This document shows, in pieces, positions 1 through 64,000 of a DNA stretch of 64,000 bases. The notes below the pieces were generated by a model that was not told where the DNA came from, made no database searches, and worked only from the letters and a program-made list of their open reading frames with translations. Each line of letters starts with the position of its first letter. Position 1 is the stretch's first letter. The stretch covers positions 1,597,950-1,661,949 of the forward strand of contig NW_003314295.1 of assembly GCF_000143415.4 (NCBI RefSeq), in the 5' to 3' direction. The translations under genes and the position numbers were made by a program. This DNA is from Selaginella moellendorffii (Eukaryota > Plantae > Lycopodiophyta).

Positions 1-501
1 TTTTCTAGTCCAGCACTGCTTATAAGTTCTTCTTTGATCAAGGGGGACGCCAAGATATCGATCCCGTTTCTTACGCGGAGCCGCAGCTGATAAATTCATG
101 GGCTATGATTTTTATAACTTGGGTCTGCGTGTGGTCCGCATCTACTGCAAGCGTGCTACTTGGGTTTGCAGCTCTGGATCGATGCGGTGGTGAATCGCGA
201 AGTCTTTGATCCGTAGCACCTAGAGTCTTACAAAAGGTAGAGAAGCTCTTTTCTTCAGCAGCAGCGGAGAATCGAGCCATCCCCGGAGCCATTCGTTTCC
301 GGTGTGTGTTGCGGTCACTGCAGAAGCTTTGCTCACACAATTCCAGTCGAGGGTCGCATTCTTTTCCTCATAAGTCTCCACAGAAAGTTACACACTGGGA
401 GGAGGGCAAAGGATAAGAACGGTTACGTGCCTAAGATCATCGCTTCTCTCCCCTAAGATCACCACAGTTTTACTTCCAAGTTTCTCTAGTTTTCCAAGAT
501 C

Positions 502-2742
502 ATGGCTGGGGGTTACGCGCCAACGAAATTCGCAAACATGGAGGAATGGCTCGTCGAAGGTTTGATAGAGCAGGCAGCGGAGGGACTCACAACCTCGCCG
601 CCGCCGCCGCCGCCGCCGCCATTAGCACCAACATCATCCATGGCGGCACCAAGAACGGAACACGAGGACATGGATCCGCGCGGCAGCAAGGTTTCACTGT
701 CAGATAGCGAGATCATGTCGGCCATATCAGGACATCCGCAGTACAAGGAGCTCCTGCGAGCACACATGAATTGCTACAAGGTGAGAGCAGAAAAAAAAGA
801 TTTGTTTTCGTTTTCTTGCTGTAGTTCGAGAGGGTTTTATGCGAAAATGTAGTTCTCGCCTCTCTCTCAGGTTGGAGCTTCCGCGGATTTGGCGGCCCAG
901 ATGGACGAGCTCGTTCGGAAGCGTGAATTCGAGAGTGCCGTCAAGACGAGCATTGGAGTTGATCCAGAGCTGGATCAATTCATGGTAACTTACTCACTCG
1001 CAACTCCAAACTCTTACAGTGTTCTACCAGGTTGCTTACTGCAATGTCCTCAACGCCTATGAGATCGAGCTGCGGAGAACTTTCAAAGAGGCCATCGAGT
1101 TTTGCAAGAAGCAAGAGCACCAGCTCAGTGTCATCGCAGTTAGCAACATCGACGTGCTCTCTTCTGGTAAAGCTCGCAAACACTCTTACAACGCTGCTTG
1201 TCCGGTGGCTTGCGTTCTTGGGTACCTTTTTCGCACTAAGTTTCTTTATACTTGCTGCATGATTTAGTCCATTCCTTCTTCCCATTTTTTTTACGTTGAT
1301 CGTGCTGCCTGTGGGTGAAACTCGTTCATGATCGTCATCACTAGTAGCAGCAGCAGCAGCAGCAGCTTAGCAGGGAAAGATAAAAATAAGAATCCAGAAT
1401 CATGGGGAATGGAAAAAGGAAAGCAAGACACATGAGGCAAATTGGTCCGGGGGGTATGGAATAATTCAGCTGATGGTGATAGTGCGAGGGACTCTGATAG
1501 TGAGGTGACCTTTGCATTTAGGAGGTGCCACAGAGGTCTTGTTTTCGCAGTCGTCTTGTGTGGAGCTGGTGGTAAATAGGCAGGGAAACGCAGGTTCCTT
1601 GCAACGCAAAGGTTTTTAATCCAGATGAGCAGATCTTTACAGAGATGGGTGGTACCTTTTAAATCCTCCTCAGGCTTTGGTGCTATCCAGCTCTATTCAT
1701 CTCTATAGATTGGATTGGATTGGATTGTAACACGCTCTCGTTGGATCAAACGGGGATCGCAAATCCGATAGCGAAAGATCATCATAATCGCCAGCAGCGG
1801 CAGCAGCAGGAGCAGTGGTAGCAGCAACAGCGACAGTTTTGGAAGAAAGAGAGGAAGGGAGAAAAGAAGAGAGAAGGTTTTCGATATCTTTCTCCCTTTC
1901 TGCGGGTGATCTTCCGGCCGATAGGAAGTTTTCACGTGAAGATGGAGCTGCCTGTTCACGTCACCACCATTTTGTGAATGCTGGCTGGGCTGGGCGCTGG
2001 CATTCCGCGGGCTAGATTCGGAACATATCTAATGCGTAGGTGGTCGGATAGAGATGGGAGCATTGATCGCAGGAGTACGGAAGAGCCGGCGGTTGTACGG
2101 CTGTTTTCAGCTGAACGAATCCTCCTCCTCCTCACTGTTTTGAGTGGTACTAACGCTTGTTCTTGGGTATTTTGCTTTGGTTTTGGCAGCGGAGAACGAG
2201 GATGCGAGTGAAACATACGAGGATTTCATGGAGGAGGCCGAGAGCGGCGGGATTGGAGAGGTGGACACCGATTTGGATCCACTGGCGGGCGACAAGGAGC
2301 TCAAGAAGGTCCTGATGAAGAGGTATGGAGGTTACATCAAGGGCCTGACGCAGGAATATCTCAAGAAGAAGAAAAAGGGGAAGCTCCCCAAGGAATCGAG
2401 GCAGCAGCTGCTGGACTGGTGGTCACAGCACCAGGATCATCCGTATCCCAATGTGAGTACCTTTGTGTTCTTTCTTGTTGGCATTCCGTGTCTCTTTCTC
2501 GTTATGGCTAGTGGGCGTGCCATGGCTTTGTTCCTTCTTTGTGTCCTTTTCATTGCTTTTTTCTTTGACATTTGCTTCGCTGTGCTGGACAGGAGAACCA
2601 AAAGTCGAATCTCGCGCAATCCACCGGCCTGGACCCAAAGCAGATCAACAACTGGTTTATAAACCAGCGAAAGCGGCACTGGAATCCACAGGCAGTGCGT
2701 GGGGAATCGTCACAGCAGCGAGACGCCAAATCCAGCAGCTAA
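502..2742 (+). CDS. KNOX: Class I KNOX (KNOTTED1-like TALE homeobox) transcription factor, 5 exons (502-780, 871-984, 1031-1166, 2190-2452, 2593-2742)
   Basis: KNOX1 ([21 protein letters not shown]), KNOX2 ([15 protein letters not shown]), ELK ([21 protein letters not shown]) and TALE homeodomain (KKKKKGKLP...HPYP...[15 protein letters not shown]); GT-AG introns in phase. Confidence 0.95.
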
Positions 2743-2917
2743 TAATGTAAAAACTCTCATGACCAAGAAAGAAAACCAAAACAAAGAACGAGCGAGAACT
2801 TAGTGTGTAGAATCGAATCTAAAAGACACGATATTTCTCCACGCAAAGATCTCCGGAGTAAAGCTATGATCGCTTCAAAGTTTATATCAAAGATACGATA
2901 GCATTAGGTGGGGCTTT

Positions 2918-3666
2918 ATGGCGAGCCTCACTTCGACTGGCCTTCCCGGCAGCATTCCTCCGCGAGGTAAGCCACAGATTTCTCTCCAAAGCTCGCTACA
3001 CAACATTAAAGCGAGTAAGTCCTCCTCATTCATTGCCAATGGATTGGTTTTCTCTTCTCTTCTGCCTAGCTCCGATCTCCTTCGGCGTTGTGTTCTTCAC
3101 GTCCGAGGAGTGTGCCAATTCGTGTAAGTGCCAGGAAAAAGAAACTCGCTATTCTCTCTTTCCTTTTCTCAAGGCTGAGATCCACTTGTGTCTAGGCCAG
3201 GAAGCGGAAGGCGCTGTGTACAAAATAGCCAAGAGAAATTCAGAGGTGACATTTTTGAGGCTCAAGGTGGAAGAGGTATCAAAACAATGGAAGACAAGAT
3301 TTCATGCACATTAACCTCGATCTCTTTGTTTGACAGGAGGGAATCCAGGAGATTGTGCGGCAAAGAGACACATCACGCCTGGAAATGTTTCCTCTCTTCT
3401 CTCATTTTTGAGCTTCTGTGTAGCCAACCTTTTACTTCTACAAGGGAGGAGATGTGGTGGGAAAGCTGATCGGATCGTCTCCGTCCAAGCTGGAGGACTT
3501 GGTGGTGAGCTTCATCCATCACAAGACACGTGGACAAGTTTTAGGCAGATGCTGTTTCATAGTTAATAAGAGTTGTTTACACTTGTACTCAACTAAGAAG
3601 CACCAAATGGAGGAAATATATTCTACATTGAGTATATCAAAAAAACATTGTTTGTTATATATATGA
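2918..3666 (+). CDS. Thioredoxin-fold protein with atypical CANSC site (multi-exon; 3' end uncertain)
   Basis: Spliced reading VVFFTSEECANSCQEAEGAVYKIAKRNSEVTFLRLKVEE...PTFYFYKGGDVVGKLIGSSPSKLEDLV matches the thioredoxin fold; one intron donor appears to be GA. Confidence 0.6.
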
Positions 3667-3694
3667 CGCGAAACTTAATACAATCATGGTTGAG

Positions 3695-4143
3695 ATGAGG
3701 AGTATGTATATTTTATTAATTGCTTGCCTGTTATGGCTAGTAGCCGATGCCACCACAAATTCTACTGCTGGTAAGGTCGTGTTTACTACACTCTCTCATG
3801 TTTTGTGGTAAATTTGTAGCTCTTCACGGGACGTGTGGTCCAACTTTGCACCCCTGTTTACCTTTCAGAAGCACATGTTGCTCATTTTGTACTTGTTTTT
3901 TTGTGCTTGGTGAATTGGTTATTGTGATTTATATTTTAATTTCTTTTTATATAAGGAAAATATTTCTCATCAGAGCCCCTGACCCAGCTCTCCCGTTTTC
4001 TCTGCTTTCGTTTTTTATTTCTAAAACTTTGTCTGTGTACAATCGCAGGGCTTCGAAAAGCTATCTGATCACAGGGACTGCTCACTGTGCAGTTTAACAT
4101 GCAAGCCTGATCTCTGGACTCTCCAGACATTGCTCGGCATTTA
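3695..4143 (+). CDS. Putative small secreted Cys-containing protein (signal-peptide exon plus downstream exons; 3' structure uncertain)
   Basis: MRSMYILLIACLLWLVADA signal-like exon ending G|GTAAG at 3770; next exon ALHGTCGPTLHPCLP; paralogous exon pair at 30856. Confidence 0.4.
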
Positions 4144-4288
4144 GGTGCATTTTCACATACCAGCAGGTGCTGCGGGGTCCATTGCAGCCGGATTTCAACA
4201 AGTTGTTCAACCTGAACTGTCCTATGCTGACCGCATCTCGTAACGAGGGTGGTTTGTCAGGTCGTTTTGATTTATAAAATTTTCTCCT

Positions 4289-5357
4289 TCAATTCCCGGA
4301 CAAGAATTTCACAACTAAACCATTGAAAGCTTTAGGATTGTCAACTTGAGGAGCATGCGCTGCTCCAGGGATGATCTCCAGTTTGGAATCACTCAGATGC
4401 CTGCTGGCAAATCCCACATATCAAAACCAGCACAATCTGAAAGCTCATCTTACCTCTGCAAACGGTGAGCAAGGTCCACAGTAAAGATTTGATCATTCTC
4501 CCCCCACAGAATGAGCACGTCCTGATAACAAAAATTGGGTGAATGTTTTTCTTCTCTTTCGCTTCCAACCTGAACGAGTTGAGGAACCACTGGTGGGTTT
4601 TCGACCGATCCAATCGCCATGCCATCCAGCAGCTCAAGCCGGTGCTCCCGATTGTAGCAGAGAACCTGTCCACACAAAATCTCATGAGAACTTCCCCGAC
4701 CGAGCCAGTGTTTGTTACCTCTTCTATGATATCTTCGACCAGGCAGTCTGGAACAAGAGCCAGCTTCTTCTGAGTTGCAAACTCCATAGTCTTGCGAGCA
4801 ACTTGAACGCTTCTCGGCATCAAGACATCCGCCGGATGAGCGACGCCACCTCCAAATCTCTCCAACATTCGCTGCGAGTCAGAGTGATCCATCGCAACCC
4901 CGGAGCTCGCCAGCACCACTCTAGCGATCCTCTCTGGGTACAGATGCGCCATCCAGAACGCCACCATTCCTCCGTAGCTCGTCCCGAGAGCGTGAACCCT
5001 GTCCAGAACTTGGAGCTCGTCCAGCATCAGCTTCATACACTGGGCTTGGAAAATCTCGCTTCTTTCGCCCGACTCGGTCGTAGATTCCCCAAAGAAGAGT
5101 AAGTTCGGGACGTAGACGTTGAACTTCTCCGTGAAAGCCAGCAGCTGGTTTTCCCACTCGAGGAGTGCGTTGAAAACAAAGCCATGGAGCAAGAGTAGTG
5201 CAGGCCTCCCCTCTTTTGCTGCTGAAGGAACCCAGCAATCCAAGGTAGTGTTGCTAGCTTCTATCTTCACTTGCTTTTGCTGCAGCCCACACCTCCTCAT
5301 GAGTTTTCTTCCCTGCTGGAGCCTGAATTTGATGAGATTGATTCCCAAACAACCCAT
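4289..5357 (-). CDS. Alpha/beta hydrolase family protein
   Basis: LLLLHGF, GTSYGG nucleophile elbow, ILWGENDQIF and GAAHAPQVD catalytic His region across spliced exons. Confidence 0.88.
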
Positions 5358-5553
5358 CTCTTGCTCGAGTCTTCGAACAGTCCCAAATCTCAAATATATA
5401 CCCTTTCCTGCCGGCCTCAGAGTCTTCGCATGTCTCTGTCTAAGTGAACAATGCAAAGAAAAAGTAATTCCAACACAACTATCTATAGTACTTACAAACC
5501 GCGTGAAAATATAGCTGCTGTATTATTTCACACCTTAGTCACAGTTGTGAATT

Positions 5554-7424
5554 TTAATCACTATCGTCGTTCATAAATCTTCGACCAGCCTGTATCACCA
5601 AGAGATGGATTAGTTTGTGCTAGAAAGACAATCAATTTACCTCCGCCATTGACCTCTTCCGGTTCATTTGCTGCGTTCGCATCTTATCTGCCACGGACAT
5701 GTGTTGCTTCTGGTAAAGAACATCACCATCATAGAAGAAAAACAAGATAAACGAACTTACTTTCTGTTTAGCGCCTTGCGTACGCTCTTTTGCACCCCGA
5801 GGAACAAAATCAAAGATCTCGTGCAGAAGGCCGTTCTCCTGTTGAGAAGCATTTCAGAAAAAAAAGGACAAACAAAGAAGCGTGGTTTTACGTACCTGCA
5901 TATGCTTTTGGAAACCCTCCGCAAGGAATCGTCGAAAAGCATTTAGCTATAAAGAAACAATAAACCACCAAAAAAAAAAGAACTGAAATACCATTACCTG
6001 AACAGTTTGGGTCCACGTATTGACCTTGAGAGCATCACCATGTTTGAACTTTATAGATGTCTCGGGGCACACGCCTTCTTCAATCGTTGCCAGCATTTCC
6101 CTGAAGGTGCTCCTTTGTTCGGACCTTTCTTTCTTTGTCTGACCCTGCTGCCTGCTAGAATCGATCGCAAGCGCTTTCATTTGCTCCACAACTTGCATTT
6201 CAGTCATTCCCATGCTGTCGAGATCATTCCCGATCTCGCAGAGAAGAGCAACAGCCTCTCCGGTAGCCTTGCGGACTCCCAAATCTTGAACGTCCAATAA
6301 CGAAGAAAGAACCGAGCCGTTCCTGTAAAATAATCGACTCGTAAAAACCAAATAGAAATAAACACGAACGAGGATAGCTGAAGCGCGATCTTGTCCGAAC
6401 TCAACGTTGTAAGAAGCAACGTCCAAGCGGAAATAGCCGCCGCCTTTACTTGCGGCGTTGGTTTATTTGTGCCAAGTGTCTGTAGAAGCCAAAGTTAGTC
6501 CACCAGTACGTGTGCTTTTAACGTGTGCTACCTGATCTGCGTGAACGGTTCCTTTGTGAGAAAGGATCTGCCAGAAAGTTTCCATTGCGGTTTCCGTCGA
6601 CGCGACGTCCACGCCTCCAATAAATGCCAAAATCGCAAGCGCTTCAATGGTCTGGACAAGATCAAGTTGCTCAGGACACAATCATCAATGCAAAGGACAT
6701 CAGTACCGAAACTCTTGCTGCTGGCGTGGAGCCGAGTTTCGAAAGCCTTGCGAGGTGGGGAAGTGACTCCTTAAGGACGTGCTCCGACACCTCCCCGGCC
6801 CCAGCGGTTATGGAAAGCATCCCTACGAAGACGATGAAACAAATCAGACACTCATGTGTCACAATAAAATAGAAGTACCTAGAGCACGACTCGCAAGAAC
6901 AATCTCAGCAGATGATCCACGCCTCACGGAGGACAGGAACTGATGTGCGAGCGTCGCGTACCTAGAATTGTTTTTGTACGACGTTAGAGAAGGAAGTATC
7001 ACAAGAAAAAGACCCGCGCACGTACTTATTTTCAACATAGTCCGTCATGACTCTTGTACTAAATGAGTTGAGCAGCCCCTTCAAGCCTGCCTCTCGGGTG
7101 CTTGATCTAAAAGTGCATACTTAGTCCAAGTGAGAAGAGGAGCAAAAAAGAAAAACAATGAGTACCTCTTCTCGTATAAAGAATCGACATAATCATCTAA
7201 AACACTCTCCTCGTCCACCTCCTTCTCCGCCTCCTGAGCCATCGTCGGCTCCGAAGACCCCGATGCTCCCATCGACGAGGTGCTACTAAACGTATCGTCA
7301 TCCGAGTCGTCCACGAACTTTACACCACCCTTGCGATTCCTGCCTGCAAAATCGAGAGAAAAAAGAAAACCAGCGTAAGAGAAAACACGCACCCAACACG
7401 AAAAAACCACTCACTCTTCCCCAT
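5554..7424 (-). CDS. Interferon-related developmental regulator (IFRD) family protein, multi-exon
   Basis: DDYVDSLYEKR, VRKATGEAVALLCE, KKERSEQRSTFREMLATIEEG, LKVNTWTQTVQ segments typical of IFRD proteins. Confidence 0.85.
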
Positions 7425-7779
7425 CTCGTCGTCTTGATCGCCAGAAATGCCTAAGAACCTATAACGTAGAAGAAAGACAGAAAAAATCCTCTCTAAGCGC
7501 ACAAACGAGCATGAAAAACGCGACTCAATCTGTGCTGTCTACGCCGTTGTCTCCTGTCCCCAGAGGAATTGGTGGGCGGCGCCGAGGCCGGGGGGGAGTG
7601 GAAGGCGGCGGTGCCAGTAGCACCACAGATGGAGGTGGGCACACACCTTTGGGACCTCCTCACAGCTCGCGATGTCTTCCTCAGCCCTCGATTTCCACAC
7701 ACTACCTCTATCTCCTCCATCGCCCTCTTCCTCTCGCTCTCTCTGCTCGCGCCCTAAAATGAAAACACTTTTTGGATTG

Positions 7780-8235
7780 CCCTAAAGGTATTGATATAGT
7801 GATGACACGTGGACGGCCGGAGATCCGGTCGAGATTCGCATATGTGGATCCTGAAAGTTCTTTTCTTATATCCTGCAAACAAAAGAGATGAAAGAACTTT
7901 TAAGACCATGAGTAGCCTGGTCGAAGATTGCTGTGGGAATTGCGATGGCAGCCACGGCATTTGAGATCCTATCTTCTCTTGTCTTGCTTCCCTTGCGAGA
8001 GCAGATTTGGCAATCAAGAAAGAAGGAAGAAACTTGAGCGTAAAACCAGCGTGAAAGCTTTTACTTGCCTGATCTCGCGTGTATCCAGCTTTGAGAGGTA
8101 CTCGATGACTGCTTGCTTGAAACACAACGTCTCGTCGAGGTAGTGCTGTTGTCTATGTTCATCCACGATGCTGATTCATTCGAAAACTAGTCAGTCGGAG
8201 AAACGAGGCCGCACAGGCCCAATCTTGAGCAACTA
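7780..8235 (-). pseudogene. Degenerate tandem duplicate of the last exons of the formamidase gene
   Basis: Near copy of ~8300-8725 including intron sequence, with deletions and frameshifts. Confidence 0.8.
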
Positions 8236-8297
8236 GACTGCAAGTTATAGAGTTACCATAACCAAGGAGCGTATATTAGATTCGCACTCTCTCAGAA

Positions 8298-9855
8298 TTA
8301 TCTTTTCTTCTTTGGTTTTATATCCTGAAAACAAAAGAGATGAAAGATTAGAAGCCATAGGAATGGAACTCATAAGATCATGACTAGCCTGATCGAAGAT
8401 TGCTGTGGGAATTGCGATGGTAGCCACAGCATTTGGAAAGTCGACGATGCTCGAGATCCTGCTCTCGCAAGGGCAGGATGACAGAAGAAGGTAGATCTGG
8501 CAGTCGAGAAAGAAGGAAGAAAGTTGAGCTTAAAACCAGTGTGGAAGCTTTTACTTGCCTGCTCTCTTGTGTATCCAAACTTCGAGAGGTACTCGATGGC
8601 ATTGAGGACTGCTCGCTTGAAAGACAAGGTCGTGTCGAGGTAGTGCTGCCGTCCGTGTTCATCCACGCTGATTCCTTCGAAAACCAGCCAGTCGGAGAAA
8701 CGAGGCTCAACAGGCCCGATCTCGAAGAATGGTTGCGCGTGTAGATTCGTCGGGCTCATGTAGTCTTTCATTCCACCACGCAAAATCTCGCATCTTTTGT
8801 AAACAAGCAAAGAACTTCAAGCTCATCTCTGAGATCAAGCGCGGAATGGTACCTTAACGTGAGAAATCCGTTCATCTCGATGCCTCCACAGAAAGCAATC
8901 TCGCCGTCACCCTGGGAGAAGTGCATGTCTCCCATGCTGAGATTAGCACCCTCCACGAACACGGGGAAGTAGACTTTGCATCCCCTGGAGAGGTTTTTAA
9001 TGTCGAGGTTTCCACCGTTTTCTCGGCCGGGGACTGTTCTTGCGGCTTCGGAGGCAATTCTTTCCCAATCCGGGCTGCCTTCTTCGATCTGTGACGAAGT
9101 TTTCATCGACAGAAGATCAAAGAAATAGAGGAGAAAAGTGTGGTACCGTGCCAAGTAGAACATTTCGTTTTGTTGGAAGTGCTGCTACTAGTGGTGAAGA
9201 AGAAGTATCGACCAGAGCTTTCTCTCGAGCGTTCCAAGCCTCCAAAAGTTCTTTAGATGGAGCTGTGCCAATTAGTCCAGGATGTACCATTCCTGGGAAA
9301 CGAACGCCTGCAAAAGAAAAAGAAGAATGAGAGAATAGAAGAATTCATCGTTCTTGCCTGGGATGTGTCTCGACGATGCAAAGATCCCTTCGAAATCCCA
9401 GATCGCCTTGGTCGCATTTGGAAAGCGATCGCTTAGAAATCCAAACCCAGGTAAGATCGCAGTGAAGCCCCATTCCTGCCCAGAAATCGGCCCTAGATCG
9501 CATATCTCCACCATCAAGATGTCGCCGGGCATCGCTAGAGCGCCCGATTCATCCACAACACGCACAGGACCGCTCAGACAGTGCCCCTAGCATCCATCCA
9601 ATCCAAGAAAGAATGCGAAATATGAGCTAGTCTTACCCCTGATAGATCCAGAGCCTCTATATCCGCCACAGAATCGTCGTTGCGGATCGCTCCACCCGCG
9701 CAATCCATCATCTCCACAGTGAAGATCTCATTCTCCTGGACCTCGGCAATGTGAGGGATGTCCGGATGCCAGCGATTGTGGAGCGGGGGCTGCTGCTCGT
9801 GCGCCTTCCTGGAGAAATCGACATCGCAAACACGGCGTGGAGTTCTCGGCGCCAT
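8298..9855 (-). CDS. Formamidase (acetamidase/formamidase family)
   Basis: LHNRWHPDIP, RENGGNLDIKNLSRG, GDMHFSQGDGEIAFCGGIEM, AIEYLSKFGY, PNAVATIAIPTAIFDQDI motifs; last two introns are GC-AG. Confidence 0.92.
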
Positions 9856-9954
9856 AGCGATAGCTTTCAATTCAAAACAAGAGAAAAAAGATACAGGATA
9901 TTCTATAGAACCCTAGAGAAATATTCTCTTCTCGGGGGAATTAGGGTTCTTCGC

Positions 9955-10251
9955 TCAGAAGCAGCAATCGCAATCGAATGGGCAGAGCGCGGTGCCACCG
10001 GCGTCCTTCTTGTTGCACCCCAGCTCCTCTTCGGTGTACACACTGAATCCCTCCTGCGTTTTCTTCCTCTTTTCTTCCTGATTCTTCGCGGCATTCTTCT
10101 TCTTCTTCTTCTTTACCCTTTTCCTGGCCTTGGGCTGCTGTTCTTGCTCAACTGCTGGCTTCTTCCTCTTCTTGGCGCTCGATCTCTCTGCGAAAATGGC
10201 GTCGATCTCGTTCTCCGCCTTCGCGGTGGAAGCCGCTCTCTTCTCCTCCAT
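9955..10251 (-). CDS. DUF1764 family small Lys-rich protein
   Basis: Single exon; EIDAIFA...VYTEEELG...GGTALCPFDCDCCF C-terminal signature. Confidence 0.85.
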   Translation of the reverse strand: MEEKRAASTAKAENEIDAIFAERSSAKKRKKPAVEQEQQPKARKRVKKKKKKNAAKNQEEKRKKTQEGFSVYTEEELGCNKKDAGGTALCPFDCDCCF

Positions 10252-10312
10252 AGGAGCCCTAATCTAAACCCCTAACCCCACGAAAATATCTATCCTTTCT
10301 AGGGCTCCGCCA

Positions 10313-13300
10313 ATGCTGGCCGCTACGAGTGGCGAGGAGCCCGGGCTCCTCGCGACCAAGAGCTGGATGCTACATTCTGGAGTGCTTGATAGGAGCTGGA
10401 GGATTTCTCCTCCTCCTCGAAGGCTCTCCTGTCGCTGCTATTTCAATCCCAACGCTACCAGGAATGTGGCATTCCAATCGCGAGGTATGGTATTTCTTCT
10501 TTCGCTCTTTTTCTTCGGTAGTGTGCATTCCTGGTTTCCATCGGATTTTCTTTTGTTTCCATCAGATTTTCTTTCTTTGTGAACAAAGGATGTTCGGTTT
10601 TTATCTTGTTTTTCTTGGTAGTCCATGCCAAAGAGGAGACTTTTGTGATTTTCTTTGCTTGTGATGCTGATGTAGAGCTTCCTTTGGCAGATTCACAACA
10701 AAGCCGATATGGTATTCTAGAAGGAGCCGGGTACAGCAAAGACGACGCGGTCCAGCGAACAATGCGAAAGTTTTACGAGGGAAGGAATGGACCGCCTCTT
10801 CGCATTCTTCCGATTGGAGGCCTCGGAGAGATTGGAATGAACTGCATGCTCGTCGGGCACTATGATCGCTATATCATGATCGATGCTGGACTTATGTTTC
10901 CCGAGTAAGCAGTCTCGACACCTTTTGTTACTCCTGTTTCTGCTTGTTGAATGCGTTTGGTGCTTTACTTACAGGCATGCTGTCTTCCTGCAAGCAGTTA
11001 TGAGGATTTCGGGGTGGTGAAAGTTCTTCCCGACACGACGTTCATTTCTCGCTGGAAGCACAAGATTGAAGCTGTGATTATTACGCACGGGCACGAGGAT
11101 CACATCGGTGCATTGCCTTGGGTAATATAACCATTTGCTTTGCTGTTTCTCTTTCTTTTTTCTTTTCTTTTGGTTGCTGACTTGTTGCATCTCAGGTTAT
11201 TCCTGCTCTTGATCCTCAGACACGTATTTACTCTACAAGTTTCACACTCGAGGTGAGCAACTAACACGCTACTGCAAAGCTTCACTCTTGCACATTTGAT
11301 GTGTAGCTTATCAAAAGGAGATTGAAAGACTACAACTTTCCATTTGAGCATCGATGCCATACATTTACGATGCGAAATCCCTTTCAAGCGGGTCCTTTCA
11401 AGGTCGAAGCTATTCGTGTCACTCACTCGATACCGGATTGTTGTGGCTTGATACTTCGTTGTCAAGATGGAACCATCTTTCATTCCGGAGACTGGAAGGT
11501 TTGCTCTGGCTGTCTTGACACGCTTCACTTAAGGATTGTTTCTATTCGCAGATCGATGAAAATCCGCTTGATGGTAAGATATTTGATCGGAATACACTTG
11601 AGGAACTAGGCAAGGAAGGAGTCACTCTGGTAATTGCTGAGTTGAAATTTTGGCAGCATTTATGAAATGTATGTCCAGATGATGAGCGACTCTACGAACG
11701 TCTTGTCGCCAGGGCGGACAATAAGCGAGACAGATGTTCGAAAGTCGTTGATGCAGTATGTCACGGAGGCAAAGTCTCGGGTTATATCAACACAATTTGC
11801 TTCCAACATTCATCGACTTGGGAGTATGAAAGCTGCTGCAGATGCTTCTGGACGTAAACTAGTGAGTTATGATTAGCTGTTGTTTTTTGTTTCTAGAACT
11901 TAACATTACACAGGTTTTCATTGGAACTGCCTTAAAAACGTATATTGATGCAGCATGGAAGGATGGACAGGCACCATTTGATCCTTCGATTCTGGTAAGG
12001 GTGCATCTGTGTAAAATCTAATTTGGTTGTGTGGCTGTTTACCAGGTAAAAGCTGAAGATATGGGCGCGTATTCACCAAAAGATCTTCTTATAGTCACGA
12101 CAGGATCTCAGGTTCGCTTAATATGTTATAGATTCTAAGTTTGAAGGACTGTTTGCAGGGCGAGACACGGTCGGCTCTAAATCTTGCATCATTTGGAAGC
12201 AGCCGCAGTTTAAAGTTGTCCAAAGATGACGTTATCCTGTATTCGGCAAAGGTATGTTCGTGAGCTTAAACTTCTGTAATTGTTACATGAACGTTTTGCA
12301 GATGATACCTGGCAATGAAACGAGAGTGATGAAGATGCTGAACAGGATATCTGAAGCTGGTCCGCATATCATCACTGGAAAAGACAAGCTTCTACATACT
12401 TCCGGACATGCCTATCGCGATGAATTGGTACGCACTAATCACTTTAAAGTGGATTTTTAAATGTCGGATTGTGCATGACAGCAAGAACTGCTAAGACTCA
12501 TTCGGCCGCAGCATTTTCTGCCGGTCCATGGCGAGTATACTTTCTTAAAAGAGCACGAGCAGCTTGGCAGGGCTTCCGGTATTCAGCACACGAAAGTATG
12601 TTATAACCTTACTTTTAAGCTCTCTGCTAAGATTTAAGCTGGCAGGTTATAAGAAATGGTGAGATGCTCGGAGTCTCGCCTTTACGGAACAGACGGGTCC
12701 TCTCTAGTGGGTTTGCTGCCCTTGGAAAGGAGGATTTACAGGTAAGAGGGATTCTCACCTCGATTCATTCTCACGTCTAAAATTTTGTGAAACAGCTGAT
12801 GTATAATGATGGGGAAAAAGCATTTGGAACTGCATCAGATCTTCGCGTGGACGAAAGAAAACACATAGCCTTCGATGGAATTATAATAGTAAGGTACGAA
12901 GTTTGTTTTCCTTGAGCTGTCGAACCTTGTTGACTCGTCTGTTTTAGTATTGAGGTAATACGTGATGCCCTTCTTGAAGACGATGATAATTATGCATCTC
13001 GGCTAGATGGTTCGGAATATGGACTACGCGCCCGTATCAGGATCACCACTCGGTGTCTTTGGCTGGATCAGGGAAAGCTTACGGAAGCACTTCACCGGGC
13101 AGCTAATGCAGCCGTTGGAAGTTGCAAGCAAGATGCTGATCTTCAGACTGTGGAGCGAACAGTTGCCACAGTGCTCCGGAAGGTAGCGCAAAAGTACAAC
13201 AACAAAAGGCCAGAGGTCGTCGCGATAGCTACAGAGAGAGCCGTTGCTCCAAAAGACAAGCTCATCCAGAAGAGGCTGGTCGTGGATGCTGCGGCTCAAC

Positions 13301-14118
13301 TTAAGGTGCTGGTGAGGACAAATGCTGTAAATACCAGAGTCTACGAGAAAGAGAAGAGGCAGCAGCAGCACGCGGAAAAGGACAACGAGCGACGGCTGTC
13401 GGTGCTCACACCAGAATTTAACAAGTTCATGGGTATAGAATCTGTTTTTAACTTGCTTAGTTTTCTGATGCTGTCCGGATTCTGCAGAGAAAATTGATAA
13501 AACTGAAGACGCCGAACCCGTCATCAAAGTTCCGAAGGTGGAGGAAACAGAAACAGAAGAAGAACGAGTGAGAAAGGCAATCGCTGAGAAGGTGTTGAGA
13601 GAAATGAAAAACGCGAGGACCCAAAAGGCGGCTAGGATAGAAGAAGAGAAGAAGCTACAGCGTGACGATGCTGATGAAACACCAGCACCAGCACCAGCCA
13701 CCAAAGTGGAAGAAAGAAAAGAAGAGAAGAACGAAGTATTTTCCATAGCCGAGAAGGAAGCAGACTTGGCAGCCACAGGGAAAAGCAGATGGAAACCGGA
13801 GGCCACCCAGGTGTTGATCCGGCTACGAACAGGCATGGACGACAAATTCAGAGAAGCTAAACTCAAGACCCCTCTCTGGAAGGAGATAGCATCCAAGCTT
13901 GCTGAGCATGGCTACGAGCACACCCACGGCCAATGCAAGGCAATGTGGTCGACTCTGGTGAAACGCTACAGGGTACGTTTCTATTGTCCCATTTTCTTGA
14001 GAGTATGCTAAGCTTGTGAGAATTGCAGAACATAATCGATGATGATGGAAGCTCCAACAAAAACTGGCCATTCTTCGATGGAATGCACGCGTATCTGAGC
14101 GATGATCCAGACTCGTAA
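10313..14118 (+). CDS. RNJ: Chloroplast ribonuclease J with C-terminal GT-1/Myb-SANT domain, many exons
   Basis: [23 protein letters not shown] metallo-beta-lactamase motif, [19 protein letters not shown]-terminal [14 protein letters not shown]...LWKEIA...QCKAMW. Confidence 0.95.
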
Positions 14119-14538
14119 ATTACACAGCATAAGCTTACATGATGAGATGAATGGATGTGTCGCTCAAATATTTACATATTTATCTATATACAAGTAGTAA
14201 AGGCTCGCAGCCATCCGATCGCAAGCCCGCATCATGGTCATGAATGTTAAATGGGAGATTGGTGGTACAGGAACTATTGATATCAAAATCATACTGTTTT
14301 CATTGCAAGTCATGGTCGAGCTTACTGAAAAAGCAAACCGAGAAGATTATGATTGCTGGAAATGATTGGAGGAGGGGCAGGGTGTGGAGCAAATGGCCGA
14401 GAGCGTCACCACTGCCTTGGCCTCGAGATCACCCATCGTGCTTGAGATGATCCGCTAAGATCGAGGTGAGTCAATCTAGACAATCTATCTTTCGAGTTTG
14501 TCTTCGCAATAAAAAAGATGGGACGGCACAGCAAGACT

Positions 14539-16197
14539 TTAGTAGCTTTCAAGCTCCGCCTGTATGGCCCGCTTCTCCTCTTCGTCAGTTTCAGAGTAAT
14601 CGTACTCGTCCCAGCCCCTCTCTTCTTCCAGCTTCTTGTTGCACTCCTCGGCCTTCTTGAGAAACTCCTCGTAGTCCTCCTCGGACTCTCCCTCGGACAT
14701 TTTCTCCTGCAGGTCCGAGAAGAGGTCCCCGACGGTGTGCGCGTTTCCATCCACCAGCGTCAGGAAGCCGTGGATGATGTTCACCTCTCGCTGTGCCAGC
14801 CGTGCCCTGTGAAAGATCCGTTTGAGGTGCTGTTGCAGACGGTGGCGCGTCGTGAACTCGGGCTTTGACACCAACGACGCAGCAACGTTGCAGTTCTTCA
14901 CCACTGATCTCCATCGCCTCAGTAGCAAATCCACCTCACGAAGAGGAGCAGTCCCTGTTTGATGTTTACACCAGGAAAAAGAATCGCAACTAAGAAACTT
15001 CGATGGGAAATAAGTACCTGGCGGTGGAAGAAACTCATTGTACTCGGGGCCCGGCTCCTTGTGTACACGACGAAGCCTCTCGTATGAACTAAACATTTTT
15101 GAGAGAGCAAGCGCCACAGCGTGACTCACATCTGCGAAAAGAAAGAACAAACTTTTCTCTAGTTACAAAACGAAGTTTCTGTGTGATTCTTACTTAGCGA
15201 CCCCTCCCATTTGGTAGTTGGGATGCGGCAAGTGTGAGTGCAATATAAGAGCTCCTCGTTTGTCAAGCCGTCGTCCTCCCGTCCAAAGACTAGCTGCAGG
15301 GAAGAGCCATGTCAAAACACTGTGTGAAAGTTCTAGTGTATACCGCAATGGCTTGACCCTTTGCTGGAATGCAGAGCTTAGGATACGGCACTTCGTTTAC
15401 AACTCTGTCACGTCCGTCACGCCGGGTGAAGCCGATGGCCTACACGAAACCAAGTTCGTTCCTGGTGGGTCATTAGAAATGGAGAAGAAGAAAACAACAC
15501 ACTGCAGCACTCGACTCACCATAAGGCATTCGCCAACAGCCTCTGGGATAGTCTTGACAACGTTGACATCTTCCAGCAGGGACTTCGCGACAGGATTGAC
15601 AGCCATTTGACGAGCTTCGTCCGAGAAGTAATCACACTCTGGACTCACCTGGCCAAAGGAAACGAAAACCATGAAGAAAAATCTCAAGTCTAGCAGCAGT
15701 GAACTCACGTACCAGCCATACATGTCTACATTCTGTTAGAGACCAAAGTGAGAAAAGAACAGAAAAAAAGAAATCTTTTGCAAGCTCTCACCGAAATTCG
15801 AAGCAATGCGGCACACCGATCCCACATTCCCAGCTGACTGTGATCCAACGAGCACAACCCTCACTCGATCGAGAGCTCCGAGCCCAGTGAGCCAATGCAC
15901 GTCCTCCGTCTTGACTTGATCCTCCAATTCCTCCTGGGGATACGCCAAATGCCGCCATCGCCCGTGCTCCTTCGTGTTCCTATAGAACGGCTTCCTGTTC
16001 TCGTCCTTGTACCACACCAGCCGCGGATCACGAAGGCTGTACTTCTCCTGGATTCCAATGAGACCTGGTGCGCCCTTGGCGATGGATTCGCGCTTGAGCG
16101 CCTGGTGCGCGGCCCTGGCGCCCTGCGACCGCCGCTGCTTCAATCGCACGTAGGAGACGAGGCGACGGGCGGATAGCGAGGCGGGCGAGATCGCCAT
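14539..16197 (-). CDS. SpoU/TrmH (TrmJ-like) RNA methyltransferase, probably organelle-targeted
   Basis: RVVLVGSQSAGNVGSVCRIASNF, ARQMAVN and RLQQHLKRIFHRARLAQREVNIIHGFL are typical of TrmJ/LasT SPOUT enzymes; acidic C-tail. Confidence 0.8.
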
Positions 16198-16202
16198 CGC
16201 CA

Positions 16203-16211
16203 AAACCCTAA
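16203..16211 (+). promoter_or_regulatory. Telo-box (AAACCCTAA) in the short bidirectional promoter region between the TrmH-like gene and NAC-alpha
   Basis: Exact motif; telo-boxes are known near plant translation-related genes. Confidence 0.45.
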
Positions 16212-16322
16212 GCCCTGAACCCCCATTCTATCTTTCGAAAAATTACCATATCTCTCGCCCACTGGATGAGCCCTAAAGCCGCCGTCTAGGGTTCTTCGCG
16301 AGAAAGGAGTTGTGGGGGCGCC

Positions 16323-17133
<811 letters not shown>

Positions 17134-17436
17134 GCGAGTCGCGAAAAAAAAAAATCACACCAGGAACAGGCAAGAACACCGTCGGTCAGTGTAAACTATG
17201 AGCTTGGTTCTGTGCTCTACGTAATCTCTTTTCCAGGGAGTTTCATTCAATTCCAAAGCGAGATCTTTTTATTCCAAGTCTCCAAAGTTTGTCTCCTTGA
17301 TCTCTCGCGAGAAGAAAGTTTCCAGCGATTGAAAGGAAGAAATATCTGATTTTTCCTCTTCACTTGTAGTCCCCCTTGGCGCCCCTAGCACGAAAAAATG
17401 GAAGATCTGTCAGCTATGAAGCTTGGAGGCTTTTTC

Positions 17437-17703
17437 TTACAAGAATTCACGCCGCGGTCGTCCGGCTTTCACATCCTGCGCGTGCTGCTCAAAGGAGATC
17501 AATCAGGCTCTCGAGATTTCTCTTGGGCGACTTACAAATTCACTGACGATGAAACGATAGGCGAGAAAGGGGACGATCAGCCCCCAAATCACAGCCGTCT
17601 TGGTGGTCTGCTTGTTAAACCGGAAGTGCTCCGCCTGGTTCTCCCTCATGTAGAGCCACTCCTCGAGGTGCTTGTTGGGCTTGAACTCCATCCCGCCCAC
17701 CAT
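17437..17703 (-). CDS. Mitochondrial complex I accessory subunit B15 (NDUFB4-like), 2 exons
   Basis: NKHLEEWLYMRENQAEHFRF...GLIVPFLAY...HAQDVKAGRPRREFL resembles the plant B15 subunit. Confidence 0.8.
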
Positions 17704-17783
17704 CGCTCTAGCTCTAGATCTAAAACAAATTTTAGGGTTCTTGAGAAAGACGAAGAGAAAAGAATTTAGGGTTCTTGAGAACG

Positions 17784-18461
17784 CTATCCTCCCATTTGTA
17801 ACTTAAGCTCGGGATCGTTGCTAAATCCCGCGACAGCGCCAGAGGCGGATGCCCGGAACTTAAACACAATCGCGCCCGTTCCCTTCTTGCAATTCTTCGC
17901 TGGCGCTACGATCTTCTCAATCGGCCCAAACAATCCCAGAGCCTCGCGGAGCTTGGCCTCGTCGTATCCGGCGCTGCAATTCCAGCTCGCGCACACTGTT
18001 CTCTCGCAGGCCTCGCCGCTCACGCCACTGGCGACCTTGATCCGGGCGAGCTCATCGAGAGAGATCGCAGCGGCCTTGGCCACGGACGAGGACGCCCCCG
18101 ATGGTTTGCTAGTGGGCTTCTTGATGACGAGATTGAGGCCCGAGACCTGGGATTTCTTCTTCTTGCGCTTGGGCGGGGGCTGGATCTGCGGGCCTTTGAG
18201 GATGCTGGAATACAACTCACAGTCATAGCGCTCGCGCTTGGTGTCGTCACAGAGTACCTGATAGGCGTCCTGGAGGGCCTGGAAATCCCTAGCCGCGGTC
18301 GCCTGATCGTCCAGGCGCTTGTCCGGGTGGCAGCGCAGCGATTGCGCCCGGTAGGCGCTGCGGATCTGTGCCGAGGATGCGTAGGCGCCGCCGTCCAAGC
18401 CTCCCTGGAGACCTAGAACCGTGTAGAGATCCTTGCGCTCTTGCTGCCCCCCTTTCTTCAT
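17784..18461 (-). CDS. DnaJ-domain protein with C-terminal RRM-like region (DNAJC17/Cwf23-like), intronless
   Basis: DLYTVLGL...CHPDKR...AYQVLCDDTKRERYD J-domain; LREALGLFGPIEKI...GAIVFK RRM-like. Confidence 0.8.
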   Translation of the reverse strand: MKKGGQQERKDLYTVLGLQGGLDGGAYASSAQIRSAYRAQSLRCHPDKRLDDQATAARDFQALQDAYQVLCDDTKRERYDCELYSSILKGPQIQPPPKRKKKKSQVSGLNLVIKKPTSKPSGASSSVAKAAAISLDELARIKVASGVSGEACERTVCASWNCSAGYDEAKLREALGLFGPIEKIVAPAKNCKKGTGAIVFKFRASASGAVAGFSNDPELKLQMGG

Positions 18462-18575
18462 CTTTCCCGAGAGCCCAGCCCTAATTGTGTGCTTTAGATT
18501 CGTCGAGTATATTCTATACTTAATCCAACGGCTGGTAGATTTTATATGAAAAAATGAACGTTTTCTTAAAGCGAA

Positions 18576-18647
18576 TGTGGCTGCTGGGATTCGAGCCCAG
18601 GTCTCCACGGCCACAACGTGGAATTCTCACCACTAAACTACAGCCAC
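18576..18647 (-). tRNA. trnH-GUG: tRNA-His (GUG)
   Basis: Reverse complement GTGGCTGTAGTTTAGTGGTGAGAATTCCACGTTGTGGCCGTGGAGACCTGGGCTCGAATCCCAGCAGCCACA folds as a full cloverleaf, anticodon GTG, downstream T-run. Confidence 0.95.
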
Positions 18648-18808
18648 ATTAACCTTGACCAGTGGTCAAAAATAGTTGACTCTTTTTGACCATTTGGTTG
18701 ACCGTAATATTCTCATTAAATTAGCCCTTCAATTCAATTTACTTTAAACCTTTAAAAACATTTTTTATTAAATCTTCCCAGATTTATTACACAAATTTAT
18801 ATTTCTAC

Positions 18809-19339
18809 CTATCTGATGAAGGAGAAACTGGCTTCGTCCGAGCATGGCGGTGGCTCCTGGAAGGACTGGGCGGAGAGGCGGCTGTACGTGAGCCCAATCT
18901 CAAGGTAGACAAACCCAGTCTCTGGATCATCGACATGGAGCCCTTTCACGGCCAGCCACACGAGCAATTCCCTCGCCTGGACGCCCGAGAGATCCTCGAT
19001 CCTGCTGGACCTCACCTTTCCCTTGATCTCCTCGCCATACCACAGCAGCTCCTCCTCGAGCTTCGCATAGCACGACCGGCTCAGCCGCATCTCGAACGAT
19101 CCATCCTCCTCGTCCAGCGAGAAATCGGTCACCAGCGGCAGAGGGAACATCCCCTGGGGGAGATTGTAGCTGTCGAGCATCTTCGAGACGCGGCGGGGGG
19201 CATCGCGATCGCCCTTTGATCGATCCGACCCGTGCTTACCATGACGAGCATCCTCATGATCGTCCTGGCGGTAGCCACTGGCGGCAGCCAATCCAAAGAA
19301 GGCCGAGAACAGGAGGGCGATGGCAACCTTCCTAGACAT
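18809..19339 (-). CDS. DUF538 family secreted protein
   Basis: Signal peptide, then LDSYNLPQGMFP...FSLDEEDGSFE...IKGKV...LSGVQARELLVWLAV...FQEPPPC. Confidence 0.85.
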   Translation of the reverse strand: MSRKVAIALLFSAFFGLAAASGYRQDDHEDARHGKHGSDRSKGDRDAPRRVSKMLDSYNLPQGMFPLPLVTDFSLDEEDGSFEMRLSRSCYAKLEEELLWYGEEIKGKVRSSRIEDLSGVQARELLVWLAVKGLHVDDPETGFVYLEIGLTYSRLSAQSFQEPPPCSDEASFSFIR

Positions 19340-20059
19340 TCTTGGATACAAATCGAGAAGAGAGAACGATTAAGAGAGACAGTGAGACGTTCACTTCTCG
19401 TCCCATCTTATATAGTTGCTCTGGGAGCGCCAGGTTGCATGCATGCCTCTCCTCTAACAGAAGACTGGGATATACCCTGGGAGACTCTGCTAGATTCGCG
19501 AAGAGTTTTAACTAACGTCTTTTGGTTTGTCTCAAAATTCTATAGGAAATACAGAAACAAATAGGTGAGGCTTGATGCTTACAGCCAAACACCATTTGGA
19601 ATTGGAAAAAAAAAAAATATGTAATAGAAAAGCGCGATCCCTTCACGGGCAAGAGCTGGAGCTGTAGCGATGCTCGGGTACCCGCGATTTGCCCCGCATT
19701 ATCAGGATCACCATGCTGCTTCGGCGCACTCGTATAATTCCGCCACCTCTTAAATATTGAAGAGAAATGCGTGAGCTTGGGAATGTAGTCCCCATCCCTG
19801 GTTGGGAATCCACGACTTGGATATTCTTAACAAAAGTATGAACCAAACAAAAACGCGACGTGTTTTTTCTATTTTGCCTTGTTCTTCACCGTTTTGTTCC
19901 ATCCCCCCATTTCATGGTTGATGCAGTGCCAAAGGTTGTAGCTGCCAAGCCCCCAATGGTCTCCTCGTCATTCTGATATCGCCAGACCATAGCCATCTTT
20001 TCCTCCCTATTATTTCTCATTAAGCAAAGTCAATCGCGCTACTCAATCTGCAACCAAGA

Positions 20060-21440
20060 ATGGTGCTGCTCATGATCATCGCGTTTTTGCTGGCCACGCA
20101 CTGGTCGAGTAGAAATATTGTTAAGCTCCACTGGCCATTCCACAGGTTTGACGGGCTTCAATGCCTTTTAAAATGGTACTCGCACCATTTGATCGTCCTC
20201 GTTTACGGTCTTCTCATCGTTCACTCCATTGTTTTGTTCCTCGCTCGGGACTGGAGAGAAAATACGGTAAACACCTTTCTTCTTCTTCGTGTTTCGTTGT
20301 TCTCGCAGGCCTGGATGTATATAACTACCGCTCTACAAGCCTGTACTCAAAAGGTTAGCACTGTAAAGGTAAACAAAGTTGGATCTTTTCAAGTTTTGCT
20401 TGATCGATCCTTTTTTAACGATATTTCATTTACCCAGGAAATGTTCTTGCTTTATACATGACTATACATAAACCTCCGGGCTTTAGATTTCAGAGTGGAA
20501 TATATCTCTTCTTGCAATGCCCAGCTGTTTCACCCTTAGAATGGTAAGATAGAAACAAAAGGCTTTTTTTTTCTGAAAGATTTTTTTGTGTTACAGCCAT
20601 CCATTCTCCAGAACTTCCGCACCGGGAGATGAGTATGTAAGTGTACACATACGCAGCCTCGGGGATTGGACGCAAGAGCTAATGAAAATGTTCTCTCAAG
20701 TAAGTTTCTCGTGAAGAAAACTAACAAGTTTTTCATGGCTTATGTGCAGGTCGTATCAAGTTTGTTTTCTTAGCTTTTCGTATGATCTCTAAATTTTTTC
20801 CCTGTAGATATCCTGTGTTCATGGACCACATGGAGCACCATCACAGTCTCCTTTGAATGGTTTAAAGGAGCCATGACCGAAGTCTCTCAGCTTGATCACA
20901 AGGTCAGGAAAACTTTTGTGATTTCTATCTTCCTCTTTTTTTTACAAATCTTTGTTGTGCTTCTTTACAGGCCTTGATCGAGATGCATAACTATCTAACA
21001 AGTGTTTACGAAGAAGGAGACGCTCGCTCCATGCTTATCGGTGTGGTCCAAGCGTTGCATCACCCACTAAGTGGTGTTGATATTGTCTCTCACACTTCCA
21101 TTGTGATTCATTTTCTTTCTCATTTGTTCTCTCGATTTCTTCCCCAGGTTTGAACACATTTTGCTCGTCCAAACTGGAGAAAAGTGTTTGCGAGGCTTGC
21201 ATGCATGCCTCTCCTGTAACAGGCTTTTTCTGAAAGATTTTTTTGTGTTACAGCCATCCATTCTCCAGAACTTCCGCACCGGGAGATGAGTATTATGGCT
21301 TTGGGTGTTTGGCTCACTACCTCTGGAGCTCCAGTCATGAGAACAGGTGTTTACGGTCTTCTCATCGTTCACTCCATTGTTTTGTTCCTCGCTCGGTCAT
21401 GGCTCGGAGGTTTGTTTGGTTGGATGTAATCCAGGTACGT
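20060..21440 (+). pseudogene. Respiratory burst oxidase homolog (RBOH/NADPH oxidase) pseudogene, fragmented and partly duplicated
   Basis: [44 protein letters not shown] (twice), [27 protein letters not shown]; frameshifts, stops, missing N-terminus. Confidence 0.85.
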
Positions 21441-23339
21441 CGGCTGCGCAGACTTGAAGTTCATGTGTACTATCTGCATGAACTTGATGTAATCCACAGT
21501 GGAAATCCGGTAAAATTGCAGGTTAAGTGATTGCTGCTGCAACCAGCTGATCTAAGGAAGGAAAAAACAGAAGAACATGTAAGAAGCTCTGACTGTGAAG
21601 ATTCGTCAATAAAAAAAGGACGACAATGGCGATGGCGATGAAGCAATGAAAAGTATAAGAAATGCATAAACAATAAAGCACGTCAAAGCACACCCAAGCC
21701 AAGTAACAGAGACGGCCGGAACAATACTTTAGCTTTTCACTGTCAGGATCACAAGAACAATCAATCAGTCAAGGAAGAACATTACGATCAACTTATTGAA
21801 ACGAGAGAAAAATAAAGCAAAGGAAAGAAACACCAGGGACCCGCAAGCAAGAGAATCAACCCAGAAGATGAAAACAAAAAGCCAAACTTGCCAGTAGCGG
21901 AGTAAGAAGAACTTGTAAGCAAAAAAACCAAACCACTGGAGAAGATGGAACTTGCAGCGAAGGGTAAGAAGAAGGACAAAAGAGAGAAATATCGCGGTGA
22001 CGAAGAACCAAACACCAGACAAAAAACATACCTGCAACAGTAGCTGCTCCAAATCCCCGATCCATGTCAGAATGGGTGATCATCATCACAACTTCACAGA
22101 GTATTCTAGTTAGCACAATGCCCAGGTAACTTGGAAACACAAACTTTTGACAGTCATGAATTCTGGCTCTCCACCAGTGGCAACAGGGGGGATGCTTATC
22201 GACTGTGGGACAGTTTCTTTCTTCTTCTTCCTTGTCTGTAGCTTAAAGGACGCTTGAACGAAACAACAAAGTTCTGCATCAGTAAGTAAACAATTGGTGT
22301 CAACGAGCACGTACCAGTGCTTCCAGAAAGACAAGGTGCAATTATGTGTAACACAATCCTGTCCAAAAGAAAAAGTGTATAGAAAGAGCATATCACGTTC
22401 ACAACAAGGGCAGCAATAGAGTTCTCATAATCTGTTAAGCGTTTTGACATCTCTCTCAGATCTGGAAATGCAGCAAAAAGATTCACATTTTAAAACATAA
22501 GATCTGGAGCTCTTACCAGAGAGAATGGTGAAATCAAATATGTACAAAGGGGCTCTCACAAGTCACAAGCTGAGTGTCGATTCCTCCATAGGCATGTTGT
22601 ACTAGCGGCTTGGACTTCATGGCTCTCCCGGAAGAATTTTGTTGATGGAAGTACGCAAGAATTTCGTTGAATACATTGATTTAAAAGAAAAGGAAGATCA
22701 GAAACGCTGGCAAAAGGTAAAACAAAAAGCACCTTGATAATGCCGGTACCAAGCAATCTCGGATCTTGGTAGCGGTAATCTCGGATCTTAAGCAGGCACC
22801 AGCCTCCATGGGACATGGTTCCGAGCTCATAGTGAAAATCAAGAACAAAAACTGGAAGGAAGAACTAACCTGTGCCAAGCTTGCTCGTAACTGAAGTAAG
22901 AACTCTTCACAAGCTCTACCTCCGCACCTTGTGTCTCCTCGTCAACTGTCTTGCTTTTACCGCCATGTTCTAGGTTTTGTTTTTCATGATAGTGAAATTC
23001 ATCAAAGGATTTGGAATTGCTACAGTTCCAACGCCACTTTCAGGAGCACTTGCTAGCATGGACTTGGCTTCGAGTGGCTATGTCCGCATGTATCCTCTGG
23101 AGCATTCTGTATCTCTTGTGGTAAAAAAATTCAAAGGAAGGTACATATATATAAAAGCTAGAAGAAGGAAGTGGTCTTTTTGGATATGGATATATATGAA
23201 ATTGAAACATGTGGCTGATGTAATCACTTGAACAGACCATGCTGCGGCCTAATATGACACACACATACACGTCATGCATGACCATGGTCACAAATCACTT
23301 GTTTATTATGGACTAATTGAAAGAGAAGTGCATTAATGT

Positions 23340-23890
23340 AATGCATCAAGAAATTAGTTAATTTCCTCTACTTTATGAGTTGTCGCAGTTTAAATTTCTT
23401 AAAACTACAGTCAACAAGGTTTGACTACAAGATCCAAACACCAAAAGAGTTTGTGCGAAGCTCACCATAATGGACACAGAAACAATGTTGGGCAAACATT
23501 GTGTTCTTCATAATGAGAACTTTTTCCTTCTTGAGTAGTGATGGAGAGGAATCTTTTGGGCGGTTCCTACATAATACAAATGAAATGCAAGTTTTTGGCA
23601 CAAACACCAACATTTTTATCTTGATATTGTATAAGGAACTTATATAGTTACTGTGCAGCACTCTGGCACAATACACACAGCATACATAACCAACCACAAA
23701 CATACACACACATTTCTTCATTTATGTTATTCATCCCCAATGGCTTCCAGATGGTGTGGTGTTGGTGTGCAATTTTCAACTTCAATTTTCTGTATCTCCT
23801 TGTAGAACTTGTCCACAACCCAGACTTCCCCTCTGTTGCAGCCAAAAGCTTGTCCTTTGACTATCAAATGATATAGAAAATTGGGGTCAT
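23340..23890. repeat. Segment present as an inverted diverged copy at ~43670-44200
   Basis: GAGGGGAAGTCTGGGTTGTGGA...GAAGTTGAAAATTGCACACCAACACCAC shared in opposite orientation. Confidence 0.8.
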
Positions 23891-24285
23891 TTGGTTCCCT
23901 ATAGACTTTTGTATAAAAAGGTGGAACTTCACAGCAACCTAGCTAGGGGGAGCCACAACAACAAGGATTTGGGGCATGCATGCCCCAAAGAGCTGTTTTC
24001 ATTTGGCTAGTTTCAATCAATGTCATGGCATCCTTATAATAAACGTATGGAGGATATGATGGGAAGCTTTTGTAAAGAACAAGTTTGGTTGGCTCAGTGA
24101 TGGTTTTTGTCTTGACCACAATCATAACCCTTTGAGGCCAAGAGCTTATTGGAGTGGAGAACATCGCCAACACCCATGCTCAACACAATAGTAATAGCCT
24201 TGCTTGCTCCCACAATTAATGGTGCACCACTCCCACACATTTTGGCAGATCAAAAGAAGAATATGCAAAACAAGGAAAGAATTGA

Positions 24286-25210
24286 CGCAGTGTGGGGAGG
24301 AGAGCATGCACATTAAAATTTATAGCCCTGGTGAAACTAAGCTTTGTCACAAAGTAAGGATTTGGCATTGCTACAACTCCCAACACCACATTCATGCAAA
24401 AGGACAAAGCCAAGATAGGTTAGCAAGTGGTCCTACTCTTGTCTTGTGGTATGTAAATAACTGAGAAAATTCAAAGGATGATACAACATATGACATGTAT
24501 ATCAAAAGTGAGCCTGGTGGTAGATATCACGTCTAATACAAGAAGATCTCAATTTGTTTAAAATATATAAATCTTCTCAAACAAACTAAATTGCATTGCA
24601 TGCATGTCTTGAACACTTCATATATATATGGGCTGCTCTAAAAGGATTGTTGATTCGTGCAGTTCGTACACCTCTTTCAAAGAGTGAATCTTACAAGATC
24701 AGAACCCTAAATTCTCTGCCACGTGGCACACATTTGGGCAGACCAAAAGCAAAACCAGAAAAGAACGAAGAGAACTGAGGCAGTGTGGGGAGGAGAACAT
24801 GCACCTTGCAATTTATAGCCTTGGTGAAACTATGTAATTCATCATCACAAAGTAAGGATTTGGCATTGCTACAGTTCCAACACCACTATCTTGGCTTCCG
24901 GTGGCCATCTCTGCTGGCATACTCGGTATGTAAATAACTGAGAAAATTTAAAGAATTATCGGTACAACATGTGGTGAGCTATATGACATCTATATCAAAA
25001 GTGAGCGTGGTGGTAGACTCCTTGTGCAAGTGGAAACGTCAAGGCTGCGGAACACAAATGTGGGTGCCAAACAATACAAGAAAGAAGATTTGAATTTGTT
25101 AAAATATATAAATCTTCTTAGACGAACTAAATTGCATATTGCATACACGTCCTGAAGTGTATGCATATTGCATACACTTCACATATATATGAAGTGATAT
25201 AAGGATTGTT
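24286..25210. repeat. Diverged tandem duplication (~24286-24660 and ~24780-25210) with a PPR 3' fragment between the units
   Basis: GCAGTGTGGGGAGGAGA and CACAAAGTAAGGATTTGGCATTGCTACA repeated; 24665-24700 matches the PPR gene at ~25342-25380. Confidence 0.75.
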
Positions 25211-25265
25211 AATATCCATTAGACAATACTAAAGCTAGAATTTATTCTGATAAGGTTTTGTGGGT

Positions 25266-27179
25266 TTACGTAATTACAGTGCTTAGAAAGACCAAGGATC
25301 CATCGTGCGTGGGATCCAGCTCCAGAATACTTTTAGCAACACGTACACCTCTTTCAAAGTCAGAGTGAATCTTACAAGATCCAAGCAGTGCTCCCCGCAC
25401 CACGATGCTTGGAGGGAAAGGCGAAAAATTAATCAACACCTCCGCATCTTCTAGCCTTCCAACACGTCCCAGAAGATCAATCACGCAGGAAAAGTGTTCC
25501 GCAACAGGTGCTAGCTCGTAGTCGGAGAGCATCGCCGTGAAGTAGTGGCAGCTGGAACTTACAAGTCCTGCATGGCTGCAAGCAGCAAGAACGCTCACGA
25601 AAGCCACCGCATTTGGGGTCACTGCTTCGAGCAGCATTTGGTGGAAGAGATGGATGGATTCTCGAGTGCGGCCGTTCTGGAGGAGAGCTCCCAGGAGTGT
25701 GTTCCAGGTAACCAGAGCAAGCTGCGGCATTCTCTCAATCATTTCGATGGCTCTACTCAGCTGCCCGTTCTGGACGTAAGCTCCGACCATGGAGTTCCAC
25801 GTTACCTCGTTCCGGCTGGAGATCCCATCGAAAGTTCTCTTGGCATCGTCGCAGTAGCCGTTCAGCGAGTACCCCGCGAGCAACATGTTCCACGATGCGA
25901 TATCAACTTGGAGCATTCTTTCAATGAGCTGCCTCGCTTCCATTAAGAGACCACTCAGCGTGTAGAGCTCCACGAGCGCAGCACAGGAGCTCGAGCTCAC
26001 AAGAGGCATATTTTGAAACAAAACTGCGGCTTCCTCGAGCACCAAATTTCTACAGCACTCCAAAACCACGATGCTCCACGAAGACGCGGTTCGATGTCTC
26101 ATTTCCTTGAAGAAATACAATGCCTTGAGCAGCTCACCATTCTGGGAATATCCCACCAGCATTGTATCCAAAGTCACCTCATCTCGCAGGGGCATTGTCT
26201 CAAGGAGCCTCTCGGCCTTGTCCGTACACCCGGCGAGCGTGTACGTCGCGAGCATTGTGTTCGCGGCCACGACGTCCATCATTGGGATCTTGCAAAGGAA
26301 AATATCCTCCGCCTGTGCAAAGTCTCCATGGCAGGAATATGCCTGGATCATGGCTGTCCAGGAGAAAACGCTCCGTGAGGGGCTCGTCTCAAACATGAGC
26401 TTGGCGTCCTCCACATGCCCGGCCATGGCATATGCCAAAAGCATCACGTTCCAAGGGACGAGAGTCCAACAAGGCATCTTGTAGAAAAGAAGTTTTGCCT
26501 CTTCAAGATGCCCAAGATCCGCATATACGTGCACCATTTCGGTCCATGTCACAACGTTTCTCTCCAGCATCGAGTCGAAAACTTTGAGAGCCTCTTCAAT
26601 CTGGAAACATGCCGCGTAGCAGCTGATCATGACCGTACACGTTACCACATTGATCTCCGGCATGGAATCAAAAGCCTCCAATGCCATGTCAAAATTCCCG
26701 CTTTGGGTATATGCAGCTAGCATCGAAGTCGACGTGATTACATTCCACATTGGCATCCGACCATAAATCTGCTGGGCCACCTCCACTTTCCCTAATTCCG
26801 CCAGTGGCTGGATCATCGACGTCCAAGAAGCAACGCTTCTCTCACCCATAGCGTTGAAAGCTTTCCACGCGGAATCCAAATGCCCAGCCTTGGCATATGC
26901 TGCAAGCATGACATTCCTCGACACAAGATTAGGGCAGGGCAGAGAATCGAACAGCAAGCTCGCCTCGTTTAAACGACCATTAGCGGCAAAAGTTGCCATG
27001 ATAGCCGTCCATGAAACCACGTCTTTTTGCGGCATTCTATCGAAGAGATTCTTGGCGCTGGACAGATCCCCATTTAGGGCAAATGCCTGGAGCATCATGT
27101 TCCACGAGTAGAGGTTTCGATCTCTGGCGCGCTGGAACACGGCGAATGAATCGGCCGCGCTGCCGCATTTGCCATACAT
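25266..27179 (-). CDS. PLS-class pentatricopeptide repeat protein (S/SS-rich, truncated E domain, no DYW), intronless
   Basis: MYGKCGS start, repeated F(D)xMPxxNVVSW(T/N)xMLxAY motifs, E region GALLGSCKIHSD; frame is open upstream to ~27341. Confidence 0.9.
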   Translation of the reverse strand: MYGKCGSAADSFAVFQRARDRNLYSWNMMLQAFALNGDLSSAKNLFDRMPQKDVVSWTAIMATFAANGRLNEASLLFDSLPCPNLVSRNVMLAAYAKAGHLDSAWKAFNAMGERSVASWTSMIQPLAELGKVEVAQQIYGRMPMWNVITSTSMLAAYTQSGNFDMALEAFDSMPEINVVTCTVMISCYAACFQIEEALKVFDSMLERNVVTWTEMVHVYADLGHLEEAKLLFYKMPCWTLVPWNVMLLAYAMAGHVEDAKLMFETSPSRSVFSWTAMIQAYSCHGDFAQAEDIFLCKIPMMDVVAANTMLATYTLAGCTDKAERLLETMPLRDEVTLDTMLVGYSQNGELLKALYFFKEMRHRTASSWSIVVLECCRNLVLEEAAVLFQNMPLVSSSSCAALVELYTLSGLLMEARQLIERMLQVDIASWNMLLAGYSLNGYCDDAKRTFDGISSRNEVTWNSMVGAYVQNGQLSRAIEMIERMPQLALVTWNTLLGALLQNGRTRESIHLFHQMLLEAVTPNAVAFVSVLAACSHAGLVSSSCHYFTAMLSDYELAPVAEHFSCVIDLLGRVGRLEDAEVLINFSPFPPSIVVRGALLGSCKIHSDFERGVRVAKSILELDPTHDGSLVFLSTVIT

Positions 27180-27413
27180 CTCGACGAGGAGATTGGATAG
27201 GTAAGAACCGTGTCGGCGATCGATCCCGCGCCCATGGATCGCGCAATTCAGGCGTTGAGCTTGGCGGAGATCTCTGGCATTCCCGCAGGATCGGATGAGG
27301 CGAGCGAGGTGCTCTATCGCCGCCGCTGCCAGATCTTCTCTTCATCCCAAGGAGAAGTGGAAATATTTTGGGGGAGAAATCGTCAAGCCCTAGAACAGAG
27401 GGTTTGATTGAGG

Positions 27414-30400
27414 ATGCTGGAGAAGATTGGACTTCCGCCCAGGCCGTCTGCGCGTGGCCGGACCTGGGTGGTGGATGCGTCGCACTGCCAGAACTGCGCC
27501 TCGCCTTTCTCGATCTTCAATCGCAAGGTATGGATCTAGAGATTGACGACGATTTCTCATCGCATTGTGGCTTCTAGCATCAGTCGCGAGTTTTTCTTTC
27601 TTAGTGTAGCATTGCGAGCTCTGAGCTAGAATTCCAGCGATCAAGATCTTTTGCTCCTGTTGTTTGCATGCCTTGCATTTATTTTCGTGGCGACTGTTTT
27701 CCTTTGGTTCTTGGTGGCATTTGCGATGATCTTCTCATCTCTTTTTTCACAGCACCATTGTCGGAGATGTGGAGGCCTTTTCTGTGGCAACTGTGTCCAA
27801 TCCAGAATGTATCTCCGCGGCCAAGGAGACGCTCCAGTACGCATTTGTGAGCCTTGCAAGAAGCTAGAAGAAGCCGCTCGCTTCGAAGCTCGCCAGGGAC
27901 GCAAAAAGAAAGGTGGGCAAACATCGTGTTCTTCCTGACGAGAACTAAACTTTTTGCTTCTAAGCAGTAGAGGAAACCAGTGATGAAGAGGACTTACTAA
28001 AGGCTCTTCTCGTAAACAAAGAATCGGAACCTGCTACCTCGGAACCAGTCTCGCCGGAAGCTTTGCGACAGCAGGCGCAGGAGGCGAGAGCTACATATTC
28101 TGCCTTGAAAAAGGAAGGGAAGGCCGAAGATGCAACCAAGGCCTTCAGGCGTGCCAAAGAACTCGAACGGCAGGCTGATGCGTTAGCATTGTTTCTTCGT
28201 AGAAACGTTAAAAAGGCTTCAAAGGCTAGCAGTGCCACTGAAGAGAATACTTTGCAAACAACGAAGTCCGAGAACTTTGGAAAGACTGTTGGTATGTCTT
28301 CCGAAAGGCCATCGAGAAGAAGCACAGGTGACGAAGATCTTATGAAGGAGCTTAGAGATCTTGGCTGGTCGGAGGACCTGGATAGGAAAAAGGCCTCTGA
28401 CGCAGACATACTGAGCGAAGGCGAGCCTACTTCAAGCACCGCAGCTGGAACACTACAGATGGAAATTCTTGGTCTCAAAAGAAAAGCATTAGCTCTCAAA
28501 CGGGAAGGAAAGATGGCAGAAGCGAAGGAGGAGCTCAAGAAGGCCAAAGTTCTGGAGAGACGGCTGGAAGAGATCCAAACTCTAGGTGAAGATGTATTAG
28601 ATGAAGAGGAGGAGGACGACGGGGATGAAGTTAGCGCGGTTTTGAAAGCCTTGGAGAAAGAAGTGGATACGAAGCACAAAGGCTCTGGGAAGGAAGTTCC
28701 ACTTTCTGCTGCTAGTCTTCCAGTCTTCACCGAGGAAGACGAGGCACAAGTTCACGTAAGCGATACGGACATGTCCGATCCAGATATGATCGCGGCGTTA
28801 AGGGCCATGGGCTGGGCTGAGGAAGCCGGAGTCCTGGAAAGTTTCAGCGCTCCGAGGACTGACCGCATCAATAAACAGGAGCTCCAGGCTGAAATTCTAC
28901 GTCACAAACGCGAGGCCTTGGCTCTCAAGCGTGCTGGAAAGATGGCGGAGGCTCGAGACGAGCTGAAGCAAGCAAAGACCTTGGACCAGATGCTGGAGGC
29001 GTCACAAGTTCCAAAGCCCGAGGCTATGACGGAGGATGATGAGCACGTCGAGGTCAGCTATCAAGATATGCAAGATCCAGAGATGCTAGCAGCGCTGCAA
29101 GCGTTGGGATTCAGCGAGCCGGATATGAAGAAGGAAAAGCGCGCTCTGGAGGAAGAAGTGAGTGCTGTTAAGTGGTCAGCAGCTGCAATGCAGTCGCGAG
29201 AACAGGCAAAACACCAGACGGATCAGGCCGCCTTGAAACCGATGAAAATCCCAGCGACAACATCCTACATTATCGACGACGTTGACGATACTGGCGAGGC
29301 ACTCACCATCCAAAGCTTAAAGTCCGATCCAGAACTTGCTGCTGCTTTGAAAGGGATGAACCTGGATGGCGAGGTTGGAGAACTTCCACCGTCGCACGCA
29401 GAAGCTGTAGACACACCTCAAAGACGGCCGAAACCGAGAGCTATACCTACCATGCAAGAACTACCGCAAAGAAGCAAGCGTGAGATTCAGAAGGAACTCC
29501 TTGGTAGAAAGAGGAAGGCGTTGGCTCTGAGGCGTGAAGGGAAAGAGGACGAGGCTGAGAAGGAACTCAAGGACGCCAGCGTTCTAGAGGCACAACTCAA
29601 GGCTCTGGAAGATGCGGAGAGACCTCCAGTTGATGTTCATGAGAACGAAGAAGTTGACGAGGATAACACCGAGCAGGCCGAGGTAACCGACGAGGACATG
29701 AATGATCCTGCTATGCTGGCCGCTCTGAGCGAGATGGGATTCAAAGGGGAGGTATCTACAAAAGCTAACGATAAGAAAGAAGAAGCAACACGGAGAGAGA
29801 GTTCTTTCGAAGGCGAATACGGAGAAATTGGCCTTCTGGTAGACATTGTTCCTCCGTTATTCTCGAGAGCTACACACACACCACCAGCCGCTCCCGTGAA
29901 CCAACACCAAGACCTCCTCACTGGCGATATATTCGTACCATCGGTTCCCGAGAAGAAGACTATAGAGCCCCCGGCAGTTCTAGCAGCAGCGCAGCCTCCA
30001 GTGCCAAGCACGAACTTGAACTTGAACGTGCCTTCATCGAGCATCGAGCAGGAGATTCTGGAGCACAAAAGACGAGCTTTACAGTTCAAGAGATCTGGAA
30101 ACGTAGCTGCTGCCAAGGAGGAGCTCCGACAAGCCAAACTTTTGGAGAACCACAGGCAAGCAGTGGCTGTGGAGGAGGTTCCAGTTCCACGTCCAAGTGG
30201 AGCAGCACCACCGAAAGATAGCAGCCGGATCTCTCCTCCAGCCACAGGTCAGGCACCTCGCTCGAAGGACAGGATGAAGATACAGCAAGAATCTCTTGCT
30301 CACAAAAGAAGAGCCTTGGCACTGAGGAAAGAAGGCAAGATGGACGAGGCCGAGGCCGAGTTTGAGAAAGCAAAGGCTCTGGAGAAGCAGATGGAAGAGA

Positions 30401-30717
30401 TGGACCCTCCATCTCGAGTTCCGGGTTTGCAAGCGAGCGCTATGGACGGAGTGGAAGATCTTTTGGATCCACAGCTTCTGGCAGCTCTCTCAGGTCTTGG
30501 CTGGCAGGATGAGGAGATGAAGCTGCCGTCCTCTCGATCTCCTCAGCAGCAACAGCAGCAACAGAAGCAAAGCAGCTCCTCGCCATCGCAAGAGCTGCAA
30601 GATCGAGTGCGAAAGCTAAAAGTCCGTGCTGTGGAGCTCAAGCGAGCTGGAAGGCAGCAGGAAGCGCTGGAAGTTCTTAGAGAGGCAAAAGCTCTCGAGA
30701 ACAAAAACAAAAGCTAG
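27414..30717 (+). CDS. FYVE-domain protein with DM14-like helical repeats (FYVE4-like), 3 exons
   Basis: MLEKIGLPPRPSARGRTWVVDASHCQNC...RKHHCRRCGGLFC...VRICEPC FYVE finger; repeated KRKALALKREGKMAEAKEELKKAK. Confidence 0.9.
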
Positions 30718-30855
30718 CAAAACTCTAGTATGGGCTGGCATATTCATTTTGGCATCAAGCCAAAAGATTCTCTGAATATACTAAAACGGCAACAGCTTTC
30801 TCTATGACTCGGCTTCTATATAAAACATTGACAATTCACCCAAGGTGTGGTTGAG

Positions 30856-31060
30856 ATGAGGAGCATGTATTTCTTACTAATTGCTAGCCTTCTGTGGCTA
30901 GTGGTTGATTGCGGTAGATTAGGTTATATTGCTGGTAAGCTACACCCATTCAACTCCTTATTTCCAGGTGTACACCGGCAATGTGGCCCAGCCTATTTCC
31001 AGGTGTACACCGGCAATCGCCGCCTTGTTCACTTGTGCTTCCTGATTAATATTCCAAGAG
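30856..31060 (+). pseudogene. Paralog (probably degenerate) of the small secreted-protein gene at 3695
   Basis: MRSMYFLLIASLLWLVVD...G|GTAAG exon and GVHRQCGP exon with an internal duplication (TATTTCCAGGTGTACACCGGCAAT x2). Confidence 0.45.
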
Positions 31061-32336
31061 TACTCTTTTTTCTTTTCTTTCTTTCTCCTCGTAATTACGT
31101 ACGAGAAACAGTCATCTTCATCTTGTGCATTTTTGCTGTTTATTTTGAGAGAGCTATAACGCGAGCACTCCTCTTTGCGATTCTGTGAGGTTTCCGGCCA
31201 GCTGAGAGCTGCTTGCTCGGTTCTTGCGGCAGATTGCAGATCAGTAGTGCGATTGTATAACAAGAAAGAAAGAAAGACAACATGCCCCTTTCTCTAAGGC
31301 TTAATTAGACTCTTGTTTCGACTGCCGTTTTCGTTTTGAGGATGATTTTCACAGCCATGGCGTATGGTCTTCCTTCCTGGTACAGCATGACATTGATATG
31401 GAATGGCCAGGATTGAGCTAGACTTCACATGAACATGAATGGAGATGAGTGAAGCAGTAGAGGACACGATCATGAATACGGTCAGAAAAACTGACGGAGT
31501 TATTGAAGTTTGTTTGGTTCCTACAAAGAAGACTTTTGCGCATTTCTCTTCAATATTTTAGAGGTGCAAAATTGTTTTTGTTGAGAGCACAAGGTGGGAG
31601 TCAGGGGTGATGATGTGAGCTGTAGCGGTGCTCGGCCACCCGCCTGAAATTTGCCCCACATTATCAGTCCAACTCTTACTGGTGAAAGGATCAGACCAAT
31701 CTTAGATTATCCTAGCAGTGTTGAGGTAAAAACATATTTGATCCGAGATGATCCAAGCAAAGGTGGCACCGATCAATGCTGACAACTACAAGTCGTGTAA
31801 ATACATCCTAATTGCTGATTGAGATCTTTCGCCTAGGTTTGGCATACATTCGGCCAATTCATCATGCCAGGAGAAAGACGCACAAAGATAGCCAAGACAA
31901 ATCCAGAGGTGAGGAGGTATCGAAAGATTTCTTATATTTGTTTGAAGAGGGAACCCATTGATTGTGTAGCCAACACAAGGGAGGAGCTGGTGAACCGTAA
32001 TCTAATTCTTTTTGGGTGAAATTCTCTTAATGTAACCACTCAAATCTCTTTGCAACTCTCTGAGGTTTTCTGCCAGCAGAGAGCTGCTTGCTCGGTGCTT
32101 GCTGCAGATTGCAGATCAGTAGCCTGATTGACTTTACAAGAAAGAATTAGACAGGAACAAAACAACATTTCCCTTTCTTTGTTTCATGACTGTAGCTTCT
32201 TTGCTTACCTGGGCTTTCCTTGTTCAAAGCAGAGCAGGCTAGCATCTCTTGTAAAGAGAGGAAAATTTTGAAACAAGAGATTCTAGCCTGCTCTGCTTTG
32301 AACAAGGAAAGCCCAGGTAAACAAAGAAGCTACAGT

Positions 32337-33437
32337 TGTTGAGGTATACGCTCTCTATGACATGATCCTAGGTGGCAGGAGTGCCATTTCATTGATCCAG
32401 GTGTAGGCTAGAGGTGTGTCTCTTCATCATGTATATATAGCTATGATATATATGACTATACTGGGAGTCATCCACCATCATGTAGCTTCCGCTCTTCTTC
32501 TCTTCATGGTATCGGAGCCCTGAGGGCTTCAGATCCTAGGACGATGGCGCTGGCCAAGGAGGAGGCCAGCGAGGATGACGATGAGCCACCAGACGTGGCT
32601 GAGAGGTGCCAAGATTTGGCACTGTGCTGCATTGAGCGCCAAGGTAACGGCACTAGCAAGCTGAGCAAGGCGCTAGGGTGTGATCGAGCAGAGACTGGCC
32701 CGGAGGCACTGGCAGAGGTGCTGAGAGAGGGCTGGCTTGAGGCACCGAGTGGTACTGGAGTGCTGAGTGAGGCGCTGGAGAGCAGCCGAAGGCGCTAGCA
32801 GAGGCGCTGAGAGGAGGCACCGAGCAGAGACTGCACTAGGGCGCTGAGCAAGGTGCTGAGAGGCGGAGAGACTGCACTAGGGCGCTGAGCAAGGCGCTGA
32901 GGCGCTGGCACAGGCGCTGAGAGAGGGCTGGCGTGAGGCACCGAGCACAGGCACGAGCAGATAGGCACTGGCAGAGGCGCTGAGAGAGGAGAGACTGCGA
33001 TCAGAGGCCGTGAACGAGGCGCTAGGGCGTGCGAGGCCTCGTAGAGACTCACCAGAGGTGAGTGCCGGGCCTAGAGGCACGAGGCACCGAGGGCTGGCCA
33101 AGCAGAGACTCCACTGGAGCGCTGAGTGAGGCGCTGCTGTGAGAAGGCATTGGCAGAGGCGCTGAGAGGAGGCACTGAGCAGAGACAGATTTCTGTCGTG
33201 GATATGACAGAGTGCTTGGATGCAGAGGGAGAGTGATCTCAGATTCATGTCATCGAGATCGAGAGGGAGTGTTGAGGTATACGCTCTCTATGACATGATC
33301 CTAGGTAGCAGGAGTGCCACTTCATTGATCCAGGTGTAGGCTAGAGGTGTGTCTCTTCATCATGTATATATAGCTATGATATATACGACTATACTGAGAG
33401 TCATCCACCATCGTAGCTTCTGCTCTTCTTCTCTTCA
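32337..33437 (+). mobile_element. Non-autonomous miniature LTR retrotransposon (TRIM-like): LTRs 32337-32506 and 33270-33437
   Basis: TG...CA LTRs of 170/168 bp, PBS TGGTATCGGAGC at 32507-32518, PPT GAGAGGGAG at 33261-33269, non-coding GC-rich repetitive interior. Confidence 0.92.
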
Positions 33438-33439
33438 TG

Positions 33440-34703
33440 TGTTATGAAATGGGGACTCCCAGCCTTGTGAGTGCAGCAGCGCTCCATGCTGGGTCCACCT
33501 TTATTGCGGAAGACAGATCAAGAACAGAATGTGTTGGGCGTGATCACCTACAGAACCTAAACGGATGTGTCCCTTCTGCTGACGTGGCATCCCAGCTTGA
33601 GATTGCGGCTTAAGTCCTCAACACTCCCACTCGAGCTAAGTTGGGGTCAGCCTCGAGCAACTGCACACCAAGAGCTTGGACATGCTTGGAGAATGCAGCT
33701 AGGGGCAGAGCTTTTGTGAAAACATCTGCCACCTGATCTCCCGTCGCACAATACACTAGCTGTATGTGCTTGGTACGTCCGTGATACTTCGGGTTCTTCT
33801 TGGACTTGCTCCCACTGGTTCCATTAGTTCACTGGGCCCAACCTGTCCCACACTGTTGCAGATCGCTTGCCCTTTGAAGATTGACCAGCAAATAGTGCTT
33901 GATCTTGAGATCCAACTCCCTCATTGGTCTCCATCAAGTTCTCTGCTGACTTCAACTGAAGGACCATTTGTCAAATTTCTTTGACGAGTGAGTAGTCGCT
34001 GTTGTCAGAAGATACTTCGCCACGCCTTTGATGACAACCGACTTGAGCTTCGGTTCACTCACTGGTGTCTTCGTGATGCGTGCGATCTGGCTTGCTACCT
34101 TCCTCAACCTTCCAACAAAGGCTTGAATGGACTCACCTTCATGCTGTCTTACAGAACCGAGTTCTGTCTCTAAGTCCAGCAATGTGGTCTCATTCTCCTT
34201 TCCGAGGGTTGCTTTCAGGTTTTCCCAGTTCTCGTGCGCAGTCTTCGTGATGTCGAGATGGCAACTGAACACCTTGCCCAGGCCTCTGCCTAGAATGCCC
34301 AAGGCCTTGATGTTCTTTCCATCCCACTCTTTGCAGTCAGCCTTGTCCGTTGTGGGAGGGCGCGTCCAGGAACCGTCGACCACTGGCCACAGCTCCTTCT
34401 GCATAAAGTAGTACTCGAGTTGCTCCTGCCATCTGCTGAAATCCTTGCCATCAAAGATCTCTATGGCGTCGCACACACTCCCCATCTTCAGGATCGTTCT
34501 TCACACGGGCTCCGATACCATGTTATGAAATGGGGACACCCAGCCTTGTGAGCGCAGCAGCGCTCCATGCTGGGTCCACCTTTATTGCGGAAGACGGATC
34601 AAGAATAGAATGTGTCGGGCGTGATCACCTACAAAACCTAAACGGATGTGCCCTTCTGCTGACGTGGCATCCCAGCTTGAGATTGCGGCTTAAGTCCTCA
34701 ACA
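33440..34703 (-). mobile_element. Internally deleted Ty1/copia LTR retrotransposon: LTRs 34521-34703 (5') and 33440-33623 (3')
   Basis: PBS TGGTATCGGAGC (34509-34520, minus), gag ORF 33952-34485 (FDGKDFSRWQEQLEYYFMQKELW), RNase H tail (RTKHI...DQVADVFTKAL), purine tract before the 3' LTR. Confidence 0.92.
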
Positions 34704-36477
34704 ACAGTCATGAAACAAAGAAAGAGAAGTGTTGTTTTGTTCCTCTCGGGGCTCAGCATGAATTCTTTCAATATGGAATGGTGAGGATCAAGCTAGACAC
34801 ATGGGAGGATGAGTGAAGTAGTAGAGGACCACCAAGGGGCAGTTGTTAAGTATGCTTGTTTGTTTGTCTACTTCATACACTGCCCAAGCTCATGCTTTTA
34901 AGGGCAGCAAGATCGTACTTTCTATGAGTGTGCCTGCTTCAAGGTGGGAGTCGGCATGGTGATATTCTCGTAGCCGGTGGCTGATAATGTGGGGCAAATC
35001 ACGCCAGGCAGGTGATTGGGCAGCACTACAACTCCAGCTCTTGCTTGTGAAGGAATCACTCATAGTTTTTTTTTGCCAATTATCATAACTTGGAGATTGA
35101 GTAGTTTTTCAACCTAAAAATCCTTTAGCTGGCAGACTGCTTTGCATTTGTATGGCATCTTCTGTGCTCGACTTGGTCACTGCACACTTACCACCTTTGC
35201 TACTTGATTGCAAGTGTTTGTGTTTGAGTGTTGGTATCTTCAATATAGAGACATGCCACTTGAGGCACTAGTTTGCACTCTTATTGCAAGGGGTGAAAGG
35301 ATGGAAAAATGTACTTGGACAATATTTGTGAAAGTTATAAAGGTATGGAAGATATATTGCACTTTAGAGTTAAAGCTCTTTAGGAAGGAAACCACCTACA
35401 CTAGACCAAAAAGCAACAATGCAATCATAGTGATAAGACCAAAAGGCAACAATGCAATTGTAGTGATAATGGAGATAAAGATGGAGTAAGTTTTAAATTA
35501 AACTTGCATTCCACCAGTCCCAAAGAGCAAATCGATGTGCAAGGAGACATTCTACTAGATATCGTAGAGTTCATCACAGAAACATGGCAGAATGTAAGCT
35601 ACATTTTTCTCATGCTATGTGCTAAATCGATTTAATTATACAGATCCCTGAGTCAGCTATTTACTTCATTGAGGATGGAAAGAAGGTTCCTGCGTGCTGA
35701 AGTTTCTGTTTGATTCTTTGCATGAGGTTAATGCTCCAAGTGTCTCAATAAGTTCAACATCTAGGACATGTGACACTTTTTGTTTTAGCGACAAATATTT
35801 TTTAAATATGGCCTCTAATATATAGCGAGAACAGCACATGGCCAACCAAAAAAGTGGAGGCCAATGTTTCTTTTGGAAGTTATTCAAGTGTTGTTTTTAG
35901 TAAAATGGCTGAATTTCGCTATACACCCCTTCCAAAGGTCATTTTGTTCATCCTTTCAAAACTTTAGGGTTAAGATGTAATTTCACAACTGCCCAGTGCA
36001 GTAATTGTCTTAACCAATCCCATCATGCATTGACAATGCAATCATTTTGTGAATTTACAGTTTCCAGTAACATTTGTAGTCTGTAACATTAATAACCAAT
36101 AAGAATAATGAAGTATAAAGAAAAACTTACCAGAAGACTGGTACAAAGTACTCCACTGTAGACTCCTGTTGCTTATATTCTCTATTATGCTTGAGCTTCC
36201 CAAAAACAATACATTTTATGGGATAGCTGCAGTTAGGATCATTGTCAATTGCAACACTAATAACATTGAGAGTGATATCTGCAGATATCTTCTTGTTGAT
36301 ATCATGGGCTTGGTGAAGAGATATCCTCAAAGTTGGTAAAACATAAAGAGCTCCAAAGTTAATACACCCTTCCTTCACTTTCTTTTGCACCCATTTCTTT
36401 GGCTCTGTCTTGACTATGGGCAATAACTTTGCCACTAAAAAAGGGCTAATTTATTAAAATTTAAATAATAAATAAAT

Positions 36478-38310
36478 TAAAATTACTTTGTTTAATATAT
36501 CAACTACCATTATGTCAATTTTTTATGACTTTTTGTTGAGTAAAGCACATAATTTTTTAAGATATCATTAGTGTCTTCATCCATTTTTTTCATTTCTTCC
36601 AAAGTCTTAATTATCCCAGATCCATTACCTAAAAAAAAAATTTATAAATTAAAATTTTAAAATAAAAAGGTATTACAAAAAAAAATAATAGTAGTAAATG
36701 GAGATTGCCTTGGTTGAACTAATTTTTCTGTTTCATCATGATATTTGTGATATGCCTCATATTTACCCATTTTCAATTTTACCACTTTTTTCTTTCTAAT
36801 TGCATTTTATCCTAATATATTGAATGCATTATTACTTGGTGGGAATCTAAAACATAAATTGTTAAAACTATAACTTCATTAACAATTTCAAATTAATTTG
36901 ATGTAAACCATATGTTAAATATGTAAAACATAATATGTAAAACATATTTTTCTGTGAATATATAAAACATATTATATAGTTTCCATGATTCCAAAAAAAT
37001 CCAAGAATAATTGTGTTTCTTTTAAAAAAAATTAATCTGAAAAATAAGAATAATTAATACTATCAATAACAATGATGTAATATAAATAAACATGTATGGA
37101 AGAAGGCAATAGGAGTAACTTCTACTCAAGGCAACTCTTGCTATAAAGCATGTAATGGAGCACTACTACTTAAAAACTACGAAAACAAAAAAATATTTAG
37201 AAGAAAACTTTTGTAGTATGAGCAAGTTTTAATAAAGTGGAATCATGTGATGAGCTTGCCTTATAAAACATTAATAAGTATTAATGAACACTATTATATT
37301 AAAAAACTGATAACATTACTTATCTAAAGGGTTTTTGTGGTAAGAGCAAGCTCCACATATGCAATGGAATAAAAGTCATTAACTTTTAGTTGAAATAAAA
37401 TTACTTTGTCCAATATAACCAACTACCAGTATGTCAATTTTCTATCACTATTTGTTGAGTAAAACACATAACTTTTTGAGATATCACTAGCGTTTCCATC
37501 AATTTTTTTAAAATTTTTTCCAAAGTTTTAACTATCCCAAAGCTATTACCTAAAAAATAAATTTTGTAAACTAAAAATTTAAAATAAAAAGGTATTATTA
37601 AAAAACTAATAATAGTAAATGGAGATTGCCTTGGTTGAACTAATTTTTCTGTTCCATCTTGATATTTGTGATATGCCTCATATTTACTCATTTTCAATTT
37701 TACCACTTTTTTCTTTTTAATTGCATTTTATCTCGACATATTGAATGCATTATCACTTGGTGGGAATTTAAAACATAAATTGTTAAAACTATAACTTTAT
37801 TAACAATTTCAAATTAATTTGATGCAAACTATATGTAAAATATGTAAAACATATGTTTTTGTGAATATGTAAAACATATTACATAGTTTCTGTGATCCCA
37901 AAAGAATCCAAGAATAATTGTATTGCTTTTAAAAGAATTTGATTTGAAGAAAAAAGAATAATTAATACTATCAATAACAACAATATAATATAAATAAACC
38001 TATATGAAAAAAGGCATCTTAACTTGGCCTTGGTAATAGAAGTAACCTTCATCCAAAGTAACTCTTATTATAAAGCATATGATGGAATACTACTACTAAA
38101 AATCTACAAAAACAAAATAGTACTTGGAAAATCTTTGTAACAAAAGTAAACTTTGGTAAAGTGGAATCATGCGAGGGATTTACACTATAAAGCATCAACA
38201 ATCACTAATGAATACTATTATATTAGAAATTTGATAACATTATTCATATAAAGGGTTTTTGTGATAAAAATAAACTTCAAAAGTGCAATACAATCAAAGT
38301 CATCAACCTT
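36478..38310. repeat. AT-rich ~0.92-kb diverged tandem duplication (units ~36478-37395 and ~37396-38310)
   Basis: AAATGGAGATTGCCTTGGTTGAACTAATTTTTCTGTT and many other blocks repeat at ~920-bp spacing. Confidence 0.85.
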
Positions 38311-39744
38311 TGATGAGTAAAACACTAAAAGAAGAAAGGGGAAAAAAACTCATTTAAAGTGTTCAAGGGTCACAAAAAAGTCTGGAATGCCGCATAATGT
38401 GTTTTCATGATGTAACTCTTCCATTCCATCTTTCAGTTCTAGCTCTTCGAGTACAAGTTTGGTCCTGTGTGCCACCTCTTCGGTTATGTTTCAGTCACAT
38501 GCCATAACCTCCAGAAGTTTCAAATTGATAGGTAGCAATCCCTTGAAATGGACTATGCCATCTGAAAAGAAAATCAATGGAAATTACAAATTGGAAATAG
38601 CTTACCAGAGATCAAGCGTTGGAAAGCACCACATCTTACAATGACGGCCAGAAGAGTGTTTGTACACGTAAGAAGATTAGGATGCCGCCCAAGGAGGGCA
38701 GCCAGAAAGAGCAGCCATCGTGTCCTTTCATTACTCGAGTAATCCTGAAACTTTTTGTAGTGGCTGTAGGAAAACTGTCGGGAAATTTGACAATGTAATC
38801 AATCTCTCACCTGGATAGAACCATCAAAATTTCTTGGTCTTCTCCACTGAAAATACGCTCCAGAGTTGGTATCCAATTTCTTAAGAACTGTGGAAGCGTA
38901 CTAGAATCACTATTCACGAGTTTAAAGTATGGGCAAAAGAATCAACAAAACTAACGAAGCTCACCTTAGATTAATCACCCATAGAACCTGTGACGGCGTA
39001 AATGCGTGAACTCCTTTCCTCTCCAGCTTCTTCACGGTGTAGAGCATGCATGCCATCCAAATACGCTCAGCTTCATTTGCCTGAAATAGACGATAAAATT
39101 CTTTTGGAAAACCACCTGTTAAACAAGGAATTCATTTACGGTGCCACCCAACAAAGTGATACAATTGCGTGAAGCAGCACCAATGCTCTCTCCATGTAAA
39201 TCTCGCTTGCCTGATCAAATAAATTTCGAGCCCTTCCAACACAAGAAAGCATCCAAACCTCGCAACACGGCCGGAAGCAGCGATCATTGCCATCGCACGA
39301 CAGCTGGAAGCAGCGATCATTGCCAATCGCAAGGCGGCTGGAATAGACCCTCACCATCGCGGCATGGCCAGACATTACAATCGAGCCTTGCCATCGCAGC
39401 ACCAGCATCGAGCATTGCCATGGAACTGCGGCCAGAATTGAGCAGCCTCCACCATGGAATTTCTGCCAGAGGCAGTAGCAATCAATCCATCTTGCTCTTC
39501 ACTTGGTATTAGCGCCAGCGCCATGGGATTCTCCAGACCATTGATGCCAGGTGGGAAATGTTTCTGGCGCTCTTCTCGCCTAGCTTCTTCTTGAAGCTAA
39601 GCTTTGCCACGGGCAACCCGCGCGGTGTGACGCGGGTGGCATGTAGATCGGGGATGGGAGCTGCTGTGTCGGCAAATGCACACATAGTCGATCGCTCCGC
39701 CGTCGAATTCCAGGGCTGGCTCAATCATGGACGGCTCGTTGGGG

Positions 39745-39772
39745 AGGGAGAGAGAGAGAGAGAGAGAGAGAG
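39745..39772. repeat. (GA)n microsatellite
   Basis: Direct reading. Confidence 0.8.
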
Positions 39773-40244
39773 ATTTCTTTGGCAGACGGGATTGTTTCTC
39801 GAGAACATCCAGATCGGAGGACGAGTTTGGTGTGCACGATCGTAAATTCACACGGACGGAGTCCATTCGATCAGAACGCGCTTCTTTCGCTTTTTTTTCC
39901 AGGTAACGGTATGATGTTTAGCGACTTCTGTAGGTTTTATGCTTGACGCAGTTAAGTTCCAAGCACAGCGGGCGATCATTTAGACCAACACAAAAATGGA
40001 AGGGTGGCTTTTATTGGCTCTCTTCGAAAGCAAGGTGGCTTCTTATCGTTTTTGTTTCTCTTTCTCTTTTGCATTCCATGAGCAGAAAATTTGATTTGTT
40101 TTCACGCGCTTAGTTTTTGTATATTCTTCTTTTAAGCAGGCAAGGCTAGTAGTTTCATAATTCTCCACTCCAATGCCTCAATGGTAAGGCCAGATTGACA
40201 TGTCAACTCAGCTGTAGATCACGGAAAAGGAAGATGGCCCTAGA

Positions 40245-40970
40245 CCCTGGCCTTGCAGCCACTCACGAAAGTCCAAGCATACAGTTCTTTTCTACTGTTA
40301 GCGTTAGCGATCACATGAGCTGTGAACTGGTGTTAAATACGTTTAGCACAATGTGAGAGAAGCTATGGGCTTCATCAACTAAAGGCTAACGTTCAGTGCG
40401 ATCATTCGTTTTGAATTGGCTTGCCAGTGGAATCAAGATGTCAAGATTCTGGCAAGATTGGTGTACCAACAACGTATTCTTAACTACGAATCCAACATCC
40501 TGTACCGAAAAATCAGGATCAGTAACGGTTTAATCTAAGAGGACAATTTGTCCTGGCATTTTAAGAACTCAATGTGCCTCCCCGTAAGAAATGGCCAAAA
40601 CTCTTTCTATTCGAGTAGCCAAGGTGTCAACTCGGGCCATTTACACAACTCTGCCTCTCCAAACCAAAGACCTGTATAAAACATAAACATTGTTTTGAGA
40701 AACTCTTGCAAGCTGGAAACAAGAAAGTCATACCAATTTCCCACTCTCCATTCGCGACACTGTCACTGCCATGGATGACATTCCTGGCATAACTGAGCAT
40801 GAAAAGTTCATTCCCGAGGGAGAGCTTTAGAAACCAGAACCTTACCTTCCAACACCAACAGCAAGATCCCCACGTATCGTTCCTGGTTCAGCTTGCAGCC
40901 ACGACTCCAGGACCTTCCCATGCCTGGAATCCAAAAGCCTCACCGAAGATGCCGCAAGAGAAGAGAAACC
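40245..40970 (-). pseudogene. Degenerate direct copy of the 3' half and 3' flank of the NDPK gene (44280-45070)
   Basis: [17 protein letters not shown] and intron and flank sequence shared; internal deletion. Confidence 0.85.
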
Positions 40971-42128
40971 TCTACTCGTGGAACATGATTCCCCATGCAA
41001 TGGGGATCTGTCCAGCGCCAAGAATCTCTTCGATAGAATGCCACAAAGATTCATGGACGGCTATCATGGCAGCTTTTGGCGTTAATGGTAGTTTAAACGA
41101 TGCGAGATTGTCTCTGCCCTGCCCTAATCAAATGTCATGCTTGCAAAATATGCCCTGGCTGGGTATTTGGAGTCCTGGCTCAGCTTTCAACGCAATGGGT
41201 GAGAGAAACTTTGCATCTTGGACGTCGACGATTAAGCCGCTGTAAAAATTAGGGAAAGTGGAGCTGGCCCAGAAGATTTACGATCGGATGCCAATGTGGA
41301 ATGTAATCACGTCGACTTCGATGTTAGCTGCATATACCCAAAGAGGGCAGTTTGACTTGGTATTGGTGGCCTTTGATTCGATGCCGGAGATCAATGTGGT
41401 TACATCGATCCAATAAGATGCCTCTTGTGAGCTCGAGCTCCTGTGCTGCGCTCGTGGAGCTCTACACGCTGAGTGGTCTCTTAATGGAAGCGAGGCAGCT
41501 CATTGAAAGAATGCTCCAAGTTGATATCGCGTCGTGGAACATGTTGCTCGCGGGGTACTCGCAGAACAGCTACTGCAAAAGAACTTTCGATGGGATCTCC
41601 AGCCGGAACGAAGTAACCTGGAACTCCATGGCCGGAGCTTACGTCCAGAACGGGCAGCTGAGTAGAGCCATCGAAATGCTCGAGCGAATGCCGCAGCTTG
41701 CTCTGATTTCCTGGCACATACTCCTGGGAGCTCTCGTCCAGAACGGCCGGACTCGAGAATCCATCCATCTCTTCCACCAAATGCTGCTCGAAGCAGTGAT
41801 CTCATATGCCGTGGCTCTCGTGAGCGTTCTCACTACTTGCAGCCATGCAGGACTTGTAAGTTCCAGCCGCCTCTACTTCACGTCGATGCTTTCCGACTAC
41901 GAGCGAGCACCTGTTGCGGAACAGTTTTCCTGCGTGATCGATCTTCTGGGACGTGTTGGAAGGCTAGAAGATGCGGAGGTGTTGATTAATGTCTTGCCTT
42001 TCGCTCCAAGCATCGTGGTGTGGGGAGCACTGCTTGGATCTTGTAAGATTCACTCTGACTTTGAAAGAGGTGTACGTGTTGCTAAAAGTATTCTGGAGCT
42101 GGTTTTCCTAGGCACTGTAATTACGTAA
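40965..42128 (+). pseudogene. Inverted, internally deleted copy of the PPR gene at 25266-27179
   Basis: Near-identical MPLVSSSSCAALVELYTLSG...VFLGTVIT; frameshifts and stop in the 5' part; large deletion near 41410. Confidence 0.9.
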
Positions 42129-42399
42129 ACCCTCAAGCACCAAGAGAATCTTTGATTCTGTCAATCTCAGCTAGAAGAGGCAGAGGGGGATTTGGGCTAG
42201 ATCTGGAGCAGGTTGTCTCAGACCCGTTCCCAGAGGTGGAACAATGGATGCCCACTGCTAGAGTTCTGTCATGCATCACAACATGCGGCAACTCCACGGA
42301 TTCCATGGGCCACTACATTGCTACAGTCCTGGGCCCCCTAGCGTGGTTCTTCAAGCAAGTTGAGAATGGTTGAGGGACACTTGAGAGGTAGTCTATAAC

Positions 42400-43415
42400 C
42401 TATACTATCCGACTGCAAATCCAGACTCCTGCTGACTGCTCTGATGTAGCAAAGAGCGATATTGTTAGTTCCTGGGTGTAATCCCATGATCCATGACCAT
42501 AAAAAAAAAAGGGTGTGAATTCTTGCTGGGCTGGAGCACAGTAACTTTTAGTTCTCTTCTGTTTTCTGATCCAAACTTCTTGACCATTTGCGTTGGCGGG
42601 GCTTGGATAAGCGCGAGAGCGAATATGCGATTCCACGATAAAATCCTTACCTGAAGGAAACTTGATTAGAAAACTTGGCCTTGGAACTCCTATGTTGAGA
42701 TGCTGTGATGTTATTGCTTTACTTGTTTCTTTCCTTTCTTTTGCTTCTCCGGCCTGCCATTTTTCCTGGAAGCGTTGAGCGAGACGTGTTCCCGTAGCTG
42801 CTCTATCCCTGGCCTCGACGGATGAAAACAGGGCCGTGGACTCGCATGCGGCCACCGAAAGAGTGTTTCTTTCAGTTTTCCCAAGAACCAGTAGGAGAAT
42901 TTATCGCACAGTAGCTCGTGACTCAGCCTTTGCAAACATGTTGAAGGCTGCCTTGATGCACGGATCTTGAACAGTTTTCAGATAAATCAAACGGGTTTTC
43001 CACCTTAAAAGAAAACGAAAATTGATTCATTTCTTCGAAAAACTTTTAGTAGATCTTGCTCACCAGCAGCGCATAATTCTTGCTTTCCCATGACGGATCG
43101 GTGGTCGTTTTGTCCACCCACTGTCCACGGAAAGTACACACAGCTAGACCTTGAATCCACAACTCCTCAACAGCCGAAAACTACAGAAGGAAAATCCGGG
43201 ATCAGAAAGTTGATAGCAAAATCCATAATACCTGGCCAAAAAATGACACGAACAACTCTGCAACTGAGCTAGTGTTTCCCTTCCCAAAACCTCTTTCTGT
43301 GAATTCTGCGATCCTTCTTAGATACTGAAAGCCATCAGCTCCAAGCAGCAACTGTCAGTAAGCAGAAAAAACCAATGAATTATTGACTTGAGGCACCGCC
43401 TTGACCGATGGTAGC
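42400..43415 (-). pseudogene. Inverted copy of the 3' part of the HESO1-like gene (46806-47805)
   Basis: LSHELLCDKFSYWFLGKLKETLFRWPHASPRP and intron sequence shared in opposite orientation. Confidence 0.9.
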
Positions 43416-43416
43416 G

Positions 43417-43675
43417 CAGCTGCCACCACTTCACGTCGATGCTCTCCGACTACGAGCTAGCACCTGTTGCGGAACACTTTTCCCGCGTGATTGATCTTCT
43501 GAGACGCGTTGTAAGGCTAGAAGATGCAGAGGTGTTGATCAATTTTTCGCCTTTCGCTCCAAGCATCGTGGTGTGGGGAGCACTGCTTGGACGTTGTAAG
43601 ATTCACTCTGACTTTGAAAGAGGTGTACATGTTGCTAAAAGTATTCTGGAGCTGGATCCCACGCACGATGGATCC
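43417..43675 (+). pseudogene. Second PPR 3' fragment (E region)
   Basis: MLSDYELAPVAEHFS...LELDPTHDGS nearly identical to the 25266 gene C-terminus. Confidence 0.85.
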
Positions 43676-44672
43676 CCCAAATTCTCTATATCGTCTGATA
43701 GTCAAAGGACGCTGTGGCGGAGGGGAAGTCTGGGTTGTGGATGAGTTCTACAAGGAGATACAGAAAATCGAAGTTGAAAATTGCACACCAACACCACACC
43801 ACATCCTCCAGAAGGCACCACCACTGACAACACCTGTCCTTAGGGATGAATAACATAAAGGAAGAAATGTGTGTGTATGTGTGTGGTTGGTCATGTGTAT
43901 TGTGCCAGAGTGCTGCATGGTAACTATATAAATTCCTTATACAATATCAAAATAAAAGTGTTGGTGTTTGCAGCAACTTGCATTCGTTAATATTATATAC
44001 AAACTGCCTGATAAATTCCTCTGAAGAAGGAAAAAGTTCTCATCATGAAGAATGCAATCTTTGCCCATTGTTGTTTTCTGCGTCCATCATGGTGAGCTTT
44101 GCGAACTCTTTTGGTGTTTGGATCTTGTACATGCATCCAGTCAAACCTTGTTGACTGCTTTCAAGTTTTAAGAAATTTAAACTGTGACAGTAGAGGGAAA
44201 TTACTGATGCATCACTAGCTATTAGGTCTTATTCCTGTACTATTGGTATTATGATGCTAAAATATGTTATCTTCTAGATCCTGGCATTGCAGCCACTCAC
44301 GAAAGTCCAAGCATACAGCTCTTTTCTACTGTTAGGAAAGTAAAGTATCCTGCCTTGATGGTTAGCGATCACTGGAGCTGTGAAATGGTGTTAAATACGT
44401 TTAGCACAATGTGAGAGAAGCTATGGGCTTTATTAACTAAAGGCTAACGTTCAGTGCGATCATCGTTTTGAATTGGCAATCAAGGTGTCAACAAAGATTC
44501 GTGTACCAACAACGCGCAGACGCAAAAGAGTATCTATTCTTAACTACGAATCCAACATCCTGTACCGAGAAATCAGGATTAGTAACGGTTTAATCTACAA
44601 TGTTTTATTCCGTGTGACGGAGGCATTTTAAGAACTCAATGTGCCTCCCGTAAGAAATGGCCGAGATTCTTT

Positions 44673-45693
44673 CTATTCGAGTAGCCAGGGCGTCAACTCG
44701 GGCTGCCATTTACACAACTCGGCCTCTCCAAACCAAAGACCTGCATAAAACATAAACATTGTCTTGAGAAACTCTTGCAAGCTGGAAAAATGAAGCCATA
44801 CCAATTTCCCGCTCTCCATTCGCGACACTGTCACTGCCATGGATGACATTCCTGGCATAACCAAGCAACAAAAGTTCATTCCTGAGGGAGAGCTTTAGAA
44901 ACCAGAACCTTACCTTCCAACAGCAACAGCAAGATCCCCACGGATCGTTCCTGGCTCAGCTTGCAGCGGGTTCGTCGATCCAATAAGTTTTCGTGCGGAA
45001 GCCACGACTCCAGGACCTTCCCATGCCTGGAATTCAAAGGCTTCACTGAAGATGCCACAAGAGGAGAGAAACTTACCATGCAAACAACAGGGCCAGAGGT
45101 TATGTACTTCACAAGCTTGGGAAAGAATGGCTTCTCTTGGAGCTCCTCATAATGCTTCTGCAAAAGAGAGAAAAAGAAGAAAAAATTTGAGAGCAAGAGC
45201 TTTAAGCTTTACGTCACCTTTGCAAGATCCTCGGGGCACTGGAACATTTTCAATCCCGCGAGACGAAATCCTTTCTTCTCAAAGCGAGAGATGATTTCTC
45301 CAACCTTACAAAAGAAAAAAAAATTCGTTTGTTGTCATAGCTATTAGGACGCAAAGGCTCATCGAAAGAAATGTACCAGTCCGCGTTGGACTCCATCAGG
45401 TTTCACCATCACATACGTTTGCTCTAGCCCTCCCTGCCAAGATGGAAAGAAATCCAGCGGAAATTCAACAACTACAAACAAACCTCTGCTCTGGGTTGAG
45501 CGACGACCGAAATTTTCTCCTCGCTCGACACAGCAGCTCGCGAGGATGATGCGATGCGCCATCGAATGGCGCTAGGGCGCCACGAGATCCGGTGGCAGTG
45601 GAATGCCAGCGCCGAACGATTCCTCCTCGGCGAGCCGGTATCCACTCTAGGGCTAGAATGCGCGACTATTGGAGCTAGAGAAGAAGAAGCCAT
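44673..45693 (-). CDS. NDPK: Nucleoside diphosphate kinase, plastid-type (NDPK2-like)
   Basis: Transit-peptide-like N-terminus; [45 protein letters not shown] catalytic His motif. Confidence 0.93.
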
Positions 45694-45900
45694 GACTCTC
45701 GCGAGAATGAAGAGAGAGAGGAGAGGACGGCTTATATCCCTGGGTCGGTCTACGTGGCAGAGAGATGGATTAAAGGAAGGTATTACGTGGGACCGGATTT
45801 TCTTACTTTAGGGTTCGTCTATTTCATGGCGGGGACGATTCAAGCGCCGAGAGAGTCTAAGGTGCGTCGCCGCTCGATTCTTCCGGGCGCTTGACGTGAA

Positions 45901-47509
45901 ATGGCGCTGGACCGTGACATCGCTGCGACCGCCGCGCAGCTGGAGCACCAGCGCGTGGATGACTTGAGGCGCTCCAATGCGGCAGCGCTGTTCGAGGGCT
46001 TGCTGATGGCTACTGCGAATCAGCTCCAGCCGACGCAGCAAGATTTCGAGGCCAGAGTAGATATTTTGCGGCGGCTGGAGTATTTGATAAGAGAAATCGA
46101 TGTTTGCAAAGGTATGACCATTTTACTCTTGTCAAACATCAAGCACTACTTTCTTTTCAGGCTTGGCGATTAAACCTTTTGGATCGTTCCTGTCAAACTT
46201 GTATACGCCTTGGGGAGATTTAGATATTACTTTGATGCCGCTTGAGTCGGCACCGCTTTCCAGGAGCAAAAAGACCAAAATTCTGAAGTCTATCCATGAT
46301 GCTCTACTTCAAGCTGGTAAAGTACACCGTTCTTTTTTCCTGTGCTCGTGCCACCTCCTTCGATTTGTTGTTTTTTACCTCTAGCTTTCAGGTGGAGCGA
46401 TTCGTGTCCAAGTTCTGTTTCGGCCTCGCGTTCCACTCTTAATGTTTGAAGATGCATGGTGGAGAATCTCATGTGACATCTCCGTGAGCAATACCGACGC
46501 TGTTTTCAAGTCACACGCCCTGGGCCTGATTGTTGGTATGGATTTAAGGTGCAGGCAGCTCATCTTCCTCGTGAGTGTAATGAGTTTTCTTGTGTTTGGT
46601 TTTTTCTTACGCTCTCTCCTTTTTCCCCAGGTTAAGTGCTGGGCCAAAGCGCAGTGCATTAACGATCCAAAGATGGGGACCTTGAACTCGTATGCACTGT
46701 CTTTACTCGTTATATTTCATCTCCAAGTAAGCACATGACAATTGTATATGATGTTGATAAACCAAAGCCTCTAGACTCGAAATCCACCTATTTTGCCACC
46801 ATTGAGCGCTATCATCGGTCAAGTCGGTGCCTCAGGTCAATAATTCAATGGTTTTTTCTGCTTACTGACAGATTCTGCTTGCAGCTGATGGCTTTCAGTA
46901 TCTAAGCAGGATCGCAGAGTTTACAGAAAGAGGTTTTGGGAAGGGAAATACGAGCTCAGTTGCAGAGTTGTTCGTGTCATTTTTTGGCCAGGTATTATGG
47001 ATTTTGGTATCAACTTTCTGATCCCGGATTTTCCTTCTGTAGTTTTCGGCTGTTGAGGAGTTGTGGATTCAAGGTCTAGCTGTGTGTACTTTCCGTGGAC
47101 AGTGGGGGGACAAAACGACCACCGATCCGTCATGGGCAAGCAAGAATTATGCGATGCTGGTGAGCAAAATGTTTCCGAAGAAATGAATCAATTTTCGTTT
47201 TCTTTTAAGGTGGAAGACCCGTTTGATTTATCTGAAAACTGCGCAAGATCCGTGCATCAAGGCAGCCTTCAACATGTTTGCAAGGCATTTAGGCTGAGTC
47301 ACGAGCTACTGTGCGATAAATTCTCCTACTGGTTCTTGGGAAAACTGAAAGAAACGCTCTTCCGGTGGCCACATGCGAGTCCACGGCCCTGTTTTCATCC
47401 GTCGAGGCCAGGGATAGAGCAGCTACGGGAACACGCCTCGCTCAACGCTTCCAGGAAGAATGACAGGCCGGAGAAGCAAAAGAAAGGAAAGAAACAAGTA
47501 AAGCAATAA
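45901..47509 (+). CDS. HESO1: Terminal uridylyltransferase, HESO1-like nucleotidyltransferase
   Basis: PFGSFLSNLYTPWGDLDIT nucleotidyltransferase motif, VKCWAKAQCINDPKMGTLNSYALSLLVIFHLQ, VEDPFDLSENCARSV. Confidence 0.85.
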
Positions 47510-48479
47510 CATCACAGCAGGATGTAAATATCTCAACATAGGTACGTCAGAGAGTTCCAAGGCCGAGTTTTCTGATCAAGTTTCCTTCGGTTCAGGATTT
47601 TATCGTGATGCCGTGGTCGAGCGAGGAAGTTTGGATCAGAAAACAGAAAAGAACTAAGTTATACCCAGCTTTTCAACCGAAATACGGGTATGTAGCAAAG
47701 AATTTACATAATGGCAACTCCATTCATGGGATTACACCCAGGAACCAACAGTATCGCTCTTCTTTCTCCTAGTCAGCAGGAGTCTGGATTTGCAGTCGGA
47801 TAGTATATAGAATGCCATTTGCAAGAAGCTCAGTAGCCTGCGTAGCAACAATGAAGAAAGCTACTATTGAGCCAGCAGCCCGAGTGTCACGCACATTGGC
47901 GGAGTTCTTGAACCCTGCAAGCTACAATCTGGCGCTTGCTGGAAGGATACAAGGACCGTGGCCATGCTAAAAAAGTGCGAAGCTTTTGCTTTCACTCGCC
48001 GTTTCCTTCTCGAGCGTCTGAGTTACCTTCTGCTGGTCCGACTCTGCTGAGCAGCCAAGCGGTGATTGGATTTGAGGGAGAGCATGCCTGATGAACAAAC
48101 TTGAGCAGGATTCTGCAGCAAGGCTGGCGCATCCCACTCTCAACCAGCATGGCCACCTTCAATCCACAGGAAAGGTTTCTGTACATGGCCGGTGCAATCT
48201 GCAGAGCAGCTGGACAGATCAGTAACAGGCCCTAGGAGCGAAAAGTCGGCTCCAAAGCGGAAACTGTTTTCACACTCGACAAAGATTGCACACATCAACA
48301 AAAAGTTAAGACCTCAAATAAATGCAAGGATCATATTGTTTAGAGGAACACTTCCTTTACCGACGTGGAATCTGGGCATATTAAATCAACACCAACACGG
48401 GAGTGACTCTGGAAATGGAAAGTTCAAACTTTATTCTTCTAAAAGTTAGTTAGACCTAAGTTTTTACCTAAGGTTTGTC

Positions 48480-49110
48480 TGACACTTGATCACAACCTCT
48501 TTACCTCACACAAGATTCCCCATCACATCAAACACCATCTTTGCCTCCATTTGGAGTAAGCATTGTAATACCTGCATTTAAACTCTTCTTGCAAAGATGC
48601 ATCGACAACACCTCTTGCAGTTACCAGCTTTGCGGTGATCATGGAGTCCGCGTGATTTCAAAAAACACCTCTGCATTATCGACTGCGAAGAGTGACCGCA
48701 TGGAATTCCAGGAAGCCAGGTTCTTTTCTTGCGAATCATCAAATATATTCCTAACATTCTCGATAATTGTGTTCCACGAACCACATCATTCCATCAAAAA
48801 ACCACCCCACCACTTCTATGTCCTCATTGAAAGAATCTCCGGCACCTGAAACCAAATACCTCTTCTCCCTAACATCAGTTTTCCACGATCAAAAGAGCTA
48901 GATCCTTCTTCCGCATCGATCAAAAGAACGCGATTTAACATGGCACTTCACAAAACCAAGCCCGTAAATCTCCTTCCAAATGCCCGTTCTTGGCATAAGC
49001 CGAGAGCATCAAGTTCGAAGTGGGGGATCACACCATCGAAGACTGAGCGAGCATCTCCAATTTGGATGGGAAGAGTTGAGAGATAAGTGGATCTGCTTGG
49101 CTTGAGGAAG
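48480..49110 (-). pseudogene. Highly degenerate PPR remnant
   Basis: GDARSVFDG, MLSAYAKNGHLE and NIFDDSQEKNLASWNSM-like fragments in shifting frames with stops. Confidence 0.55.
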
Positions 49111-50154
49111 AGACGCATTCTTGCAGGCTCAGCGCTGCCGAATGCGAGCGAGGATAGCATTTCGCACCGACAAACAAATCTTCTGTTAGCATCCCAGGAA
49201 CTAAAATGCCTCAACTTACATGGAGAGAAAAAAAAAAAGGCTTTTCCCTCGAGACTATATCACGGCCGGATCTTGTGTCACGAAAGGGTTGGCGATTTCT
49301 TCGGTACCATCGGTTGGAGCGACGAGCATCACCGCAGTACCTCTACAAACCTGAGAAAGAAGAAAGCCAAAACCATCAAAGTTTTCGCTCTCGAGTAAGA
49401 AAACTTACCACTAGGCCGAGAGCTCTGGTTTGATCCGTTGTCTTCAATGGATCATCGTGATCTATTGACAGAAAAGTTTAGCTCCTTCCAGAGCAAATTC
49501 CAGACTCATACCTCTCAAGTACTCGACTGCCTCATCCAGGACGAGATTGAGTAGCTGGTCATAGCCTTTCAAGGTCCCGATCACTGCTCCATTCCACGAT
49601 TTCAAGCAAAATCCACCCGAGACTGCATTTCATACCTTGGCGCCCGCCACTGAGTTTGACGCACACGCCCTTGTCGATGAACTTGGCCAAATCGAGCACA
49701 GTCTCCTTGCGATTCGACTGCAGGAACGAGAGATTCACACAGGGGTGAGTGGAAATCCGCGACGATCTTCCATGGAGTGGAGCTCACCATGTCTCTTCTA
49801 AAACCCTATCTTGCCCTAAATTCCCCGATTTAAAAACTTTGCCCTGAAAGAGGGGACGCGAGCTCGAATCCCGGGAACTCTCGCGCCTGTCTGTTGCAAC
49901 TCCCGCGGCATGCCGGCCGAGCTTCACCACTTTCGCGCGAGAATTTCTTGGGCGAGGAGGAAGAAGAAGAGAAATGGGCGTTTCTGGAATTCTCAGCTAT
50001 CTCGAATACGCGCTTCTCCACAAGATTTTCGTCATGAAAATCTTTGGGTGAGTGCTTTTGATCGATAGATTGATGAGAATCCATCGAAGGGAAACAATGC
50101 GCTGAGCGAGAGAAGGGAAATTCTTGCAGGAGGCACGTACGATCGGAGCAAGCC

Positions 50155-50710
50155 ATGGCTGAGGCTTCGGATCTGTCGCCCATATCTCTCACGCTCAATG
50201 ACTACCGCGTCACGCTCGACAATGGGCAATGGACTTCGGGTAAGCTCTAGAGAAAATCCTCTCTTTTCGATCGATTCTCCTCCTTGTTCTCTAGATTACC
50301 CCGACGATGGGAGGACCGATCACGCGCCCCCATCGGGTGCCATGGAGAAAGAAGTCATTCGCTTGCGGAACGATAAGCGAAGATTGGTATGGCATTCCCG
50401 CGAAAAGAAAGTGGTGTTTTTCACTCTCGATCTCCACTGAAAGATGCGAGACCTCGAGAAATTCAAGCGCCAAGCTCGCGAGATGGACGAGCTCAAGGAG
50501 CGATGGAGCAATCTGGATTTCAAGTACCAGCTTCTCATGGACATGGTACAATCAAAACTTCCAGAATTCTCTCAAGAGCAAAGCTATGATTCTTCCCAAA
50601 TCTCTCTCCAGTGGACGCTGAAGCAGCTCGATACCGAGAAGCAAGAATCCTCGCGAGCGCACAGCCCCACATCCAACAAGAACTCTCCTCGCGCTGGAAC
50701 ACCACCCTAG
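50155..50710 (+). CDS. Chibby-like (CBY1) coiled-coil protein, 4 exons (50155-50239, 50295-50386, 50444-50545, 50612-50710), ~125 aa
   Basis: Spliced PISLTLNDYRVTLDNGQWTS...EKEVIRLRNDKRRL...NLDFKYQLLMDMWT resembles the Chibby ENGQW and LKVDILLDML motifs; GT-AG introns in phase. Confidence 0.6.
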
Positions 50711-50792
50711 AACTCGGCTCTTCGTCCCCGCATTTAAAATTAGGCCAATGCTCTGTTTTTAGGGCAAGCCTAGGTTTGTGTGATTCTCGGCT

Positions 50793-52064
50793 ATGGCGCC
50801 TCCAGCGCTGAGGCTGCCGCGCCATTCCTCCGGCGACGACTCCAAATGCAGGCCCGCGCTGCTGCTCATCGCGGTCTCGGCATGCGCCGCCATCGCGACT
50901 TACTTCGCGCTGTCGCCACTCTTCCAGCCGGATCAGGGCGCGATCTCGTCGGATTCCAGCGACGGCCGCTCCGCCAGGCACCTCGTGGCGATCCGCGAGG
51001 AGAAGGCGGCGTGCTGCCGCGGGATCGAGCACCAGGAGCTGTGGGGATCGGTGGTCCAGTGGGGGACGAGCAATAAGGTGAATTCCTCAACCGCGTGCTG
51101 CCAGGCTTGCAAGGCCGCGCAGTGTAATTCCTGGGTGTATTGCGGGGATCGAGTGAAATGCGGGCCAAATTTTGGAGAGGTAGTATAAAGTTGACTCCTT
51201 CCTTGTCCGAGCGTGTTCTTTCTCATCTGTTTTCATTCTCTCCACAGTGCTGGCTAAAGAACCAGGAGGATCCTCTCTCCCCCGACGTCCAGGATTCTAG
51301 CAAGGACGTCTACTGGACTTCTGGGCTTGTCTATGCGAAGAATGTGGTAAGCTCTAGCTAGATTTCGATTTGGACACTGACAGTCTTGCTAAAGTAAGAT
51401 CTTCTCCTTGTTTTTGACAGGGTCTCGTGCAGCTAGAGACCGAATATGGAGCGATCAGGCTCCAGGTAAGAAGAGAAGTTTAAGTTTGAGCTAAGTTGAG
51501 AAAGAAAACACTTCCTTCACAGCTTCTTCCAGACTGCGCTCCACTTTCAGTCGCGTTTGTGATCGAGCTCTTGAAGTTGCGGCACTGCGCAGGTTGTAAC
51601 ATCTACCGAGCTGAGACCCGCGGGAATTCATGGGATGAGGAAGGAAATCCCACAGCGAAGGTAAGAGTTGCACATTCTTTTCAAATTTATGCTCTATGTT
51701 TCTCATGTGTTCTTGTTTTCTTTCTTAGAACTTGAGAGGACCTCCTCACGCTATTTTACAAGGCACTCTAGAGGCCGAGGGCCTCGGCTTCAAGGAACTC
51801 CCCAGAGAAGCTTGTCCGATGATCCGCAGGGGTATGGTAGGATGGATCGAAGGAGGCCCCGATTTTTTCATCAGCCTCGCAAACCATGACGATTGGTACC
51901 CGAAACACACAGTTTTTGCCAACGTTCTTCCAGACGACCTTCCTCTAGTTGAGAAGCTCGCGAGCTTGCCAACGTCAAAGACCATCTGGAGCGGGATTGA
52001 TGTCGCTGTGCTGAAGAAGCCGATCAGCTTGAAATTAACGAGGGCGAGCGTTGCATCGTCCTGA
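50793..52064 (+). CDS. Membrane-anchored protein with PAN/apple-like domain and cyclophilin-like domain
   Basis: N-terminal TM, CCQACK...CNSWVYC...CWLK PAN pattern, ETEYGAIRL...GMVGWIEGGPDFFISLANHDDW cyclophilin-like. Confidence 0.8.
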
Positions 52065-52103
52065 CTTTCAGTTCTATTTTTTTTTCCTTGTTCTCCCATA
52101 ACA

Positions 52104-54115
52104 TCACGCTGCTGCTTCCAGATTCACGGCAGAAGTCGCAGGTTTACTTCCAAACAGGCTGGTGAATAGTTTTGTAGCCATAGGTGGTAGTACCATCGGT
52201 TCAGGAACCATGAAATTTACCAGTGGCTCATGGACAGTGTATCTACACAAAAAATCAAAGTTTGAGATGACCAAAGTGAGAAACCAAACTCTCTCGCTTG
52301 CCTTGTCTTTCGGCCTTTAGAAGCGCGACGATCTACGTTTTTCCTTTTCTTGCTCCGGAGCTTTCGAACTGCGTCATGGTCTACACAAGGTACAAGCACA
52401 ATCAGAACATTCTCACTAGAGAAAAAGCTTCTTACCGAGGCCAGTGGGATTTGAAGACTCGAGAAATTCACGTAAAAGCTGCTGATAGAACTCGGAATCA
52501 TCAAACACCTTAGTTTCATTAGTCTTTGCTTCCATATCGTTTGTGTCCGTCTGGAAAAAGTTGATAAGCCTACAAGACTGTAAAGAACGAGCAAAGATGA
52601 AAAACCTGTGTTTTCAAAGGTTCGGAGCGCATCATTCTTGCTATGAAACGCGGCGTGTCCTTCATTGCTGCTGCTACTTGTTGTGAAATACTCTGTAAAG
52701 ACGTAAAAGGCCGTGTGAATAAAAAAATACAAAAAGCCAGAACGTTTAAACCTGATTGAAAGCTTTTAACTTCGATCGCGATGCCGCAGCGCCTGAAGAT
52801 ATTTGAGTCTTTCTGTGCCATCTATCGACCGTACGATCTCTATACGGAATAAGCCTGCAATACATGTCTAGTGTCATCAGCTCGTAAAGCAAGAGCTCAA
52901 TTACCTTGAATACGAGTTGCTTAATCTTTGCCAAGCTGAGTCCAGGCTATCTGAGACGCTATGGGTTTCCTGTTCCACGTCCGAATCTGTAACAAGATAA
53001 GTTAATCTGCTCACCGTAAAAGAAAAATAATTCGAAACCTTTTCTGTAAGCATCGAGTGCCTCCCGGTTTTGTTCCAGCAATGCCTGCAGGACCACAATT
53101 TAAGCGCTAGAAAAGAAGCATCAACCATCACTATACCTTTTCTAGATCCAGAAGCGAATCAAGGGTCTGCAAGGCCGCCGCTTTCAGCGTTTGTTGTGCT
53201 TCGCTTGGGCTCGACGCTTCCTCCTGTCAAGCTTCCTTTCATACCATAAAAAGAAATACGGAAAAAGAAGCGTCACCTGTGGTAGCAGATTGGATCCTGC
53301 AACTATCTTCTGCAACGCAATTCGCATATGCAAAGCGCTGCCCCACAATTCCTGCCAGGCCATTTCTCTTGAAATCATCCCATTGTCAAAATCATGACAC
53401 ATACCATCTGGTTTTTCACTGCTCGGCCTTTCCGTATATCCACATCATTCTGTCCTCTCAAGCTCTTCAACATCTCTCTGAAAGGACGTAAAAGAACACC
53501 AAACGTGGTTAAAGGACGAAGGATGACGATACGACGCACTCACTGTTCTTCTTTATTAAGATCTTCGTATTCCTTGTTGACGGCTTCAAAATCGTCATCA
53601 AGAACCTGCTCCAACATCAAAGCTCAAAAGATTGGCGTTAGAGGTGCAAAAAAACTAAATCACATTCCTTACGTTCTTTTCTACTTGTTTTTCGTCGTCG
53701 TCCTCCTCCTCGCTGAAAGCTGGTTGTAGATCATCCCGATCGTGAAAATCGTCGTCACTGATCCCATCAAAAGCATTCTTTCTGCTGCTCTTGCGACCGG
53801 AATACTCCTTCCCTTCAAGTGATATATCTGGCCTCAACCGGAGCCTTCCATCCCTGAAAACGAGAGAAAAGAAAAGAGTGATCGTCGGAAAAAAAACTCA
53901 TTGTCCTATCACTCACGACTTCGAAAAGGTTTCCACTTCATCCGGGCCATCAGAGCTTTGCTCCTGGAGCAAATGCTGCGTCTCTTGCCCGAATCCCGCC
54001 TCCTCATCTACAAACTCCAGTCACAAACACCGCATTCTTCCAAGAATCACGTACCGTCCCAGGAATCCTCGTCCGAATCCGATGCCACGGCCTTCGCCTT
54101 GGCCTTCGCAGGCAT
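52104..54115 (-). CDS. AATF: AATF/BFR2 (TRAUB) rRNA-processing protein, multi-exon
   Basis: Acidic N-terminus, YRDRTVDRWHRKT, KAFNQ, KNVDRRASKGRK, HEPLVNFMVP...LFTSLFG. Confidence 0.88.
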
Positions 54116-54164
54116 CGCGCGATAAACCCTAACCCTAATTTTTGCAAAACAAAAAACCCTGTTA

Positions 54165-54248
54165 AGTGAAAACGATTCGAACCCGCGCAAAAGTAAAAGC
54201 TTGTCAGATTTCCAGTCTGATGCTCTATCCAATTCAACCTCAACGAGA
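54165..54248 (-). pseudogene. tRNA-like element 1 (anticodon GGA)
   Basis: TTGGATAGAGCA TCAGA CTGGAAA TCTGA ... GGTTCGAATC; T and acceptor stems not canonical. Confidence 0.55.
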
Positions 54249-54334
54249 TCCCTGACACAGCATGCCAGAAATCTCTAATGCTTTTTCCCCCCTCCACCAT
54301 ATAATTTTAAAAGAATATCTGATCCATGGGACAC

Positions 54335-54422
54335 AGCCACTGCCGGGTTTCGAACCTGAGAAAAAGATATAGCCACCAGATTTCCAGTCTGGTGCTCTAT
54401 CCAACTAAGCCTCGGTGTGGTC
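54335..54422 (-). pseudogene. tRNA-like element 2 (anticodon GGA)
   Basis: GCTTAGTTGGATAGAGCA CCAGA CTGGAAA TCTGG ... TTTTTCTCAGGTTCGAAACC. Confidence 0.6.
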
Positions 54423-54464
54423 CTTTGTTCTATATCTTTCACACGTTTATAATATGGTGTGTAC

Positions 54465-54552
54465 TCGTAGCTGCGATTCGAACCTGGAAAAAGGAAATGC
54501 AGGTCAGATTTTCAGTCTGATGCTCTATCCAACTCCACTCCAATGTGGCCCC
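54465..54552 (-). pseudogene. tRNA-like element 3 (anticodon GAA)
   Basis: AGTTGGATAGAGCA TCAGA CTGAAAA TCTGA ... TTTTTCCAGGTTCGAATC. Confidence 0.55.
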
Positions 54553-54648
54553 TTGATATTATGTTTCTGTACTCCATGTATATGTTGAAATCATATTTTT
54601 CTTTGTACCATACAATGATTTGAAATGCACAAACCATTGACATGGTTT

Positions 54649-54730
54649 GAGTGAGTGAAGCTTCGGCTGAGATGTCAGACTTAAAATCTGCCAGAACCTT
54701 TTGTTTCAGGTTCAAGTCCCTCTCTCTCTC
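54649..54730 (+). pseudogene. tRNA-like element 4 (anticodon TAA), opposite strand
   Basis: CAGA CTTAAAA TCTG ... TTTTGTTTCAGGTTCAAGTCCCTC. Confidence 0.45.
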
Positions 54731-55781
54731 TCTTTCTCTCTTTTGTGTCAGGCCTCTTTTTGACTCGAGTTCGAAACTCTTTTACAGCTATACACCTGTA
54801 AAGAATTGCCACTATTTTGTTTGGCTACACCTTTTGTTTGGTTACTACCAGTTAAAGGCTGGCCCCAAGGATGTGATTTTGAGTTTTTGGTCCAAAATAT
54901 TGAAACATTATTAAATAAATAGAAATTGGATGTTGTTGAAACTTGGCACCAAGAAGCAATCGTTCTCACTATTACTTCAATCTCCAAACCAGAATATCAT
55001 TTCCATCCCAAAATCATTCAAATATATGCCCGCTTAATACTGCATTGCCCTGAATCCTGAATAGCCACACAGGGATATTTTCTGGAGAAAACGATTGACC
55101 TCGACCCGACGTTTCGATATACCACCCCGATTTTTCGGTCCCCATATCCGATTTACTGCTAAACAATGCCACTAGGCAAGATGACATAAGCCGATTCCGA
55201 TATAAATTATAGACGTATATCAGGAGTATACGGGTGGCCAGCTTTTAGGAAATAAATTCTTTTTAAAAAAACAAGAAAATAACAGGTCGTTTGCTAAGAG
55301 GTGACAACCCAATAACTGGTACAAGAGATCCAACCAGGAAGAAGGCAAAGCGGCACTCTAATAAGCAAGGGGATGGATTCCCCTAAACAAATACTAAATA
55401 CAAAGATCCAATGTTCAATGCGCAGCCCATTTACAAGTTGATACTTGACAGTAAACTTGTGTGAGTTTGTGGAGATCTTTCTGGCTTCTGTGTCACTTTG
55501 TTCTTGGTACGACTCGAGCAAGAACCAAAGCCAGTAGTCACTTATTGATGCCATAAGCAACAACAGCAAGGAGATATTCCTTAGATAGTGGATGGAGCGT
55601 CAAGTACCTTACTTATCAGCAATCCAATCAATCAATCAATTAAGCCCTTCATATATTCAACGAGACAAAAAAGGTTAAAAAAATAAAAACATATTGTATT
55701 TTCATATAAAACTGGTTCTCATAGCTTTAGAAATTTTCCTGGCTGCTGTACAACAATGAAAAATAATAAATTCTGAAGAGG

Positions 55782-57978
<2,197 letters not shown>

Positions 57979-60900
57979 TGAAATTCCCTCTCTTTCCTCT
58001 TGTTCGGAGTGCAGATTATCCTCCCCAAAGAGAAAAGGATCCCACCCTCTTATAGGAAGACTTGTTCTTGCATGACAAACCTTTTGCTGGTAGGCTAAGG
58101 ACTCACAACAAGAACACACAGCCCAATACCAACACCAATAGCAACTTGCTAGCTTGTTGGTAGATGCTGCAGCAACATCAGTGGCAAAAAAAAAACAGGA
58201 AAGAGAGAGAGAGAGAGAGAAATAAGGGAAAACAAAGGTAAAACTCCTCCTTGGGATCAATCCCCTGAAAAAAGAAAGGAAAGATCCCAATCCCAAACAG
58301 GAGGAGGAGGAGGAGAGGAGAACACTTGGTGTTTGAAACAAGCAGTGTATATACCTATATGCATATATATATATAAGTGAACACTCACACACCCCTCCTC
58401 CATTACCATGGGGGAGGATACCAGTTGAATCAACTAACAACCTAACAAAAGCAGTTGAGTAACTCGTCCCTTGCTCTGGTAACAACAATTATCCCTTTAG
58501 TTGGATTTGGGTTGGAAAAAACAAAAAGAGGAATTTAAAGAAAATGGATAAAATAACCAAAAAAATATCATTTATGTAACGATAATGTAAAAACGTGAAT
58601 TTCCCGGGTATTGGGACACAAAACAGCAACAAGGCAGCAGTGCTGCAGCAGTTACAGCTGCCACTCTGCATTGGCAACGATAACAACAGAACAGGCTTTG
58701 CGAAAGAGACGAGATAACGATAATGTCAAGTGAGGATTTTTGTGGCGGATAGTGGGGCAGGATATAACCCCTCCCCTCTGCAGAGGAGGAATTATCAAAA
58801 ACCTCCCCTGCAGCACGTGGATCTTGCGCAAAGCTGCGAGGGTTTGCGAGAGGGTTAATTCATGGTACGTGGAAGAGGTGGTGAGTGTATTGCCACGCCT
58901 TTCAACCTGGGCGAAATCTTTCCCAGAAAAGTGTAGCGTGGTGGCAAGCAACGCATGGAATGCATTTCTCGTAATAAAATACGAACAGAATAAATTGTGG
59001 TGAATGTTTGGCGGGTGAATTCTTCTCTCGGAGCTTCTTTTGTCTTGGAGTGGGTCGTATTGTTTCCTTTTTCTTGTCTACCACCTTTCCCCCTTGTTCT
59101 TGTTCTTCTTCTGCTTCCCCCTTCTTGGTTTGCGGAGGAGAGAGCTTGATTGGATTGATTGGTGGGTGGCGGTGTGGTGGCAGTACGTCTACGCGCCGCC
59201 GAATGCCTTCCTTGCAGTGATCTCATCCCTGCAAACGTCACGAAACAACGCGATGCAAGCGACCAATTGCCCAAAAAGAGAAAGAAAAGATCCCACAGAT
59301 TCGAAAGCCCGAAAAACTAACTCTCTTTCTTTTCCTTTACATAGCAAAGAACTTTGGCCCCGGGCGGCGGCGGAGGGAACAAATTTCCACAACCTTTTCA
59401 CGTGAAAGAAATCTCGCCTCATTGTAGAGCGAGTCCTGCGTAAACAAAACGAAATATTTTATGCTCTGATTCGAATCCGTGGAGATAACGTAGATTATTG
59501 CTGGCTGTGCATGGCTAGGAATTACAGCTCTTCATGTCTCTCCGCTGTAGTTGACTGGGGTAACACAGCGTTGCATGCGCGACACAAGACCATCAAAGTC
59601 TAAACCAAATCAAATAAAAACTCCATCAAGCACCAAGGACAGGGATCGAACGAAATGCCGCAAAATTCCCTATGTGCCTACCTCGAGCTATGGATGATCA
59701 TCGTTTTAACTTCTCGATGCTCTGCTCGATCGATGTTGCCGTGTCGTGTCCCTTGCCTGGAAACAGGAAGTGGAAAGCGGACAAATGCAGGATCCCAGCG
59801 CAGATCTCATTTGTTCAGACATGAGATCACCATATCCTCCTCATATCTTCCACGCAATTAGGAGGACAAAACGCAGAGGGGACCCAACCAATGACCATTT
59901 GCCAAGGCGGGCACGCAGACGACAAGGCGTGCTTCCACAATACCACCCCATACACACGCCAACGATCGTCCTTTTCCATTATTTCTTTCTCATTCTTCCA
60001 TCCTCTTATACGATGTTACGAACAAGACGCCTTTGCTTTTGTGGCATGGACAACGAGTATAATGAGAGGAGAGGTCCGGGTTTATTTGACTTGCGTGCAA
60101 GGAACATTCCTGTGGGGTGTGTGTCACTCTGGTCAAAGTCTAAGATCCCCTGTTCGAGCACTTACTCTTCCCTAAAGTTCCAGAGATTTTGCATGTAACC
60201 ACAGCAAAAAGTTTTAAAAAACATGGTCTTGTGTGTGTGGATGGCATTTATGCGCAGGAGGACGCAAGAAAAGCAGGCCATGCTTCTTTGTTCTTTGCTT
60301 TTTACTATTCAAATATTTGTTCCTGGGAACATCTGCATACCTCACCTATTGATTGGATGAATGAATTGTTTGGGACTCAAGTTGGCCCCCCAGTGAATAA
60401 TGTCCAAGGTCAATGTTTCGAAGATACCACCAGTCAACGAGAGAAAAAGAAAAAAAGGAACTGGTATGGTTTACTAGTGCATAGTGAGGTGGCCTTTTTA
60501 GCAGCGAAGGCCAGGAGCCAGTCAATGGTCTCCACGTGAATGCCCTCTGTTGGTGCTGGTGGTACACACAATAAGGAACAACCAGAAACTGGGCATCAAA
60601 GGCGCCACCACCTTTCTTTTCTTCTTTCTTATCTCCGTAACTAGAATGATGAATATGCCCGTCTCCCAATTTTGAGAGAGATAGTTTGCTGTTGGCTGGC
60701 TCTGTGTGTTTGCCAAGAGACAGGACACGCAAACAAACGCCCAGCACACATACGCATGAACATGAGCGGATTTTCGTTTCTAGATTTCCTTTATCTCTTT
60801 GTTTTGTTTGGCTTTGTTTTTAGTCTCCGTTGTCTATGAGGTACTATCCCCAGGACGATTGCATGAAAAGGAGAGATTGGGGTGGCTCCATCCAAGCCCA

Positions 60901-61345
60901 GAAGTTTGGACTAGTCCTACTACTACTACTACCTAGGACTTCTTTCAGGGGCATCGAGCAAATGTGTATGAGCTGTTTCGCCATGACTTGTTGGCTCCCA
61001 GTGAAGAATACGATGTCACCACTTTATATATTGTGTTGGGCAGCGCAGCGCAGAAGGCCAGAAGGCCAGCACAACAGTAACAGCAACAGCTTTTGCCCTC
61101 TCCTTCTTCCCCCGCCGCCACCCAAAAACCCAAAGGACAAAGGATACCAAGGGATCTGATATTGAGGTTTGCGCATTTTCATAGCTTGATTTGCCATGGT
61201 TTGTTTCCATCAGACTCAAGTGCTTAAAATAACAAAACCAGTTAATTGGTACCCCTTAACGGTACTTGGTAATAATTGTGCTTTAATCGGAGCCCTAAAA
61301 GGTTAAAACCCTAGGTACCTTGCCTTAAACCCTAGCTACACAGCG

Positions 61346-62259
61346 ATGGTGGTCAAGTGGTGAGTGCTTGCGCAATGGCGCATGTGAATGGGCTCACAGA
61401 GCGTTTGCTTGGATTCTAGGGTTCTTCACTGGCAGCCGTCGGCGGGCGCTCAGGTGACGAGCCAGACGCTGGTGGATTTGTTCCGGAGCATCGAGAGCAT
61501 GAATGGCGTGCGCACCGGGCGGTGGCAGATCACCGCCGCGCAGCACCGGCCTTTCACTCGAGGTATGTAGGTTCGTGGGACCGTGCGCTTGAGCGAGCAA
61601 GTCGGATTGATTTGGAGCGCACTGCGCTGCGCTTGGCACAGACCAGGCCATGGCGATCGACTGCGCAAAGGAGCTCCTGGGTGTGGCGTTTAGCGAATTT
61701 GCAAGCAAGCACTACTTCGTGCTACGCGCCGAGCGAATGGTCGTGGAGGCCGACTCGAGCATCCAGGCCATCATGGAAAAGCTCCAAGTTTACAGGAACA
61801 GGCTTTCCATGGTCTTCGAGGTGGAAAGACACTATTTTTTTTCTTGGATTTCCCGTTCACGATCGTTCTTTTCGTTTCCGTGGCAGGGATTTCAATACCA
61901 GCTCGGTGATTTCCAGCTCAAAGCCGGCCGAGCAGTGCTGTCACAGGCAGAAAATCTCCGAGGCATTGTCCTCGAGGTATATTTTCTTCTCCTCTCTGGA
62001 ACTCGTACAGATAGTTCTAAAGTTTGCACAGGTTGAGTACTCGCCGGTTTCGTCGATCGAGAAAACACGGCAGATGATGCAAGAGTTCGTGGATCTCTGG
62101 CAAGAGGCGATCTCAGCACAGTCCATGAGTGGACGTATCTCGCTCCTAGAACCAAATTTTGCCGAGTACGCGCTCTCAGATACTTATACTTGGCAGCACA
62201 CTGCACTGCAGTACATTTTTTTGTTTGCTTACTTCCTGTCGCAATCCCAAAGAGCATGA
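61346..62259 (+). CDS. MED20: Mediator subunit 20, 5 exons
   Basis: MVVKWVLHWQP, VEADSSIQAIMEKLQ, GFQYQLGDFQLKAG, LRGIVLEVEY, YTWQHTALQY. Confidence 0.9.
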
Positions 62260-64000
62260 TCGCAATCAACACATCTCTCTTCTAGTTCGAGGTGATTTTC
62301 TTTCCTGCTGTCCAAGTATTAACATATATCGCTCCAGAACATGTATGTTAGTTAGAGGTTAGACAAAGCAATGTAAGGGGTATCATCTGATAGACTAGCT
62401 AGACGCTACATCCACACACAAAGAGAAAGAATTCGCAACTGGTTAATGTTCTCAATGCATCCTGGAATCCTGATCATCTTAAACGGGAGTTCAAATCATT
62501 TAAGGTTAGTGTTTGCAAAATTCTTGTTTGCTCCAGACCTGCTCACTAGATTACGACATTTTTTTAATACAATTATTGAAAATTTTATTATCAATGTCAC
62601 ATTTAATAGACTTTCAAATGTTAAAATTTAACTTTGTGAGGGCCAAGTGTACGGCTACAATGCCATATATTAATATTAATGTAGTGGGATTTTGGTAGTT
62701 GTCGGATTGATTTCAATTCAAACCACTTGCTTTTGTATATAAGTTAGGGTTTTTGGGCTAATTGATATGCACATTTTCTGTATTCCCTTTTCATATTCCA
62801 AGCACTCACAATAGTTTTATTATAAAATAAATAAAAATTTAATTATAAATATAATTTATTAAATCATAACACATATAAAAATGTAAAAAGAAATTTTTTT
62901 AGTTAAATACAGAATGCATTTTACCATATTGGCATTATAATCTCCTTGAAGAATCACTCATAGAAGCTACACACTATACAAACTCAAGCAAAAGTCGTGT
63001 TTGATATTAGGAAACTAGCATGAGATAGGTTAGATGCTAAGGGCACTCACTAAACCCTAAATACAAATTATATATATGTATCAAAAGAATATACTGATTT
63101 CCACATATAGTGCTCTCTATTGGGAAATTCATCTCAACATTAGTATAGATAGATAGTATAGATAGTATATGTCTAAAGGATAATAGGATGACCACAAGGA
63201 AACACTAGTGGTATAAGCATAGCCATAGTAAATTTATTTTCTAGCAATTTCAAGCACTCTAGAAAATCAATATTGAGCAAACAATCTTTAAATGGATCTA
63301 AGAATATATTATTGTGTTTTTTCTTGTGATATGTACTTTGTTTTCTATATTATAGAGCATTTTAGATAATGTGAAATTATACTAGGTATGTATTAGCAAA
63401 TTCTAATCATAGCTCATTTCTGGGATATCATGCTACAACTTTCATATATCTATTCTAAAGATTGGATATGAGTAAGCAATTTTAAAAACACTCAAAATAA
63501 CTAATGGATGCAAGATTTCTCAAAAAATTATGTACAAAACAAGAATAAGAAACATACATTTCCTTTTAACAACTAATGGACTATGTGATATTTAAATCTA
63601 AATATAACATATTTGATGATCATATAATTATTAATAGACACATGGGTTGATGAACTCAATACAGTGATGAGGCTCCATCCAAACCACTATCACCTTGAGC
63701 TTTAAAAAAAAACAAATCCAATAATATTAATAAAATAGAAAAAAAACCAATAAGGTTAGAGGCCTATTGATTTAATTTATGGCTACCTATATACCAATTA
63801 AAAATCCATACCTTTTGTTATGAAATCACTTGCTATTTTGTTTACTTTCAATTAAAGAATTGTCTATAAATCAGTTGTTATTCAATTGTAATTACCATTT
63901 TTTTTTTGTTATACAACTGTTTCACCAATATTGGCCTAGAATACACCACCAACTTTCATCTCTAGAAGATCAAATTTAGAGATACTATTAGTAAGATATT

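What the first reader, a model, noticed from the sequence alone, without database searches (positions are those of the whole stretch)
32332..34708. Two different LTR retroelements fused tail-to-tail and inserted as one unit with a single shared TSD
Seen: a TRIM-like element (+, 32337-33437) and a deleted copia element (-, 33440-34703) abut with only 'TG' between their 3' LTR ends. Neither has its own target-site duplication, but ACAGT flanks the pair (32332-32336 and 34704-34708). The other arm of the local inverted repeat preserves the empty site (GAAGCTACAGTCATGAAAC) with a single ACAGT. The LTR bodies are unrelated, yet both start TGTTGAGG and share the same variant PBS (TGGTATCGGAGC) and a near-identical PPT (TCGAG[A/T]GGGAG). 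Intra-element LTR divergence is similar (by eye, 5 substitutions + 1 indel vs 6 + 1). Inference: two non-autonomous cDNAs mobilised by the same copia machinery were joined at their U5 ends and integrated through their two U3 ends. The extra TG equals the first PBS bases, as expected for an unprocessed cDNA end.
Basis: partly seen in the sequence, partly recalled or inferred. Interest (0 to 1): 0.8.

Follow-up and report, generated by a model that had tools for sequence, protein, structure and literature searches.

The report
Two retrotransposons inserted as one unit
In one haplotype of the spikemoss Selaginella moellendorffii, a miniature LTR element and a gutted copia element lie tail-to-tail inside one 5-bp target duplication, a natural trace of an integrase inserting two different DNA copies through their two like (U3) ends in one event.

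Summary
Element A (+, 32337-33437, no coding capacity) and element B (-, 33440-34703, internally deleted Ty1/copia) abut at their U5 ends with only TG between them. Neither has its own target duplication, but ACAGT flanks the pair. The other arm of a local inverted repeat keeps the uninterrupted site.

LTR divergence is equal: 5 substitutions plus one indel in A, 6 plus one in B. The two share a 16-nt U5-end/PBS match and a 22-nt PPT/U3-terminus match (20 of 22), while the LTR bodies are unrelated. A 520-nt contig from a 2020 public run crosses the junction without a difference, so an assembly chimera is unlikely.

The window is S. moellendorffii scaffold GL377599.1. The allelic scaffold GL377591.1 lacks the pair, but through a 2,556-bp gap that also removes 17 and 172 bp of flank. 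It is not a clean empty site.

Best reading (about 0.7): one integrase event used two U3 ends, and the U5 ends were blunt-joined by the host before or after. The order of events, the origin of TG and the shared helper are inferences.

The closest precedent is a laboratory MoMLV provirus (Colicelli and Goff 1988). I found no natural heterodimer in the literature searched. The scan has unverified first-reader notes of similar dimers elsewhere in this genome.

The parts
32332..32336 (.). Left copy of the target-site duplication, ACAGT
32337..32506 (+). Element A 5' LTR (170 nt, TGTTGAGG...CA)
   Evidence: In one search, contigs of other A copies diverge exactly at 32336/32337.
32507..32520 (+). 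Element A primer-binding site (TGGTATCGGAGC plus CC)
32521..33258 (+). Element A internal region: degenerate GC-rich tandem repeats with no protein-family match
33259..33269 (+). Element A polypurine tract-like motif, TCGAGAGGGAG
33270..33437 (+). Element A 3' LTR (168 nt); its U5 end is complete and ends in CA
33438..33439 (+). TG filler between the two U5 ends; identical to the first two PBS bases of A
   Evidence: repeat D12 extends 2 nt past both A LTRs
33440..33623 (-). Element B 3' LTR (184 nt); its U5 end is complete
33624..33634 (-). Element B polypurine tract-like motif (TCGAGTGGGAG on the minus strand)
33650..33800 (-). Remnant of the extreme C-terminus of copia pol (approximate limits). 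Deletion breakpoints lie near 33794 and 33761.
   Evidence: translation; contigs of longer relatives diverge at 33794 and 33761
33952..34485 (-). Truncated gag ORF of element B (177 aa)
   Evidence: (Pfam Retrotran_gag_2, E 5e-11)
34509..34520 (-). Element B primer-binding site (TGGTATCGGAGC on the minus strand)
34521..34703 (-). Element B 5' LTR (183 nt)
34704..34708 (.). Right copy of the target-site duplication, ACAGT
32150..32252 (.). Left arm of the host inverted repeat; it carries the uninterrupted target site
32273..32336 (.). Right arm of the host inverted repeat, proximal part; the arm resumes at 34704-34747 after the pair

Best explanation
Two separate linear cDNAs were inserted into the chromosome in a single integrase reaction that used the U3 end of each. 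One cDNA came from a non-coding TRIM-like element (A). The other came from an internally deleted Ty1/copia element (B). Both were probably made by the same copia-type helper.

Their two U5 ends were blunt-joined by host end joining. This happened either before integration, giving a U3...U3 dimer, or after a trans two-molecule integration, closing the break. The A end still carried two extra bases, TG, of the kind left when the tRNA primer or PBS copy is not cleanly removed. Such an end lacks a terminal CA-OH and would be a poor integrase substrate.

Shown: the structure, the single duplication, the preserved empty site, the equal LTR divergence, the shared cis signals and the reality of the junction. 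Inferred: the end joining, the order of events, the origin of TG and the common helper.
For: - Precise U3 termini (TGTTGAGG) at both outer ends, and complete CA-ended U5 termini at the inner joint.
- One 5-bp duplication around the pair and none around either element.
- The paralogous repeat arm is continuous across the site.
- LTR divergence is 2.98% in A and 3.28% in B, Fisher p = 1.0.
- A and B share 16/16 nt at U5-CA plus PBS, and 20/22 nt across PPT plus U3 terminus, at homologous positions. The rest is unrelated.
- A 520-nt contig of run X6 (2020) lies on 33242-33761 with 0 differences and bridges the joint.
- Retained PBS or PPT bases at cDNA termini and at ligated circle junctions are documented for Tf1 and HIV-1 (PMC11042837).
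- A MoMLV provirus integrated through two U3 sequences is on record: Colicelli and Goff 1988, title seen in the reference list of PMC5778647.
Against: - No allele with a clean empty site. The allelic scaffold lacks the pair only through a larger 2,556-bp gap.
- Only this one instance was verified here.
- The TG match could be chance (about 1 in 16 to 1 in 8) or untemplated addition.
- B's own U5 end looks integration-competent, so nothing forced it to be bypassed.
- The library type of X6 is unknown, and it may come from the same plant line as the assembly.
- No autonomous partner was recovered.
Confidence: 0.7

Rival explanations
1. The U5-U5 joint was made inside the virus-like particle by reverse transcriptase, not by host end joining. 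On reaching the end of A's template, the enzyme jumped end-to-end onto the U5 end of a co-packaged B cDNA. This gave one inverted chimeric molecule, which integrase then inserted through its two U3 ends.
For: The final structure and single duplication are the same. There is no loss of bases at either U5 end, and a 2-nt insert at the joint. Tf1 reverse transcriptase adds untemplated bases to cDNA 3' ends (PMC11042837).
Against: It would need strand displacement along the whole of B. No microhomology was used at the joint: it reads TG then TG, not a shared TG. Nothing in the sequence separates this from ligation.
Confidence: 0.12
2. Two independent insertions, one element first and the other later at or beside its edge, followed by a small rearrangement that erased the inner duplication.
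For: The site lies in a long hairpin-forming inverted repeat that could be a hot spot. Plant LTR elements are reported to favour palindromic targets (PMC6911290, listed, abstract only).
Against: A second insertion into the same 5-bp stagger would leave ACAGT between the elements. TG cannot be derived from ACAGT by a simple deletion. Both inner ends are complete to the CA. The flanks are contiguous in the other repeat arm, so no host DNA was lost. The LTR ages are equal.
Confidence: 0.07
3. Assembly chimera: the two elements were joined wrongly when the Sanger-era scaffold was built.
For: Both belong to repeated families. A is high-copy in runs X1 and X2.
Against: An X6 contig crosses the joint with 196 and 322 nt on either side and no difference. 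Another X6 contig covers B's private deletion junction region, 33732-34110. A chimera would not create a matching 5-bp duplication at a site that is continuous in the paralogous arm.
Confidence: 0.03

Closest known systems
MoMLV provirus with inverted LTRs, integrated through two U3 sequences (Colicelli and Goff, J Virol 1988; 62:633; citation seen, paper itself not held)
   Same: Both outer ends of the integrated DNA are U3 ends, which one normal cDNA cannot give. Integrase-type insertion.
   Different: That was a laboratory retrovirus, from memory an att-site mutant, and a single virus species. Here it is a natural, old insertion in a plant genome, made of two different element families, each complete with two direct LTRs.
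2-LTR circle junctions of retroviruses (host end joining of the two cDNA ends)
   Same: Blunt ligation of unprocessed cDNA termini, sometimes with retained PBS or PPT bases at the joint (PMC11042837).
   Different: Circles join U5 to U3 of one molecule and are dead ends. Here U5 is joined to U5 of another molecule, and the product is integrated.
In vitro concerted integration of two donor DNA molecules by retroviral integrases. Also, from memory, Ty1 particles inserting artificial transposons with U3 termini at both ends (Devine and Boeke 1994).
   Same: Integrase synapses two like ends from separate or artificial DNAs and makes a normal-size target duplication (PMC2857682).
   Different: Those are test-tube reactions with designed substrates. 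This is a genomic fossil.
Complex three-LTR tandem retrotransposons with one duplication (Sabot and Schulman 2007, PMC1950507; Zeng and Sun 2018 preprint, 10.1101/452573)
   Same: Two elements enter the genome as one unit formed before integration.
   Different: Those are head-to-tail, belong to one family, share a middle LTR, and are explained by template switching or homologous recombination. Here the elements are inverted, unrelated in their LTR bodies, and have four LTRs.
Alternative transposition of DNA transposons (reversed-ends or hybrid-element insertion of Ac/Ds and P; PMC3744419, listed)
   Same: The transposase or integrase pairs ends that belong to two different element copies.
   Different: Those are cut-and-paste elements on chromosomes, not extrachromosomal cDNAs.

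Membership tests
Ty1/copia LTR retrotransposon (element B) | Direct LTRs with TG...CA termini | tested here: met
   LTRs of 183 and 184 nt, 96% identical, TGTT...AACA
Ty1/copia LTR retrotransposon (element B) | Copia-type gag | tested here: met
   Pfam Retrotran_gag_2, E 5e-11, 42.8 bits against a cut-off of 27
Ty1/copia LTR retrotransposon (element B) | pol with protease, integrase, reverse transcriptase and RNase H (autonomy) | tested here: not met
   Only about 45 codons resembling the pol C-terminus remain. B is a non-autonomous deletion derivative.
Ty1/copia LTR retrotransposon (element B) | PBS complementary to the initiator Met tRNA directly after the 5' LTR, and a PPT before the 3' LTR | tested here: inconclusive
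   The PBS-like 12-mer and the purine-rich motif are in the right places. The host tRNA sequence with the G variant could not be fetched.
Ty1/copia LTR retrotransposon (element B) | Own 5-bp target duplication | tested here: not met
   Flanks are TCATG and ACAGT. The duplication surrounds the A+B pair instead.
TRIM (terminal-repeat retrotransposon in miniature; element A) | Short LTRs (about 100-250 bp), PBS, PPT, no coding capacity | tested here: met
   LTRs of 170 and 168 nt, PBS and PPT present, no Pfam hit for its ORF
TRIM (terminal-repeat retrotransposon in miniature; element A) | Miniature overall size with a short internal domain (classically a few hundred bp) | tested here: inconclusive
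   Total length is 1,101 bp, with a 763-bp internal domain made of degenerate tandem repeats. It sits at or above the usual upper limit, hence 'TRIM-like'.
TRIM (terminal-repeat retrotransposon in miniature; element A) | Dispersed multi-copy family with copies at other sites | tested here: met
   In runs X1 and X2 depth over A is tens of times that of the flanks. Contigs with other left flanks end at 32336/32337.
Two-U3-end integration (Colicelli-Goff type event) | Both outer termini are precise U3 ends | tested here: met
   TGTTGAGG reads inward at 32337 (+) and 34703 (-)
Two-U3-end integration (Colicelli-Goff type event) | Integrase-size target duplication around the whole unit, at a site shown to be continuous before | tested here: met
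   ACAGT on both sides; the other repeat arm is continuous
Two-U3-end integration (Colicelli-Goff type event) | A polymorphic allele with a clean empty site or the whole unit, never one element alone | tested here: inconclusive
   The allelic scaffold GL377591.1 lacks the unit together with 17 and 172 bp of flank
Two-U3-end integration (Colicelli-Goff type event) | Dependence on integrase and on host end joining | not testable with these tools
   Needs genetics or biochemistry

The most novel reading that the evidence does not exclude
In S. moellendorffii, integrases of this and other LTR lineages may habitually pair the U3 ends of two different cDNAs made in one particle. Tail-to-tail heterodimers under one duplication would then be a recurrent class of insertion. 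Each would be a fossil record of which autonomous family mobilises which TRIM. Here, the B copia family would be the helper of TRIM-like A.
Probability: 0.3. Interest if true: 0.75.

Novelty: new variant of a known kind. Interest (0 to 1): 0.6.

Why it matters
It matters for three reasons.

- It is natural, in-genome evidence that an LTR-retrotransposon integrase can use two like ends from two molecules. Until now this was known from test-tube assays and from one laboratory retrovirus.
- The pair physically links a non-coding TRIM-like element to a copia lineage with the same PPT, U3 terminus and PBS. Which autonomous elements mobilise TRIMs is largely unknown, and co-integration fossils offer a way to read that from sequence.
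- LTR-annotation pipelines expect one element per duplication. They would misread or discard such units.

If the other unverified notes in this genome hold, the event is recurrent and could be counted genome-wide.

Tried and rejected
- **Exact-protein look-ups.** The B gag ORF and the neighbouring PPR ORF are not on record.
- **Search for the autonomous partner.** The homology search with gag found nothing at E 1e-10 or better among proteins of 97-310 aa. The exhaustive representative search gave only distant gags, 38% identity or less among those at E 1e-7 or better. The best hit was a Tetracentron gene, which is irrelevant. The autonomous partner was therefore not identified. The only sign of one is a pair of contigs in X1 and X2. 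They match B at 33794-34543 with 6 differences plus small indels, and run on for about 1.2 kb into sequence that B lacks.
- **Pattern scan of metagenome contigs.** I scanned for the shared PPT/U3 19-mer. The 17 hits match only the 19-26-mer itself, carry no PBS and have no further similarity to A or B. They are probably chance.
- **Allelic empty site.** The other haplotype was found but is uninformative, because the gap is larger than the pair.
- **Dating against the haplotype split.** LTR divergence is 3.1% (95% CI 1.6-5.6%). Flank divergence between the haplotypes is about 2% on the left and about 4% on the right. This cannot tell whether the gap allele ever held the pair.
- **Rfam.** There is no 5S-like (Cassandra) or other RNA family in A or B. 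The only hits are sub-threshold miRNA-precursor matches to the host hairpin.
- **Literature.** Ten full-text searches found no natural tail-to-tail LTR heterodimer under one duplication. The Colicelli and Goff paper itself is not held.
- **Window and earlier notes.** There are no other copies of either LTR in the window. The sequence look-up in earlier notes was blank.
Full report
**What is there.**
Window 32337-33437 (+) is a 1,101-bp LTR element, A. Its LTRs are 170 and 168 nt and differ by 5 transitions and one 2-bp indel. They start TGTTGAGG and end CA. The 5' LTR is followed directly by TGGTATCGGAGC, and the 3' LTR is preceded by TCGAGAGGGAG. The 763-bp interior of A is a degenerate GC-rich tandem repeat with no protein-family match.

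Window 33440-34703 (-) is a 1,264-bp element, B. Its LTRs are 183 and 184 nt and differ by 6 substitutions and one 1-bp indel. They also start TGTTGAGG and end CA. B has the same 12-nt PBS and the motif TCGAGTGGGAG before its 3' LTR.

B carries a 177-aa ORF that matches Pfam Retrotran_gag_2 (E 5e-11). Just upstream of its PPT lie about 45 codons that read like the conserved extreme C-terminus of copia pol. That resemblance is judged from my own knowledge of the motif. B is therefore an internally deleted, non-autonomous Ty1/copia element. Contigs of longer relatives in public runs diverge from B near 33794 and 33761, which marks the deletion breakpoints.

**The joint and the flanks.**
The two U5 ends face each other, both are complete to the CA, and only TG (33438-33439) lies between them. 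The direct repeat between A's two LTRs extends two bases further (repeat D12). So TG equals the first two PBS bases of A. On the strand of B the filler reads CA, which is not B's PBS start.

ACAGT lies immediately outside both U3 ends. The 5 bp next to the inner ends match neither it nor each other.

The insertion sits in the right arm of a host inverted repeat (left arm 32150-32252, loop of 20 nt). With the pair and one ACAGT removed, the right arm aligns to the reverse complement of the left arm. There are 5 mismatches in 103 positions and no gap at the join. This gives an internal copy of the empty site. It rules out loss of host DNA between two separate insertions.

**Is it real DNA?**
The window is 100% identical to S. 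moellendorffii GCA_000143415.2 scaffold GL377599.1. That is a Sanger-era assembly (dating from my own knowledge). In public runs, a 520-nt contig of run X6 (released 2020, library type not on record) lies on 33242-33761 with no difference. It has 196 and 322 nt on either side of the joint. A second X6 contig covers 33732-34110. An assembly chimera is therefore unlikely. X6 may, however, come from the same plant line.

X6 covers B and A's 3' LTR but not the rest of A, although A is high-copy. That pattern would fit an RNA library with read-through from B. I could not check this.

In runs X1 and X2 (another sample, with flanks 1-4% different), A is a high-copy family. Contigs with other left flanks end exactly at 32336/32337, which confirms the LTR boundary. 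The listed contigs do not show whether that sample has the pair.

**The other haplotype.**
The allelic scaffold GL377591.1 (locus L001) is colinear with the window at 98.07% from 25237 to 32319 and resumes at window 34876. It lacks 2,556 bp: 17 bp of left flank, the pair and 172 bp of right flank, with TA shared at the junction.

The missing flank includes the distal right arm of the inverted repeat. It also includes sequence that has a paralogue upstream at 31396-31465. The gap is therefore a derived deletion, not the ancestral state. Whether it removed 189 bp or 2,556 bp cannot be told. LTR divergence (3.1%, CI 1.6-5.6%) brackets the local divergence between the haplotypes. This allele neither supports nor refutes the one-event reading.

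**Mechanism.**
One normal cDNA has one U3 end and one U5 end, so a unit with two U3 ends needs two molecules or a rearranged one.

- Sequential insertion fails. A second insertion into the same stagger would leave ACAGT, not TG, between the elements.
- Deletion-based models fail because the flanks are contiguous.
- Exact inversion of one member of a tandem has no mechanism.

What remains is one integrase reaction on two U3 ends. The U5 ends would be joined without loss. The join was made either by host end joining, before or after strand transfer, or less likely by an end-to-end jump of reverse transcriptase. The equal LTR divergence (2.98% and 3.28%, Fisher p = 1.0) fits one date.

Retention of PBS-derived bases at cDNA termini and at ligated junctions is documented for Tf1 and HIV-1 (PMC11042837). 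Two-donor coordinated integration is standard in vitro (PMC2857682). A 2-nt extension past the CA would, from general knowledge of copia-type integrases, make A's U5 end a poor substrate, and this gives a reason for the U3-U3 choice. That step is inference, and the TG match alone is weak.

**Shared helper.**
Between A and B, only two stretches are similar, and both sit at homologous functional positions. One is 16/16 nt across the U5 CA plus PBS. The other is 20/22 nt across PPT plus the first 8 nt of U3. The PBS may simply mirror the host initiator tRNA, which I did not test.

The PPT/U3 match is better evidence that the same RNase H and integrase act on both. There is weaker similarity in the 35 nt after the PBS: both elements have an ATG 35-37 nt from the PBS start. 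There is also weak similarity in the 60 nt before the PPT. This hints that A descends from a relative of B. No autonomous partner was recovered from protein databases. Longer B-like contigs do exist in the reads.

**Comparison and novelty.**
The closest precedent is the MoMLV provirus with inverted LTRs integrated through two U3 sequences (Colicelli and Goff 1988; citation; paper not readable here). Complex plant elements described so far are head-to-tail three-LTR tandems of one family.

Ten full-text searches found no natural tail-to-tail heterodimer under one duplication. That library omits most subscription journals, so this is absence of evidence only. I class the finding as a new variant of a known kind.

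The scan's own notes list further first-reader reports of like structures on other pieces of this genome: s1-424093, s1-394811, s1-351425, s1-368677 and s1-430246. The last of these also carries a follow-up agent's note that reads it the same way. I could not reach those sequences, so they are leads and not support.

Noticed in passing
window 32150-32336 plus 34704-34747: The host sequence at the insertion site is a near-perfect hairpin: arms of about 103 nt and a 20-nt loop before the insertion. Rfam gives only sub-threshold miRNA-precursor matches, the best being MIR3627 at 49.7 bits against a gathering score of 64. It could be a MITE-like foldback or a young hairpin RNA locus that the insertion split.
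   Followed up: partly
L001:14900-14915 (GL377591.1), against window 32320-34875: The allelic haplotype carries a 2,556-bp gap that removes the pair with 17 and 172 bp of flank, with TA microhomology at the junction. This is a heterozygous structural difference in the sequenced plant.
   Followed up: yes
window 34834-35107 (+); related pieces at 31396-31667 and 19636-19705: A weak full-length match to plant SRP (7SL) RNA: 28.5 bits against a gathering score of 105, E 2e-5. It lies about 130 bp downstream of the insertion site, with diverged paralogous pieces nearby. It may be decayed 7SL-like copies. If so, the insertion lies just upstream of a former Pol III gene.
   Followed up: partly
run X4 (organism B), laid on window 33552-34433: A run labelled as a different organism holds B-like gag and LTR pieces at roughly 91-100% identity, but nothing of A or of the flanks. 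The B copia family is shared beyond this genome, while A is not seen there.
   Followed up: no
window 36474-38311: An AT-rich block (GC 0.26) made of two units of about 920 bp, 82-86% alike.
   Followed up: no
window 40303-40899 and 44361-44967; also 41864-42102 and 43417-43655: Two further pairs of direct repeats, 92-95% alike and 4.06 kb and 1.55 kb apart. They look like LTR pairs of another, possibly nested, element.
   Followed up: no
run X6, laid on window 33242-34509: The small 2020 runs X6-X11 cover B and A's 3' LTR, but neither the high-copy interior of A nor the flanks. This would fit RNA read-through from B into A rather than genomic DNA.
   Followed up: no
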